A stretch of 64,000 nucleotides of DNA from Gammaproteobacteria bacterium (lineage in GTDB: Bacteria > Pseudomonadota > Gammaproteobacteria > UBA4575). The notes below the pieces were generated by a model. It searched no databases, was not told where the DNA came from, and saw nothing but the letters and a program-made list of their open reading frames with translations. Where the stretch lies: positions 480,001-544,000 of the forward strand of contig CBDCTA010000029.1 of the NCBI GenBank assembly GCA_965221955.1, written 5' to 3'. Of this stretch, positions 1 to 64,000 are shown piece after piece (position 1 is the first letter of the stretch; each line of letters starts with the position of its first letter). The position numbers and the translations under genes are program-made.

Positions 1-430
1 CCGAAATAGTAAGCACGCTGAATGCGAATAGTGAAAACACGATATGTAACTGCAATCCGCGTAGATTAGATGCGGCAACTGAAATTTCGGGTCTGATTAT
101 CGTCAATGCAATTCCTGCGATAACAATCGGGAATAAAAACAAGCCTAAATACTCATGTTTTTTGGTTATGGACAAAACTAGAACGAGTGCAGAAATGATA
201 AACAGTACTAAAGAAACAGCGTTATAGAATGTAAGGTTTAATCCTTGGGGTGTAAAGGTTTGTGGGTATAGGTGTAATGCATGTGTGAGGCATGCAATTC
301 CCCAAAGTGTCAGCATCAAACCACGTTTGTCATTACTTTGACTGTCTGGAACACGATGACAACGCCATAGCAGCACAAAAAAAGTAAGTGCATAAAGCAG
401 TATTGTGCTGTATTTCAGTATGCTTGACAT
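1..430 (-). CDS. ypjD: Cytochrome c assembly (CcsA/YpjD-like) inner-membrane protein, truncated by window edge
   Basis: Hand translation from ATG at 430 (MSSILKYSTILLYALTFFVLLW...GLNLTFYNAVSL...LHIVFSLFAFSVLTIS) is open to the edge and very hydrophobic; divergent from ffh as ypjD usually is. Confidence 0.8.
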   Translation of the reverse strand, partial: MSSILKYSTILLYALTFFVLLWRCHRVPDSQSNDKRGLMLTLWGIACLTHALHLYPQTFTPQGLNLTFYNAVSLVLFIISALVLVLSITKKHEYLGLFLFPIVIAGIALTIIRPEISVAASNLRGLQLHIVFSLFAFSVLTIS

Positions 431-468
431 TTGCAAACAAAAATTTTGCTATGGCTTCTTATATTGAA

Positions 469-484
469 TGAGAGTGTTGTCACA
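469..484. promoter_or_regulatory. CRP/Vfr-like box TGAGA-N6-TCACA
   Basis: One mismatch to TGTGA-N6-TCACA, between ypjD and the cyclic-nucleotide phosphodiesterase. Confidence 0.55.
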
Positions 485-626
485 AGAAATTAATAACTAC
501 GTGATAAACATCTTTAGTTATAAGCCATTTTCTCAGACAATTGCATTTAAATGAATTGAGAAAGGCTAGACATTTCTGCACTGTTGGCAATGATAGCATT
601 ATTCAGATTCTGAATGATTAATAACC

Positions 627-1394
627 ATGAATATACGTATCCTCGGCTGTAGTGGAGGCATTGGTTTAGGCCATAAGACCACCTCATTACTATTAGATGA
701 TTCTGTGCTGATAGATTGTGGCACAGGACTTGGTGAGCTATCGCTTGATGAAATGTCTAAGTTGCAGCATGTATTCATTACACACAGTCATCTCGACCAC
801 ATTGCCTTATTGCCGATGCTGTTGGACACTGCATATGAACACCTTGTCGACCATCCGCTTACACTGCACTGTAAGCAGGAAACTTATGATGTGTTAGCGA
901 AGAATATCTTTAACTGGGATGTATGGCCGAATTTTTTTGAGTTGCCAAATAAAGACACTCCGGTAATTGTGTATGAATCCATGCAGCCAGGTGATTGTAT
1001 TGAGTTTGGCGATAAAATCGTGAAGATGGTTGAAGTGAATCATGCAGTGCCGGCTGCGGCTTATATCATCAATAATGGCACAGGTAGCATCGCGTTTAGT
1101 GGCGATACATATATCAATGACACTTTTTGGCAAGCGTTGAATGAAGAACCGCGTATGGATATGGTAGTCATTGAGTGCGGGTTTACAAATGAAGAAGAAC
1201 ATATTGGCCGCGACGCAAAACATTATTATCCTAATGCATTGGCAGAAGACTTAAAAAAATTAAATCATCGACCCGATCTTTATATTACCCACCTACAGCC
1301 AGGTAGAGAAGAAAAGATTATCGAACAGCTTAATTCTGCTATTACAGATTTTAAAATCTACCAACTCTCCAGTGGCCAAATAATTTCGATCTAA
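627..1394 (+). CDS. MBL-fold 3',5'-cyclic nucleotide phosphodiesterase (class II-like)
   Basis: N-terminal LGCSGGIG, THSHLDH metal motif, FNWDVWPNF, FSGDT, ITHL. Confidence 0.8.
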   Translation: MNIRILGCSGGIGLGHKTTSLLLDDSVLIDCGTGLGELSLDEMSKLQHVFITHSHLDHIALLPMLLDTAYEHLVDHPLTLHCKQETYDVLAKNIFNWDVWPNFFELPNKDTPVIVYESMQPGDCIEFGDKIVKMVEVNHAVPAAAYIINNGTGSIAFSGDTYINDTFWQALNEEPRMDMVVIECGFTNEEEHIGRDAKHYYPNALAEDLKKLNHRPDLYITHLQPGREEKIIEQLNSAITDFKIYQLSSGQIISI

Positions 1395-1451
1395 TTTCGT
1401 TATAATCCGCTCCACTTTTTAATTCTGCTCCAGGTTAGGGGCGCATAATCT

Positions 1452-2810
1452 ATGTTTGATAATTTATCCTCCCGTTTAGCGGGTACTGTGCAAAAGTTGC
1501 GCGGTCAAGCACGCTTAAGCGAAGACAATATTCAAGAGACCTTACGTGAAGTGCGCATGGCTTTATTAGAGGCCGACGTTGCACTACCAGTGGTTAAAGA
1601 CTTTATTGCAAGTGTTAAAGAAAAAGCGCTCGGGCAAGAAGTACTGACAAGTCTGTCTCCTGGGCAAGCGCTGATTAAAATTGTCAATGATGAGCTCGTG
1701 CATCTCATGGGTGATGCGAATGAGACACTTAGCTTATCCGCTCAACCCCCTGTTGTTATTTTAATTGCAGGTTTGCAGGGTGCAGGTAAAACCACAAGCA
1801 TCGGCAAACTCTCTAGATTTCTAACTGAAAAACAAAAGAAAAGTGTCGCGGTAGTCAGCTGCGACGTCTATCGACCTGCAGCGATACAGCAGCTACAAAC
1901 CTTGGCAAATGAAGTAGGGGTAGAGTTTGTGCCAAGTGACACTAGCCAAGCCCCCATTGATATTGCTAATCGAGCGGTTGAGCATGCGAAAACACAATTT
2001 AAAGATGTGCTCATCATTGATACTGCGGGACGTTTGCATGTTGATGAAGAAATGATGCAGGAAATTATTTCTTTGCATCAGGCAGTGCAGCCGACAGAGA
2101 CTTTATTTGTTGTCGATAGTATGAGCGGTCAAGATGCTGCAAATTCTGCTCAAGCATTTAATAACGCTTTGCCATTAACCGGCGTCATTCTGACAAAAAC
2201 CGATGGTGATGCGCGTGGTGGTGCAGCGCTTTCCGTTCGACACATTACCGGTAAGCCGATTAAATTTTTAGGTATAGGCGAAAAAACCACTGCACTTGAA
2301 CCTTTCCATCCTGATCGTGTGGCCTCACGCATTTTAGGTATGGGTGATGTGGTGAGTTTGGTTGAGGAAGTAGAACAAAAAGTTGATAAAGATAAAGCGC
2401 AAAAACTTGCCAAGAAAATTAAAAAAGGTAAGAGCTTTAATATGGTTGATCTTAAAAGTCAGTTAGAGCAGATGATGAATATGGGTGGCTTGGCAGGAAT
2501 TATGGATAAAATTCCAGGAGCCGCAGGGATGCCTAAAAATGTTCCGGGTATGGGAGATGACAAAGCGATTCATCAGATGATCGCGATTATAAATTCCATG
2601 ACACCTCATGAGCGGCGTTTTCCAGATGTAATTAAAAATACACGTAAACGACGCATTGCGGCGGGATCGGGTACTCAAGTGCAGGATGTGAATCGCCTTC
2701 TTAAACAGCACCTTCAAATGAAGAAAATGATGAAGAAGATGTCTAAGAAAGGTGGCATGCAGCGCATGATGCAAGGTTTGAAGGGAGGCCTACCACCGGG
2801 TCTTCAATAA
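1452..2810 (+). CDS. ffh: Signal recognition particle protein Ffh
   Basis: GLQGAGKTT, DTAGR, TKTDGDARGG, Met-rich M domain. Confidence 0.99.
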   Translation: MFDNLSSRLAGTVQKLRGQARLSEDNIQETLREVRMALLEADVALPVVKDFIASVKEKALGQEVLTSLSPGQALIKIVNDELVHLMGDANETLSLSAQPPVVILIAGLQGAGKTTSIGKLSRFLTEKQKKSVAVVSCDVYRPAAIQQLQTLANEVGVEFVPSDTSQAPIDIANRAVEHAKTQFKDVLIIDTAGRLHVDEEMMQEIISLHQAVQPTETLFVVDSMSGQDAANSAQAFNNALPLTGVILTKTDGDARGGAALSVRHITGKPIKFLGIGEKTTALEPFHPDRVASRILGMGDVVSLVEEVEQKVDKDKAQKLAKKIKKGKSFNMVDLKSQLEQMMNMGGLAGIMDKIPGAAGMPKNVPGMGDDKAIHQMIAIINSMTPHERRFPDVIKNTRKRRIAAGSGTQVQDVNRLLKQHLQMKKMMKKMSKKGGMQRMMQGLKGGLPPGLQ

Positions 2811-2958
2811 GTGTGTTATTTAGGTCTATACCAATAGCGCTACACCAGGCTTTCAATGAGCGCATTACTTTAAGTCTATACAGTTCCCTACCGCCGGGGC
2901 TTCAATAAGTACGTTATTTAGGTCTATACCAATTACGCTACCACCAGGATTACGCTAG
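2790..2958 (+). repeat. Imperfect ~49-bp tandem repeat (3.4 units) that begins with the last 7 codons of ffh
   Basis: Units start at 2790, 2840, 2888 and 2938; each begins CTA(C)CRCCRGG and the full units share GTCTATAC. Confidence 0.9.
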
Positions 2959-3085
2959 ACAGTTAAAATTTTCAATTCATATCCCTTAATCCCCCTGTTC
3001 AAACACCTGATCTAACTTTATTTTCAGGCAAATTTGCGTACAATGCCCAGCTCGATTTATCGGCATTAACTCAATACAGAATTCT

Positions 3086-3338
3086 ATGGTCACAATTCGA
3101 TTAGCCAGAGGCGGAGCTAAAAAACGTCCTTTCTACCACATCGTTGTTACGGATTCTCGTAAACGCCGTGATAGTAGCTATATTGAGCGTATTGGCTTTT
3201 TCAATCCAAGCGCAAAAGGCCAGGAAGTAAGGCTGAATATTGAGATGGAGCGTTTTGAGCATTGGTGTGGACATGGTGCGCAACCCTCTGACCGTGTAGC
3301 ATCATTGGTCAAAACAGCATCAAAAGCAAGCTGCTTAA
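3086..3338 (+). CDS. rpsP: 30S ribosomal protein S16 (probable +1 A indel near 3311-3314; the as-written ORF runs to 3442)
   Basis: [17 protein letters not shown]...GAQPSDRV; removing one A gives a normal end [11 protein letters not shown] before rimM. Confidence 0.93.
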
Positions 3339-3363
3339 ATAAGCTAAATTCTCTTGCCCAAGC

Positions 3364-3891
3364 TTGGGCCAAATCTTGGTTCAAGATTCACACATTCAAG
3401 TTGGCCATATCCAAGGTGTCTTTGGCATCAAAGGTTGGTTAAAGATCTTTTCTCACTGTCGTCCAAAAGAACAAATTCTTGATTACATAAATTGGGATTT
3501 GCACATGCCACAAGGTGTGCAAACGCATGAGTTACAAGAAGGTAAATGTCATGGAAACGGCATTATCGCCAAGCTGAAAAATGTAGACGATCGTACTCAT
3601 GCTGAAACACTTAAAGGTGCAGAGATATGGGTAGCAAAAGCAGAATTATCCGTACTAGCTGAAGATGAATATTATTGGTTTGAGTTAAAAGGTTTAAAAG
3701 TTGAGAATCTTGAAGGAGAAGCGCTAGGACAAGTGACAAAGTTAATGGAGACCGGCGCTAATGATGTCCTAGTTGTTATGGATGAATTAGATAAACAAGA
3801 GATTCTTATCCCTTATATTAAAGAGCAAGTGATTAAGCGAGTAGACTTAGAAGAAAAAACGATCATTGTGGATTGGCAAAAAGACTATTAG
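3364..3891 (+). CDS. rimM: Ribosome maturation factor RimM
   Basis: [31 protein letters not shown]; operon position. Confidence 0.97.
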
Positions 3892-3894
3892 CAC

Positions 3895-4632
3895 ATGAAT
3901 TTTACAGTCATCACATTATTCCCTGAAATGGTGCTGAACTTGTCAAAGTTTGGAGTTGTTGGGCGTGCATTAGAAAGTAATTTAGCCAGTTTGGGAGTGT
4001 TAAATCCAAGAGATTTTTCTGATGATCCAAATCGTCGCGTGGATGACCGTCCCTATGGGGGTGGTCCTGGGATGGTGATGCAATTTGAGCCATTACAAAA
4101 AACCATACATAAAGCACGAGAACAGGCAGAGCAATCTCGGGTGATTTATTTATCCGCGCAGGGTAATCCGTTGAAGCATGCCGATGTAACTCGATTGAGT
4201 ACTTATGAGAATTTGATCTTGCTTACAGGGCGCTATGAGGGGATTGACGAGAGAATTATTGAAGTAGAGGTGGATGAGGAGATATCAATAGGAGATATCG
4301 TCGTCAGTGGCGGGGAATTGCCTGCTATGCTAATGATCGATGCACTAATCCGCCATATACCGGGTGCTCTGGGCCATGATGAGTCTGCGCATCAAGATTC
4401 ATTTGTTGACGGACTACTCGATTGCCCGCATTATACGCGGCCGGAAAGTATCCAGGATCTGAGTGTGCCAAAGGTATTGCTTGGGGGTGATCATCAAGCT
4501 ATACAGAAATGGCGTGAAAAACAATCACTTGGACGCACTTTTCAGCGTAGGCCAGAGTTATTAGACCAGCTCGATCTCAGTGATGAGCAAAAGGCCTTGC
4601 TAGAGGAATATATACAAGAGCAGCAAAATTAA
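3895..4632 (+). CDS. trmD: tRNA (guanine37-N1)-methyltransferase
   Basis: [28 protein letters not shown]. Confidence 0.99.
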
Positions 4633-4646
4633 AGTACGTTACAAAT

Positions 4647-4991
4647 ATGTCAAATATTATCCAAGAAATTAATCAGCAACAGCTCAAGCAAGATCTGCCA
4701 GATTTCAGTCCTGGTGATACTGTGGTTGTACAAGTAAAAGTTAAAGAAGGTAACCGTGAGCGATTACAAGCCTTTGAAGGTGTTGTGATTGGCAAGCGCA
4801 ATCGTGGCTTGAATTCAGCCTTTACTGTGAGAAAGCTTTCCCATGGAGAAGGTGTGGAAAGAGTGTTCCAAACTCACAGCCCATTAATTGACAACATTAA
4901 AGTGAAACGTAAAGGTGATGTTCGTCGTGCCAAGCTTTACTACTTACGTGGGCGAACTGGAAAGGCAGCAAGAATCAAAGAAAAAATATAA
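4647..4991 (+). CDS. rplS: 50S ribosomal protein L19
   Basis: [22 protein letters not shown]. Confidence 0.99.
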
Positions 4992-5014
4992 ATTTAATAT
5001 TACATCTTCTTTCC

Positions 5015-5047
5015 AAAACGCCTCGATTTATCGAGGCGTTTTTATTT
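5015..5047 (+). terminator. Rho-independent terminator
   Basis: AAAACGCCTCGAT-TT-ATCGAGGCGTTTT inverted repeat followed by a T run after rplS. Confidence 0.85.
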
Positions 5048-5077
5048 CGGCTGTGACTAAAAGAGTTACAATTCGCT

Positions 5078-5542
5078 ATGGCTCAAATTATTATTAAAAC
5101 ACCTATCGGCAAAATAGCGGTGGACTACGAAAATGACTTTGTCACTGAAGTGCAACAGGTCGCACCTCAAACACGCGCAGTATCTAACAAAGATCCATTT
5201 GCCATAGAGATACAAAAACAGTTTGAGGATTATTTTTCTGGGAAATTGCAAGAGTTTGATTTGCCATTTTTATTCAAACACGGAACGGATTATCAACTAA
5301 AAGTTTGGGATCAGATTAGAAAAATTTCATTCGGTAAAACCAAAACGTATGGAGAGATTGCAAAGAAAATAAAATCAGGGCCACGTGCAGTAGGTAATGC
5401 ATGTCGGCGTAATCAGTTATTGTTGCTTGTTCCTTGTCATCGTGTGGTTAGTGCTACGGGATTGGGCGGATTTATGGGAGATGCAGACGGAAGTTTAGTG
5501 CGAAGAAAGCAATGGTTATTGGAGCATGAGCAAGTTTCTTAG
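5078..5542 (+). CDS. ogt: Methylated-DNA-protein-cysteine methyltransferase
   Basis: TYGEIA, RAVGNAC, PCHRVV active site. Confidence 0.93.
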   Translation: MAQIIIKTPIGKIAVDYENDFVTEVQQVAPQTRAVSNKDPFAIEIQKQFEDYFSGKLQEFDLPFLFKHGTDYQLKVWDQIRKISFGKTKTYGEIAKKIKSGPRAVGNACRRNQLLLLVPCHRVVSATGLGGFMGDADGSLVRRKQWLLEHEQVS

Positions 5543-5551
5543 TATCGAAGA

Positions 5552-5596
5552 ATGTTAAAAGTACATTATCTTATGCATGAGTCGTTTTGGCGGTAA
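5552..5596 (+). pseudogene. Stub resembling the N-terminus of the downstream glutamine amidotransferase
   Basis: MLKVHYLMHESFWR* versus MHVHYLKHVTFE. Confidence 0.6.
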
Positions 5597-5602
5597 GTAA
5601 AA

Positions 5603-6305
5603 ATGCATGTTCATTATCTTAAACACGTCACTTTTGAAGGACTTGGGTTCTATGGAGAACATCTTTGTGGAGCGAGGTTGTACATTATCGCGCACATGTA
5701 TGTATGAAGACCAATCGTTACCTTCCATTCATGATATCGATGCATTAGTTGTAATGGGCGGGCCAATGGGAGTGCATGATGATGATAGTTATCCTTGGCT
5801 TACGTTAGAGAAAGAGTTTATCGAATCTGTAATCAAGCTTGATATTCCAGTGCTGGGAGTTTGTTTAGGTGCACAGCTGATTGCCAATGTGCTGGGTGCT
5901 GAGGTGACTAAAAATGTACATGAAGAAATCGGTTGGTTTCCAGTGAGTTTTGTTAAGGAAATGGAAGGTGATAGGGTCAATGTGCTGCCTAACAAATTTG
6001 ATGCACTGCATTGGCATGGCGATACCTTTGCTATTCCAACGGGAGGAAGCCATTTTCTCGCCAGTGAAGGGTGTGCACACCAAGGTTTTGTATATGGGCA
6101 TGCCACCTTGGCGTTACAGTTTCATCTGGAAATGTTGCCGAGTAACGTAGAGGCCATTTATCACGAATGCGGAAACCCAAAAAAAACAGGTACTTATATA
6201 CAGAGTTTGGATGAAATGCTTGCTCCAGCAGAAAATTTTCAACACGCCTATAAAGTACTAGAAAATGTGCTAGAGGCCTTTGTTTTTCAAAAAGTGGCCC
6301 AATAA
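5603..6305 (+). CDS. Type 1 glutamine amidotransferase (GMP-synthase-like); probable +1 G indel at 5645-5647
   Basis: MGGPMGV, GVCLGAQL, QFHLE triad; the family-typical start MHVHYLKHVTFEGLG at 5603 is one base out of frame. Confidence 0.88.
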
Positions 6306-6335
6306 TTATCAACTAGTCATCCTTGGAGGATCGAA

Positions 6336-6539
6336 ATGGAAGACAACAGTAGAAAAGACATCAGAGCCTTGCTCAAGACATTTGGGGTAAAAGCGGATGA
6401 AGCTATTGTGGGGCATTTGGCAAAACATCCCGATGTCAAGCAACTGCGCTTAAAGATAACGCTAGAAGATGAAACGGACTATGCAAACAATGCTGTCGAG
6501 CCGATTACATTAGTGATTGAAGGTAATATTAATCGCTAA
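6336..6539 (+). CDS. Small hypothetical protein (67 aa)
   Basis: GGAGG RBS; ORF fills the gap before htpG. Confidence 0.75.
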   Translation: MEDNSRKDIRALLKTFGVKADEAIVGHLAKHPDVKQLRLKITLEDETDYANNAVEPITLVIEGNINR

Positions 6540-6576
6540 TTTTTTATTAACTATATAGAAATTGATATTAAGAGAA

Positions 6577-8484
6577 ATGAGCACTGAGACCGATAAAACC
6601 GCACATAAAAAAGAAACATTGCAATTTGAAACAGAAGTAGCACAACTTCTGCATTTAATGATTCATTCTTTATATTCGAATAAAGAAATATTTTTGCGTG
6701 AACTAATCTCAAATGCATCCGACGCCTGTGACAAGTTGCGTTTTGAAGCCGTGTCGGATGATTCCTTACTAAGCGATGATGCAGAATTAAAAATTCAAGT
6801 CGAATTTGATAAAGATGAAAAGACAATAACGATTCGTGACAACGGCATCGGTATGAATCGTGAGGAAGTGGTGAATAATATTGGCACCATTGCTAAGTCT
6901 GGAACCAAAGAATTCTTATCACAGCTTACGGGCGATCAAAGTAAAGATTCTCATTTGATTGGTCAGTTTGGTGTTGGCTTTTACTCCGCGTTTATTGTTG
7001 CAGATAAGGTCACCTTGAAAACGCGTCGTGCAGGTTTGGATAAAGCACAAGGTGTGCAGTGGGAATCAGAAGGGACAGGCTCTTATACATTAGAAGAAAT
7101 TGAAAAAGACAAGCGTGGCACGGAAGTGATTTTGCATCTTAAAAAAGATGAAGAGGACTTGCTCAATGGTTGGCGTCTACGTTCCATAATTACGAAATAT
7201 TCTGATCACGTACCTTTACCTATCGAAATGCGTGAAGAAAATGAGAAAGGTGAAATCACTGCGAAGTGGGAAACAATTAATAAGGCATCTGCCTTATGGG
7301 CAAGACCAAAAACTGAAATTACAGACGATGAATATAAAGAATTTTATAAACATGTCGGCCATGATTTTGCTGACCCACTGCTGTGGACGCATAATCGAGT
7401 GGAAGGTAAAACCGAATATACGTCTTTATTATATATCCCGTCTCAAGCACCTTTTGATTTATTCGATCAGAACCCTAAACACGGAGTAAAACTTTATGTG
7501 CAACGTGTTTTCATCATGGATGATGCGGAAAAATTATTGCCTCGATATCTGAGATTTGTTCGAGGCGTAATTGATTCAAATGATTTACCTCTTAATATTT
7601 CGCGAGAAATCTTGCAGAGCAATAAAGTCATCGACAACATCCGCTCAGGGTCTGTTAAGAAAGTGTTAGGGCTATTAGAGAAGCTTGCAAAGAATGAAAC
7701 TGATAAATATCAAGAATTCTGGAATGTATTTGGCAAAGTCTTGAAAGAAGGTCCCGGAGAAGACTTTGCAAACAAAGAAAATATTGCAAAGTTACTGCGC
7801 TTTGCGTCCACTCACAAAGATGGTGATGCACAAAATGTATCTTTAGATGATTACATTTCACGCATGAAGCCTGAGCAGGAAAAAATTTACTACATCACTG
7901 CGGATAACTACGCTGCAGCAAAGAACAGTCCGCACTTGGAAATTTTTAAAGATAAAGGTATCGAAGTGTTATTGCTGTTTGATCGTGTGGATGAATGGTT
8001 GATGAGTCACCTTGCTGAATACGAAGAAAAATCCTTTGCTTCAGTGGCAAAAGGCGAGCTTGATCTTGATAAGCTGAGTAGTGAAGAAGATAAAGAAGAA
8101 CGTAAAAAAGCTGAAAAAGAAGCCAAAGGTCTAATTAAGCGCATCAAGAAAGTTCTGGATGAAAAAGTAGAAGATGTGCGTGTATCACACCGTCTAACCA
8201 GTTCTCCTGCTTGCATTGTATTAAGTGAGCAGGATATGGCGTTATATATGCAGCATCTGATGAAACAAGCGGGTCATGATATGCCATCTACGAAACCCGT
8301 TTTAGAAATAAACCCTACTCATGCGTTAGTACAGCGAATGGAGAATGAGCAAGCAGAAGATCGCTTTGAAGACTGGGCGAATATCTTGTTTGATCAAGCC
8401 ATTCTTGCAGAAGGTGGGCAGCTTGAAGATCCTGCTTCATTTGTTAATCGACTCAATCAAATGATTAACGAAATTGCCAAATAA
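6577..8484 (+). CDS. htpG: Chaperone HtpG (Hsp90)
   Basis: [36 protein letters not shown]; ATG at 6577 preferred. Confidence 0.99.
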
Positions 8485-8539
8485 AGACAAACAATTCTGG
8501 ATAACCAAAGCACTCGCTAAGATGTCTCAAGAAGAATAG
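8474..8539 (+). pseudogene. Stub resembling the N-terminus of downstream ycgN
   Basis: TTG-started [21 protein letters not shown] versus SKFWETKSLKEMSKSEW. Confidence 0.7.
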
Positions 8540-8604
8540 GTGAGACAGGGCTGTGTGAATAAGAGTTGCAACATGGGTGTTGCATCAAATTCGAGTTAAT
8601 CATA

Positions 8605-9042
8605 GTGAAACAATCAAGTAAATTTTGGGAAACCAAATCTCTTAAAGAGATGAGTAAGAGTGAATGGGAGTCCTTATGCGATGGGTGTGGAAAATGTTGT
8701 TTAATCAAACTAGAAGATGCGGATACAAAAGAGTTGTTTTATACCGATGTAGCTTGTCATCTTTTGGATCATAAAACTTGCCAATGTAAAGACTATTCCA
8801 ACCGTAAAAAATTAGTTGATGATTGTTTGCAATTAGAAGTGGATGATGTAGAAGATTTTAAATGGCTGCCAAAAACCTGTGCCTATCGGCTAGTGTATGA
8901 AGACAAAGATCTTCCAGATTGGCATTATTTAGTTTCTGGGGATAAAAAAATGGTGCATAAGAAAAAGATGTCTGTACAAAATCGTATAGTCAGTGAAACC
9001 GAAGTGATGGAAGTGGCCGAACACATTGTGCATTGGGTTTGA
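8605..9042 (+). CDS. ycgN: YcgN/UPF0260 cysteine-cluster protein
   Basis: EWESLCDGCGKCC, WLPKTCAYR, WHYLVSG; GTG start at 8605 preferred. Confidence 0.92.
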   Translation: MKQSSKFWETKSLKEMSKSEWESLCDGCGKCCLIKLEDADTKELFYTDVACHLLDHKTCQCKDYSNRKKLVDDCLQLEVDDVEDFKWLPKTCAYRLVYEDKDLPDWHYLVSGDKKMVHKKKMSVQNRIVSETEVMEVAEHIVHWV

Positions 9043-9152
9043 GAGCATGGTTGTCTTATAGAATATCCGTCAAAAATGATGCAACTATATTGATGAAATG
9101 AGCTCTTATGTATATATAAATACTATTTGAAAAAAACTAATAGAGTAAACGT

Positions 9153-9689
9153 ATGAAAATTAAAACGGCAATAATATTTTTAGTATTCCTACATCTATCA
9201 TTAATGTCTTCCCTGTTGGCCGAAAGTGCTGGTGAACATATTGATGATGCTACAATTGCATCTAAGACCAAGACTGCACTCATCAGTGATAAAACGGTTA
9301 AAGCAAGAAAGATTAATGTTGAGGTTTCAAAAGGGGTTTTACAGCTTTCTGGATTTGTCGATAGTGAAACCGAAGAGTCAACTGCTATAAATATTGCAAA
9401 CGGAGTGGCAGGTGTTAAAAAAGTCTTGGATGCGCTTATTGTTTCTCCTGGTTCGAGAAGTGCTGGTGAAGTTTTGGACGATACAACTATTTCTACAAAG
9501 TTAAAAGCAAAGCTCACTGCTAACACAGGCTTGGGTGATGCAACTGCAATAACAACTGAAGTAAAGCATAAACAAATTATACTTGCTGGGTTCGTTGGTT
9601 CTGAGAGCGTTAGAAATGAAGCAGTAGAAATTGCAAGAAATATAAAAGGTGTTAAAAAAGTTTATAACTTGATTGCAATTAAAGAATGA
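9153..9689 (+). CDS. OsmY-like dual BON-domain periplasmic protein
   Basis: Signal peptide and two DDxxI...LxGFV...GVKKV repeats. Confidence 0.9.
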   Translation: MKIKTAIIFLVFLHLSLMSSLLAESAGEHIDDATIASKTKTALISDKTVKARKINVEVSKGVLQLSGFVDSETEESTAINIANGVAGVKKVLDALIVSPGSRSAGEVLDDTTISTKLKAKLTANTGLGDATAITTEVKHKQIILAGFVGSESVRNEAVEIARNIKGVKKVYNLIAIKE

Positions 9690-9734
9690 GAATTTAAATA
9701 TAGTGCTGGTCTAACTTATATTCAAAGAATACGT

Positions 9735-10391
9735 TTATAGCACACTAGCAAAAAATCCGTTCTGTCCTTTAATTTTATTGGTGTAATGCAGATTAAAGTT
9801 ATCAATTATTGATTTTTGTACAGCATCAAGATCTAATAAATTGTTTCGCCATTTTTTTAGTTTAGGAAAACTATCCCAGTCTAAAAAACTTAACTTTTCA
9901 TTCATAAAATCTAAACGGATGAGTAAGGGGGCATAAGCAGCATCAATTAGTGAAATTTCTTCACCATTAAAAAAAGTTGAGTCACCTAATATATCTTCCA
10001 CTCTTTGTAAACGAGTTTTGCATTCGCTCATTTGATTGCGCATGTCAGTTTCTTCGTTATGATCAGCAATCATATAAAGGTCAGCTAAACAGGTGCCACC
10101 ATATTCAATCCAGGCACGGTTCTTGGCAAGCACGAGAGGGTCTGATGGTTTGAGTGATCCTGGTGTAACATCATCAATAAATTCATTGATTACTGCAGAT
10201 TCAAATAGGATTTCTTTGTCATCTACTTTTAGTACCGGCACTTTCCCAAGTGGCGAGATTTCTAAAAACCATTCTGGTGGATTATTTAAATCAATAAACG
10301 TGATGTCATAATCACATTTTTTGTGGTTAAGTGTAATCACACTGCGTTGCACATAAGGGCAAACATTAAAACTGATAAGCTCTAATTTCAT
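9735..10391 (-). CDS. Glutathione S-transferase family protein
   Basis: CPYVQR, SPLGKVPVL, LFESAVI; ATG at 10391 preferred. Confidence 0.92.
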   Translation of the reverse strand: MKLELISFNVCPYVQRSVITLNHKKCDYDITFIDLNNPPEWFLEISPLGKVPVLKVDDKEILFESAVINEFIDDVTPGSLKPSDPLVLAKNRAWIEYGGTCLADLYMIADHNEETDMRNQMSECKTRLQRVEDILGDSTFFNGEEISLIDAAYAPLLIRLDFMNEKLSFLDWDSFPKLKKWRNNLLDLDAVQKSIIDNFNLHYTNKIKGQNGFFASVL

Positions 10392-10448
10392 AATTATATT
10401 TTGATTGATTAAAAGCAGCGCATTATACGTACCAAACAGCAAAATCTC

Positions 10449-10838
10449 ATGTCTGAAAAGGAAAAAATTCGTATTGATAAATGGCTTTGGGCGGCACGCT
10501 TTTTCAAAACACGTGCATTAGCATCAAAAGCCGTAGATGGTGGCAAAGTGCACCTGAATGGTCATCGGGTTAAATCATCACGTCCCATTCAAATTGGTGA
10601 CCAACTTGAAGTTACACGTTCACAAATAAAAACGATAGTTGAGGTAATAGGATTAAGTGATAAGAGGGGTCCTGCCAAAGAAGCTCAACTTTTGTACGAA
10701 GAAACAATCGAAAGTATCCAACAACGTGAGCTTAATTCTCAGCAAAGAAAAATTTTAAATGCCAGCATGCCACGATCAAAAGGCAAACCAGATAAACACC
10801 AACGCAAACAAATTCGTAAAGTTTCTGGGAAGCTGTAA
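10449..10838 (+). CDS. hslR: Heat shock protein 15 (S4 domain)
   Basis: RIDKWLWAARFFKTR, KRGPAKEAQLLYEET. Confidence 0.95.
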   Translation: MSEKEKIRIDKWLWAARFFKTRALASKAVDGGKVHLNGHRVKSSRPIQIGDQLEVTRSQIKTIVEVIGLSDKRGPAKEAQLLYEETIESIQQRELNSQQRKILNASMPRSKGKPDKHQRKQIRKVSGKL

Positions 10839-10987
10839 GTTATACTTATGAACAGCTTGTGGAATATGAAAAGGCGGCGCAAGCCAGGAAACGTGGCACT
10901 GTGCTTTTACCAGATGACCCTTATTTTCAAGATCCAGATATGATGGTTTCCACCAACACACTACAGTAAGTGTATATAAAAAAGTAG

Positions 10988-11158
10988 TTAGAGTTTATTT
11001 TCTTGGTAGTTTTGAAAATACTGCTCGAATTCTTCTTTCGACATGTTGGATTCGGAAATATCCAAGCCATCATGTTTTTGCGTACGCTCAAACTTTTTAG
11101 TTATTTCGTCAGTTTGGTTGGAATGGTTGTTTCCCTCAACCTTCTTTTGGTTAGACAT
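10988..11158 (-). CDS. 56-aa protein homologous to a segment of the 40263..40823 protein (below the ORF-track cutoff)
   Basis: MSNQKKVEGNNHSNQTDEITKKFERTQKHDGLDISESNMSKEEFEQYFQNYQENKL*, AAGGA RBS upstream. Confidence 0.75.
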   Translation of the reverse strand: MSNQKKVEGNNHSNQTDEITKKFERTQKHDGLDISESNMSKEEFEQYFQNYQENKL

Positions 11159-11332
11159 CCTGTCTTCCTTTTTGATTAAAAATATTATTTGTTAGCCTAA
11201 CAAAGAAATTTGCTGTAAGTGCCAATCAGTTGTATTACAGCTTACCGTTTATGCAGAATTATTCTGCATTGGTACAGGTGCGTAATAGCTAAAAAAATGG
11301 GAGATTAGCTGAGCGAGAAACTCAATATTTTT

Positions 11333-12139
11333 CTATTGATTAATCTTGAATGAGATCACAGATTTTGATTTATCATCAACAGGCTTGCCCATGCTCATTA
11401 CGCCGTTCGCAACGAGAGTTTGCTCGTCTTTAGAAACATGAATTTTTTGACCATTATCAAATTTGATATAGGTGCCGTTGAAGCTATTATCTTCTAAAAA
11501 GAATTTACCTTTTTTGAATACAATTTTGGCATGTGCACGAGATACGAATTTGCCTTGTACAATAATATCGCAACTGGGGTCACGCCCTACTTGGCAACTT
11601 TCTTTATTGTCCCCTGTGACAACATGTTTTTCGCCTTTTAAAAATAGCTCAATTGAGGTTTCTGGTTCTTTGCTATTTGCTGCAAGAGTAGGTTCCGGTA
11701 GTTCTGGCTGTGGTGCTTGAGGCTCCAGTTCTTCAGGGGTAAATTCTATTTCGGCGGATTCATCCATTTCCTCAATATCTTGAATTTTATTATTGGCAAC
11801 GGCTTCAGTATTCGTTGCATCCAGAATCTCTTCTTCTAAATCTTTAATTGAAGATGCAATATTTGATGAAGCAGGGTCATCGTCTTGAAGGGCTTCTTCT
11901 AATTCAAGTACTCTTGAGTCACTTAAATCAACGGAAGTGTTTTTAACTTCTTGTGATTCTTTTGCAGCAACAGGCGCTGGACTTTGCTTGTCTTGGGCAA
12001 CTTCCTCTTCTTCGCTTACTTCTCTGCGGTCTACTTTTCTGCGTCGGTTTTTAGTAACTAAAACACCATCACTATCAATAAAAGGATAAGTGACTTTGCG
12101 GCCCCAACGCCGACGTTCATTTTTTCTGCGTTCTTTCAT
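11333..12139 (-). CDS. Arg-pair module + acidic linker + FHA domain protein
   Basis: FHA motifs VGR, VSRAHA, SFNGTY; N-terminal ERRKNERR...YPFIDSDGVLVTKNRRRKVDRR; start may be TTG at 12169. Confidence 0.85.
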   Translation of the reverse strand: MKERRKNERRRWGRKVTYPFIDSDGVLVTKNRRRKVDRREVSEEEEVAQDKQSPAPVAAKESQEVKNTSVDLSDSRVLELEEALQDDDPASSNIASSIKDLEEEILDATNTEAVANNKIQDIEEMDESAEIEFTPEELEPQAPQPELPEPTLAANSKEPETSIELFLKGEKHVVTGDNKESCQVGRDPSCDIIVQGKFVSRAHAKIVFKKGKFFLEDNSFNGTYIKFDNGQKIHVSKDEQTLVANGVMSMGKPVDDKSKSVISFKINQ

Positions 12140-12292
12140 GTAAAAGGAGGATAAACGAATCAACCTCAAAGTATGCGGAAATAGCTAACACTTTGAATAC
12201 CTTAAGACTATCCTACAGCCGGGTGGTAGAAATCGGCCGATTAATGAAGCTGGATATCAGCCTTATTTGTACAAGATGCGAGAATCAGCTTG

Positions 12293-12793
12293 CTAAGGGC
12301 AGAAGTAGTGAATGACGTCTTTTTCGACGTATTCGATTGGGGTGCCGAGACTTACAATTCCGCTGCCATGTAGTTCCATTTTCTCACCCATTAGAAACAT
12401 CTCACCTTCATCATTTTTGATATAGGTGCCATTGGTGCTGTGATCAGTAATCGTGAATTCACCATTGTCGAATTCGAATCTGGCATGTTGGCGAGAGGTG
12501 TAACGGTTTTGAATAATGACGCCACAAGATTGCGAACGACCTACGATAACTCTTTCAGACTCTGGAAAAATTTCACAGACTTCATCTTTGTGCCAAAGGA
12601 ATAATCTTGTGGCTTCTCGTTCAGGTGCTTCGTTATTATGAATTTCAATATTATTGATTCTTCGATCAGGTATTCTTCGCCTGTCTTCTCGAACTAATGT
12701 TTGGTCACTGTCGAAAAAAGGAAAGGGTGGGCTGTCGTTAGCAATTCGACGATCACCAAGTTTTCTTCGCTCGTTGATAAATTCAGTGGCCAT
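12293..12793 (-). CDS. Arg-pair module + FHA domain protein
   Basis: FHA motifs VGR, TSRQHA, STNGTY; N-terminal ERRKLGDRR...FPFFDSDQTLVREDRRRIPDRR. Confidence 0.88.
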   Translation of the reverse strand: MATEFINERRKLGDRRIANDSPPFPFFDSDQTLVREDRRRIPDRRINNIEIHNNEAPEREATRLFLWHKDEVCEIFPESERVIVGRSQSCGVIIQNRYTSRQHARFEFDNGEFTITDHSTNGTYIKNDEGEMFLMGEKMELHGSGIVSLGTPIEYVEKDVIHYFCP

Positions 12794-13324
12794 ATTTATT
12801 TACGGTGAAAAGTATTTTACTCACATGAATTTTCATGTAAGTGTTTTTGGCAACACACGCTTTGTGTTGAGTGTTGCTTTATCTTTATGTAGCAATCAAT
12901 AGTGATTGCGTCAATTGCGGAGCCCAGATTTTAAACATGGCATATCCGTAGGTAGCAAGACCTAAAAATAACCAAATTGCGAGTAAAGTAACTGGGGAAA
13001 CTCGTTGTTCCTCAAAGATTGGAAGACTTGCGTTCTCTACAAGTTGTGTCATCGATGTACCTCAAAGACTAGATGTGTGGTTTCTAGGCGTGAATTTTAA
13101 CATGATGGCTGTTAAGTTGGTATGAAGTGATGATATTTTTTCGTCCACAATTACAAATATATTTTTGTGGAATTTATAGCCAAAACGGGTCTTTAAGGCT
13201 ATGCATATAGGCATAATTTTGGCTATAAAATAGCGGTTATAAAACAAAGATTTTACGTTTAGATGTTAAGATAACTTAAAGAATTTACTAGTGATTTAAG
13301 CCTAATAAATAGATTTAAAACTTC

Positions 13325-14620
13325 ATGAAAAAAATAGATCAAAGAAACTCTAGTTTGACAAATTCAAGTTTTGTTAAGCGTCCGATCGACTCAAATTCGA
13401 TCAGCCAGGGGGCGCTTGATGTCATTTCCAAGCTGCATGCCGCGGGGTTTCAGGCCTATATTGTCGGTGGTGGAGTGCGTGATTTGTTGCTGGATTTGCA
13501 CCCCAAAGATTTTGATATTGCTACCAATGCCACTCCTGAAGATGTGCGAAGACTATTCGATAATAGTCGCATCATTGGCCGGCGTTTTCGTATTGTGCAT
13601 GTTTATTTTGAAGGTGGAATGGTTGAAGTTGCTACTTTCCGTGCTGCAAATACGGCTAGTACGAATAAAGAAGGACGCATTATTGCAGACAATACATTTG
13701 GCAGCATTGAAGAAGATGCGTTTCGCCGTGACTTTACCGTCAATGCATTATTTTATGATTCGGAACACGGCCAAATTCTAGATTTAGTAAATGGTTTGCA
13801 AGATGTTGATGCCAAGCTATTGCGTGTAATAGGCGATCCCGATTTGCGTTTTCGTGAAGATCCTGTGCGGATGTTGCGTGCAGTAAGGCTGGCAACAAAA
13901 TTAAATTTTGAAATCGAAGATAGTGCTAAAGAAGCTATTTATCGTTTAGGTTGTTTATTATCTGAAGTGCCTTCTGCACGTTTGTTTGATGAAATGATTA
14001 AGCTATTCCATAGTGGCTTTGCGTTACAGACCTATCACGGTTTGCGTGAGTTTGATTTATTTCGTCATATGTTCCCGTTAACCGAACAGGTGCTCGAGCA
14101 AGAGGCCGTTGATGAAGAACTTACGTTTACACATCTAGTTCGAATTGCTTTGGAAAATACCGATGAGCGTATACGTTCAGGAAAATCTGTTACACCTGCA
14201 TTTTTATATGCAGTGTTTTTGTGGGGACCTATGCGTAAGCTAAGCAAGCAATTAGAGTTAGATGGTCTCTCGCCACGAGTAGCGCATGATGCGGCAGCCA
14301 AAGACACTATTCTTTCGCAACTCCCGTATACCTCAATTCCAAAACGCTTTTCTTACCCAATGCGCGACATTTGGGATTTGCAATATCGTTTTTATCGTCG
14401 ACGTGGCAAACAAGCCTATAAACTTTTTGAGCATGATCGGTTTCGTGCAGCTTATGATTTTTTATGTTTGCGTGCCAGTGCAGGTGAGCCCGTAGATGAG
14501 CTTTGTGAATGGTGGACGGTATTTCAAGATGTGGATGATGCAACGAGGAGTAGAATGTTGCGTGGCCCTAAGAATAGAAAAGCAAAAACAGGCCGAACTA
14601 AAAATAAAACCTATCACTAA
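13325..14620 (+). CDS. pcnB: Poly(A) polymerase I
   Basis: VGGGVRDLLL, DFDIAT, IIGRRFRIVHV, RRDFTVN, RFRAAYDFL. Confidence 0.97.
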   Translation: MKKIDQRNSSLTNSSFVKRPIDSNSISQGALDVISKLHAAGFQAYIVGGGVRDLLLDLHPKDFDIATNATPEDVRRLFDNSRIIGRRFRIVHVYFEGGMVEVATFRAANTASTNKEGRIIADNTFGSIEEDAFRRDFTVNALFYDSEHGQILDLVNGLQDVDAKLLRVIGDPDLRFREDPVRMLRAVRLATKLNFEIEDSAKEAIYRLGCLLSEVPSARLFDEMIKLFHSGFALQTYHGLREFDLFRHMFPLTEQVLEQEAVDEELTFTHLVRIALENTDERIRSGKSVTPAFLYAVFLWGPMRKLSKQLELDGLSPRVAHDAAAKDTILSQLPYTSIPKRFSYPMRDIWDLQYRFYRRRGKQAYKLFEHDRFRAAYDFLCLRASAGEPVDELCEWWTVFQDVDDATRSRMLRGPKNRKAKTGRTKNKTYH

Positions 14621-14637
14621 TCCTATTTTTTAATGTC

Positions 14638-15138
14638 ATGTCAGTCGTTGATGCCTATATTGGTTTAGGAAGTAATCTGTCTGGCCCTCAATTGCAAGTC
14701 ACCCAGGCTTTGCGGGAGCTGGATGCCATAAAAGAAACCCAGTTGATAAAGGCCTCTAGTTTATACATCAGCAAGCCTATGGGGCCTTCCGACCAGCCAG
14801 ACTATATTAATGCAGTGGCAAAAATTGCTACGCTCTTATCACCAGAAGGCTTGTTGAGAGAGTTACAAGATATTGAGCAAAATCACCAGCGTGACCGTAA
14901 AGACCATCGCTGGGGGCCAAGAACGTTGGATTTAGATATCATTCTATATGGGGATGTGCAGATGAACACCAAGAAGCTGCAAATTCCACATTATGGTGTG
15001 GCAGAGCGAGAATTTGTACTTATCCCTTTACAAGAGCTGCAAGCGGACCTCATTATTCCAGGCAAGGGGTCGGTAGCAGAACTAATTGGCCAATTACCAC
15101 CATATAGTTTAGAAAAGCTGAACAACAATAATGAATAG
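14638..15138 (+). CDS. folK: 2-amino-4-hydroxy-6-hydroxymethyldihydropteridine diphosphokinase
   Basis: YIGLGSNL, WGPRTLDLDI. Confidence 0.98.
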   Translation: MSVVDAYIGLGSNLSGPQLQVTQALRELDAIKETQLIKASSLYISKPMGPSDQPDYINAVAKIATLLSPEGLLRELQDIEQNHQRDRKDHRWGPRTLDLDIILYGDVQMNTKKLQIPHYGVAEREFVLIPLQELQADLIIPGKGSVAELIGQLPPYSLEKLNNNNE

Positions 15139-15781
15139 TCATAACCTTAAATATATCGTCGTTGAAGGGCCAATTGGTGTGGGTAAGACTAGCTTGGCTC
15201 AGCGCTTAGCAGATGAATTTGGTTCGACTTTATTGTTGGAGCATGTTGAAGATAATCCATTCCTTGAGCGTTTCTATCAAAACCCGCGTGAAGCAGCTTT
15301 GTCTACGCAATTGCATTTTTTGCTGCAACGCACCAAACAATTACAAGAGTTCAAGCAAGCGGATATTTTTTCGCCTGTAAGAGTGGCTGACTTTCTGATT
15401 GAAAAAGATCGTTTGTTTGCACAAGTCACTTTGAATGTAAGTGAGTATGAACTCTATGAGCAGGTGTATTCGCATTTGACTATTGACGCACCAAAACCTG
15501 ATTTAGTGGTGTATTTACAGGCACCGGTGGAAGTTTTAATTCAACGCATTCGTAAACGGGGCCGAGGTTATGAGCGTTTAATCGAAACCTCATATTTAGA
15601 ACAGCTAAATGAAGCGTATGCAAAATTCTTTTACGACTATGAAGAAGCGCCTTGCTTAATTGTTAACGCAAGTGATATCGACTTTATTAGCAACGAAAAA
15701 GACTACCAACAACTATTGCATGAAATATTAAATACTGAAGCGGGTAAACGCTACTTTAATCCTCTACCTTTTGCTGGTTAG
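15131..15781 (+). CDS. Deoxynucleoside kinase
   Basis: EGPIGVGKT P-loop, PDLVVYLQA, RIRKRGR. Confidence 0.92.
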   Translation: MNSHNLKYIVVEGPIGVGKTSLAQRLADEFGSTLLLEHVEDNPFLERFYQNPREAALSTQLHFLLQRTKQLQEFKQADIFSPVRVADFLIEKDRLFAQVTLNVSEYELYEQVYSHLTIDAPKPDLVVYLQAPVEVLIQRIRKRGRGYERLIETSYLEQLNEAYAKFFYDYEEAPCLIVNASDIDFISNEKDYQQLLHEILNTEAGKRYFNPLPFAG

Positions 15782-15926
15782 AAAGCTCTGATTTATCCTC
15801 ATACTTCGTTAAAAAAATATCTCAAATGCTCATTTACTTACAAGTAAACTCCGCTTCCTCGATATTTTTTTGCCTCGTCTGAGTCGTAAATTTAGTAATA
15901 TGTCACTAATAAATCAGAGCTTTCTA
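15779..15926. repeat. RPE/MITE-like palindromic element, copy 1
   Basis: Perfect 18-bp terminal inverted repeat TAGAAAGCTCTGATTTAT; core GCTCA-hairpin-CTCCGC. Confidence 0.9.
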
Positions 15927-15937
15927 ATTTAAATAAG

Positions 15938-16735
15938 ATGAGCATTCATAAACCACATAAAAATATAACGCTTAGTCGTTTGCAAGAGATGAAGGCGAAT
16001 AATGAAAAGATTGCTTGCTTGACGGCTTACGATGCAAGTTTTGCAGCTATTCTTGATCAAGTTGGAATGGATGTCATCCTTGTGGGAGATTCACTCGGCA
16101 TGGTTGTGCAGGGACAAGACAGTACTGTATCTGTGACGATGGAAGATATGATTTATCACAGCCAATGTGTAAGTGCTGCTGTAAAGCAGGCCTTTGTGAT
16201 TGCGGATATGCCGTTTATGTCTTATACCAATGTTGAACAAGCGTTAGCGAATGCCACGGATTTAATTCAGTTAGGTGGTGCGCAAATGGTGAAGCTTGAA
16301 GCTTCTAGTAGACAGGTAAGTATTGTGCAAGAGCTAAGCGAATGCGGAATTCCTATTTGTGCGCATTTGGGTTTGCGCCCACAATACATTCATAAGCTTG
16401 GTGGCTATGCCATGCAAGGCAAAGATGAAGCCAGTGCTAAAGAACTAACTCAAAGTGCACAAAGTCTGCAAGCAGCAGGTGCTGATATGTTGTTACTGGA
16501 ATGTGTGCCGGATGCGTTAGCGAAAAAGATTACACAAAAATCAGCTATACCTGTGATAGGGATAGGTGCAGGTAAAGAATGTGACGGACAAATTCTTGTA
16601 TTGCATGATGTTATTGGAATTACCCATGGCGTAACACCAAAGTTTGCAAAAAACTTTCTTGTTGAGGCTGATGATATTCCATCTGCTATTGGTCAATACG
16701 TTAAAGATGTGAAAAATCTTACCTTCCCATCTTAA
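15938..16735 (+). CDS. panB: 3-methyl-2-oxobutanoate hydroxymethyltransferase
   Basis: LTAYDASFA, LVGDSLGM, IGIGAG. Confidence 0.99.
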   Translation: MSIHKPHKNITLSRLQEMKANNEKIACLTAYDASFAAILDQVGMDVILVGDSLGMVVQGQDSTVSVTMEDMIYHSQCVSAAVKQAFVIADMPFMSYTNVEQALANATDLIQLGGAQMVKLEASSRQVSIVQELSECGIPICAHLGLRPQYIHKLGGYAMQGKDEASAKELTQSAQSLQAAGADMLLLECVPDALAKKITQKSAIPVIGIGAGKECDGQILVLHDVIGITHGVTPKFAKNFLVEADDIPSAIGQYVKDVKNLTFPS

Positions 16736-16860
16736 AGAAGCTCTGATTGAACTTAATACTTCGTTAAAAAAATAATCTCAAATTCGCTCATGTATATATC
16801 AATACACTTCGCTCTTTTCGATATTTTTTGCCTCGTCTTAAAGTAAATCAAAACTTCCTA
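16733..16860. repeat. RPE/MITE-like palindromic element, copy 2
   Basis: GAAGCTCTGATT...CTTCGTTAAAA...GCTCATGTAT..ATACACTTCGC...GCCTCG...AATCAAAACTTC. Confidence 0.9.
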
Positions 16861-16868
16861 CACTCCGC

Positions 16869-17720
16869 ATGTTTACGGTAAATACTGTTGCAGAACTACG
16901 CAAGAAAATAAGCGCTTGGAAATCTCAAGGTAAAAAAATCGTATTCGTTCCCACGATGGGAAACTTACATATTGGGCATATGGCATTGGTTAAACATGCG
17001 CATCGCTGTGGAGATAAAGTTGTTTGTAGTATTTTCGTCAACGCACTGCAGTTTGATCGCAATGAAGATTTAAATGCTTACCCACGCACGCCAGATCAAG
17101 ATCTTGCTGCATTAGAAAATGAAAATGTAGACTTAGTTTTTATGCCTACGCATGAAGAAGTATATGCAGAAGAAAACAAGCCGAAAAAAGTAATTCCAAA
17201 GCATCCGCTCAACCAAGAGCTATGTGGCGAATATCGTCCAGGTTTTTTTGATGGCATCGTTGAAGTGGTTGCAAGATTATTTAATATGGTTACACCTGAT
17301 GTGGCGGTGTTTGGTGAGAAGGATTATCAACAGTTAATCATTATTAAATTATTAGTTGCGAATTTAGGCTTGCCTATAAAAATTGAATCCGTTGCAACTC
17401 AAAGAGAAGAAGATGGATTGGCATATAGCTCACGGAATTCATATTTGAGTGCAGAAGAAAGAGCAAAAGCTAAGCATTTGCATGCAGCATTAATGAGTGT
17501 AAAGACTCAAATTAAATCCGGTTTTAAAAACTTTGAGGCATTGGAAGATCAAGCGATGGGACAGCTTTCTTTGGCCGGATTTCGGCCTGATTATGTAGCT
17601 ATTCGGGATGCTGAAGATCTTGCTAATCCTGCATATGCTACTGATTCTATTGTAATTTTAGCAGCTGCGTGGCTAGGGAAAGCGCGCTTGATCGACAACC
17701 TACTGTTACAAATGCGCTAA
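16869..17720 (+). CDS. panC: Pantoate-beta-alanine ligase
   Basis: PTMGNLHIGH, FGEKDYQQL, SSRN, RLIDN. Confidence 0.99.
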   Translation: MFTVNTVAELRKKISAWKSQGKKIVFVPTMGNLHIGHMALVKHAHRCGDKVVCSIFVNALQFDRNEDLNAYPRTPDQDLAALENENVDLVFMPTHEEVYAEENKPKKVIPKHPLNQELCGEYRPGFFDGIVEVVARLFNMVTPDVAVFGEKDYQQLIIIKLLVANLGLPIKIESVATQREEDGLAYSSRNSYLSAEERAKAKHLHAALMSVKTQIKSGFKNFEALEDQAMGQLSLAGFRPDYVAIRDAEDLANPAYATDSIVILAAAWLGKARLIDNLLLQMR

Positions 17721-17774
17721 ATCAGTATACTTTACTTATACAGATTCTATGCGATTTTAAATTAGGAGTTAATT

Positions 17775-17873
17775 ATGTGGATGTTGGTTGTTTTATGTGT
17801 TGTATTAACAGTAGCAATAAACCTTGCAGCACAATTGAATTTATTCAGTCATCTTAAGAATGGTACTTATTAA
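17775..17873 (+). CDS. 32-aa single-TM small protein (not in ORF track)
   Basis: TAGGAG RBS, MWMLVVLCVVLTVAINLAAQLNLFSHLKNGTY*, terminator downstream. Confidence 0.6.
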   Translation: MWMLVVLCVVLTVAINLAAQLNLFSHLKNGTY

Positions 17874-17908
17874 TAGTTGCTAATTCTTTTAAGGAAATTG
17901 AGAATTCT

Positions 17909-17937
17909 AGGGGCGCATGTTGCGCCCTTATTTTTTT
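17909..17937 (+). terminator. Rho-independent terminator
   Basis: GGGCGCA-TGT-TGCGCCC stem followed by TTATTTTTTT. Confidence 0.85.
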
Positions 17938-17942
17938 GTCCT

Positions 17943-18068
17943 GAAGAAGCATTGATTTGTTCTGGCTACTTCGTTAAAAATCATTTCTATTTCATTAATG
18001 TATAGATCAATACACATCACTCATTTCAATGATTTTTGTCTCGTCTCAAAATAAATCAATGTTTCTTT
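17943..18068. repeat. RPE/MITE-like palindromic element, copy 3
   Basis: AAGAAGCATTGATTT...AAATCAATGTTTCTT terminal inverted repeat; internal AAAAATCATT/AATGATTTTT stem. Confidence 0.85.
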
Positions 18069-18073
18069 GAGAT

Positions 18074-19636
18074 ATGGGTAGATCATTAACAAAGTTATCT
18101 TCTTACCAAGCGCTCGCTTCACACTTTGACGAAATAAAATCGCAAACTTTGCGCCAAATGTTTGCGCAAGATGTAAATCGTTTTTCTAATTTTTCTGTGC
18201 AGCTCAATGGCTTGCTGTTTGACTACTCAAAAAATCGCATTACACAAGATACCATCAAAGAGCTCGTTACTTTGTTTGATGAATGTGATGTTTCTATGTG
18301 GCGAGACAAAATGTTTGCTGGTGAAAAGATTAATTCAACAGAAAATCGAGCAGTACAGCATGTGGCTTTGCGTGATTTGGAGAATAAAGATTCTGATATT
18401 GCAAGTAAGCAACTAGATGTATTAGAAAAAATTGAATCTTTTGTTTCTAATTTGTATGCATCAAATATAACAGATGTCGTGAATATTGGTATTGGCGGCT
18501 CACATCTTGGCCCACAGTTTGTGTGTGATGCATTGCAAGAGTTTTCAAAGCCAAATATTAATATTCATTTTGTATCAAACGTGGACGCGGAAGAAAGTAA
18601 ACGCGTGTTACAAAAGCTTAAACCAGAAACTACCATATTTATTGTTACTTCCAAGAGTTTTACCACGCAAGAAACGCTTACTAATGCTTTGGCTGCAAGA
18701 ATTTGGTTAGCAGATGGCCAGAACTTAAAAAACCAAGATCATTTTGTTGCGGTCACTGCAAATGTAGACAAAGCCATTGAGTTCGGCATTACAAAAGATA
18801 ATATTTTCCCGATGTGGGATGAAATTGGAGGGCGTTATTCGCTTTGGTCGGCTGTAGGCTTATCGATTGTAATAGCGATAGGTATGGATGCGTTTAAAGA
18901 ATTACTTGAAGGCGCGCATACGATGGATGAGCATTTTGTTTCTACGCCCGCGAATAAAAACATTCCTGTGTTAATGGCATTGTTAGATATTTGGAATCAA
19001 CATTTTATCGGTGCTACTGCACACGCTATTTTGCCTTACGATGTACGCTTAACGTATTTGCCTGCTTATTTACAGCAATTAGTAATGGAGAGTAATGGTA
19101 AATCGGTTGATCGTGAAGGGCAGCTGTTAGCAGTACCAAGTTCTGCAGTTTTATTTGGTGATGTAGGTACAAATGCGCAACATAGTTTTTTCCAATTACT
19201 GCATCAAGGTACACAAGAAGTTTGTTGTGATTTCATTGGAGTAGTAAAACCTGCTCACAAAAATAAAGAGCAGCATGATATTTTATTAGCTAATATGATT
19301 GGTCAAACTCAAGCTTTGATGATGGGGCAAACACTTGAAGAGGTTGGGGCTAATGAATTTGCAGAGCATAAAGTGTTTTCCGGCAATCGAGTCAGCAATA
19401 CAATTTTTTTAAACGAACTAACGCCTCACTCGTTAGGGATGCTACTTGCCATGTATGAACATAAAACGTTTGCACACGGTGTATTGCTCAATATTAATTC
19501 CTTTGATCAGATGGGGGTTGAGTTAGGTAAAAAACTAGCTAATAACTTACTCGACAAAATTAAAAGCACGAATGCTGTGGAGGATGAAGACTCATCAACT
19601 AATGCATTGATAAATTTTTATAAGAAATTTAAATAA
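18074..19636 (+). CDS. pgi: Glucose-6-phosphate isomerase
   Basis: IGIGGSHLGP, GGRYSLWSAVG, MESNGK, FDQMGVELGK. Confidence 0.99.
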   Translation: MGRSLTKLSSYQALASHFDEIKSQTLRQMFAQDVNRFSNFSVQLNGLLFDYSKNRITQDTIKELVTLFDECDVSMWRDKMFAGEKINSTENRAVQHVALRDLENKDSDIASKQLDVLEKIESFVSNLYASNITDVVNIGIGGSHLGPQFVCDALQEFSKPNINIHFVSNVDAEESKRVLQKLKPETTIFIVTSKSFTTQETLTNALAARIWLADGQNLKNQDHFVAVTANVDKAIEFGITKDNIFPMWDEIGGRYSLWSAVGLSIVIAIGMDAFKELLEGAHTMDEHFVSTPANKNIPVLMALLDIWNQHFIGATAHAILPYDVRLTYLPAYLQQLVMESNGKSVDREGQLLAVPSSAVLFGDVGTNAQHSFFQLLHQGTQEVCCDFIGVVKPAHKNKEQHDILLANMIGQTQALMMGQTLEEVGANEFAEHKVFSGNRVSNTIFLNELTPHSLGMLLAMYEHKTFAHGVLLNINSFDQMGVELGKKLANNLLDKIKSTNAVEDEDSSTNALINFYKKFK

Positions 19637-20710
19637 CTAGTTTAGTGTATGTTGTTGTAATGCCCATGCAACATGTTCTCTGACTAATTCGCTTGCATGG
19701 TTTCGTTTTTCTTGTAATGCGCGAAGTATTTTCGGTGAGCTGGATGCATTGCCTAGTGCTACCGCAATATTCCTCAGCCAGCATTCGTAGCCAACTCGCC
19801 TTATGGCAGAGCCTTCAGTATTTTTTAGGAAATCCTCTTCGCTCCAATTAAATAAATCAATTAACTGCGGTGCATCTAAATTATTACGCACAGCAAAATC
19901 TGCCAGCTCACTTTTTTGTTCAAAGCGATTCCAGGGGCAATATAGTTGGCAGTCATCACAGCCATAGATGCGGTTACCCATCGCTTTTCTAAATTCAACA
20001 GGAATGGAGGTTTTTAATTCAATCGTGTGGTAAGAAATGCAACGTCGTGCATCAAGTTTATACGGTGCAATGATTGCCTGAGTTGGACAAACTTCTATGC
20101 AGGTTTGACAGGTTCCGCAATGATTTTCGACACGCGAATCTATAGGTAATGGTAAATCGGTATATAGCTCACCAAGAAAAAACCATGAACCACATTCTTT
20201 GTTAATTAAATTGGTGTGTTTGCCTATCCAACCGAGACCGGCTTTTTCTGCTAAGGCTTTCTCAAGCACGGGGGCGCTATCGGTAAATGCTCGATAACCA
20301 AATGGCCCTACTGTATTCGCTATTTTATCTGCAAGTTTTTGTAAGCGTTTGCGAATCACTTTGTGATAGTCGCGCCCTAATGCATAGCGAGAAATATAAG
20401 CTTGTTCATAATTAGCTAATACTTCTTCTTCGCTTACTGCGTCTGGAGTTTGATAGTTAATACGTGTGGAGATGATACGAATAGTTCCAGGCACGAGTTT
20501 TTCTGGACGTGTGCGCTTCGTACCATGCTCACCCATGTAATACATTTCTCCGTGATAACCTGCATCTAGCCAATTCATTAAATGCGTTTCATGATCATTT
20601 AATTCAGTATTGCTGATACCGATTTCATCAAAGCCTAATTCTTTTCCCCAGTCTTTTATATCTTGAGCAAGCTTTGAAAAATCTATAGTTGGGTTATTCA
20701 TTGCTAACAT
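19637..20710 (-). CDS. queG: Epoxyqueuosine reductase
   Basis: SRYALGRDYH, CGTCQTCIEVCPT, GCDDCQLYCPWN. Confidence 0.98.
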   Translation of the reverse strand: MLAMNNPTIDFSKLAQDIKDWGKELGFDEIGISNTELNDHETHLMNWLDAGYHGEMYYMGEHGTKRTRPEKLVPGTIRIISTRINYQTPDAVSEEEVLANYEQAYISRYALGRDYHKVIRKRLQKLADKIANTVGPFGYRAFTDSAPVLEKALAEKAGLGWIGKHTNLINKECGSWFFLGELYTDLPLPIDSRVENHCGTCQTCIEVCPTQAIIAPYKLDARRCISYHTIELKTSIPVEFRKAMGNRIYGCDDCQLYCPWNRFEQKSELADFAVRNNLDAPQLIDLFNWSEEDFLKNTEGSAIRRVGYECWLRNIAVALGNASSSPKILRALQEKRNHASELVREHVAWALQQHTLN

Positions 20711-20714
20711 ATAA

Positions 20715-20865
20715 TAAAGGAAACTTTGATTTATACTGTCATGTTAATTTTTATGGTCGTTAAATTGATTACTTAAAATGCTCATGTATAGTTAATACAC
20801 TCCGCTTTCTCGTAATCAATTTGCCTCATCTCAATCATTTCATTAGTAAATCAAAGCTTCCTTTA
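20715..20865. repeat. RPE/MITE-like palindromic element, copy 4
   Basis: TAAAGGAAACTTTGATTTA...TAAATCAAAGCTTCCTTTA terminal inverted repeat; internal AAATTGATTAC/GTAATCAATTT stem. Confidence 0.9.
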
Positions 20866-20869
20866 AGTT

Positions 20870-22345
20870 ATGAGTGAATTAGCGAATCAAATTTACTTAG
20901 CACATCAAGTACGCGAGCTTGATCGTATTGCCATAGAAGAATTTAACATACCCAGTTTTACTTTAATGCAACGTGCTGCAGAAGCAGCATTTAAAGAAAT
21001 ACAGCAATCATGGCCGAATGTTAGTCGTATTATCGTATTGGTGGGTACGGGCAACAATGGTGGAGATGGCTATGTGATTGCAAGTCTTGCTTTGACTGCA
21101 AATATTGCGACCCAAGTCATTCAGGTGGGTGATCATACGAAATTGCAAGGTGATGCGAAAAAAGCCCACGACTTATTTGTTGAGAAGGGTGGAAAATGTG
21201 AGGTTTTTGACGACCTTGCATATTCAGATTGTGATGTGATTGTAGATGCTTTATTGGGTACTGGTTTGACACGAATGGTTGAAGGCAATTATGCAAAAGC
21301 AATTGGTAGAGCCAATCAGCATTCAGCGCCAATATTAAGTGTTGATATTCCATCAGGCCTTAATGCCGACAATGGTCTTGCAATGGGTATTGCAGCGGTT
21401 GCTCAGGTGACAGTGACCTTTGTAGGTATGAAGCTTGGTTTATTAACTGCAGCGGGGCGTGAGTATTCAGGTAAAATCATTTTTAATCATTTGGAAATTT
21501 CAGAAAAAGTTTATCAATCCATGCCAGCTACTTGTCAATCGATTCAATTAAGTGATTTTCAAACCTTGCTTGGTGCACGTAAAGCAGATGCGCATAAAGG
21601 TGATTTTGGTCATGTGTTGATTATTGGTGGCAATGCAGGCATGGCAGGTTCCGTGATGTTAAGTGCTGAAGCTGCGGCTAGAACGGGTGCAGGTTTGGTT
21701 TCTGTTGCTACCATTCCGCAACATGCAACAGCTGCATTGTCTTCATGTAGAGAAATCATGGTGCATGGAATAGAAGGAGTTTCACAATTAAATACCTTAC
21801 TGCAACAATGTAGCGTCGTAGCAGTGGGCCCTGGGCTTGGGAAAGATGATTGGGCGAAAACTTTATTTGCTCGGGTGATGGAGTTTGAAATTCCCATGGT
21901 TGTGGATGCGGATGGGTTAAATCTTTTAGCTGGTGAGCCAATGCAAAAACCATCGTGGGTGATTACACCGCATCCTGGTGAAGCAGCACGCTTGTTAGAT
22001 TGCTCAACAAAACAAGTACAAGAAGATCGTTTGCAATCCGTGCAGGCATTACAAAAAAAATTTGGTGGAGTAAGTGTATTGAAAGGAAGTGGAACTTTAG
22101 TAGCATCTGAAACCGATGTTTCAATTTGCACTGCAGGTAATCCGGGAATGGCAAGTGGTGGTATGGGGGATGTACTAACCGGAATTATTGCTGGTTTGTT
22201 AGCACAAGGCTTGAATATCTATGATGCTGCTCGTTTTGGTGTGCAGTTGCATGCACAAAGTGCAGATCTTGCTGCGAAAGAGGGTATGCGTGGCATGATT
22301 GCCAGTGATTTATTTATACCACTGCGAAATTTAGTCAACGCTTAA
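20870..22345 (+). CDS. nnr: Bifunctional NAD(P)H-hydrate epimerase/dehydratase
   Basis: GNNGGDG, DALLGTG, HKGDFG, TPHPGEA, GGMGDVL. Confidence 0.97.
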   Translation: MSELANQIYLAHQVRELDRIAIEEFNIPSFTLMQRAAEAAFKEIQQSWPNVSRIIVLVGTGNNGGDGYVIASLALTANIATQVIQVGDHTKLQGDAKKAHDLFVEKGGKCEVFDDLAYSDCDVIVDALLGTGLTRMVEGNYAKAIGRANQHSAPILSVDIPSGLNADNGLAMGIAAVAQVTVTFVGMKLGLLTAAGREYSGKIIFNHLEISEKVYQSMPATCQSIQLSDFQTLLGARKADAHKGDFGHVLIIGGNAGMAGSVMLSAEAAARTGAGLVSVATIPQHATAALSSCREIMVHGIEGVSQLNTLLQQCSVVAVGPGLGKDDWAKTLFARVMEFEIPMVVDADGLNLLAGEPMQKPSWVITPHPGEAARLLDCSTKQVQEDRLQSVQALQKKFGGVSVLKGSGTLVASETDVSICTAGNPGMASGGMGDVLTGIIAGLLAQGLNIYDAARFGVQLHAQSADLAAKEGMRGMIASDLFIPLRNLVNA

Positions 22346-22354
22346 AGATTCCCT

Positions 22355-22801
22355 ATGACGACACTCGTAGGCGAATCTGCCACATTAGAGTTTTCTGCAA
22401 AATTTGCATCCTTATGTAAGCCACCATTAGTGATTTATTTGCAAGGTGATTTGGGTAGCGGCAAAACGACTTTTGCACGTGGATTGATCGGAGCCTTAGG
22501 GTATTGCGGCAATGTGAAGAGTCCAACATTCTCTCTAGTAGAAATCTATGATTTTGAAGGGATGCGCCTTTACCATTTCGACCTATATCGTTTAAAAGAT
22601 CCGCTTGAATTGGAGTACACCGGTATACGAGATTTGGTAGGAGAAGATGAAGTAGTGTGTCTAATCGAGTGGCCAGAGCGAGGTGGAGAAGAGTTACCGC
22701 CAGCAGATTTAGTCATAAAACTGGAATATCAAGGCGATGCTCGCAAAGTAGCTTGGCAGGCTGAATCAACAAAAGGTCAAGCGATTATCGATAAATTATG
22801 A
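22355..22801 (+). CDS. tsaE: t6A biosynthesis ATPase TsaE
   Basis: GDLGSGKTT, VKSPTF, HFDLYRL, IEWP. Confidence 0.98.
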   Translation: MTTLVGESATLEFSAKFASLCKPPLVIYLQGDLGSGKTTFARGLIGALGYCGNVKSPTFSLVEIYDFEGMRLYHFDLYRLKDPLELEYTGIRDLVGEDEVVCLIEWPERGGEELPPADLVIKLEYQGDARKVAWQAESTKGQAIIDKL

Positions 22802-22919
22802 GATCAGGCTCTAATAAATTGGCATAGGCCATTAGTTTTAATAGAGTTTTTGCTTGCAATTTCGTTTATATTTGTCACACTTTAAGTCCGGTTTCATGTT
22901 GTAAGGACTACAGCCCCAC

Positions 22920-24359
22920 GTGCAGCAGCATTTTCATACTGGTAATCCGTTAAAAATACAGGCATCAAGATTAGCTCAAATTCTAATCTATTCCATTTCT
23001 GTGTTAGTAGGTTCAGTGTTTTTCATGCTGAGCACTTCCAGTTTTGCTGCCAACAATATTGCTCAAATCAGTGATCTTCGAATTGCCGATCGCAAGACAG
23101 AAACACGAATAGTTTTCGATTTAAACGCACCTGTAAAGCACAGTATTTTTGTACTAAAAAATCCAGACCGTGTAGTGTTGGATATCGGGCAATGCGATGC
23201 GAATGGCAAGCTCAAAGTGGGTCGCGTGGGTGGCACACTGGTTAAAGATTTGCGTTATGCACAAAAGACGAATGAAAAATTACGCGTCGTATTTGATTTA
23301 AATTCACCGGTATCCCCAAAAAGCTTTTTGTTGCCACCACAAAGTGGCAAGGCCTATCGATTAGTCATCGATCTGACTGCGACAACTGCGCTTACAACGG
23401 CTCCAAGTGAAACAAAAAAGCCGCACGCTGAACCTGTAGTAGCTATGAAAGATGCACCTGTAAGCCGTCGTGATGTCGTCATCGCAATTGATGCAGGTCA
23501 TGGAGGTAAAGACCCGGGTGCAATTGGTCGTGGAGGCACGCGTGAAAAAGATATTGTGCTTTCTATTTCTAAAAGACTTAAAAATCTAATTGATAAAGAA
23601 CCTGGAATGAAAGCAGTGTTAATTCGAGATCGTGATACTTTTGTTCCGTTAAGAGGAAGAATTAAAAAAGCCAGCAAGTTAAATGCTGATATTTTTCTTT
23701 CTATTCATGCGGATGCTGCAGTAAATCGTCGTGCTAAGGGTTCTTCGGTATATGTGCTATCGCAACATGGTGCAACCAGTGAGGCCGCGCGTATCTTAGC
23801 GCAACGCGAAAATGCGTCAGATAAAATTGGTGGGGTTAGCCTAGAAGACAAAGATGATGTGTTGAAATCGGTATTGGTCGATTTATCACAAACCGCGACC
23901 ATTGATGCCAGTATCGACTTAGCAGAAGACATTCTTAACGAGCTCGCTAAAGTTGGAAATATATTACGAGACGAAGTAGAACAAGCGGGTTTTGCAGTGT
24001 TGAAATCGCCCGACATTCCATCTGTTTTAGTTGAGACTGCATTTATTTCAAACCCTGCAGAAGAAAAGCGTTTAAAAACAACAACGCATCAACAAAAACT
24101 TGCTACCGCAATTCTTAAGGGTTTACGTCGTTATGCAAAAGATCATGCTCCTGCAAATGCAATTTTGGCGAGTGCTCCGACTCCTACACCACTGACTAGA
24201 TACACCATAAAACGTGGCGATACCTTGTCTGGCATTGCGGTACGTTACAAAGTCAGCATTAGAGATTTACGCAAAGCGAATGGATTGCGTTCAGATGTAC
24301 TTAAAGTAGGGCAAGTATTAACCATTCCAACATCACCTATGGTTACTGCTGGCGCGTAA
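22920..24359 (+). CDS. amiB: N-acetylmuramoyl-L-alanine amidase (AMIN + Amidase_3 + LysM)
   Basis: IDAGHGGKDPGA, SIHADA, LVETAFISN, C-terminal LysM; exact start uncertain. Confidence 0.93.
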   Translation: MQQHFHTGNPLKIQASRLAQILIYSISVLVGSVFFMLSTSSFAANNIAQISDLRIADRKTETRIVFDLNAPVKHSIFVLKNPDRVVLDIGQCDANGKLKVGRVGGTLVKDLRYAQKTNEKLRVVFDLNSPVSPKSFLLPPQSGKAYRLVIDLTATTALTTAPSETKKPHAEPVVAMKDAPVSRRDVVIAIDAGHGGKDPGAIGRGGTREKDIVLSISKRLKNLIDKEPGMKAVLIRDRDTFVPLRGRIKKASKLNADIFLSIHADAAVNRRAKGSSVYVLSQHGATSEAARILAQRENASDKIGGVSLEDKDDVLKSVLVDLSQTATIDASIDLAEDILNELAKVGNILRDEVEQAGFAVLKSPDIPSVLVETAFISNPAEEKRLKTTTHQQKLATAILKGLRRYAKDHAPANAILASAPTPTPLTRYTIKRGDTLSGIAVRYKVSIRDLRKANGLRSDVLKVGQVLTIPTSPMVTAGA

Positions 24360-24387
24360 TTTAAAAAGTTTGATTTGAAGGGAGAGC

Positions 24388-24498
24388 TGCGCACGGATGC
24401 GCAATTATATTGTGAGTCTAGGGGTATGCGAATATGATTCGCAGAGAGGGCGACCTACAGAGATGTTGGAAGTGCTAGAAAGCAGGATGCAGTTTCTA
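24388..24498 (+). other. Cluster of short hairpins, some with GGA loops
   Basis: TGCGCA-CGGA-TGCGCA; TGCGAAT-ATG-ATTCGCA; CTAGAAA-GC-AGGAT-GC-AG-TTTCTAG. Confidence 0.5.
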
Positions 24499-24570
24499 GT
24501 GAGACGCAACTGATTAAAGTCCAGTGATTTTAATTAAGCGCAGGTTGGGGAGCTCAAAGCATATTTTCAA

Positions 24571-24600
24571 AAAGTCAGCTTTCGGTCAATAGCAGACATT
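24571..24600 (+). repeat. 30-bp palindromic cassette-boundary repeat R1
   Basis: AAAGTCAGCT-TTCGGTCAAT-AGCAGACATT. Confidence 0.8.
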
Positions 24601-24614
24601 CAATGTATCACTTA

Positions 24615-25181
24615 CTAGCAACATTGATCCTTATTTAAGCTGTTTTTTTGCTTATACTCGATCACCTTTCCAAAACGATCCTTTTCAATTTCACAACAAG
24701 CTAGAAGTTCTTCTTTTAATTTAATGCGTCCTCGCTGTATACGTGACTTCATTCCTGAAACCGAAATACCTATTCGCTCTGCGGCATCAGCTTGCTTAAT
24801 TTCATTGAAGTCTGCTAATAGCAGAGCTTCCTTGTATTTCGGTTCCAGCTTGTTTGTAAGTGGTCTCAAACATTTGGCAAATTCACTATCTACGTTGTCA
24901 GGCATACTTTCATAATCAGCTATTGTAGTTTCAAGGTCATTAACATCATTTGATGCATTTATATTCGAGTGTTTTCGGTAATAGTCTGTAATTCTATTTT
25001 TGGCAACGATGTAAATCCATGCAAGTGGATTTTCAGCATCAGTTAACGCGCCCTCATTTTGTAGTACGCTTAAGAGAATGTCGTGTACTAAATCCTCAGA
25101 TACATCGACATCCACTTTGGTACGAATATACTTGGTTAATAAGGATCGCAACTCATCCCAAGTTGTATTTAATTCGGACAT
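24615..25181 (-). CDS. ECF sigma factor, SigZ-like
   Basis: EDLVHDILL, AWIYIVAKNRITDYYRK, SGMKSRIQRGR, LLACC. Confidence 0.9.
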   Translation of the reverse strand: MSELNTTWDELRSLLTKYIRTKVDVDVSEDLVHDILLSVLQNEGALTDAENPLAWIYIVAKNRITDYYRKHSNINASNDVNDLETTIADYESMPDNVDSEFAKCLRPLTNKLEPKYKEALLLADFNEIKQADAAERIGISVSGMKSRIQRGRIKLKEELLACCEIEKDRFGKVIEYKQKNSLNKDQCC

Positions 25182-25586
25182 TTATGCACAACACGCACTT
25201 GATTTTGAGGCATTGGCTTCATCGGGATTATCGTTGGTTATGGTGTACCACTCCCAATTTAGTCCTTGCGGCTCGGTTGACCACACTTTGTCTTGTGTCG
25301 CAAAGCAGCATGTTGTTTGATCTTCAATTTTGTTTGCGATGTCATCACGTTCGAGTCGCTTTATTACCTCACCCAAATCATCATTTTGATCTACTTCCAC
25401 TCCAAGATGATTGATTCTGTCATTCGCATTGGGATCTTCAATCAGAACCAGCTTCAATGGTGGATTATCAATCACAAAGTTTGCGTATCCCTTTCTTCGT
25501 TTATGTGGCTTAGTATCGAAGAGTTTTGTGTAATAGCTTACAGCTTCGTCAATATTCCTTACGTTTAAGGCTAATTGTAGTCTCAT
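25182..25586 (-). CDS. ArsI/CadI-family VOC metalloenzyme
   Basis: GYANF...PPLKLVLIE, NHLGVEV, TTCCFATQDKVW, WEWY, C-terminal ACC. Confidence 0.9.
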   Translation of the reverse strand: MRLQLALNVRNIDEAVSYYTKLFDTKPHKRRKGYANFVIDNPPLKLVLIEDPNANDRINHLGVEVDQNDDLGEVIKRLERDDIANKIEDQTTCCFATQDKVWSTEPQGLNWEWYTITNDNPDEANASKSSACCA

Positions 25587-25626
25587 AGTACTTGCTCCAA
25601 ATTCATTAATTGAGTTAGTAGTAAAA

Positions 25627-25652
25627 GACGTTTCAAAAAGGAAAAGGACGCA
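25627..25652 (-). promoter_or_regulatory. Candidate ECF promoter TGCGTC-N16-CGTC
   Basis: Minus strand TGCGTCCTTTTCCTTTTTGAAACGTCTTT about 40 nt before the VOC gene; CGTC is a common ECF -10. Confidence 0.5.
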
Positions 25653-25670
25653 AAAATTAGTTAACTGGGG

Positions 25671-25700
25671 AATGCCCGCTTTGGGTCGTTAGCGGACATT
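25671..25700 (+). repeat. 30-bp palindromic cassette-boundary repeat R2
   Basis: AATGCCCGCT-TTGGGTCGTT-AGCGGACATT. Confidence 0.9.
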
Positions 25701-25743
25701 TTAAGATTGTAAATTACTGATTCCAACACATTGCGTCCCATAA

Positions 25744-25774
25744 TTTGTCTGCATTCGGCTCAGAAGTGTCCATT
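25744..25774 (+). repeat. Degenerate cassette-boundary repeat R3
   Basis: TTTGTCTGCA-TTCGGCTCAGA-AGTGTCCATT. Confidence 0.6.
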
Positions 25775-25842
25775 TGCTCGTATCTTGATTGAGTGCTTGT
25801 TAGCGACTGTATAACTTATTCAATAATACAATGAGCAATTTC

Positions 25843-26034
25843 TTAGCGTTCGATTCGAACCTCATCCATCTTGGACATCCTTCTTTTAAGTTCTTTCTCA
25901 AGGATATTTCTTGCATACGGTTTCATTCTCTTCCATTTCTCACATTCCTGTTCAGTTCGACCGCAACCCAGGCACCAGCCTTTGGGTCCTTTGAACTGAC
26001 ACACATCGATACAAGGACTTTTTTGCCGTTTCAC
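25843..26034 (-). CDS. DUF1289-family small Cys-rich protein
   Basis: SPCIDVC...CLGCGRT..E...W. Confidence 0.85.
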   Translation of the reverse strand: MKRQKSPCIDVCQFKGPKGWCLGCGRTEQECEKWKRMKPYARNILEKELKRRMSKMDEVRIER

Positions 26035-26080
26035 TGTTTATTGCACCATTTAAACGCTTGTGCTTTTTTATCAACTCAAG

Positions 26081-26521
26081 CTAGGTTTGCACTAGACTCA
26101 GTGCTTGTTCTATACCTTTTTCCAGCTGTCGAAGTCTGTTGAACTCTTCGAGTAGCCGTTGTTCCAAATTCTTAAAATTGAGAGGGAGCGTTCTTTTACA
26201 AATGCTGTATCCTTCACCGATCTGATAACCCTTCCAATTTTTTATACGATCGCTTTCTAGGGCTAGAAATTCTTGAATGAATTCCTGCTGTGAAGGGCAA
26301 TCTTCTTCTGCATGCATACAGATTGGGAAGGCTTTTTGTTTAATTTCTCTGGCTTCTATGAAAGTTTCAAAATGTATTCCTCCTTGATTATGATTGTGCC
26401 AGTTATATTTGTAGAGTTGCAGATAAACACCGCGGTTGTAAATTTCCCAACCACTATCAAACCAACTTGATTGATTAATTTTTCTTTCAAGGTTTCGAAA
26501 AACTTTTTTTATATCTTTCAT
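26081..26521 (-). CDS. Hypothetical protein
   Basis: Open ORF with YLQLYKYNWHNHNQGGIHFETFI; ATG at 26521 preferred over TTG at 26557. Confidence 0.75.
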   Translation of the reverse strand: MKDIKKVFRNLERKINQSSWFDSGWEIYNRGVYLQLYKYNWHNHNQGGIHFETFIEAREIKQKAFPICMHAEEDCPSQQEFIQEFLALESDRIKNWKGYQIGEGYSICKRTLPLNFKNLEQRLLEEFNRLRQLEKGIEQALSLVQT

Positions 26522-26629
26522 GTTTAGGATATTTCTTAATTTAAAGTCGGTAGACAAAAGCTAATAGTTACGAAACTTTGATGAAATATGGAAAAGTGCA
26601 AATACGAATCTTATTATCATAAATTAATT

Positions 26630-26659
26630 AATGTCTGCTTTGGGTCGTTAGCGGCCATT
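26630..26659 (+). repeat. 30-bp palindromic cassette-boundary repeat R4
   Basis: AATGTCTGCT-TTGGGTCGTT-AGCGGCCATT; overlaps the sohB stop codon by one base. Confidence 0.9.
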
Positions 26660-27684
26660 CAATTAAACAATTTCGAGTCTTGTTCTTTTTGCCACCAAGA
26701 AAAAAATAATTTATCTATGGTCATCTGCATGGAGGTTGCAAAACGTTCGCTGATGGTTTTAGGCACTTCATATTTAATTTCATAAATGTCTGCCTCGTTG
26801 CTCGCGTTTAATAAGTAATCGTCACTGGTAATCAGTTCATCTACGAGTTTGAGCTCAAGTCCGCGTGTGGCAAGCCAATGTTCACCTGTAGCGACTTTAT
26901 CGATTTCAAGAATAGGACGATTCTCTTTTACAAACTCTTTGAATAAGTCGTGAGTGTCTTCTAATTGCTCGTTAAAATGCGCACGATCTTCATCGGTGTT
27001 TTTACCAAACATGGTGACTGTGCGCTTGAGCTCACCTGCCTTCATCAATTCAAAGTCCACACCATGCTTATCTAGAAAGCGATTGAAGTTTGGTAATTGT
27101 GCTAGTACGCCAATGGAGCCAACGATGGCAAAAGGAGCAGCAATAATTTTGTCGGCTACGCATGCCATCATATAGCCACCGCTTGCGGCTACCTTGTCGA
27201 CTGCAACAGTGAGTGGAATACCTTTTTGTTTTATGCGTAAAAGTTGCGAAGAAGCGAAACCATGTTCATGTACTAATCCGCCAGCATTTTCTAAACAAAC
27301 CACCACCTCATCTGAGCTATCCGCTACTGATAAAATTGCTGTGATCTCTTTTCTGAGATGGCGTACAGCAGAAGCTTTTATGTTGCCTAAGAAATTAAGT
27401 ACAAAAATACGTTTTTTATCTGTATCAGGATGTTTCTTTTCTTTTTTACGTTCTTTCTTATTTTCTTTTTTTACCTTTTTTAAATCTTTTTTAGATAACA
27501 AAGCAAAACGTAGTCGATCAGACATATTCTTATACTTTTTATTTAGATGAGTGATCTCAAAATGATCATGGCTACGTGCTTTTTTCGAAAAGGAAAATGC
27601 CAGCATCATAAGTACCCAAATAAAAATCAGGGCGGTGATTGCCTTGGCAAAAAATAATCCGTATTCGGTTAAAAATTCGATCAT
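26659..27684 (-). CDS. sohB: S49 protease SohB
   Basis: EFLTEYGLFFAK, VDKVAASGGYMMAC, GSIGV, VATGEHW. Confidence 0.96.
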   Translation of the reverse strand: MIEFLTEYGLFFAKAITALIFIWVLMMLAFSFSKKARSHDHFEITHLNKKYKNMSDRLRFALLSKKDLKKVKKENKKERKKEKKHPDTDKKRIFVLNFLGNIKASAVRHLRKEITAILSVADSSDEVVVCLENAGGLVHEHGFASSQLLRIKQKGIPLTVAVDKVAASGGYMMACVADKIIAAPFAIVGSIGVLAQLPNFNRFLDKHGVDFELMKAGELKRTVTMFGKNTDEDRAHFNEQLEDTHDLFKEFVKENRPILEIDKVATGEHWLATRGLELKLVDELITSDDYLLNASNEADIYEIKYEVPKTISERFATSMQMTIDKLFFSWWQKEQDSKLFN

Positions 27685-27708
27685 GGGCTGATTTCCTAGT
27701 TTATTTTG

Positions 27709-28545
27709 TTATTCCTGATATAGGCATTCGTAGCTGCTGAAGAATTGTCCATGTGCATTCTCTGAGGAATCATCGTAGAACAACGACTTCAATTGTAATC
27801 GGGGTGTGTTTAGAATAGATCCGTCAATAATGGTTCTGAAGATTTCGCTGCCTAACAATTGATGTGAAGTACTTAAGTAAATTTTGCTGAGTTGTTGATC
27901 TTCAACCATGGTATGCAGCATTTTAGGTCCAGCGATTAAATAAAAATGTTTATAGTTTTTACGAATAAGTGCATCTATTAAAGGTTTGCCTTCTACCAAA
28001 CTAGATTCTCCCGTGATGAGCACTTCAAATCCTTCTTCTTGCCACTGCTTAATTTTATTTTCATCGGCGTTTTGTCCAGTAGCAATATAAACTTGTTGAG
28101 TATTTTCTTTCAGTGATGGATGCATGGGAAAATCGAGGCTAGCGCTTGCAATAACCAAGGCTGGATGTGGCGACAATCCTTGTAGCGTTCGCCAGTTATA
28201 TAAATCTTCACAGTCTCTTTCATCAGGTAGTTGTAGGATATTACCTAGTTTTTTTTCAGCTAAAGCGCGCATATAACCACCGTGGGTGATTAAACAATCT
28301 GCTTGCGCGTGGAGTTCTAAAAATAATCGAAAATCTTCATCACTCGTAAGTGATTTGGGGAGTTCAGCAGCTTGGATGTTGCTTGAGCTTATGGCGATGC
28401 GCCCATCAAGACTGCTTAGAAAATTAGCAACTACAGTAGCTTGTTCTGAGTTGGATGAATACCAGCCATGTTTGTATAGATATAGATTTTTTAATTCAAT
28501 TGTTTCAGAGGACTGAGGATAAAGTTGTAAAAGCTTCTTAGCCAT
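27709..28545 (-). CDS. RibD C-terminal / dihydrofolate reductase-like protein
   Basis: ANFLSSLDGRIA and reductase-like length. Confidence 0.75.
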   Translation of the reverse strand: MAKKLLQLYPQSSETIELKNLYLYKHGWYSSNSEQATVVANFLSSLDGRIAISSSNIQAAELPKSLTSDEDFRLFLELHAQADCLITHGGYMRALAEKKLGNILQLPDERDCEDLYNWRTLQGLSPHPALVIASASLDFPMHPSLKENTQQVYIATGQNADENKIKQWQEEGFEVLITGESSLVEGKPLIDALIRKNYKHFYLIAGPKMLHTMVEDQQLSKIYLSTSHQLLGSEIFRTIIDGSILNTPRLQLKSLFYDDSSENAHGQFFSSYECLYQE

Positions 28546-28636
28546 AACAGCTGGATTAAAAATTCTGGGTTATAGGATTGTTATGATTATCATTGGATAA
28601 TTTTGCATTATCCTAGCACGACCTTTGTATAAATTT

Positions 28637-29005
28637 ATGCAAAAACCAAACATTTCCATCGCAATTCCAAAGCAGCGCTATAAGTTTGGCGCATATACGA
28701 TTGTTGTACTTGAAGAAATTGAATCTAAGGGTGAAATTGAATTCCTCTATTTGCTTGCAGGTATTAAAGACGGGCACAATGAGCCTGAAATTTACATCAC
28801 ATGTGAAAAAGCACAGCCAGATTCAATTGAAAAAGGCTCTCACATTATTAGAGTATTTGCCCAACAATTAGACTCCGAGCAATCGGGTAGTGTTATCGAT
28901 CAATCCAATTCATGGAGCGATCGAGACGCTTTTGTTTCCTATGGTCTTTCGGGTTTTAAACAGATGTTGGGTTTAGAAGATGAAGAGCCTTATTTATTAG
29001 TGTAG
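28637..29005 (+). CDS. Hypothetical protein
   Basis: Clean ORF ending 9 nt before mutL. Confidence 0.7.
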   Translation: MQKPNISIAIPKQRYKFGAYTIVVLEEIESKGEIEFLYLLAGIKDGHNEPEIYITCEKAQPDSIEKGSHIIRVFAQQLDSEQSGSVIDQSNSWSDRDAFVSYGLSGFKQMLGLEDEEPYLLV

Positions 29006-29014
29006 CCAACTATT

Positions 29015-30826
29015 ATGAATTCTATTCAACAGCTTCCTCCACAGTTAGTAAATCAAATTGCAGCCGGTGAAGTGATCGAACGGCCTGCTTCAGTTTTAAA
29101 AGAGTTACTGGAAAATGCTTTGGATGCAGGTGCGACAAAAATTATTATTGAATTGGAACAAGGGGGTATGCAATCTATTCGAGTAAGTGATAACGGTCTA
29201 GGTATCCCTAAAGATGAAATTCATATGGCGGTACAACGCCATGCGACCAGCAAAATTGCTTCCATGGATGATCTTGAGCACATCGCTACCTTGGGATTTC
29301 GAGGTGAAGCCTTACCAAGCATCGCATCGGTTTCAAAGTTTAGTTTAGCTTCTAATAATAGTGAAGAAGGCAATGCAGGTTGGGTAATCAGTTCAGACGG
29401 TAGAGAATTCAACGAAGAAGTTATGCCGGTGCGACAAACACGTGGCACGACAGTTGAGGTAAAAGATTTATTTTTTAACGTGCCCGCGAGAAAAAAATTC
29501 TTACGCACTGAGAAAACTGAGCTTAAGCACTGTGACAATGTATTACGTAAAATCGCATTAAGTCGCTTTGATGTAACCGTGATCGCGAAACACAATGGGC
29601 GCAATGTGTTTGAGGTAAGTGCATGCGACTTTTTTGAAAAGGGCTCGGATCGAGTAGGTCAAATCAGTGGTAAGCAATTTGCCGAGCAAAGCATTTACTT
29701 AGAAAACGCTGCTCAAGATATTCAAATACAAGGTTGGATTAGCTTACCTACTTTTTCTCGTAGCCAAGCTGACTTGCAATATTTTTATGTAAACGGACGT
29801 GTGATTCGAGACAAAGTGATTTCGCATGCTATCAAACAAGCGTATCAAGATGTGTTGTATCACGGTCGTTTCCCCGCGTTTGTATTGTTTTTAGAAATGG
29901 ATCCGGTACAGGTAGATGTAAATGCGCACCCAACCAAGCACGAGGTTCGGTTTCGCCAAAGTCGTTATGTACACGACTTTATTCGACACACGGTGGGTAA
30001 AGCGATTGCAGAAACAATGCCCAAGCAAGAACAACAAGGGGCAGAACAATACCGAGAAATTGTTGATGATTATATTCGTGCGGCACAAAGCCAAAGTGCA
30101 GTAAAAGATCATTCTTATTCACATGCGAGCTCAACCTCGCAGCATGTGCGTGAACCTGTGCATAGTTATGCTACGCAAACCGCTAATGAATATGATTTGT
30201 TGTTAAGAATGCCCCCTGAAGAAGCGCATACTACAGAAGAAGCGCCACCTCTAGGTTATGCCATTGAACAATTACACGGTATTTATATCTTGGCTCAAAA
30301 CGCAAAGGGATTGGTGATTGTAGACATGCACGCAGCACATGAACGCATTGTGTATGAAAAGCTAAAAACTTCTTATCAACAAGGTGAGCTTGCTACACAA
30401 CCATTACTGATGCCGTTAACCATCAATGTAAGTCCGCAAGAAGCAGTATTGGCCGAACAACATAGTGAAGCGTTTTTAAAATTTGGTTTTCATATAGAGC
30501 GTTTTGGTGAAGATAGTATTGTGGTGCGAGAAATTCCTTCTTTGCTGCAGCAAGCAGATGTCAATACATTGGTGCTAGATGTGCTAGCCGATTTAAATAT
30601 GTTTGGTAGTTCAGAAAAATTAGAGCAAGCGAATAATGAATTATTGTCAACGATGGCATGCTACGGTTCGGTACGTGCACACAGAAAACTTACGCTTGCA
30701 GAAATGAATGCCTTGTTACGTGAAATGGAAGCCACAGAAAGAAGTTCGCAATGCAATCATGGAAGGCCAACTTGGGTGCAATTGAGTATTGATCAGCTCG
30801 ATAAACTCTTCAAGCGCGGCCAATAG
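29015..30826 (+). CDS. mutL: DNA mismatch repair protein MutL
   Basis: IAAGEVIERP, GFRGEAL, DMHAAHERIVYE endonuclease motif, CNHGRP. Confidence 0.99.
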   Translation: MNSIQQLPPQLVNQIAAGEVIERPASVLKELLENALDAGATKIIIELEQGGMQSIRVSDNGLGIPKDEIHMAVQRHATSKIASMDDLEHIATLGFRGEALPSIASVSKFSLASNNSEEGNAGWVISSDGREFNEEVMPVRQTRGTTVEVKDLFFNVPARKKFLRTEKTELKHCDNVLRKIALSRFDVTVIAKHNGRNVFEVSACDFFEKGSDRVGQISGKQFAEQSIYLENAAQDIQIQGWISLPTFSRSQADLQYFYVNGRVIRDKVISHAIKQAYQDVLYHGRFPAFVLFLEMDPVQVDVNAHPTKHEVRFRQSRYVHDFIRHTVGKAIAETMPKQEQQGAEQYREIVDDYIRAAQSQSAVKDHSYSHASSTSQHVREPVHSYATQTANEYDLLLRMPPEEAHTTEEAPPLGYAIEQLHGIYILAQNAKGLVIVDMHAAHERIVYEKLKTSYQQGELATQPLLMPLTINVSPQEAVLAEQHSEAFLKFGFHIERFGEDSIVVREIPSLLQQADVNTLVLDVLADLNMFGSSEKLEQANNELLSTMACYGSVRAHRKLTLAEMNALLREMEATERSSQCNHGRPTWVQLSIDQLDKLFKRGQ

Positions 30827-30951
30827 AAGCCCCTGAATTTGTTTTCTGCTTCGTTAAAAAAATGATCTCAATAGTGCTCATGTATTAGCATATACACTTC
30901 GCTTATTTCGACATTTTTTTGCCTCACATAAAATCAAATCAGAGCCTTCTA
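30824..30951. repeat. RPE/MITE-like palindromic element, copy 5
   Basis: TAGAAG..CTGA...GCTCATGTAT..ATACACTTCGC...TCAGAGCCTTCTA; starts in the mutL TAG. Confidence 0.9.
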
Positions 30952-30960
30952 TAAATTGAA

Positions 30961-31890
30961 GTGAATACCTCTCCTGTTATTTGTGTGATGGGTCCTACCG
31001 CTAGTGGTAAGACAGATCTTGCGCTTGCCATTGCAGATGAATTTCCGTGTGAAATTATTAGTGTAGATTCGGTGATGGTGTACCGGGATTTGAATATCGG
31101 ATCTGCTAAACCAAATCAAAAAGTTTTACAACGATATCCGCATCAATTGGTGGATATTATAAATCCCGAAGAAAGTTATTCGGTTGCCAATTTTTGTAGT
31201 GATGCTTTGCGATGCATTGAGCAGGCACATAGTAATCATAAAGTTCCATTGTTAGTGGGTGGCACCATGCTGTATTTCAATGCCTTGCTACATGGATTGT
31301 CCGATATGCCAAGTGCGGATGAAGGGGTAAGAAAAAAGATTACCGAACTTGCAGAAGAAAAGAGCTGGGAGTTTGTGCATGCGCAACTCGCAAAAGTAGA
31401 TCCACAAGCCGCAAAGCGTATCCACCCAAATGATCCGCAGCGCATTCAGCGCGCTTTGGAAGTTTATGAGCTAACCGGAACACCTCTTAGCGAATGGCAT
31501 GCAGATACGGAACCTACTCAGTTTCCTTTTAAAGTTTTAAAGCTAGCATTAATTCCTGAAGATCGTGGGCTTTTGCATAAGCGAATCGAAAATAGATTCG
31601 ATCAAATGCTGCAAACAGGTTTCATGGATGAGATGCGGCAACTTTATCAACGTGATTCTCTACACGAAAATCTACCTTCGATGCGTTCGGTTGGTTACCG
31701 GCAGGCTTGGAAATTTTTAGCGGGTGAATATGATGAAATCATGATGCGCGAAAAAGCAATTATCGCCACTAGGCAGTTCGCAAAACGCCAGCTTACCTGG
31801 CTGCGCAGTGAGTCATCTTTATGCGTTATTCCTGCTGAAAAGCATGATATTCATGATGTTCGTCAACAAATTCACAGTCATTTGGCATAG
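30961..31890 (+). CDS. miaA: tRNA dimethylallyltransferase
   Basis: GPTASGKT, SVDSVMVY, VGGTMLY, TRQFAKRQLTW. Confidence 0.99.
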   Translation: MNTSPVICVMGPTASGKTDLALAIADEFPCEIISVDSVMVYRDLNIGSAKPNQKVLQRYPHQLVDIINPEESYSVANFCSDALRCIEQAHSNHKVPLLVGGTMLYFNALLHGLSDMPSADEGVRKKITELAEEKSWEFVHAQLAKVDPQAAKRIHPNDPQRIQRALEVYELTGTPLSEWHADTEPTQFPFKVLKLALIPEDRGLLHKRIENRFDQMLQTGFMDEMRQLYQRDSLHENLPSMRSVGYRQAWKFLAGEYDEIMMREKAIIATRQFAKRQLTWLRSESSLCVIPAEKHDIHDVRQQIHSHLA

Positions 31891-31994
31891 CTGAAAGGGT
31901 GTTGAAACTGCTACACTATAGATATGGTGGGAGTCAAGCTTTCTTGAATGCCCACTAGATAATAACAATAACAAAAACTAGAGGTGTTATAGCA

Positions 31995-32231
31995 ATGTCA
32001 AAAGGTCAAACTTTACAAGAACCCTTTCTAAATGCTTTGCGAAAAGAAAAAGTCCCCGTATCAATTTATTTAGTTAATGGAATCAAATTACAAGGCCAAG
32101 TTGATTCATTTGATCAATTCGTTGTGCTACTAAAAAATAGTGTCAATCAGATGGTGTACAAACATGCCATTTCTACTATTGTACCTTCACGTATGGTGAA
32201 GATGCCGATGAGTGATGAGCAGCCTGAATAA
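31995..32231 (+). CDS. hfq: RNA chaperone Hfq
   Basis: [19 protein letters not shown]. Confidence 0.99.
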
Positions 32232-32269
32232 TTTGCAGTATCCTATAACCATTCATTTAGGATTTTCTT

Positions 32270-33556
32270 TTGTTTGAGCGTCCAGACATAGGTCAACGCG
32301 CTATACTTGTGCATGTAAAGTTTAATGGGGCAGCAAATAATCAAGACTTAGGTGAATTTAAAGATCTGGTACGATCGACTGGTGCAGAAATTGCCACAGT
32401 TGTAACCGTGCAACGTAGTACACCTGATGCAAAACTATTAATTGGCAGTGGCAAGGTTGAAGAGATTGGTGTGCTTGCTTATTCGCTTGAAGCCGATATT
32501 GTAATTTTTAATTATTCTTTATCTCCGAGTCAGGAGCGCAACTTAGAAAAGATTTGTAAAAAACGTGTTCTGGATCGAACTGGTTTAATCTTAGACATTT
32601 TTGCGCAACGCGCGCGCTCCTACGAAGGTAAGTTACAAGTAGAGCTTGCGCAATTAAAGTATTTATCCACACGCTTGGTGCGTGGTTGGAGTCATTTGGA
32701 GCGTCAGAAAGGTGGTATTGGTTTACGCGGTCCGGGTGAGAAACAATTAGAATCTGATAGACGCTTGTTACGTGCACGAATTAAACAAATTTCTAAGCGT
32801 TTAGATAAATTACGCCAACAGCGAGATCAAGGCAGAGCAGCACGCAGAAAAACGACTACACCTACGGTTGCATTAGTGGGTTATACCAACGCAGGTAAGT
32901 CGACCTTATTTAATCGTTTAACGGATGCTACGGTATATTCTGCAGATAAGTTATTTGCAACGTTAGACCCAACGCTACGGCGTATGCAGATTTCTAAGGG
33001 TCAGCATATTGTGTTGGCGGATACAGTTGGGTTCATTCAAGATTTGCCGCACGATCTAATCGAAGCATTTCATGCCACATTACAAGAAACGCAAGAGGCA
33101 GATCTACTTTTACACATTGTTGATGCGAGTGATCCAAACCGCGACAACAATATTGAACAGGTTCAGCTTGTTCTGGAGCAAATCGATGCTTTGGAAGTTC
33201 CGCAGATCATGGTGTTTAACAAAATAGATCAAATTGACATGTTGCCGAATGTTGATCTAGATGCACATGGGAGAATTCAACATGTTTGGATGTCTGCTCA
33301 GAGTGGAGAAGGTAAAGAGCTTTTGGTTCAAGCGCTGAAACAGTATTTTGAACAACAAGTTGAGCGTATGTGGCTGCATTTACCTCCGGCCAAAGGTGGG
33401 TTGCGTAGTGAGCTATATAAGCATAGTGAAGTGTTGCAAGAGTCTGTTGATGATCAAGGATTCTGGTTGATCGAGGCTGAAATTCCTTTGAATATACTCA
33501 AAAAGTTTGCGGAATATAAAATTCCTGAAGAATCTGTACAGCAGGCAAGCTTATAA
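32270..33556 (+). CDS. hflX: GTPase HflX
   Basis: GYTNAGKST, LFATLDPT, DTVGFI, NKID. Confidence 0.99.
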   Translation: MFERPDIGQRAILVHVKFNGAANNQDLGEFKDLVRSTGAEIATVVTVQRSTPDAKLLIGSGKVEEIGVLAYSLEADIVIFNYSLSPSQERNLEKICKKRVLDRTGLILDIFAQRARSYEGKLQVELAQLKYLSTRLVRGWSHLERQKGGIGLRGPGEKQLESDRRLLRARIKQISKRLDKLRQQRDQGRAARRKTTTPTVALVGYTNAGKSTLFNRLTDATVYSADKLFATLDPTLRRMQISKGQHIVLADTVGFIQDLPHDLIEAFHATLQETQEADLLLHIVDASDPNRDNNIEQVQLVLEQIDALEVPQIMVFNKIDQIDMLPNVDLDAHGRIQHVWMSAQSGEGKELLVQALKQYFEQQVERMWLHLPPAKGGLRSELYKHSEVLQESVDDQGFWLIEAEIPLNILKKFAEYKIPEESVQQASL

Positions 33557-33637
33557 GCTGACTTTTTCTATTGTCTTGATAGAATGTGTCATTCGTGTCG
33601 AATAAAAATTAACCCATAACCATTTCTGGAGTGAACT

Positions 33638-34780
33638 ATGCCTTGGAACAGCCCAGGCGACGATAATAAAGATAAAGACCCTTGGGGTCGGAACTCGGGC
33701 AATCAAGGCCCCCCTGATCTTGACGAAGTATTTCGCAACTTAACCAAAAAATTCGGTGGAATTTTTGGCGGTAGTTCGTCTGGTGGTTCTGGAGGAGATG
33801 GTAAACCTTTCGTTTTGTTCGCACTGATAGCGGCGTTGGCGTTATGGGGCATCTACGATAGATTTGGTTTCTATGTAGTCAAGCAAGCTGAAAGAGGGGT
33901 GGAGTTACGTTTTGGTGAGTTTCAGGAAATGACCAGCGCTGGTTTGAATTGGCATTTACCCTTCCCAATTGAAACGGTTGAGATTGTAAACGTGGATGAA
34001 GTTCGTGAGGTTACAAATAAAACCTCCATGTTGACCCAGGATGAAAACATTGTAGAAGTCTCTCTCGAAGCTCAATATAAAATTGGCGATGCGAAGGAGT
34101 ATGTTTTTAATGTAAGAGACCCCGATCAAACGGTTAAAGATGCAATGGAAAGTGCAGTACGCGAAATCGTTGGTAAGAGCACTATTGATTTTGTACTCTT
34201 TGAAGGTCGTGCGCAAATCTCAAGTGTTACCCGAGAATTATTGCAAGAGATTCTTGATAGTTACAAGTCAGGCATTTTTATTCAAAAAGTAAACCTTGAG
34301 CGATCGGTTCCTCCGAACGAAGTAAAGGCAGCATTCGATGACGCGATAAAATCACGTGAGGACTATAACCGTTATATAAAAGAGGCTGAGGCCTATGCAA
34401 ATAGCATTCTTCCACAAGCGCGCGGTGAAGCTGCAAGGCAGTTACAAGAAGCGGATGCATATCGAGATCGTGTCATTGCCAATTCTGAAGGTGAAGCAAA
34501 GCGATTTTTAAAGCTTTTAGCAGAATACGAAAAAGCACCAGAAGTTACGCGTGAACGTTTATACATTGAAGCTGTAGAGTCGGTTTATACTCATAGCAAT
34601 AAAGTTATGATGGATGTTGAGGGCGGTAACAACCTTTTATACTTGCCTCTTGATCAAATTATGAAACAACGGTCGATGATAGGTAATCAGAACGTAACGA
34701 GTGAAAGGTTTAATAGTGAAAATTTTGGCTTAAATAATCAGCCGATTACATCCGATAACACTGGTCGCGAGGGACGTTAA
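33638..34780 (+). CDS. hflK: FtsH modulator HflK
   Basis: MPWNSPG...GPPDLDE, SPFH domain, APEVTRERLY. Confidence 0.98.
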   Translation: MPWNSPGDDNKDKDPWGRNSGNQGPPDLDEVFRNLTKKFGGIFGGSSSGGSGGDGKPFVLFALIAALALWGIYDRFGFYVVKQAERGVELRFGEFQEMTSAGLNWHLPFPIETVEIVNVDEVREVTNKTSMLTQDENIVEVSLEAQYKIGDAKEYVFNVRDPDQTVKDAMESAVREIVGKSTIDFVLFEGRAQISSVTRELLQEILDSYKSGIFIQKVNLERSVPPNEVKAAFDDAIKSREDYNRYIKEAEAYANSILPQARGEAARQLQEADAYRDRVIANSEGEAKRFLKLLAEYEKAPEVTRERLYIEAVESVYTHSNKVMMDVEGGNNLLYLPLDQIMKQRSMIGNQNVTSERFNSENFGLNNQPITSDNTGREGR

Positions 34781-34782
34781 TC

Positions 34783-35646
34783 ATGAATAGTAAAATCGTA
34801 CTTGCAATCATAGCTTTGTTAATTGTTGGTTTTTTTAGTTTTACTTTTCAGGTAGATCAGCGCCAAACAGCGATTAAATTAAAATTTGGAAAAGTAGATC
34901 AAGCCAACATAGAGCCTGGCTTGCATTTTAAGATCCCCATTATGAACACGATTGAAAAATACGATAACCGTATTTTGACATTGGATGCTCCGCCAACGGA
35001 GTTCCCTACTAATGAAAAGAAATATGTAATTGTAGATTTCTTTGCCAAGTGGCGAATATCCGATGTGGAAAAGTATTACTTGGCTACTAGCGGTGTCGAG
35101 TCAAGGGCGAATCAACGTCTAGAGCTTATTTTGGTTGATGGTTTAAAAAATGAGTTTGGCACACGTACTATTCAGGAAGTGGTTTCAGGGGAGCGTGCTG
35201 AGATAATGGATGTAATTCAGGTGCAATCCAATAATGAAGCAAAAAATTTCGGAATTACAGTTGTTGATGTTCGCGTAAGTAAGATCGATTTACCAGAATC
35301 TGTGAGTGACTCTGTATTTAAAAATATGCGTGCTGAGCGTGACCGCGTTGCTAAAGATTTTCGTGCACGCGGTAGAGAACAAGCAGAAGTGATTCGAGCT
35401 ACTGCAGATAAAGAGCGCACTGTGATTTTGGCGAATGCGTATAAAGAAGCCGAACAAATTCGTGGTGATGGTGATGCGAAGTCTGCTGAAATCTATGCAA
35501 ATGCGTTTTCAAAAAACGAAGAATTTTATAGTTTTACGCGTAGTTTAAAGGCTTATACCAATACCTTTAATAGTAATAATGATGTTTTGATTATGGAGCC
35601 AGATTCTGAGTTTTTCCGCTACTTCAAAAAATCTGAACAAAATTAA
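34783..35646 (+). CDS. hflC: FtsH modulator HflC
   Basis: PGLHFKIP, MRAER, FYSFTRSL. Confidence 0.98.
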   Translation: MNSKIVLAIIALLIVGFFSFTFQVDQRQTAIKLKFGKVDQANIEPGLHFKIPIMNTIEKYDNRILTLDAPPTEFPTNEKKYVIVDFFAKWRISDVEKYYLATSGVESRANQRLELILVDGLKNEFGTRTIQEVVSGERAEIMDVIQVQSNNEAKNFGITVVDVRVSKIDLPESVSDSVFKNMRAERDRVAKDFRARGREQAEVIRATADKERTVILANAYKEAEQIRGDGDAKSAEIYANAFSKNEEFYSFTRSLKAYTNTFNSNNDVLIMEPDSEFFRYFKKSEQN

Positions 35647-35679
35647 TTAGTTCTAGTTTCCCTTAATTAAGCTAAATAT

Positions 35680-35874
35680 ATGTGGAATGAGTTACTGGTT
35701 GCGATTGCGCTGGTTTTGGTTTTCGAGGGCATTATTCCATTTTTAGCACCAGAAAAATTTCGCCAAGCACTTATTCAGCTTGTGAATATGCCGGACCAAA
35801 TGTTACGCATGATAGGTCTGGCGAGTATGACGCTAGGAATTATTTTTCTATATATCTTAAAGTTAATTGATTAA
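35680..35874 (+). CDS. DUF2065 (YjeT-like) small membrane protein
   Basis: ALVLVFEGIIPFLAP; conserved position after hflC. Confidence 0.9.
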   Translation: MWNELLVAIALVLVFEGIIPFLAPEKFRQALIQLVNMPDQMLRMIGLASMTLGIIFLYILKLID

Positions 35875-35885
35875 TTAAACCCATA

Positions 35886-37067
35886 ATGAGTCAAGATCGC
35901 TGGTTGTTACCTGAAGGTATTGAAGAGTCGTTGCCGGATGAATCGGAATGGCTGGAAAAAAATCGTCGTGAGTTAGTCGATATGTTTTCAACGTGGGGCT
36001 ATGAATTAGTCATGCCGCCACTGATTGAGTATCTGGACTCACTGCTGATTGGCCCAAGTGATGATTTGGATTTGCAAACCTTTAAGTTAACCGATCAATT
36101 AACCGGGAAAATGATGGGTGTACGTGCAGATATGACTTCTCAAGTTGCACGGATTGATGCACGTATGTTGAAACGTGATGCGCCTACACGATTTTGTTAT
36201 TTAGGTTCAGTGTTGCACACTCGGCCAGGGGGGCGTGATTTAACGCGCAGCCCATTGCAAGTAGGCGCAGAGTTATACGGCCATAAAGGGTTGGATAGTG
36301 ATGTAGAAGTCATTTGTTTAATGCTTCAAGCATTAAGTTTAGTTGGGATTGAAGATATTCTGCTTGATCTAAGTCACGTTGGAATTTTATCTAAACTCGT
36401 AGAGCAAGCGGGATTCACTGAGGTCCAACAGAAACAACTGCAAACATTACTACAACAAAAAGCACTGCCTGAATATGAGCAATTTCTTATTACTTGTTCG
36501 CTAGAAGATAAATGGCAAACAGTATTTACTTCTTTAATTGATTTAAATGGTGAGGAAGAAATCATTGCTACAACTAAAGAGTTATTAAAAGATTGTGGCG
36601 CTGAAGTGATTGAATATATTCGATATGTAGAAGAACTTGCAGCGCGAGTGACAAAATATTATCCAAATATTCAGTTGCATTATGACTTTGCTGCGTTGAG
36701 TGGATATCGGTATCAAAATGGAGCTGTATTTGCTGCATATGTTTCAGGTCAAGGAGGGGAGATTGCGCGTGGGGGTCGTTATGACATGATAGGTGAGGTG
36801 TTTGGTCGTTCACGCCCTGCCACGGGATTTAGTATGGATCTAAAAGCCTTGGCAAAAATTTCACTGAAGTCGAGCCAATCCGTGCTTGGTATTTACGCGC
36901 CAAATGATGATGATTCGGAGTTGCAGAAAAAAATAAAACAATTACGTGCTCAAGGTGAACGAGTTATTTGTGAATTAGCAGGTCAAAAAGGCGACGCTCA
37001 AGATTTAAATTGTAATCGTGTAATCGTTAAACAAAACCAACAGTGGATAGTTAAGGATATCCAATAA
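35886..37067 (+). CDS. hisZ: ATP phosphoribosyltransferase regulatory subunit
   Basis: RWLLPEGI, GVRADMT, GGRYD, RPATGFS; upstream of purA. Confidence 0.96.
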   Translation: MSQDRWLLPEGIEESLPDESEWLEKNRRELVDMFSTWGYELVMPPLIEYLDSLLIGPSDDLDLQTFKLTDQLTGKMMGVRADMTSQVARIDARMLKRDAPTRFCYLGSVLHTRPGGRDLTRSPLQVGAELYGHKGLDSDVEVICLMLQALSLVGIEDILLDLSHVGILSKLVEQAGFTEVQQKQLQTLLQQKALPEYEQFLITCSLEDKWQTVFTSLIDLNGEEEIIATTKELLKDCGAEVIEYIRYVEELAARVTKYYPNIQLHYDFAALSGYRYQNGAVFAAYVSGQGGEIARGGRYDMIGEVFGRSRPATGFSMDLKALAKISLKSSQSVLGIYAPNDDDSELQKKIKQLRAQGERVICELAGQKGDAQDLNCNRVIVKQNQQWIVKDIQ

Positions 37068-37079
37068 AAATTAATCTAA

Positions 37080-38381
<1,302 letters not shown>

Positions 38382-38452
38382 TTAGTATTTAATTATTAGC
38401 GTTTAGCTAACCAGTTCACTCATAAATTGCATAGTTGTTTGATTATTAAGCT

Positions 38453-39445
38453 ATGAGTCTTAATGGTAAAACGTTCTTAATCGTTGGTGGAGCAGGTTAC
38501 ATCGGGTCACACATGACTTTGATGCTATTTGAGCTGGGATATCAAGTTTTAGTTCTAGATAATTTATCTACTGGCTTTGAAGATGCTGTGATCGGAGCAC
38601 AGCTTATACAAGGCGATATTCATGATTCGGCAAAACTCGACGAAGTATTTAAGCGAAATAAAGTCGATGTAGTAATGCACTTTGCAGCACATCTTGATGT
38701 AGGTGAATCTGTGCGTGATCCATTTAAGTATTACCAAAATAATGTAGTCGGTACTCAAACACTACTAGAAAAAATGGTCTCGCATAGGGTAAACAATTTT
38801 ATATTCTCATCGACAGCAGCCATTTTTGGCGAACCCGAATATGTGCCAATTGATGAAGTACATGATAAAAAACCTATTAATCCGTATGGTCACAGTAAGC
38901 TGATGGTAGAACAGATGCTGGAAAATTATGATCAAGCCTACGGGTTAAAATCCATTTGTTTGCGCTACTTCAATGCAGCTGGTGCGGATCCACAAGCCAG
39001 AATAGGTGAAAGGCATGATCCTGAAACGCATCTTATTCCGTTGGTATTGCAAGCTGCAACAGGACGTCGCGAGAGCATTAATGTTTTTGGTGACGATTAC
39101 GACACTGAGGATGGAACTTGTATACGCGATTACATCCATATTGTAGATTTGTGTACGGCACACCTGATTTCAACAGAGTATTTGTTATCCGAAGCACAAA
39201 GCAGGCAATTTAATCTTGGTAATGGAAATGGCTACACGGTTCAACAAGTAATTGATAGTGCTAAGAAGATCACCAATAAACCAATCAAAATAAATCAAGC
39301 GGAGCGGAGGGCAGGGGATCCTGCAAGATTGGTCGCGGATGCAACGTTGGCAAAAAAAATACTAAATTGGGTACCGAAATATACGGATTTAAATGAAATC
39401 ATAGAACATGCCTGGAAATGGGAAGTTCGGCAGAATAATAAATAA
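38453..39445 (+). CDS. galE: UDP-glucose 4-epimerase
   Basis: GGAGYIGSH, YGHSK, LRYFNAAG, RDYIH. Confidence 0.96.
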   Translation: MSLNGKTFLIVGGAGYIGSHMTLMLFELGYQVLVLDNLSTGFEDAVIGAQLIQGDIHDSAKLDEVFKRNKVDVVMHFAAHLDVGESVRDPFKYYQNNVVGTQTLLEKMVSHRVNNFIFSSTAAIFGEPEYVPIDEVHDKKPINPYGHSKLMVEQMLENYDQAYGLKSICLRYFNAAGADPQARIGERHDPETHLIPLVLQAATGRRESINVFGDDYDTEDGTCIRDYIHIVDLCTAHLISTEYLLSEAQSRQFNLGNGNGYTVQQVIDSAKKITNKPIKINQAERRAGDPARLVADATLAKKILNWVPKYTDLNEIIEHAWKWEVRQNNK

Positions 39446-39542
39446 GCAGTTTTAACTACGTATTTTTAAAATTCTTTATAGCTAACAAGTACTTAGTATA
39501 GCTATTATTGAATAAAGTCCTCTGTCCCCGCTCATCGTTCAT

Positions 39543-39570
39543 GAACCTTTTTGTCTCTACCCGTGTCTTA
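39543..39570 (+). promoter_or_regulatory. Candidate sigmaE (RpoE/AlgU) promoter GAACCT-N16-GTCTTA
   Basis: Matches the GAACTT-N16-GTC pattern about 90 nt before a lipoprotein gene. Confidence 0.55.
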
Positions 39571-39660
39571 CACGCATATATGTGGGTTGCGCGTGTCAAC
39601 CAAAATCTTGGTGAAACGTTGTAGTCAATACGAAGTACTCAAAAACAAAAGAGGTTAACC

Positions 39661-40143
39661 ATGTATAAGCATTTCATACTTTCGATGATTCTAGTGTTAA
39701 GTTTTTCTTTAAGCGCCTGCGCTACTAATCCTTATGGAGGATACAGCGCGCCCAGTAAACAAACTCAAGGCGCAGTAGCTGGCGGTGTTATTGGCGGGCT
39801 TTTGGGTTCTACCGTGGGAGATGGAAGGGGCACAGTATGGGCAGCAGCAGCAGGAACATTAATAGGTGCTTTGGCAGGAGCGCATGTAGGTCGTCAGCTG
39901 GATGAACTAGATCGTTATCGTACGGGACAAACTTTAGAGACAGCGCCTACTGGAGCTACTAAAGAGTGGGTGAACCCAGACTCAGGTACGGCTTATTCCG
40001 TTACGCCGACACGCACTTATGATTCTGGATATGGAACACCTTGCCGTGAATTTACTATGGATGCAGAAATTGGTGGTCAAACTGAACAAGTATATGGCAC
40101 TGCATGTAGACAAGCGGACGGAAGTTGGAAGATGTCTGCTTAA
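39661..40143 (+). CDS. Glycine-zipper / 17-kDa surface-antigen-like lipoprotein
   Basis: Lipobox LSAC, glycine zipper, WVNPDSG, CREF...GTACRQADGSW. Confidence 0.9.
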   Translation: MYKHFILSMILVLSFSLSACATNPYGGYSAPSKQTQGAVAGGVIGGLLGSTVGDGRGTVWAAAAGTLIGALAGAHVGRQLDELDRYRTGQTLETAPTGATKEWVNPDSGTAYSVTPTRTYDSGYGTPCREFTMDAEIGGQTEQVYGTACRQADGSWKMSA

Positions 40144-40201
40144 TAATTTATTAAATTTAAGGAAGAACTAGAACTGAAAAGTAACAAGGAATGTTAAAAA
40201 A

Positions 40202-40234
40202 ATAAAAAGCCCTGCATTAGCGGGGCTTTTTTAT
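40202..40234. terminator. Bidirectional Rho-independent terminator
   Basis: AAAAAGCCCTGC-ATTA-GCGGGGCTTTTT between convergent genes. Confidence 0.85.
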
Positions 40235-40262
40235 ATCTTGATGGATTAAGTGCTGGTATGGA

Positions 40263-40823
40263 TTATCGAGACTTAATCGTATCTTGTTTCATGTTTTGGG
40301 CGAGCCATGCTTTGATTGTCCAAGGAAAAACGTTTTCTGATTCTGATATGTCTTCCCATCCTTGTTGAACGTAACATTGATATGCATCTGCGCCAAAAAT
40401 ATTTTGTACGCGCATGGGTTTGCTTTCATTGGCAGAATCACCATTAATTTCTTCATCTCTAAATGCATATAGAGTAGGTTCGTCTTCAAACTGCTCATCC
40501 ATTTTTAAAATGGTGATATATGCGCATTCAACACCCTCTCGATACAACACTTGGTAATCCACAATACCTAAATTTTCGTTGGCTTTTACTTTTTCAGTAA
40601 CCTCTTCAGGTTCATCTTTTTGAAACTGCTTAAAAACTTCATCAAACTCATCGTCATCGATATCGGCAGTAGAAATTTCTAAACCTTGCGTTCTTCGACG
40701 ATCGCCGAATACACGTCGATTCTCTTCAACAATTTCATTGTTATTGTCGCGCATTGGGAACGATTCCTTATTTTTATTTGTTCTACGATCCTTGCCAGAT
40801 CTACGATCGTATATAGTTTTCAT
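40263..40823 (-). CDS. Arg-pair module protein with unknown acidic C-terminal domain
   Basis: DRRSGKDRR...FPMRDNNNEIVEENRRVFGDRR aligns without gaps to the N-terminus of the 12293..12793 protein. Confidence 0.8.
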   Translation of the reverse strand: MKTIYDRRSGKDRRTNKNKESFPMRDNNNEIVEENRRVFGDRRRTQGLEISTADIDDDEFDEVFKQFQKDEPEEVTEKVKANENLGIVDYQVLYREGVECAYITILKMDEQFEDEPTLYAFRDEEINGDSANESKPMRVQNIFGADAYQCYVQQGWEDISESENVFPWTIKAWLAQNMKQDTIKSR

Positions 40824-40903
40824 ATGCTTTCCCTTTGCGTATTCCCCGAAATATAAAGGTATGCAAAATTGTGTAAAACGATACCAGGCGTGTGATCTTC
40901 AGG

Positions 40904-40919
40904 TGTGATGCAGTTCACA
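40904..40919. promoter_or_regulatory. CRP/Vfr box TGTGA-TGCAGT-TCACA
   Basis: Perfect core consensus in the divergent region between the Arg-module gene and rnr. Confidence 0.7.
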
Positions 40920-41061
40920 GCAAGTCTTCCACTTAGCAAGGTAATTCACCCATCTAGCGTAATTTCATGAATGCAGCATATGATTGGGTTGCTGGTAGAA
41001 ATTAATCGTTATTTTTCAAAGATTTCGCATTTGACGACTAAGGTAGTAGAGTGCGTCACAC

Positions 41062-43326
41062 ATGGCGCGTAAAAAGAAAAAAAAGTTAGTGGATCCCTAT
41101 GCTAAGCGTGAGGCATCTAAATATGAGCGACCAATTGCTAGCCGTGAACTTATTCTGCAAGTTCTAGAAGAAAGTGACGGGCCACTTGCACTAGGTGCGC
41201 TGCATGAAGCGCTTGACGTAGATTCCGAGAAAGTGGTGGATGCATTAGCGAGACGTTTAGGCGCGATGGAGCGTGATGGTCAACTTATCCGCAATCGTCA
41301 AAATCACTATTTACCGATTTCTAAAGTTGATTTAATGCGCGGTCGCGTAATGGGGCATCCGGATGGCTTCGGCTTCTTAATTCCTGATGAAGGTGGAGAG
41401 GACTTATTTCTTTCTCCATTTGAGATGCGTACCTTAATGCACGGGGATCGTGCCATTGTGCGTCCCGCTGGGAAATCCAAACGCGGTAAATTGCAAGGCA
41501 AGCTTGTTGAAATCATTGAGCGCAATAATAAACAGATTGTAGGTCGTTACTATAAAGAATCAGGCATTGGGTTTGTGGTGCCAGATAACAAACGTCTCAA
41601 TCAAGACATCATGATTCCCGCAGAAAATGCGATGCAAACTAAAAACGGCCAGTTTGTTGTCGCTACCATACTTGAACAACCAAATAAGTTCCGCCAGCCA
41701 ATTGGAAAAATAATTGAAGTCATTGGTGATCATTTAGCACCAGGGATGGAAATAGATGTTGCCATTCGTTCTTACGATTTGCCTTATAAATGGTCTGATC
41801 AAGTGCTACAGCAAGTTGAGCAATTTAGTGAAAAAGATATTCAACAACAGCTAAAGCACCGTAAAGATTTACGCGAATTTAATTTCGTCACCATAGATGG
41901 TAGTGATGCCAAAGATTTTGACGATGCAGTATATTGTGAGCCGCGTGAAAACGGTTGGCGTTTATGGGTAGCGATTGCCGATGTTTCACACTATGTTGAA
42001 ACTGATACGGCGTTAGATTATGAAGCTCGAAATCGTGGCACGTCGGTGTACTTTCCCGAGCGTGTTATTCCGATGTTGCCGGAAAATCTTTCCAATGAAT
42101 TGTGTTCATTAAAACCAGAAGTCGATCGCCTTTGTATGGTTTGCGAAATGTTCATCTCACATGGCGGTGAATTAAAGAGCCATAAGTTTTATGACGCGGT
42201 AATGTGCTCCTCAGCACGACTGACGTACGATGAGGTGCAAAAGATTCTTTATGATAAAAACAAACAAGTACGCGAACAGTGCGAACATTTGCTAAGTGAT
42301 TTAGAAAATTTACAAGGTGTATACAATGCACTACGCAAACAGCGTAAAAAACGTGGTGCAATTGATTTTGATACCAAAGAGACTATTTTTGAGTTTGATG
42401 AAGATAAAAAAATAAAAGCCATTCTTCCGCGCGAACGGTTTCAAGCGCATATGATCATCGAAGAATGCATGATTAGCGCCAATGTAGCTGCTGCAAAATT
42501 CATCACGAGTAAAAAATTACCAACTTTATATCGTGTGCATGAAGAGCCTACATTTGAAAAATTACGCGACATGCGTGAATTTCTTGAATCACTAGGTGTT
42601 GGTTTTCGTAAGGCAGAAAAGCCTAAACCGAGTGATTACATGGCGGTGATTAAAAAGATCGCGCATCGTAAAGATAAACAAATTATTGAAATGGTATTAC
42701 TCAGGTCCATGGCGCAAGCGGTTTACAGTCCAGATAGTACCGGTCATTTTGGTTTAGCCTTACCTTTGTACGCTCACTTTACTTCTCCGATTCGACGTTA
42801 TCCTGATCTAGTTGTACACCGTACGATTCGACATTTGCTGGCTAAGGAAAATAAAGCGTCTTTCCCTTTGTCGCAAAATGATTTACTACTCCTAGGTGAA
42901 CATTGCTCTATGTGCGAACGGCGTGCAGATGATGCAACGCGAGATGTGGATGCATGGCTTAAGTGTGAGTTTATGCAAGATAAGTTAGGCCAGGAATTTG
43001 CTGGTGTGATTACTTCAGTCACTGCATTTGGTTTTTTTGTCATGCTGAATGATTTCTTCGTTGAAGGTTTAGTGCATGTAACTACTTTGAAGAGTGATTA
43101 CTACCATTTTGATGAACAATCACATTGCTTGTTTGGTGAGCGCAGCAAGAAACGTTACGCCTTAGGAGACGAAGTAAAAATTATCGTCGCAAGAGTAAGT
43201 TTGGATGAACGCAAAATGGACTTTTCGCTAGCTCAGGTTGATAAGGAACATAAGACGAAAAGACCAAAGCCAAGTAATAAATATAAGGCTAAAAAATCAA
43301 AAAAGAAAAGAAAAAAGTTTAAGTAG
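41062..43326 (+). CDS. rnr: Ribonuclease R
   Basis: GHPDGFGF, TIDGSDAKDFDDA, HFTSPIRRYPDL, S1 domain, basic tail. Confidence 0.99.
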   Translation: MARKKKKKLVDPYAKREASKYERPIASRELILQVLEESDGPLALGALHEALDVDSEKVVDALARRLGAMERDGQLIRNRQNHYLPISKVDLMRGRVMGHPDGFGFLIPDEGGEDLFLSPFEMRTLMHGDRAIVRPAGKSKRGKLQGKLVEIIERNNKQIVGRYYKESGIGFVVPDNKRLNQDIMIPAENAMQTKNGQFVVATILEQPNKFRQPIGKIIEVIGDHLAPGMEIDVAIRSYDLPYKWSDQVLQQVEQFSEKDIQQQLKHRKDLREFNFVTIDGSDAKDFDDAVYCEPRENGWRLWVAIADVSHYVETDTALDYEARNRGTSVYFPERVIPMLPENLSNELCSLKPEVDRLCMVCEMFISHGGELKSHKFYDAVMCSSARLTYDEVQKILYDKNKQVREQCEHLLSDLENLQGVYNALRKQRKKRGAIDFDTKETIFEFDEDKKIKAILPRERFQAHMIIEECMISANVAAAKFITSKKLPTLYRVHEEPTFEKLRDMREFLESLGVGFRKAEKPKPSDYMAVIKKIAHRKDKQIIEMVLLRSMAQAVYSPDSTGHFGLALPLYAHFTSPIRRYPDLVVHRTIRHLLAKENKASFPLSQNDLLLLGEHCSMCERRADDATRDVDAWLKCEFMQDKLGQEFAGVITSVTAFGFFVMLNDFFVEGLVHVTTLKSDYYHFDEQSHCLFGERSKKRYALGDEVKIIVARVSLDERKMDFSLAQVDKEHKTKRPKPSNKYKAKKSKKKRKKFK

Positions 43327-43328
43327 TT

Positions 43329-44075
43329 TTGGGTGTGAAAAATATTTCGTTTGGTTTATACAGTTGTATGGCTGCAATACAGCAACGATCATTTCATATA
43401 CAAGAAGTATGTTTGCTAGATAGCAGAAACGATAAGCGTATGCAGGAAATTAAAGATGCGCTAGTTGCAAATAATATTTCGCATCGTTCTGTGAATAAAA
43501 AAGAACTAGAACAGCTATGCGGTGAAGTGAATCACCAAGGTGTGGTGGTAGTATATAAAGAGCAACAAACCAATAATGAAGCCACTTTGCTAGAGTATTG
43601 TGCGCAAGCCACTGAGCCATTGCTGTTGTTGGTGCTGGATCAAATTGTCGATCCACATAACTTAGGTGCTTGTTTGCGTACTGCAGAAGCAGCAGGGGCA
43701 AATGCGGTGATCAGTTCAACGCGTAACTCTGCGCCTTTGACACCCACAGTGCGTAAAGTTGCGTGTGGAGCTGCCGAACGGGTTCCCCTTATTTTTGCTA
43801 AAAATCTTGCGCGTTTTTTAGATGAGCTTAAACAACTCGGCGTTTGGGTGTATGGCACACAACCCACAGCGACAAAATTAATCTATGAAGCGGATTTTAG
43901 TCGTTCAACTGCACTCGTGATTGGTGCCGAAGGCTCAGGGATGCGTAGATTAGTCAGTGAGAAATGTGACGAATTATTACGCTTGCCCATGTCAGGAGAA
44001 ATGGCCAGCCTTAATGCTTCTGTCGCCACGGGTATTGGATTATTTGAAGCGGTGAGACAACGGTTAGAGGCCTGA
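43329..44075 (+). CDS. rlmB: 23S rRNA Gm2251 methyltransferase
   Basis: HQGVV, DPHNLGACLR, GAEGSG, SLNASVA. Confidence 0.97.
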   Translation: MGVKNISFGLYSCMAAIQQRSFHIQEVCLLDSRNDKRMQEIKDALVANNISHRSVNKKELEQLCGEVNHQGVVVVYKEQQTNNEATLLEYCAQATEPLLLLVLDQIVDPHNLGACLRTAEAAGANAVISSTRNSAPLTPTVRKVACGAAERVPLIFAKNLARFLDELKQLGVWVYGTQPTATKLIYEADFSRSTALVIGAEGSGMRRLVSEKCDELLRLPMSGEMASLNASVATGIGLFEAVRQRLEA

Positions 44076-44169
44076 GCCGTGCGATATCCACTCATCTGTT
44101 TAGGGTAATTTTCAAGTGTCTTGCCTACTAAGAGGGCATCACGTACACTTCGCGGCTCAAAATTCAGTA

Positions 44170-44228
44170 ACTCCTTGCTTCACCGGGCCATACCTATGGT
44201 TACTGGGAGGCTTTAACCCATAGGGAGC
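44170..44228 (+). promoter_or_regulatory. S6:S18-responsive rpsF leader RNA
   Basis: CTCCTT-GCTTC...GAGGC...CCA-TAGGGAG stem that sequesters the RBS, the known architecture upstream of rpsF. Confidence 0.65.
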
Positions 44229-44234
44229 ATATAT

Positions 44235-44717
44235 ATGCGTCACTACGAAATAGTGTTTCTGGTGCATCCTGACCAGAGCGACCAAGTCCCTGCGATGACA
44301 GAGCGTTATCGTTCTATTATCGATCAGGGTAATGGCAAAGTTCACCGCCTAGAAGATTGGGGACGTTTGCAACTTGCCTATCCGATTCAAAAGATTCATA
44401 AAGCACATTATGTGTTAATGAATATCGAGTGTAATCAAGAAGTCTTAGATGAGCTCACCAGTTCGTTTCGTTTTAACGATGCAGTGATTCGTAACATGGT
44501 GATTTCTGCGAAAAGAGCAGAGACTGAAAAGTCTGCAATGCTAAAAATGATTGAGCAAGAAGAAGCGGATAGTGGCAAAAAAACTGCCACTCAATCTAGC
44601 TCTGACTACTCGCAAGAACGCTCAACTGATGAGCCTGCTATAGAAGAAAGTCAGGCAGAAGCCCCGGCTGAAGCTGAACAAACTGAAGAAGCCGTTGCAG
44701 AGACATCTGAAAGTTAA
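44235..44717 (+). CDS. rpsF: 30S ribosomal protein S6 with long acidic tail
   Basis: [27 protein letters not shown]. Confidence 0.99.
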
Positions 44718-44741
44718 CGAATAGAATTAAAGGAAAATATC

Positions 44742-44966
44742 ATGGCACATTATTTTCGTAGAAGAAGGTATTGCCGCTTCACAGAAGAAGGCATTGAAGA
44801 AGTTGATTACAAAGACATTGCAATCTTAAAAGATTTCATTACGGAAACCGGTAAGATTGTGCCCAGTCGAGTAACCGGTACTAAGGCTAAATACCAACGC
44901 CAGTTATCTACCGCGATTAAACGGGCAAGATACATAGCGCTATTACCTTACAGCGATCGCCACTAA
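44742..44966 (+). CDS. rpsR: 30S ribosomal protein S18
   Basis: [20 protein letters not shown]. Confidence 0.99.
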
Positions 44967-45085
44967 GTATCTCCAGTAAGATCTAAGTAAATCTGCTATC
45001 TGGGTTAATTCTACAAAAAGTGGTTAATTTATAAGCGATTACGCTACTCAATTTTTATTATAATGGTTTATACAAAGAGAACGTT

Positions 45086-45535
45086 ATGGAAGTCATTTTA
45101 CTAACTAAAGTCGATAATCTTGGTGACTTAGGTGACAAGGTTAAAGTGCGCCCTGGTTATGCGCGCAATTTTTTAATTCCCAGTGGTAAAGCAAAATTTG
45201 CAACGGCTGAGAATTTAGCGGAGTTTGAAGCGCGTCGTGTGGAGTTAGAAAAACTTGCTGCTGAAGCATTGGCAAGTGCTGAAGCGCGTAAAGCTGAATT
45301 AGATGGCGCTAAGATTAGTATCACTGCAAAAGAAGTTGGCGAAGGCAAGTTGTTTGGTTCGGTTGGAATGGTCGATATCGTTAATGCTTTAAATGAAGCA
45401 GGTAAGAAGGTAGAAAAGAAAGAAGTACGCTTACCCGATGGTTCTTTCCATCATGTCGGGGAGTATCAAGTGGATATTCATTTACACTCTGATGTGAATG
45501 CAACGATTAACTTAGAGATTATTGGCGAAGAATAG
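45086..45535 (+). CDS. rplI: 50S ribosomal protein L9
   Basis: GYARNFLIP, GKLFGSV. Confidence 0.99.
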   Translation: MEVILLTKVDNLGDLGDKVKVRPGYARNFLIPSGKAKFATAENLAEFEARRVELEKLAAEALASAEARKAELDGAKISITAKEVGEGKLFGSVGMVDIVNALNEAGKKVEKKEVRLPDGSFHHVGEYQVDIHLHSDVNATINLEIIGEE

Positions 45536-45571
45536 TCGTTACGCCATGCGTCACCATGTTAATATAATATT

Positions 45572-47113
45572 GTGGCTGAATTAACTACGATTGGCACGGA
45601 GTTTGGGGCCACAAATACTGAAAGCCTACGCACGCTTCCTTATTCATTGGAGGCAGAACAAGCCGTAATCGGCGGACTCATTCTAGATAACTCCACTTGG
45701 GACCAGGTGGCGGATCGCATTAATGAAAACGATTTTCATTTATTTGATCATCGACTGATCTTTAGAACCATTGATGAGTTAGTAGAAAAGCAACAGCCGT
45801 TTGATGTGCTTACGCTTTCTGACTTATTGCGTCAGAAAGCTGAAATTTCCGATACTAATATTCTTGCCTACCTTGGTACACTTGCGAATGACACCCCCAG
45901 TGCAGCCAATATTCGTGCTTATGCGGATATTGTTCGTGAAAAATCAATTCTTAGACAGCTAGTAACTACCGGCAATGAAATTGCTTCGAGTGGGTTATCT
46001 CCTGAGGGGCGGGATGTAAATGAATTATTAGATGAAGCTGAACAAAAAGTTTTTCAGATTTCTGATCACAGCGTACATACCAGCCAAGGTTTTCAAAATA
46101 TAAAATCGCTACTCAAAACTACAGTTGAACAAATTGATGAATTGTTTGAACGCGGTGATCACATTACAGGTTTGCCGAGTGGCTATGATGAATTCGATGA
46201 GAAAACCGCAGGTTTGCAGAACGGCGAACTCATTATTGTCGCGGGTCGCCCGTCAATGGGTAAAACTAGTTTTGCAATGAACATTGTTGAATATGCTGCC
46301 TTGCGTAGTAATGCATCCGTTGCGATTTTTAGTATGGAAATGCCGGGGCGTTCGTTAACCATGAGAATGTTATCTTCTATGGGACGGATTGATGCGCAAC
46401 GCATACGTACAGGTAAGTTAACCGATGATGATTGGCCGCGTCTTACTAGTGCGGTTTCGATGTTGTCCGAGTCTAATTTATTTATTGATGATACGGCAGC
46501 GCTTTCACCAACTGAATTACGCGCGCGTGCTAGACGTTTGAAACGTGAGCATGGCTTATCTTTAATCATAGTGGATTATTTGCAGTTGATGCAGGTTAGC
46601 GGTACTACAGAAAATCGTGCAACTGAAATATCTGAAATCTCGCGTTCTTTAAAAGCCTTAGCAAAAGAATTAGATCTGCCTATTATTGCTTTGTCGCAAT
46701 TAAATCGTAGTTTAGAACAACGCACAGATAAGCGCCCTGTGATGTCTGATTTACGTGAATCAGGAGCGATAGAGCAAGATGCAGATTTGATTGTATTTAT
46801 CTATCGAGATGAAGTGTATAACGAAGACTCTCCTGATCAAGGTACCGCGGAAATCATTGTGGCAAAACAACGTAATGGTCCTATTTTTAAAACGAGACTG
46901 ACGTTCTTAGGTCAATACACGCGTTTTGAAAACTATGTGCCAGAGATTTATGTAGGAGGTCCGATGACTGGAGAAAGCTTTTCCAGTTCGAATATGACTA
47001 ATCCAAGCAGTCCTTCACCGGACCCTGGTTTTACAGAACAAAAGTTTTCTGATAAAAGTTTTCCTGCTAATGATTTTCCTAATGATATCCCTGATGACAT
47101 TGATGATGATTAA
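45572..47113 (+). CDS. dnaB: Replicative DNA helicase DnaB with C-terminal extension
   Basis: AGRPSMGKT, DYLQLM, SDLRESGAIEQDAD, KQRNGP. Confidence 0.99.
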   Translation: MAELTTIGTEFGATNTESLRTLPYSLEAEQAVIGGLILDNSTWDQVADRINENDFHLFDHRLIFRTIDELVEKQQPFDVLTLSDLLRQKAEISDTNILAYLGTLANDTPSAANIRAYADIVREKSILRQLVTTGNEIASSGLSPEGRDVNELLDEAEQKVFQISDHSVHTSQGFQNIKSLLKTTVEQIDELFERGDHITGLPSGYDEFDEKTAGLQNGELIIVAGRPSMGKTSFAMNIVEYAALRSNASVAIFSMEMPGRSLTMRMLSSMGRIDAQRIRTGKLTDDDWPRLTSAVSMLSESNLFIDDTAALSPTELRARARRLKREHGLSLIIVDYLQLMQVSGTTENRATEISEISRSLKALAKELDLPIIALSQLNRSLEQRTDKRPVMSDLRESGAIEQDADLIVFIYRDEVYNEDSPDQGTAEIIVAKQRNGPIFKTRLTFLGQYTRFENYVPEIYVGGPMTGESFSSSNMTNPSSPSPDPGFTEQKFSDKSFPANDFPNDIPDDIDDD

Positions 47114-47152
47114 TGAAATGCTATGTCGAAAAACTCACCATGAGTTGTCTGC

Positions 47153-48232
47153 ATGAAGCGGGCTGCATTTGCGCGCATTAATTTAGCCCACCTAAAACAT
47201 AATCTTGCTGCCGTACGAAAAGTAGCAAATCAATCAAAAATCATGGCGGTGGTCAAGGCAGATGCTTATGGTCATGGCATGCTAAAAGTGTGTAACAGTT
47301 TACAAGATGTAGATGCCTTTTCAGTCGCTTATGTAAATGAAGCGCTAGAATTACGCGAAAGTGGTATTCAACAACCCATCGTGGCTTTACAAGGATTTAG
47401 TAGTGTTGAGGATTTGCAAAATGCAGTTAAGCAAAACATTCAAGTAGTGATTCATCATCAAGAACAATTAAATATTCTACAAAGATTTCCCGCTCCTACT
47501 AAATTGGATGTGTTCGTAAAGCTTGATACCGGTATGCATCGTTTGGGTTTTGTGCCCAGTGAATTTTCAACAGTATTGGGTCAAGTGCAATTACTGTTAT
47601 CCAATGAATCAAAAATAAGTTTTATGACACATTTAGCGTGTGCGGATGAGGTTGATAATCCCGCGACTCGAGCACAACTTCAACAATTTGATCTCGCGGT
47701 TGAAGATAAAAGTGGAGAGCAAACGATTGCGAATTCAGCGGGTATCATAGCTTGGCCGGAGTGTCATCGAGACTGGGTGCGCCCAGGTCTTGTCCTATAC
47801 GGTGTTAACCCCATCGAACAACAAGCAGCATCAACATCTATAGATTTACGAGCAGTGATGAGCCTGTATGCACCGCTTATCTCGGTTAAAAACTGTAAAA
47901 AAGGTGAAAAAATTGGCTATGGTGGCGATTTTAGTTGCCCTAGTGATATGGTCATAGGCATCATAGCAATAGGTTATGCGGATGGTTATCCACGTCATTT
48001 GAAACACGCACCTGATGTGTCAGTTGGTGGAAGACGAGTAACGGTAGTGGGTCGAGTTTCGATGGATATGATCGCGGTAGATCTAACCAGTACTGAGGCG
48101 CGAATAGGAGAAATCGTGGAGCTATGGGGTGAAACTGTTTCCGTAGCAGAAGTAGCAAAGCATGCTGAGACCATAAGTTATGAGCTGTTGTGTGCTGCAG
48201 GTAATGCAGTAGAAAAAAAATACATTCAATGA
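47153..48232 (+). CDS. alr: Alanine racemase
   Basis: AVVKADAYGHG, DTGMHRLG, GYADGY, GRVSMD. Confidence 0.98.
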   Translation: MKRAAFARINLAHLKHNLAAVRKVANQSKIMAVVKADAYGHGMLKVCNSLQDVDAFSVAYVNEALELRESGIQQPIVALQGFSSVEDLQNAVKQNIQVVIHHQEQLNILQRFPAPTKLDVFVKLDTGMHRLGFVPSEFSTVLGQVQLLLSNESKISFMTHLACADEVDNPATRAQLQQFDLAVEDKSGEQTIANSAGIIAWPECHRDWVRPGLVLYGVNPIEQQAASTSIDLRAVMSLYAPLISVKNCKKGEKIGYGGDFSCPSDMVIGIIAIGYADGYPRHLKHAPDVSVGGRRVTVVGRVSMDMIAVDLTSTEARIGEIVELWGETVSVAEVAKHAETISYELLCAAGNAVEKKYIQ

Positions 48233-48244
48233 TGGCGGTGTAAT

Positions 48245-49909
48245 ATGGAAAAAGTTTGGTTAAAAAGCTATCCAGAAGGTGTTCCTGAATTTGCAGAGTT
48301 GGGTAAGTATAAATCGTTGGCACATATGTTTGACGAATGTGCAGAGCGGCATAGTCATCTGCCAGCATTCTCCAACATGGGTGCGTCGATTAGTTTTTCT
48401 GAACTTAATATCGAGAGCTACAATTTTGCAGCTTATCTACAAACTGAACTAGGTTGTAAAAAAGGTGATCGTGTCGCGATCATGCTACCTAATTTATTGC
48501 AATTCCCTGTCGCTTTGTATGGTGTGTTACGTTCGGGTTGTGTTGCGGTTGACGTTAACCCACTTTATACCTCGCGCGAACTTGGTCACTACTTAAAAGA
48601 CTCTGGTGCAAAAGTAATTGTAATATTGGAAAACTTTGCAGATGTACTTGCTGAAATTATTCATGACACAGATGTTGAGCATGTAATTCTCACAAGAGTG
48701 GGCGATATGCTTGGTTTTCCAAAGTCGTTGCTGGTTAATTTTGTCCTTAAATATGTACAGAAAAAAATTCCTAAATACTCTATTGATAAAATTATTCCTT
48801 TCAATGAAGTCCTCGCAGTTGGGCAACAAAGGCAACTTGTAAAGCCAGAGCTGACTCAAGATGATTTAGCTTTTTTGCAATTTACTGGTGGAACAACAGG
48901 TTTAGCCAAGGGTGCAATGTTGTCGCACGGCAATTTGCTTGCCAATGTGGCGCAAGCCGGAGCTTTTTTTGGCCCAATTTTAGAAGAAGGTAAAGAAATC
49001 GTAATTACGGCCTTACCGCTGTACCACATATTTTCTTTAACTGCGAATTGTTTCTTGTTCACCAAAATTGGTGGGTTAAATTATTTAATTACTAACCCAC
49101 GCGATATGAAAGGCTTTGTAAAAGAGTTAGGCAAAGTGAAGTTTTCAGTGATCACTGGTGTAAATACTTTATTTAATGGTTTATTAAATACAGATGGCTT
49201 TTCCGATTTGGATTTCTCTCACCTTAAAGTTACTCTGGGTGGTGGTATGGCAGTGCAAGAATCTGTAGCAACAGAATGGCACGAAACCACGGGTTGTGTG
49301 TTAGCTGAGGCTTATGGTTTAACCGAAGCTTCTCCTGCGGTAACAATGAATCCTTATGATCTAAAAGAATATAACGGCACGATAGGTTTACCCATTCCGA
49401 ATACGGAAATCTCAATTCAAGATGATGAAGGGAATCATCTTGGAATAGAAGAAGCTGGAGAGCTATGTGTACGCGGGCCGCAAGTGATGCAAGGTTATTG
49501 GAACCGTCCTGAAGAAACTAAAAATACAATCGATGAAGAGGGTTGGTTGAAAACCGGTGATATTGCAATGGTGTCAGAGGATGGCTTTGTGCGTATTGTC
49601 GATCGTAAAAAAGATATGATTCTTGTTTCAGGTTTTAATGTCTATCCAAATGAAATTGAAAATGTAGTGCAGTCTCATGCTGGAGTATTAGAAGTGGCAG
49701 CCGTTGGTGTGGGTGATGAAGAGTCTGGCGAGGTAGTAAAGCTTTTCATTGTTAAGAAAGACCCTGCGTTGACTAAAGAAGATGTGTTAGAGCATTGCAA
49801 AGACCGGCTAACGCGTTATAAATGGCCTAAACATATTGAGTTTAGAGATGAGCTGCCTAAGACCAATGTTGGCAAAATCTTGCGTCGCGCACTTAGGGAT
49901 GAGGAATAG
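48245..49909 (+). CDS. fadD: Long-chain fatty acid-CoA ligase
   Basis: FTGGTTGLAKG, EAYGLTE, TGDIA, LPKTNVGKILRR. Confidence 0.95.
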   Translation: MEKVWLKSYPEGVPEFAELGKYKSLAHMFDECAERHSHLPAFSNMGASISFSELNIESYNFAAYLQTELGCKKGDRVAIMLPNLLQFPVALYGVLRSGCVAVDVNPLYTSRELGHYLKDSGAKVIVILENFADVLAEIIHDTDVEHVILTRVGDMLGFPKSLLVNFVLKYVQKKIPKYSIDKIIPFNEVLAVGQQRQLVKPELTQDDLAFLQFTGGTTGLAKGAMLSHGNLLANVAQAGAFFGPILEEGKEIVITALPLYHIFSLTANCFLFTKIGGLNYLITNPRDMKGFVKELGKVKFSVITGVNTLFNGLLNTDGFSDLDFSHLKVTLGGGMAVQESVATEWHETTGCVLAEAYGLTEASPAVTMNPYDLKEYNGTIGLPIPNTEISIQDDEGNHLGIEEAGELCVRGPQVMQGYWNRPEETKNTIDEEGWLKTGDIAMVSEDGFVRIVDRKKDMILVSGFNVYPNEIENVVQSHAGVLEVAAVGVGDEESGEVVKLFIVKKDPALTKEDVLEHCKDRLTRYKWPKHIEFRDELPKTNVGKILRRALRDEE

Positions 49910-50127
49910 AAAATTAATGTAATCGTGTTCAATAAGCTTCTGCTTGGAGGTGGTATTTTCTTAAAATAGGATGTATTTCAAAGAGTTAAAATCCCATAAA
50001 AAAATATGGAATTTGTAGAAAATGTGACGTAATTCCGTTGATCAAATGACGAAATTTCGTGACTATAGGTACTCTTAATCTTGTTTATAAGTCGTGCTAG
50101 AAGGCGTGACTCCGGAGTTGGTAATCA

Positions 50128-50625
50128 GTGAAGTCATACGAACAATCTGAAGATGCGATAAGTGATGCTCAGTTAGCGCTAGAGCGTCGTGATCGTCGTG
50201 ATCGTCGCACACCTTCCTTGAAGGGATTTGTCTATGGCTTGTTTTTGGCCAGGCGTCGTGGCCCTCGACGTGCAGAAAATTTATATCAATATAGTGATTG
50301 GTACGATGTTAAGTTATTAGTGCTATCGCTTAGCTTATTATTGTTGTCGTGCTTAGATGCTGCGATGACAATGAAGTTGTTATCTTTGGGTGCGGTGGAA
50401 CTAAACCCAATCATGAACGAGTTGATCAATCAGGGCACACGTTATTTTATTTGGATTAAAATTGCTATTACTGCGTTGTGTGTCATCGTGCTCGTTGCTC
50501 ACAATCGTTTTAAGCTGTTTAATTTTTTACGTGTCGACGTAATTCTCATTACCGCAGTATTTATTTATCTAGGTTTGGTGACTTACGAGTTTTATCTGTA
50601 TACCTTGGGTATACCTGCAGTTTAA
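50128..50625 (+). CDS. DUF5658-like membrane protein with Arg-rich N-terminus
   Basis: LSCLDAAMT...GAVELNPIM...K plus 3 TM segments; ERRDRRDRR and RRRGPRR upstream. Confidence 0.75.
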   Translation: MKSYEQSEDAISDAQLALERRDRRDRRTPSLKGFVYGLFLARRRGPRRAENLYQYSDWYDVKLLVLSLSLLLLSCLDAAMTMKLLSLGAVELNPIMNELINQGTRYFIWIKIAITALCVIVLVAHNRFKLFNFLRVDVILITAVFIYLGLVTYEFYLYTLGIPAV

Positions 50626-50978
50626 TTAAGCGATCCAATTAAGCTTTCATTTGGGTCTTGACGGATCTTTTTTAATTCTCTTTTCCAGAGTTTTATATTT
50701 TTAGGGCTTACGCCTTTTTCTACACTGTCTAGCCATTGGTCATGGCAGTTCATGACGAGTTCTAATCCTTCGTCAGTGAAATCTGAAACCTTTATTTCTA
50801 GTGAATGCCAGTCTTCGACTGCTTTGGGTAGTTTGTTTTTATATAAGCTACTTTCAAGTAAAAAACCTAATAATGGCTCATATCTTGATTTGAACTTTTC
50901 AATCGCATCCAGCTTGGAAGCGTCATCCATTTCTTCGTATATGTACCATTTGCACGCATCAATCGTGAATTCTTTCAT
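50622..50978 (-). CDS. Hypothetical protein
   Basis: 118-aa ORF with AAGGA RBS. Confidence 0.7.
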   Translation of the reverse strand: MKEFTIDACKWYIYEEMDDASKLDAIEKFKSRYEPLLGFLLESSLYKNKLPKAVEDWHSLEIKVSDFTDEGLELVMNCHDQWLDSVEKGVSPKNIKLWKRELKKIRQDPNESLIGSLN

Positions 50979-51134
50979 TGAGCATCCTTTGGTTTAGAGT
51001 TCCATTATTATATTTCTAAAAAACGTATTGTTATTTAATATATCTTTTGCATACAAATGTTATGTAAGCATGTCATCTGGATTTATTTACCATTTATCCT
51101 AATTGTTAATATTATTTGGTTTGTATTTAATTTT

Positions 51135-51833
51135 TTACACTTTAACGATCACAGCATTAAAGTATTGTGCATATACCTCAAGCGCACGATCTTTTGCTAA
51201 ACCTAAATGATCGGCGAGTGCTAAATCCATGCCGCGAAAGTTAATGTCATAATCTTTTGTATTAGATTCACTTTTGACAAATAAGGGCGACTCTTTGTTA
51301 TGCAGCAAAAATATTTTCGCAATAGATTGTTCGATAGGTATATCTAGTGATATGTGTCGTAAATCTGAATAATGCTGTTTCGTATGTTCTCTTGCAGCAA
51401 TAGAGATATCATCAAAACGCGCAGCCAATGCATAAGCTTGTTTGCTATCTAACCAAGTTTCTATGTGTTTGCTTTGGAGTTCTAAAATTCTTTCTGCATG
51501 CACACTACCTAATTCGCTGATGGCGTAGACGAAAAAAATGTAAAGCTGATAAAGCTTTATTGCATTTGTGAAAGCAGGAACAAAAGATTTAGGTGTTTCG
51601 TGATCTTCTTGTACGGAGTAATTAAATGGGGTGATGTTTTTAAGTAATAAATCGAGTGGGTAAAATGCTACGCTTTCAATCGTTCTTACTTCGCTATCAA
51701 CATCAACGTTTTGATCAATGTGATATTCCTGTAGGCACAGGCGTGCACTAGATTTCCGATTCGCGACCTCATTAGCGGTGAGCCCCCAGAGGTCTGGAAA
51801 ATCGGTTGAATCGATGGGTAGTGATTGCCCCAA
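51135..51833 (-). CDS. Hypothetical protein
   Basis: 232-aa ORF; TAGGAG RBS before the TTG start. Confidence 0.75.
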   Translation of the reverse strand: MGQSLPIDSTDFPDLWGLTANEVANRKSSARLCLQEYHIDQNVDVDSEVRTIESVAFYPLDLLLKNITPFNYSVQEDHETPKSFVPAFTNAIKLYQLYIFFVYAISELGSVHAERILELQSKHIETWLDSKQAYALAARFDDISIAAREHTKQHYSDLRHISLDIPIEQSIAKIFLLHNKESPLFVKSESNTKDYDINFRGMDLALADHLGLAKDRALEVYAQYFNAVIVKV

Positions 51834-52024
51834 TGGGTGCTCCTAGCGTAAAGATTAGATACAAATACCTATCTTAAGGGGGCTTTCTAAAGGGGCTCTA
51901 CAAACTTGAGATCGCCCGTTGTAAAGCAACGATAGAAGGATATTTGCCTAATCTAAACCACTGACTTTTTAGTGATAATCCAATATTTTTAGTTAATATC
52001 GATTCAAATTGCTAGTAATAAAAA

Positions 52025-52040
52025 TGTGATCTGGTTCGCA
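52025..52040. promoter_or_regulatory. CRP/Vfr box TGTGA-TCTGGT-TCGCA
   Basis: AAATGTGATCTGGTTCGCAATT closely matches AAATGTGATCTAGATCACATTT. Confidence 0.7.
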
Positions 52041-52120
52041 ATTCGCTTTTGTGTGTACAATAGCCATAATATTTAGCACGAGTAGTGCTGAACGACTAAG
52101 CCACAATAAGTAAAATAAAG

Positions 52121-52669
52121 ATGGGCGAATCAAAACAAATCATTTCTGCAGCGTTGCAAACTAATGCTAGTCAAGCATCAATGGCAAAAATAAAAAATGG
52201 CAAAAATGCTGATGAGCAATTAGCGGATGAAGTTAAAAAGCTAGACCAAATCCGTGACATGCTTTTTGGCGAACACGTCGCAGCTTTGCAAGACAAATAT
52301 CAAACACTAGATAAAAATCTTGATCAAAGCATATCTGTTTTGCGCGAAGAGCTTAATACCTCAATTGCAGACTTAAAAAAGCAGGTTGATAAGAGATTTG
52401 ATCAATTGCAAAAGAATTTTCAGGCTGAACAAGTCGATCGTGAGTCACAACATGAAGAGCTAAGCTCTAATCTCGCGTCAATTAATTCAGATATCCTCAC
52501 AAAGATCGATTTGGAAGCAAAAAGAATCGATCAAGCATTCGATGAACAGCAGCAGGAATCCACTCGACAAATGAATGAGATGGTTGATTCATTACAAAAT
52601 GCAAAAGTGGATCGTAAGTCTTTAGCTGCAATATTTAGCCAATTTGCTAAGGAGCTTGAAGGCTCGTAA
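52121..52669 (+). CDS. Coiled-coil protein (IRDMLFG...KVDRKSLA family)
   Basis: Heptad-rich; first gene of a three-gene operon. Confidence 0.8.
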   Translation: MGESKQIISAALQTNASQASMAKIKNGKNADEQLADEVKKLDQIRDMLFGEHVAALQDKYQTLDKNLDQSISVLREELNTSIADLKKQVDKRFDQLQKNFQAEQVDRESQHEELSSNLASINSDILTKIDLEAKRIDQAFDEQQQESTRQMNEMVDSLQNAKVDRKSLAAIFSQFAKELEGS

Positions 52670-52681
52670 GCGAGGTTGTAA

Positions 52682-54487
52682 ATGCCTTCGCATATGGCGA
52701 AAGTCATGTTGCATCAAAACGAAATTGACGGTGAAGTGAGTCTTGGATCAAGTATTGGTTCTGCAGATGATCCCAGTGATCTTGAGCAATTACGCAAATT
52801 ATTATTAGGAAGCGAATATCAAGATCTCTTGAAGCTACAACGTGAATTTTCTGATCATTCACATGCCAGTGAAAAAATCTCGCAAGTTATTTCAGAAGCG
52901 ATAGCAATTCGCTCAAAACAAGATGATTCAATATCAAATGCATTGGTTCCATCATTAGAAACAGCGATACGTGTTTCTGCAAAGCGTAACCCTAAGCGTT
53001 TAGCGAATGCACTGTTCCCTGTGATGGGTCCAGCCATACGTGAATCCGTTGCAGAAACGGTTGGTGCGATGATGCAGCAAGTGAATCAATTGTTAGAAAA
53101 TAGTCTAAGCGCACGTTCGATTAAGTGGCGTATTAACGCATTGCGCACCAATCGCTCTTTTGCGGAGGTGATGCTTTCTGAAACAGTGCTCTACCAAGTA
53201 GAGCAGGTGTTTTTAATTCACCGCGAAACAAGTTTACTCATCAATCACCTTACTTCTGCCAATGCAATTGTCAAAGATCCGGATATGGTGTCAAGTATGC
53301 TTACTGCTGTAACGGATTTTGTGAAAGATTCATTTGTAGTGGATAAGCAACAAAGTGTTAAGTCGATAAAATTTGGACAGCTGAATTTGCTATTCGAGGC
53401 TGGACCACACGCAATCATAGTTGCTGCAGTTCGAGGTTTGATTCCATCTGACTTGCAAATCACTTTGCGCGAGCAGGTGGAAGAGTTGCATCGTTTATAT
53501 GGTAGTCAATTAGAAGATTATGATGGGAATACTGAGCAGTTTCCTGATACGCATGAACAATTAGATAAATGTTTACTAAGTAAGAAAAAAGATGATGCGA
53601 TCAGATCGGTGAGTGAGAATAAAATACCATGGGCAGCCATAATAGCCTTGACTCTGTTAATTCTTTTGCCATTTGTTTGGTGGATATTGAATAAAATTGA
53701 ACAAAATAAATGGAATGAAATTGTTAATCAGTTACAGGCAGAATCTGGAATCGTCATACTGAGTCACCATAAACAGGATGGAGAGTACATTGTTAATGGT
53801 TTGCTTGACCCCTTAGCAAAAGACCCAATGGAGATTATTGCTGCTAAAGAAGATTTTACCAAGGCAGTGCAGCTACAAATGCAATCTTATTATTCTAATG
53901 AGGTGAAGATTGTAAATAAGCGTTTGCATAAAGTATTGAATCCACCCAGCACGGTAAGAACAATTTTTGCCAATGGCCTATTAACAATAGAAGGTGAAGC
54001 CAATCCATCTTGGGTTGCAAGTTTGCCCAATAAACTACCGTTTATCTGGGGAGTAGATCGTGTAGATACGAGCAAATTACGTAAAATTGAGGATATTCAG
54101 CAGAAAATACTGCAACTCATCGGTTCAATTGAGGGCGTTGTAATAGAATATTCCTCAAACTCCACAGCCTTGGCTACGAATGATTTAATATCTATCTCAA
54201 ATATGTTGGATGATATTAATGCGCTTCAGGTGTATACCGCTCAAGCAGGGCATGCGTTCAAACTTGGTATATTAGGATTTGCTGATAAATCAGGATCTGA
54301 TGCAGTAAACAATGAAATTAGTGAGCAGCGTGCAAGAGTAGTGCATGCCGAACTCGTAAAGCGAGGAGTAGCGGAAGATAGCTTGTTGGCTAAAGGTCTA
54401 GGGCGTTATATCAAGCAGGCTGATCAAAATAGAACGCACAACTGTATTACACAACGATGTGTCATATTTGAGGTCTATATAAATTAA
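52682..54487 (+). CDS. Membrane protein: cytoplasmic helical/roadblock-like region, TM, C-terminal OmpA-like domain
   Basis: LRKLLLG, ALFPVMGPAIR, VFLIHRETSLL, one TM, GFADKSG..N..IS..RA OmpA motif. Confidence 0.82.
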   Translation: MPSHMAKVMLHQNEIDGEVSLGSSIGSADDPSDLEQLRKLLLGSEYQDLLKLQREFSDHSHASEKISQVISEAIAIRSKQDDSISNALVPSLETAIRVSAKRNPKRLANALFPVMGPAIRESVAETVGAMMQQVNQLLENSLSARSIKWRINALRTNRSFAEVMLSETVLYQVEQVFLIHRETSLLINHLTSANAIVKDPDMVSSMLTAVTDFVKDSFVVDKQQSVKSIKFGQLNLLFEAGPHAIIVAAVRGLIPSDLQITLREQVEELHRLYGSQLEDYDGNTEQFPDTHEQLDKCLLSKKKDDAIRSVSENKIPWAAIIALTLLILLPFVWWILNKIEQNKWNEIVNQLQAESGIVILSHHKQDGEYIVNGLLDPLAKDPMEIIAAKEDFTKAVQLQMQSYYSNEVKIVNKRLHKVLNPPSTVRTIFANGLLTIEGEANPSWVASLPNKLPFIWGVDRVDTSKLRKIEDIQQKILQLIGSIEGVVIEYSSNSTALATNDLISISNMLDDINALQVYTAQAGHAFKLGILGFADKSGSDAVNNEISEQRARVVHAELVKRGVAEDSLLAKGLGRYIKQADQNRTHNCITQRCVIFEVYIN

Positions 54488-54507
54488 GTTTTATCAAATT
54501 ACTTTGT

Positions 54508-56361
54508 ATGAGCAATTCTAATTTCGAAACATTAGTCTCTTTATACCGAAGACTTGGGATCGTTGTGTTCGAGCAACGACAAGATAAAAGTTTTTGGTTG
54601 ATCTCATCGAAACCCGAATGGTTTTCCATGTTAGCTGATTTGAGTAAAGATTCTAATCAGGGTCAAGTAAGTGCAATTAAATCTAATGCTCTGAATTCTT
54701 TTATTGAAGAAGATGTTCAAAAGATGTGGTCAACTGGGAAAGAGCGAAAAGTTTCTTCCATTTGGATTGAGGCAGATTCGAGCGAAAATAGTATGCCATT
54801 TCAAGCTACGGCTTTGCGCCAAGTAGATAGCATGTTGGTTATTGTTGAACATGTACCTAATGCATATGAGGCGAAACAGTCTCAAGCAAAGCAAATGCGT
54901 GAAAATGATATATTGAAAGGCTTATTAGAAGATAAAAAAGCAGAACAAGCACAAAAAATTGCATCCAGAGAGACCGAGCTTGAACAAGAAATTAGTGAAC
55001 GTCGCGCCTTAGAGAAACAGTTAACTCATTTAGCCTTTCACGATTCCTTGACGGGCTTGCCGAATAGATCCTTGTTTACTGATCGATTGCAAAGAGCGAT
55101 CGCAGAAGCAGAACGAAAAAAAGAATCAGTGGTGGTAATGTTCGTTGACCTGGATGATTTCAAAAAAGTGAATGATTCCTTCGGGCATCATGTGGGTGAC
55201 AAAGTGATTCAGGGTGCTGCTTTGCGTTTAAAGAAATGTTTGCGTGATATTGACTCCATTGCGCGCTTGGGTGGTGATGAATTTACGTTGTTAGTTCCAC
55301 ATATTGGTGAGCGTGAAGATATTGAAGTAATTGCGAGAAGGTTGATTGAATCTTTAGATGAGCCTATTGTTGCCGAGGGCAATGAGTTTCGTATGTCGAT
55401 CAGTATCGGTATTTCGGTATACCCCAATGACGCGAATAATGAAGACAGCTTGCTACGTAATGCTGATACTGCAATGTATTTTGCTAAACACACACGTGGG
55501 CCTAGTTTTAAATTTTATGAACAGGATATGGGCACATCGCCTTCAAAACGTTTGGCGTTGGTGTCTGATATTGAGCTCGCTTTACAGCAAAAAGAATTCT
55601 TCTTGGTATATCAGCCAATTATTGATGTTAGAAAAATGGAAGTTACAGGTGCGGAAGCCTTATTGCGTTGGCGCCGTTCTGATGGAGAAATTTTTGAGCC
55701 GGATAGATTTATACCCCTTGCATGTGAGTCCGATTTAATTATTAAAATTGGATTATGGGTGATTGAACAAAGTTGTACTCAACTTAGAAACTGGCGTGGC
55801 ATCTATGGTGATAAATTTAGAATGAATATTAATTTATCTGTGCGTGAACTAGAGTCTAATATATGTAAAGAAAAGTTGCATACGACCATGGATGCATTGA
55901 ATTTACCTCCAGGGTCTTTAGAGGTTGAAATTACAGACACAGTACCCATCGAAAATTCGAATATTATGCAAACCAATGTAGAGTTTCTAAAGAGCTTGCA
56001 TGTTTCTGCTGCAATTGATCGATTTGGAGAACGTCAAACTTCCTTAAAATCAATTAAAATACTTGGATTGAATGCTATAAAAATTGATCGCTACTTTGTA
56101 AATGGCATTGAGTCTGATCAAGATAGCCATGATGTTTTTAATGGTATTGTTCAATTAAGTTTGAGTTTATCTAAAAATGTTTTAGTTGAAGGCATAGAAA
56201 CAAAAGAGCAGTTAGATGTCATCCAAAGTATGGATGTAGATGAAGCGCAAGGCTTTTTCTTTACTCAACCTTTAGAGTCACACTTTTTTGATCAGTGGAT
56301 GAAAGAGTTTGATAAGAAACAGAAGACCCAGTTAAAAATCGTCAAGCAGAAGAAAGCTTAA
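54508..56361 (+). CDS. GGDEF-EAL protein (intact GGDEF, degenerate EAL)
   Basis: HDSLTGLPNR, RDID I-site, RLGGDEF, EALLRW, but DRFGERQTSL replaces DDFGTGYSSL. Confidence 0.93.
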   Translation: MSNSNFETLVSLYRRLGIVVFEQRQDKSFWLISSKPEWFSMLADLSKDSNQGQVSAIKSNALNSFIEEDVQKMWSTGKERKVSSIWIEADSSENSMPFQATALRQVDSMLVIVEHVPNAYEAKQSQAKQMRENDILKGLLEDKKAEQAQKIASRETELEQEISERRALEKQLTHLAFHDSLTGLPNRSLFTDRLQRAIAEAERKKESVVVMFVDLDDFKKVNDSFGHHVGDKVIQGAALRLKKCLRDIDSIARLGGDEFTLLVPHIGEREDIEVIARRLIESLDEPIVAEGNEFRMSISIGISVYPNDANNEDSLLRNADTAMYFAKHTRGPSFKFYEQDMGTSPSKRLALVSDIELALQQKEFFLVYQPIIDVRKMEVTGAEALLRWRRSDGEIFEPDRFIPLACESDLIIKIGLWVIEQSCTQLRNWRGIYGDKFRMNINLSVRELESNICKEKLHTTMDALNLPPGSLEVEITDTVPIENSNIMQTNVEFLKSLHVSAAIDRFGERQTSLKSIKILGLNAIKIDRYFVNGIESDQDSHDVFNGIVQLSLSLSKNVLVEGIETKEQLDVIQSMDVDEAQGFFFTQPLESHFFDQWMKEFDKKQKTQLKIVKQKKA

Positions 56362-56372
56362 GTAATAATGAA

Positions 56373-57596
56373 TTATGCCGTTGTGTAACGTTCGGCAACG
56401 TATTCTTGAAGGATTGATTTAAATTCTTCTGCAATTTTTTCGCCTTTTAAAGTAGTAAATTTACTACCATCCACATATACAGGTGCAATAGGCGATTCTC
56501 CAGTTCCGGGTAAGCTTATGCCGATATTGGCATGTTTGCTTTCGCCAGGACCATTGACTACACAGCCCATCACCGCTACTTTCATTTCTTCAACACCACT
56601 ATATTGTTGTTTCCAAATTGGCATTTGGTTCTTTAAAAAATTTTCGATATCAGCAGCTAAGTGTTGGAAATATTCGCTGGTAGTCCGGCCACAACCTGGA
56701 CATGAGGTGACTTGAGGAGTAAACGAACGTAGCTCCATCATTTGTAATATTTGCTGTGCGACGATTACTTCTTGGGTGCGGTTGCCGCCCGGTTCTGGTG
56801 TGAGTGAAATGCGAATCGTATCGCCGATGCCTTCTTGTAATAAAATTGAAAGTGCGGCAGTAGAGGCGACAATACCTTTGCTACCCATGCCTGCTTCGGT
56901 AAGACCAAGGTGTAGCGCATAATCACATCTTTTGGCTAAATCACGATAGACACGTATCAGCGCTTGTACTTCACTTAACTTGCAAGAAAGAATTATTTTA
57001 TTGTGGTCTAGACCAATTTTTTCAGCTAAAGCAGCACTTTCTAGTGCTGAGGCAATAATCGCATCATGCATCACTTCCTGTAGTGTTTTGGGTTGTGTGG
57101 ATGTAGAGTTTTCATCTAGCATTCTGGCTAATAAGTCTTGATCAAGACTTCCCCAGTTCACACCTATGCGAACCGGCTTATCATAGTTGCAAGCAATTTC
57201 AATAATTTCAGAAAATTGTTTGTCATGTAACTCGCCACGGCCAACATTGCCAGGGTTAATGCGATATTTGTCTAAAGCTGTTGCGCACTCGGTATATTTA
57301 GAAAGTAAACGTCCACCGTTAAAGTGAAAATCACCAACGATAGGTATATCTATATTTGCCTTATCAAGTTGTTCGCAAATTTTAGGCAGTGCTTGTGCGG
57401 AATCTTTGTTATTCACTGTAACGCGAACGATTTCTGAACCAGCATTTGCCAAGGCAGTAATTTGTTCTACCGTTTTGTTAACATCAGCTGTATCGGTATT
57501 AGTCATGGATTGCACTACAATGGGCGCATGTCCACCTACCATTACATTGCCCACCTGAACAGCAGTGCTATTACGACGAAAATTCATTGAACTCAT
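56373..57596 (-). CDS. ispG: (E)-4-hydroxy-3-methylbut-2-enyl-diphosphate synthase
   Basis: [39 protein letters not shown]. Confidence 0.99.
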
Positions 57597-57719
57597 AGTT
57601 CAGTACTACATTAAAGTAGTAATTTATTAAAATGATGCAGAATAGTAACTCATTCAGATCCGGTTGCGGGTAGAATCAGATCAATAAGCGTTAAATAACC
57701 ATATATTTTTTATTAGTAC

Positions 57720-58136
57720 ATGTATTGGCAAGACAAGCTCACTGTGCGGTCCTCAGGTCGAGGTGCATATGAAGTCACACAGAACATTGAACGGATGATT
57801 CGTGACTCAGGAGTGCAACAGGGTTTGTGCCATTTGTTTATTCAGCATACCAGTGCTTCACTAATTATTAGTGAAAATGCTGATCCCGCTGTGCATAAAG
57901 ATCTGGAAACATTTATGTCCAAGCTCAGCCCAGATGGAGATCCTATGTTCACACATCGTGCAGAGGGTGATGATGATATGCCCGCGCATGTTCGTTCAGT
58001 ACTGACGCAAACAGAATTAAATGTACCTATTGCTAAAGGTTCTTCTGGTTTAGGCACTTGGCAGGGGATTTATTTATGGGAGCACCGAACTTCACCTCAT
58101 CAAAGGCAAATTATTGTTACTATTCACGGACAATAA
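57720..58136 (+). CDS. yjbQ: YjbQ/UPF0047 protein
   Basis: HTSASL, ENADP, DDMPAH, LGTWQGIYLWEHR. Confidence 0.95.
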   Translation: MYWQDKLTVRSSGRGAYEVTQNIERMIRDSGVQQGLCHLFIQHTSASLIISENADPAVHKDLETFMSKLSPDGDPMFTHRAEGDDDMPAHVRSVLTQTELNVPIAKGSSGLGTWQGIYLWEHRTSPHQRQIIVTIHGQ

Positions 58137-58181
58137 GTTTGGTCGAAACTTGATCTAAATTTACTAGCTTAAAATTTTATT

Positions 58182-58889
58182 ATGAGTGTATTCGCGGATA
58201 TACGTTGCGTGACTTTCGATTTGGATGACACCTTGTGGCCATGCAAGCCGACTATGATCAATGCAGAGATAGCATTGTATGAATGGTTATCTGAAAATTA
58301 TTCCAAAATCACTGACCAGTATTCACTGGATGATTTGAGAGAACATCGAAAAGACTTTGCGCAAAAAAATTTACATTTAGCGCATGATGTAACCTCTCTA
58401 CGTAGAGAATCATTAGCTGAACTTGCAAATCAATTTCAATATCCACTGCACATGGCAGATAAGGGTTTAGCTCTGTTTAGAAAACATAGAAATCAGATCA
58501 ATTTTTTTGACGATGCATTGCCCACCATTCGTATTCTTGCAAAACATTTTAAAATTGGTGCGATTACAAATGGCAATGCAGATTTAGAAGCAATTGGTGT
58601 CAGAGAACATTTTGATTATGTAGTGACAGCACAAGAAGCTGGTGTTGCCAAGCCAGATAAAAAAATATTTGAATATGCGCAAGAAAAAATTAGTTTTTCG
58701 AGCCATGAATTAGTGTATGTGGGCGATCACCCGACCATTGATATGTTGGGCTCAATTCATAGTGGTTGGAGATCACTTTGGTTTAACCCTGATAAGCAAT
58801 CATGGCCAGAAAGTGAATTACACAAAGATGTTCGACCTGATGCAGAGATACAGGCGCTGAGTCAATTGCCAGAATTATTATGTAATTAA
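58182..58889 (+). CDS. HAD hydrolase (YigB-like)
   Basis: FDLDDTLW, ITNGN, KPD, VGD. Confidence 0.92.
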   Translation: MSVFADIRCVTFDLDDTLWPCKPTMINAEIALYEWLSENYSKITDQYSLDDLREHRKDFAQKNLHLAHDVTSLRRESLAELANQFQYPLHMADKGLALFRKHRNQINFFDDALPTIRILAKHFKIGAITNGNADLEAIGVREHFDYVVTAQEAGVAKPDKKIFEYAQEKISFSSHELVYVGDHPTIDMLGSIHSGWRSLWFNPDKQSWPESELHKDVRPDAEIQALSQLPELLCN

Positions 58890-58914
58890 GAATTTTAAAC
58901 ATAAGGAGAAGGAA

Positions 58915-59250
58915 ATGTCAGAACATGCTCTAGATCTTGAGGAAAGAGTAAGAAAATTGGAACGGATTATGTTTACTGTGCGTATCGCAATTATCGTACT
59001 AGTTGGATTCATGATGTATGACGCATTAGCCCCAGATACCGGTTCAGACATCATTTTTGCGGATAAAATCAAATCCAGGCAGTTTGTGTTGCTAGGGTCT
59101 GGTGATAAACCAGTTGGTTACTGGGATGTTAAAGATAACCATGGTTTTAAGATGTACTCAAAACAGGGCGACCACGTCTTATTAGCGCCAGAGGCACTGA
59201 CTTTTTATCAAGACAAACTGAATCCAGAAGTAAAATCTAAGTACGACTAG
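58915..59250 (+). CDS. Hypothetical single-TM protein
   Basis: AAGGAG RBS; LEERVRKLE followed by a TM segment. Confidence 0.75.
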   Translation: MSEHALDLEERVRKLERIMFTVRIAIIVLVGFMMYDALAPDTGSDIIFADKIKSRQFVLLGSGDKPVGYWDVKDNHGFKMYSKQGDHVLLAPEALTFYQDKLNPEVKSKYD

Positions 59251-59288
59251 TTCGCCAAATAGTTCAAGTATCGGTTACTTAGATCTTT

Positions 59289-60776
59289 TCAGATCTTTTC
59301 GCCGTACTTCTGTTTATGTAATTTTTTAGATTGACTTACCCACTTATCTCGGTTGATACGATCAGGGAAGCTGCCCAGTGTTTCCGCTAACGCTGTGATG
59401 TCATCTTTTGTTAGGCGGCCTAACTGTTCATAGGAGTACACACCAAAGTCATTTAGTTTGCCTTCCATTACAGGGCCGATACCTTTTACAACCTGTAAAT
59501 CATCTTTTACTTTTGCAGCCGCAATTTTTAAGCCTTTTGCGGGTGCCTTTAATCCTGCTGCAGGTTTGTTAACTGTTTTTGGTTTAGCTTTTTTTGCAAC
59601 GGGTTTGGGTCGAGGAGACACCAGCTGAGTTTTAATTTTGTTTTTAAATGCCTCGATTGTATGTTCATGCTCACGCAACATTGATAAATCAAGCTTGGAT
59701 GACTGAAGCTCGCTTTCTAAAGTAGACATTTTAGTTTTATATTCCTGTACTACTGCAGCGCTTGAAGCTTGCGCGCGACTTTCAGCAGTGCGTAGTTGTT
59801 CACGTAAATCATCAATCACTGCGTCTTTTTCTTCACAAGTATCTACAAATACACGTTCTTTTTCGCTGGCCTCAAGTTTTACTTCATTGATCTGTTTGTA
59901 AGTACGGCCTAAAACTGTATTTTTAGATGTGCCAATTAACCGTACTTTATCCATGAAACGGTTAAATTTAGTGTCTTGGCCTGGCTGGTCACCTTCTAAT
60001 GGAGTTAGTTCATGCAAACGGTTACGAAGCTTGCCTAATTCATCCTGATTACGTGAATTCTGCTCTGCTAAATCTTTGTTGCGTAACCTCTGCAATTCGT
60101 CAATTTCTGCTTGAGATTTATTTTGTAATGCATATAAATCAGCTTTTGCCGCGCCAAGTTGTTTTTCTAACTCAGGGTTCAAATGCATGCGGTCTTGTTT
60201 CCATTTGCTTTGGATTTGGCTGATCATGGCATATAGACTTTTTGTATCATTCTCTGATGTGGTGACCTTGTCATTTAGGCTTTGTACTTTTTCGATCATC
60301 TCATCGAGTCGATATTTATAAGACTCTTGATCCGTTACGTGCTTATTAAGACGTTTAATTTTCAGGTTCGCATCAGCATGTAAATCTGAATAATGGCTAG
60401 CAAGATTTTCAAAATCATTACGTTCACTTAGTGTTTGTTGATACATGCTTTGAACTTTTTTAAGCCAAGTTTGATGCGCGGGTAATTGTTTAGCTTTTTC
60501 AAGTGAGGTTTGCCAGCGCGATGTCATCAACATTAGATCGCTACTTTGGCGGTCATATTTGGCTTGTATATCTCCACACTGAGTTTTGTAGGCAACGGTT
60601 TGTTCTTTGGAATCTTCTAATTCACGTGTCTGGAGATTAATTTTGTTTTCTAAATCTTCACGCAATGCATTCATATTACGATTACATGTCCAGCGGCTGA
60701 CAAGCCATCCAACCAATATTCCTAGTGCTGCGGCACCTAATAGGTAAACGAGTAACTCATTTAATAAATAGCTCAT
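59289..60776 (-). CDS. N-terminal TM, long coiled coil, C-terminal helix-hairpin-helix (COG3743-like) protein
   Basis: LLGAAALGILVGW; DDLQVVKGIGPVMEGKLNDFGVYSYEQL...RINRDKWVSQ. Confidence 0.8.
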   Translation of the reverse strand: MSYLLNELLVYLLGAAALGILVGWLVSRWTCNRNMNALREDLENKINLQTRELEDSKEQTVAYKTQCGDIQAKYDRQSSDLMLMTSRWQTSLEKAKQLPAHQTWLKKVQSMYQQTLSERNDFENLASHYSDLHADANLKIKRLNKHVTDQESYKYRLDEMIEKVQSLNDKVTTSENDTKSLYAMISQIQSKWKQDRMHLNPELEKQLGAAKADLYALQNKSQAEIDELQRLRNKDLAEQNSRNQDELGKLRNRLHELTPLEGDQPGQDTKFNRFMDKVRLIGTSKNTVLGRTYKQINEVKLEASEKERVFVDTCEEKDAVIDDLREQLRTAESRAQASSAAVVQEYKTKMSTLESELQSSKLDLSMLREHEHTIEAFKNKIKTQLVSPRPKPVAKKAKPKTVNKPAAGLKAPAKGLKIAAAKVKDDLQVVKGIGPVMEGKLNDFGVYSYEQLGRLTKDDITALAETLGSFPDRINRDKWVSQSKKLHKQKYGEKI

Positions 60777-60831
60777 AGTTATGGTCTCTTGTTGCTTGGG
60801 TTTAATTCCCGATCTTTATTAACGTTAAAAA

Positions 60832-61614
60832 TTAATTCTTTCGTGATACCGTGAACTCAATACGTCGGTTCAGGGCTCGCCCTTCGGCTGAATCATTAGC
60901 AGCAATCGGTGAAGATTCGCCAAATCCTGTGGCAGTGAGCCGTTCACTTTGAATGCCATTACTACTTAAGTAATTTAATACTGATTGTGCTCGCTGCTGA
61001 CTTAGCAGCAGGTTTAACTCATCATCACCAACACTGTCCGTGTGTCCTTCTATCGCGACATTAAATTCAAGATGCTTACTTAGCACGCTGACCACATCAT
61101 CGAGAACTTGTTGACCTTTTGGAGTGATCTCATTGCTATCAAATAAAAAAGTAATGCCCGAGAGATCTAAGGTTTGTAGTAATTCTTCTACAACTTCTTC
61201 TTTCACTGTTTCAATTTCTGGTTCTGATTCTGGTTCAAATTCAGGAAGCGGTTCTACTTTGGGCGTCATAATAATTTTCGGTTCTGCTGGTACTTGTTCA
61301 ACCTTAGTCACCACAAGTTGATTGGACACTACTCGAATGCCCGACATGCTTGCAATAATTTGTTCAATTTCATCGGAACGATTCTGGCTAGTAACCATGC
61401 CGGTTAACGTGGCATCACGTCCATCCATATTAACGATTACATTTCCAATTTGTTTGTCTTTTAATAGCTGATTACTTTTTAAGCTTAGATCGTTTTGAAT
61501 ATATTCAGCTTTGCTGTCTTTAGTAAACCAATACAAAGTGGGGAAGCCAACCAAGACAAGAATGAGAGAAAGTAATATGCAAAGGGTACAATTATTTGTA
61601 CGTTGATCAGTCAT
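60832..61614 (-). CDS. BON + OmpA-domain membrane protein (ArfA-like)
   Basis: TM, DGRDATLTG...GIRVVSNQL, EGHTDSVG...LSQQRA...NRRIEF. Confidence 0.9.
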   Translation of the reverse strand: MTDQRTNNCTLCILLSLILVLVGFPTLYWFTKDSKAEYIQNDLSLKSNQLLKDKQIGNVIVNMDGRDATLTGMVTSQNRSDEIEQIIASMSGIRVVSNQLVVTKVEQVPAEPKIIMTPKVEPLPEFEPESEPEIETVKEEVVEELLQTLDLSGITFLFDSNEITPKGQQVLDDVVSVLSKHLEFNVAIEGHTDSVGDDELNLLLSQQRAQSVLNYLSSNGIQSERLTATGFGESSPIAANDSAEGRALNRRIEFTVSRKN

Positions 61615-61813
61615 GGTTACTATCTGTTTTTTATCGTTTTATAGACAGAGAAACTGGCATTTCTCGACTCAAGGTAAGTATTGCTTGAACATCAAAAATT
61701 CGCAAACAAATTTGCCAGAATTAAACGAATATTTTTAATAGAAATATAAGCACATAAAGCATTATCCCTATAAAACTAAGGGGAATATTCTTGATATGTA
61801 AAGGTGAGTGCCT

Positions 61814-62269
61814 TTATCTAAATTCTTCAGGAATACTTTCGTTAAGTTTTTTAATCAAGCTAACAAACTGCTTGTTTTCAGAACCAGTAAAGTCTGAAAA
61901 CATTTTTTTATATGCTTGGTCCATCATCTCTATGCCGTGTTGAGCAACTTTTTCACCCATTGAAGTGAGTTTGATATCTACGACTCTACGGTCCAATTGG
62001 TTGTGTGAACGTTCAATACAGCCGCGATCTTCTAGCTGATCCAAGTAACGACTCACCGTAGCACGTTCAATCATTAGCTCATCAGCAAGTTTGGCCGGTG
62101 TGTAAATGGATTTGGAGGAAATTGCATGAATGAGACGCCATTGATTAAATTTTAAGCCATAATTGTTGAGCTCTTTGTTGAGAATTTTGCGCGCGAATGA
62201 ATTCAGCTTATCGGCAAATGAGATCATCATTGGCAAAGCGGAATTATGATGACTAGTATCTTCACTCAT
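61814..62269 (-). CDS. MarR-family transcriptional regulator
   Basis: TVSRYLDQLEDRG, DRRVVDIKLT..G. Confidence 0.92.
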   Translation of the reverse strand: MSEDTSHHNSALPMMISFADKLNSFARKILNKELNNYGLKFNQWRLIHAISSKSIYTPAKLADELMIERATVSRYLDQLEDRGCIERSHNQLDRRVVDIKLTSMGEKVAQHGIEMMDQAYKKMFSDFTGSENKQFVSLIKKLNESIPEEFR

Positions 62270-62468
62270 GGCTGCGTGTATTAATGAATTTGAATCAGTA
62301 ACTTATTATTAGCTTATTCTCGGTTCTAAGGCACTTATTTAACGGTTAAAATTACGATTGTTCACAGTTTTAGTTCTCTACAATTTACGTTTGTTAACTA
62401 TCAGTTAGAAATTTGTTGATGAATTAGATGTCGACAAAGTTTAATGATAGGGGGTCGTAGTTTAAAGA

Positions 62469-62545
62469 TGGCGCCCCGAGTAGGAGTCGAACCTACGACC
62501 TCTCCCTTAGGAGGGGAGCGCTCTATCCAGCTGAGCTATCGGGGC
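62469..62545 (-). tRNA. tRNA-Arg(CCT)
   Basis: GCCCCGATAGCTCAGCTGGATAGAGC-GCTCCC-CTCCTAA-GGGAG...GGTTCGACTCC...GGGGCGCCA. Confidence 0.97.
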
Positions 62546-62775
62546 AAGTCACATCCGCCGATCTTAGAGGAATGAAATAGTAACATGTGACCGACTATTT
62601 GTAGTTTGGTAAGAAATTAAGAAGAGTCGCTTCGCGACGATTAAATTTGTGTGGAATACCCTCACGCAAGAGATCATTTAAAGCTACAGATTTATGCTAT
62701 TCACAGATAGTATGTATTTTTATTTGTGTGCCTAGCGGGACAGCTTGATTTGCGAGTAATACCCACTCGCAAGTG

Positions 62776-62862
62776 TGGTGCCGAGGGAGAGAATCGAACT
62801 CTCACTATGTTTCCATAACCGGATTTTGAATCCGGCGCGTCTACCAGTTCCGCCACCCCGGC
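62776..62862 (-). tRNA. tRNA-Leu(CAA)
   Basis: GCCGGGGTGGCGGAACTGGTAGACGCG-CCGGA-TTCAAAA-TCCGG, long variable arm, GTTCGATTC, CCA end. Confidence 0.97.
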
Positions 62863-62949
62863 AAAGTCTGTGCGAAATCGATGTCTAGTGTAGCGCAAAT
62901 TGCTAAGCTAGCAACAACCTGCCAATAAAAATAAAACAATACTAAATAC

Positions 62950-63990
62950 ATGCGTCTCGATCAGTTCGATTATCATCTTCCTGAAAACCTAATTGCCCAA
63001 AAGCCATTGCAAGAGCGTAGCGCAAGTCGTTTGCTGTATTTTGGCGCACATTCAGAATTATTCGAAGATTTAAAGTTTATGGATTTGCTGCGCTTGGTAA
63101 ATCCTGGTGATTTATTGGTGTTGAATAACACCCAAGTCATTCCAGCACGTCTATATGGGCAAAAAGCTACGGGAGGTAAGGTCGAGTTTTTATTAGAAAG
63201 AGTATTGGATACTTACACGGTTTTAGCTCAACTCAAAGCTAGCAAAAGCCCAGGACAAGGAACAGAATTGTATTTCGATGATCAGGTAAAAGCAGTAGTA
63301 GAGGGTCGGCAAGGAGATTTTTTCGTTCTGCGATTTGCTCAAGACGTAAATGTGGAAAGCGTATTGACGAAGTATGGGCAAATGCCTTTACCACCCTATA
63401 TTCAACGTGCACCAGAAAAAAATGATACTGATCGATATCAAACCGTTTATGCTAAGCATAAAGGTGCAGTAGCCGCACCGACTGCTGGATTACATTTTGA
63501 TGATGAGCTATTAGATTCATTACAAGCAAAGGGTATAGAACTTTCGCATATCACTCTGCATGTTGGTGCGGGTACGTTCCAACCAGTGCGCGAGTCAAAT
63601 ATATTGCAACACAAGATACATGCTGAAAAAGTTATCGTATCGAAACAAGTATGTGAAAAAATTAAAATATGTAAAGAGCGAAACGGTCGCGTGATTGCGG
63701 TAGGCACCACAAGTGTAAGAGCATTAGAATCTGCCGCACAATCAGGAAATTTAGAAGCCTATGAAGGGGATACAAATCTATTTATTTATCCGGGCTTTGA
63801 ATTTAAAGTCATCGATGCATTGATCACTAATTTTCATTTGCCTAAATCTACATTGCTGATGTTAGTCAGTGCATTTGCAGGTTACGAAACCACTATGTCT
63901 GCGTATCGACATGCCGTTGCACAACAATATCGTTTCTACAGTTATGGCGATGCCATGTTTATTGATGGATTTATTGAGAATAAAAAATAA
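62950..63990 (+). CDS. queA: S-adenosylmethionine:tRNA ribosyltransferase-isomerase
   Basis: PLPPYI, AAPTAGLHF, TLHVGAGTF, TNFHLPKS, YSYGDAM. Confidence 0.99.
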   Translation: MRLDQFDYHLPENLIAQKPLQERSASRLLYFGAHSELFEDLKFMDLLRLVNPGDLLVLNNTQVIPARLYGQKATGGKVEFLLERVLDTYTVLAQLKASKSPGQGTELYFDDQVKAVVEGRQGDFFVLRFAQDVNVESVLTKYGQMPLPPYIQRAPEKNDTDRYQTVYAKHKGAVAAPTAGLHFDDELLDSLQAKGIELSHITLHVGAGTFQPVRESNILQHKIHAEKVIVSKQVCEKIKICKERNGRVIAVGTTSVRALESAAQSGNLEAYEGDTNLFIYPGFEFKVIDALITNFHLPKSTLLMLVSAFAGYETTMSAYRHAVAQQYRFYSYGDAMFIDGFIENKK

Positions 63991-64000
63991 GTCATATGGA

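What the first reader, a model, noticed from the sequence alone, without database searches (positions are those of the whole stretch)
24571..26659. Integron-like cassette array delimited by 30-bp palindromes, without attC sites or a local recombinase
Seen: four direct-orientation copies of AATGTCCGCT-N10-AGCGGACATT (R1 24571, R2 25671, R3 25744 degenerate, R4 26630), which I found nowhere else in the window. They divide the amiB-sohB gap into [VOC + sigZ, 1070 bp], [43-bp empty unit] and [hypothetical + DUF1289, 855 bp]. All cargo genes are on one strand; R1 lies 14 nt past the sigZ stop and R4 touches the sohB stop. R2 and R4 have identical asymmetric cores (TTGGGTCGTT). Known: tyrosine-recombinase sites (dif 11-6-11, loxP 13-8-13) are inverted arms around an asymmetric spacer, and directly repeated sites excise circles; amiB is normally adjacent to mutL. 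Inference: these are roughly 11-8-11 recombination sites (or ssDNA hairpin substrates) for a trans-acting enzyme that captures and stacks small accessory modules. This would be a gene-capture system distinct from integrons and pdif modules, and it is my best candidate for an undescribed system here.
Basis: partly seen in the sequence, partly recalled or inferred. Interest (0 to 1): 0.82.

Follow-up and report, generated by a model that had tools for sequence, protein, structure and literature searches.

The report
Palindrome-bounded gene cassette arrays
The four repeats belong to a genome-wide family of 30-bp palindromes that mark the joints of small, fast-changing gene cassettes, an integron-like arrangement for which no integrase or other known recombinase could be found.

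Summary
Three copies match AATGTCCGCT-N10-AGCGGACATT at up to 3 mismatches (0 expected by chance), and a decayed fourth lies 73 bp after the second.

They are not special to this gap. The genome holds 129 copies (170 at a looser threshold) at 46 loci, with two loop types, A and B. Of 89 same-orientation segments, 60 read B-cargo-A. The median segment is 484 bp, and 90 of 109 ORFs lie on one strand. Junctions are A, a 43- or 53-bp linker, then B.

The arrays are hypervariable:
- The amiB-sohB gap is 44-205 bp in 8 of 15 relatives and holds different cargo in the other 7.
- Two co-assembled strains with 97-99.7% identical flanks carry unrelated cassette sets at two loci, with breakpoints in the palindromes.
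- One of the window's cassettes sits at other loci in 8 relatives.

I found no IntI, Y1, IS110 or TnpB gene, and the palindrome does not resemble the genome's dif site. The same unit is abundant in Alphaproteobacteria and Xanthomonadales genomes that also lack IntI and Y1 transposases.

Best reading: REP/BIME- or NIME-like palindromic units that serve as recombination joints for gene cassettes. The enzyme is unidentified, and general recombination is not excluded.

The parts
22920..24359 (+). amiB (N-acetylmuramoyl-L-alanine amidase), left flanking core gene, convergent with sohB
   Evidence: ORF. Pfam gives AMIN, Amidase_3 and LysM. Orthologues flank the gap in all 15 relatives examined.
24406..24533 (+). 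Element E, the structured platform element. It has hairpins with GGA loops; this copy carries an extra inserted hairpin.
   Evidence: nhmmer hit at C29:504406-504533. Family alignment with covarying stems. E(+) and rcE bracket arrays genome-wide.
24543..24548 (+). GGTTGG, the inverted form of the CCAAC linker motif, in the leader between E and R1
   Evidence: Read. The same E-GGTTGG-22 nt-palindrome arrangement is seen at C4:10262-10404.
24571..24600 (+). R1, palindromic unit of type B (loop TTCGGTCAAT), 3 mismatches in the arms
24615..25181 (-). Cassette 1, gene 2: ECF-type sigma factor (188 aa)
   Evidence: An 82%-identical 96-aa ORF lies in the same gap of G014, in inverted orientation.
25182..25586 (-). 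Cassette 1, gene 1: glyoxalase/VOC-family protein (134 aa)
   Evidence: An 87%-identical copy lies in the same gap of G014, inverted.
25671..25700 (+). R2, palindromic unit of type A (loop TTGGGTCGTT), 1 mismatch
25701..25743 (+). Conserved 43-bp linker of the A-linker-B junction (CCAAC at 25723-25727)
   Evidence: Aligns with 15 other junctions of 71-73 bp spacing in the genome.
25744..25774 (+). R3, decayed type-B unit with a 1-nt insertion and a worn right arm
25843..26034 (-). Cassette 2, gene 2: DUF1289 protein (63 aa)
   Evidence: It travels with the 158-aa ORF in 4 of 8 relatives' loci.
26081..26557 (-). Cassette 2, gene 1: 158-aa ORF with no Pfam family
   Evidence: Homologues of 82-90% identity lie at other loci in 8 of 40 relatives. 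Six of those 8 loci hold a palindrome.
26630..26659 (+). R4, palindromic unit of type A, 2 mismatches; abuts the sohB stop codon
   Evidence: A half unit (loop plus right arm) sits at the same place in the short gaps of G001 and G010.
26659..27684 (-). sohB (S49 peptidase), right flanking core gene, co-oriented with the cassette genes

Best explanation
The four repeats belong to a REP/BIME-like family of 30-bp palindromic units. The arms are AATGTCCGCT and AGCGGACATT around a 10-nt loop of type A or type B. In this genus the units form the joints of arrays of small gene cassettes.

An array sits on a 'platform' between two convergent core genes. The platform is built from inverted copies of the structured element E. 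A typical array reads: gene, E, B-cargo-A, linker, B-cargo-A, rcE, gene. The cassette ORFs mostly run from the A side to the B side.

The amiB-sohB gap is one such array with two cassettes: VOC plus sigma factor, and the 158-aa ORF plus DUF1289. It lies directly downstream of sohB and is co-oriented with it.

Shown: cassettes are gained, lost, inverted and relocated, and the breakpoints fall inside the palindromes.

Inferred: the palindrome is the site of a sequence-specific recombination activity supplied in trans. That activity does not belong to the IntI, Y1-HUH, IS110 or TnpB families. Recombination between like units would excise or insert 'cargo plus junction' modules, much as an integron handles cassettes. 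I put the descriptive part at about 0.85 and the dedicated-enzyme step at about 0.4.
For: Family and anatomy:
- 129 copies against 0 for the reversed control. The arm rarely occurs alone, and the loop is 10 nt in 129 of 131 hits.
- There are two loop families.
- At the looser threshold there are 170 units at 46 loci. Of these, 156 lie in 32 multi-unit loci, and 29 of the 32 have one orientation.
- Of 93 segments, 89 are flanked by units of the same orientation. Sixty of those 89 read B...A. The median length is 484 bp, and 90 of 109 ORFs lie on the strand opposite the '+' loop orientation.
- There are 31 A-linker-B junctions, mostly at 73 bp (13) or 83 bp (11) spacing; 30 of the 31 run A then B.
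- The arms next to cargo are nearer the consensus than the arms next to the linker: 274 against 218 Watson-Crick pairs out of 310.

Turnover:
- The amiB-sohB gap is 44-205 bp in 8 of 15 relatives and holds different cargo in 7. In G014 it holds the same VOC plus sigma module, inverted.
- Haplotypes C23 and C14 have flanks 99.0-99.5% identical. They differ by one extra 1035-bp cassette between two B units. Beyond that, about 11 kb in C23 faces 1.5 kb of unrelated cassettes in C14. The breakpoints lie in palindromes.
- Haplotypes C10 and C29 have flanks 97-99.7% identical but carry unrelated cassette sets, bounded by six palindromes in C10 and nine in C29.
- One cassette occurs in two arrays at 86% identity. 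The homology starts at the B unit and ends in the A unit.
- The 158-aa ORF lies at other loci in 8 relatives.

Cargo: a typical accessory mix and no recombinase. It includes two GNAT acetyltransferases, glyoxalase, OsmC, globin, Hsp20, peptidases and hydrolases.

Known enzymes excluded: see the membership tests.

Sequence-level constraint: the same arms and loop words occur in Alphaproteobacteria and Xanthomonadales. Counts are 522, 110 and 46 copies, against 0-1 for the control. Those genomes also lack IntI and Y1 transposases.
Against: - No recombinase is identified. XerC and XerD are the only site-specific recombinases of this genome that I did not find restricted to a few same-genus relatives, and the palindrome is unlike the genome's dif site.
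- No circular or hybrid junction was seen. Only short metagenome contigs were available.
- Compensatory covariation in the stem is absent: 16 double changes against 22.5 expected. Partner arms within a junction do not covary either. A hairpin substrate is therefore not supported by covariation.
- The window's own copies are worn.
- Cassette proteins diverge between species about as much as core proteins do (82-90% against 82-87%). The moves may therefore be old.
- Junctions of 103-113 bp could support RecA-dependent exchange without any special enzyme.
- ORFs were called with a crude ORF finder.
- The haplotype comparison rests on two loci of one mixed assembly with 4.3% contamination.
- In one alphaproteobacterial chromosome the ORF-orientation rule is weak, 11 against 7.
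Confidence: 0.5

Rival explanations
1. The palindromes are ordinary REP/BIME-type structural repeats, such as 3'-end RNA stabilisers, terminator-like elements or DNA-structuring sites, that travel with each small accessory gene. Cassette turnover comes from general processes. These would be RecA-dependent exchange between the junctions of about 105-113 bp (possibly after uptake of foreign DNA), together with slippage or deletion between direct repeats. No site-specific enzyme exists.
For: - The family meets the REP/BIME criteria: copy number, extragenic position, two unit types and linkers of set lengths.
- It lies 3' of the ORFs.
- No recombinase family co-occurs with it.
- The junctions are long enough for homologous recombination.
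- For Neisseria NIME arrays, a similar role in promoting recombination with acquired DNA was proposed (PMC1797815, passages read).
- The cassette inversion between G000 and G014 can be explained by exchange between the inverted E copies.
Against: - Many modules are separated by a single 30-bp unit with unrelated DNA on both sides. That leaves very little homology.
- The two mapped crossovers fall within the 30-bp unit itself, at the loop borders.
- The arms and loop words are conserved across proteobacterial classes without structural covariation. This points to recognition of sequence, which a purely structural repeat does not need.
- The strict B-cargo-A order (60 of 89 segments) is not predicted.
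Confidence: 0.3
2. The A-linker-B junctions are unusual attC sites, and the arrays are CALINs (clusters of attC sites lacking an integron integrase). They would have been built by an IntI that is now lost or arrives on mobile elements.
For: - The junctions are 103-113 bp imperfect inverted repeats that follow co-oriented small ORFs.
- The outer arms are better conserved than the inner arms, as with the R and L boxes of attC (the box logic is recalled).
- The cargo resembles chromosomal integron cargo.
- CALINs are common, and IntI can insert cassettes at secondary sites (PMC4889954, passages read; 10.1101/2022.09.11.507474, abstract start only).
Against: - No IntI above the cut-off in this genome.
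- None in four complete relatives that carry 49-169 units.
- The two family members with IntI are G013, which has 0 units, and G015, which has no unit within 20 kb of intI.
- None in three unit-rich genomes of other classes.
- I saw no AAC...GTT core pair at the junction ends (the core consensus is recalled).
- Arrays begin with B alone and end with A alone. Integrons have an attI hybrid at one end and a full attC at the other.
- Cury et al. report no integron, In0 or CALIN in 243 alphaproteobacterial genomes, yet the unit abounds in that class.
Confidence: 0.04
3. Each B-cargo-A module is a passenger-carrying, non-autonomous IS200/IS605-like element (a PATE or REPIN type). Its two end hairpins would be handled as single-stranded DNA by a Y1 HUH transposase (TnpA or RAYT) acting in trans.
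For: - There are two hairpins with the same stem and different loops, one at each end, both on the same strand.
- The unit boundaries lie at the hairpins.
- There are short conserved leader and trailer sequences beside the hairpins.
- REPs resemble IS200/IS605 end hairpins (PMC3333891, abstract start only).
Against: - No Y1_Tnp in this genome.
- None in the complete relatives G010, G014 and G019, which carry 98, 49 and 169 units. G018 has one and carries no units.
- None in three unit-rich genomes of other classes.
- No TnpB.
- No stem covariation.
Confidence: 0.06
4. The units and element E act only at the RNA level, as protein-binding 3'-UTR modules (E, for example, for CsrA). Their link to variable genes would be a by-product of where such elements are tolerated.
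For: - E carries two covarying hairpins with GGA loops and lies downstream of genes in the sense orientation.
- csrA is present.
- The units lie 3' of the ORFs.
Against: - It does not explain breakpoints inside the units.
- It does not explain the two unit types in fixed order.
- It does not explain why 156 of 170 units lie in multi-unit loci.
- No Rfam family matches.
- No RNA data were available.
Confidence: 0.08

Closest known systems
Integrons and CALIN cassette arrays
   Same: Arrays of small, mostly co-oriented, mostly single-gene cassettes (median 484 bp) are separated by imperfect inverted-repeat junctions of about 105-113 bp. Content differs sharply between close strains, and the cargo is a grab-bag of accessory functions.
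   Different: There is no IntI in this genome or in most unit-bearing relatives. I saw no AAC/GTT core pair. The genome has dozens of short arrays at 46 loci rather than one array beside intI. Arrays start with one half-junction and end with the other. Each junction is made of two self-palindromic units.
REP / BIME elements of enterobacteria and REPINs of Pseudomonas
   Same: Short imperfect palindromes occur in high copy number in extragenic positions, in two unit variants. They are paired with linkers of set lengths. [quoted passage not shown]
   Different: No RAYT or Y1 transposase is present. The units are in direct rather than alternating orientation as judged by their loops. Most units (156 of 170) lie in arrays whose inter-unit segments are genes that vary between strains. 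The unit sequence is shared across proteobacterial classes, which I recall as unusual for REPs.
Neisserial intergenic mosaic elements (NIME: dRS3 units plus RS modules)
   Same: Arrays of a short unit with terminal inverted repeats and a variable core flank many families of modules. The arrays differ in length between strains and were proposed to be sites for a recombinase acting on acquired DNA (PMC1797815, passages read).
   Different: The unit here is 10-10-10, not 6-8-6, and its sequence is unrelated. The modules here include whole expressed-size genes, not only 50-150-bp repeats. In Neisseria a phage-encoded transposase/recombinase is known to integrate the phage into dRS3. This genome has no IS110-type DEDD transposase.
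pdif modules and other Xer-dependent elements
   Same: Small gene modules are bounded by short sites with inverted arms and moved by an enzyme encoded elsewhere. In this genome, XerC and XerD are the only site-specific recombinases not found restricted to a few same-genus relatives.
   Different: The genome's own dif site (C4) has no similarity to the palindrome arms. The spacer here is 10 nt, not 6. The sites flanking a module are direct, not inverted. The arrays are chromosomal.
IS200/IS605-family PATEs
   Same: There is a hairpin at each end on the same strand, with the same stem and different loops. The element boundaries lie at the hairpins.
   Different: No Y1 transposase or TnpB is present. 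The modules stand head to tail with a conserved linker.

Membership tests
Integron (complete) | An integron integrase (IntI; TIGR02249 above its cut-off) in the genome, beside the array | tested here: not met
   Best hits are Xer-type at 83 and 77 bits, against a cut-off of 265. In relatives, IntI is over the cut-off in 6 of 41 genomes and is not linked to unit counts.
Integron / CALIN | attC sites: imperfect hairpin sites with inverted core sites at both ends, recognised by the IntegronFinder covariance model | tested here: inconclusive
   The length (103-113 bp) and the dyad symmetry fit. I saw no AAC...GTT core pair at the ends (the consensus is recalled). The attC model was not available. 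Rfam has no match.
Integron / CALIN | Arrays of small co-oriented cassettes whose content varies between strains | tested here: met
REP / BIME | Short imperfect palindromes, extragenic, tens to hundreds of copies per genome | tested here: met
   129 to 170 copies; 0 for the control; positions lie between ORFs.
REP / BIME | Units clustered in pairs or arrays with short linkers of characteristic lengths | tested here: met
   31 A-linker-B junctions, mostly at 73 or 83 bp start-to-start spacing.
REPIN / RAYT system | A REP-associated Y1 transposase (PF01797) in the genome | tested here: not met
NIME (Neisseria) | dRS3 unit ATTCCC-N8-GGGAAT flanking RS modules (as printed in PMC1797815) | tested here: not met
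   The unit here has different arms and geometry. Only the array architecture is alike.
pdif / Xer modules | Sites resemble the host dif site: XerC arm, 6-bp spacer, XerD arm | tested here: not met
   There is a single dif-like site on C4. It has no similarity to the palindrome.
IS200/IS605 (PATE) | Y1 TnpA available in the genome, with subterminal hairpins at both ends | tested here: not met
   The hairpins are present. TnpA and TnpB are absent.
IS110/IS1111 targeting of palindromic repeats | DEDD transposase (PF01548) in the genome | tested here: not met

The most novel reading that the evidence does not exclude
A gene-cassette capture and shuffling system that works without IntI, RAYT or IS110 enzymes. 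A conserved 30-bp palindromic unit (stem ATGTCCGC/GCGGACAT, with two or three loop types) would be the recombination site for an as-yet unknown, sequence-specific enzyme. That enzyme could be a novel family, or a housekeeping protein put to this use. Dozens of mini-arrays per genome would sit on intergenic platforms. The same machinery would operate in Gamma- and Alphaproteobacteria, including the class reported to lack integrons.
Probability: 0.3. Interest if true: 0.9.

Novelty: new variant of a known kind. Interest (0 to 1): 0.68.

Why it matters
Integrons are the textbook device for stockpiling and shuffling small genes, and they depend on one integrase family. Here the same genomic signature appears dozens of times per genome with no integrase, RAYT or IS110 enzyme. 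That signature is short co-oriented cassettes, structured junctions and wholesale differences between near-identical strains.

If a dedicated activity exists, it would be a second, independent solution to gene-cassette capture. It would also give a function to a REP-like repeat that is abundant from marine Gammaproteobacteria to soil Alphaproteobacteria.

If no enzyme exists, the arrays would show that REP-type repeats alone can organise integron-like flexible loci. That would bear on how accessory genes turn over in small marine genomes, and on how metagenome-assembled genomes break at such arrays.

Either way the system is directly testable, because empty and occupied forms of the same platform exist in sequenced relatives.

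Tried and rejected
- Rfam on the window region, four own-genome loci and five alphaproteobacterial loci: no match at E up to 1.
- Plasmid collection, blastn with one junction: no match.
- Viral contigs: 17 hold the core word, mostly within a few hundred bases of a contig end. They are high-GC prophage-like pieces with assorted serine or small tyrosine recombinases and no consistent partner. Not followed up.
- Proteins recurring near the hairpin in 118 loci of diverse taxa: the largest cluster (25 loci) looked by eye like an ABC-type substrate-binding protein (not scanned against any family library), and no recombinase cluster appeared.
- Public runs: no RNA holder is listed, and all 8 runs are kept as Logan contigs. 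When four were laid, the few 'joints' joined the E tail to a palindrome with 22 other letters between. One such insert matches another repeat locus of the genome (C3:86953). This gives no verdict on circles or alternative forms.
- Stem covariation and partner-arm covariation: none.
- Orientation against GC skew: in 27 of 38 arrays the cassette genes lie on the leading strand. This is what ordinary gene-strand bias gives, so I drew no inference.
- The repeat finder beside the intI of G015 showed no clear attC family for comparison.
- ORF orientation around hairpin triplets in one alphaproteobacterial chromosome: 11 opposite, 7 same and 20 without a nearby unit. This is indecisive.
- The 431-aa integrase and the 540-aa serine recombinase of this genome are each found in only 2 of 14 same-genus relatives. 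I rejected both as the agent.
- The Y2_Tnp search was uninformative, because its control rang nowhere.
- Literature: five searches by concept and by sequence or peptide words found no description of this unit or of palindrome-bounded cassette arrays. A sixth search was made to find the integron and CALIN papers. The Xanthomonas integron preprint holds none of the repeat's words. Subscription journals and supplementary files were not searched, so prior description cannot be excluded.
- I did not identify the organism by name.

Full report
**Observation.** The pattern AATGTCCGCT-N10-AGCGGACATT occurs at window positions 24571, 25671 and 26630, with 3, 1 and 2 mismatches. It occurs nowhere else in the window, and shuffled sequence gave no match. 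A fourth, decayed copy with a 1-nt insertion starts at 25744. That is exactly 73 bp after the second copy. The gene identities are confirmed: AmiB; an ECF-type sigma factor; a glyoxalase/VOC protein; DUF1289; a 158-aa ORF with no family; and SohB.

**A genome-wide family.** The window is C29:480001-544000 of a 2.69-Mb assembly in 29 contigs.
- The assembly holds 129 copies at up to 3 mismatches, against 0 for the reversed control.
- The arm seldom occurs alone, and the loop is 10 nt in 129 of 131 hits.
- The loops fall into two families: A (TTGGGTCGTT) and B (TTCGGCCAAT). R2 and R4 are A; R1 and R3 are B.
- At a looser threshold there are 170 units at 46 loci. Of these, 156 lie in 32 multi-unit loci, and 29 of the 32 have uniform orientation. 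The multi-unit loci span 69.5 kb.

**Array anatomy.**
- Of 93 inter-unit segments of 150-3500 bp, 89 are flanked by units in the same orientation. Sixty of those 89 read B on the left and A on the right.
- The median segment is 484 bp.
- Of the 109 ORFs of at least 50 aa, 90 lie on the strand opposite the '+' loop orientation. A gene is therefore preceded by A' and followed by B'.
- Neighbouring cassettes are joined by A, a conserved linker, then B. I found 31 such junctions, with start-to-start spacing mostly 73 bp (13) or 83 bp (11). R2-linker-R3 in the window is one of them.
- The arms facing the cargo are closer to consensus than the arms facing the linker.
- Arrays lie between convergent core genes and are bracketed by inverted copies of a roughly 75-90-nt element, E. 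nhmmer gave 63 rows for E (contexts). One copy, with an inserted hairpin, lies between amiB and R1 at 24406-24533.
- E-rcE pairs with little or nothing between them also exist, at C22:45724-45933 and C29:575427-575617.

**Are the units boundaries of gene gain and loss?** Yes, on four lines of evidence.
1. In 15 relatives, amiB and sohB are always convergent neighbours. The gap is 44-205 bp in 8 of them, holding only E remnants or half a unit. In the other 7 it holds different content. G014 has the same VOC plus sigma module, but inverted.
2. The assembly contains two strain haplotypes.
   - At one locus (C23 against C14, flanks 99.0-99.5% identical), C14 has an extra 1035-bp cassette lying between two B units. 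One cassette is shared. Beyond it, about 11 kb in C23 faces 1.5 kb of unrelated cassettes in C14. Homology resumes at the last A unit.
   - At a second locus (C10 against C29, flanks 97-99.7% identical), the arrays are bounded by six palindromes in C10 and nine in C29. Their cargo is unrelated, and homology stops at the terminal B and A units.
3. One cassette is present in two arrays at 86% identity. The homology begins at the left arm of B and ends in A.
4. Homologues of the window's 158-aa ORF (82-90% identity) lie at other loci in 8 of 40 relatives. Four of the 8 have DUF1289 beside them. Six of the 8 have a palindrome within the locus of about 3.4 kb.

Twenty cargo proteins from other arrays are a mixed accessory set, including two GNAT acetyltransferases, OsmC, a globin, Hsp20 and several peptidases and hydrolases. 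None is a recombinase.

**What moves them?** Known candidates fail.
- IntI is absent from this genome. It is also absent from the complete relatives G001, G010, G014 and G019, which carry 56, 98, 49 and 169 units.
- IntI is present in G013, which has no units, and in G015, which has no unit within 20 kb of intI.
- Y1 transposases are absent here and do not track the units.
- IS110 transposases, TnpB and Rpn-type nucleases are absent.
- The genome's other integrase and its large serine recombinase are each in only 2 of 14 congeners.
- XerC and XerD remain. An array lies about 700 bp from xerD. However, the genome's dif site is unlike the unit.
- There is no compensatory covariation in the stem.
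- I could obtain no read evidence for circles.

The two crossovers that can be mapped between haplotypes lie at the borders of the loop. One is inside AGCGG at the border of loop and right arm. The other is at the border of left arm and loop, with the loop inverted (sequences; alignment limits). That is where a recombinase with a 10-nt overlap region would cut. Two events do not prove it.

**Wider distribution.** The unit is present in 13 of 14 congeners and 19 of 24 family members sampled. Its core word occurs in more than 118 loci from Alphaproteobacteria, Xanthomonadales and others. Counts of ATGTCCGC-N12-GCGGACAT at up to 2 mismatches are:
- 522 in a Pseudolabrys MAG;
- 110 in a complete alphaproteobacterial chromosome;
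- 46 in a Dyella chromosome.

The control gave 0-1 in these three genomes. None of the three has IntI or a Y1 transposase. In the alphaproteobacterial chromosome the units stand in ordered triplets 45-46 bp apart between small genes. The orientation rule there is weak.

**Comparison with known systems.**
- The architecture is integron-like, but the defining integrase is missing and I saw no canonical core sites.
- The units meet the descriptive criteria of REP/BIME elements, but they lack a RAYT.
- The closest architectural analogue is the neisserial NIME array of dRS3 units and RS modules. A recombinase-assisted exchange with acquired DNA was proposed for it (PMC1797815, passages read).
- Cury et al. 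found no integron or CALIN in 243 alphaproteobacterial genomes (PMC4889954, passages read). This argues that the unit is not read as attC.
- PMC3333891, PMC3116915 and 10.1101/2022.09.11.507474 were seen only as listings with abstract starts.
- I found no paper describing this unit.

**Verdict.** The interpretation as a gene-capture array distinct from integrons and pdif modules is partly supported. The cassette nature and the turnover are shown; the mechanism and the enzyme are not. The main rival reading is a REP-type repeat whose junctions merely promote general recombination.

Noticed in passing
window 24406-24533 and 8537-8601; 63 nhmmer rows genome-wide: Element E is a roughly 75-90-nt repeat with two hairpins whose loops carry GGA and whose stems covary between copies. 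It lies downstream of genes in the sense orientation, and inverted pairs bracket the arrays. From recall, it looks like a double CsrA-binding module. A csrA gene is present at C2:164402.
   Followed up: partly
G000 contigs C14/C23, C10/C29, C8/C18, C11/C26, C12/C13: The assembly holds two closely related strain haplotypes for several loci, at 97-99.8% identity. This is useful for mapping recent changes, but it is also a warning that the 'genome' is a mixture (contamination 4.3%).
   Followed up: partly
L196, L197 (G041:C1:341001-360000 and 3050001-3068000); L012-L129: In Alphaproteobacteria the same stem forms ordered triplets of hairpins with three loop types, 45-46 bp apart. Read in frame, they give short peptide-like strings that appear at the ends of called ORFs (seen).
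   Followed up: partly
L010 / G000:C23:9216-10133: The largest array of the genome (C23:10824-23304) starts about 700 bp upstream of xerD, which shows xerD-dsbC synteny. An RDD-family gene lies between them. This may be coincidence.
   Followed up: no
G000:C4, minus strand, around 89618: There is a single dif-like site, 4 mismatches from the recalled E. coli consensus. It probably marks the replication terminus region.
   Followed up: no
L178-L194 (viral contigs): The core word of the unit lies within a few hundred bases of the ends of many prophage-like contigs. These could be host flanks or attachment regions. Small tyrosine recombinases lie near hairpins in L186, L188 and L193.
   Followed up: no
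G000:C22:1-1926: A perfect tandem repeat of period 339 bp sits at a contig start (self-matches at 100% identity).
   Followed up: no
L138 (G015:C29:6942-8018): A relative in another genus carries a full-length integron integrase (483 bits), with small ORFs running away from it. It has none of the palindromic units within 20 kb, although that genome has 135 units elsewhere.
   Followed up: partly
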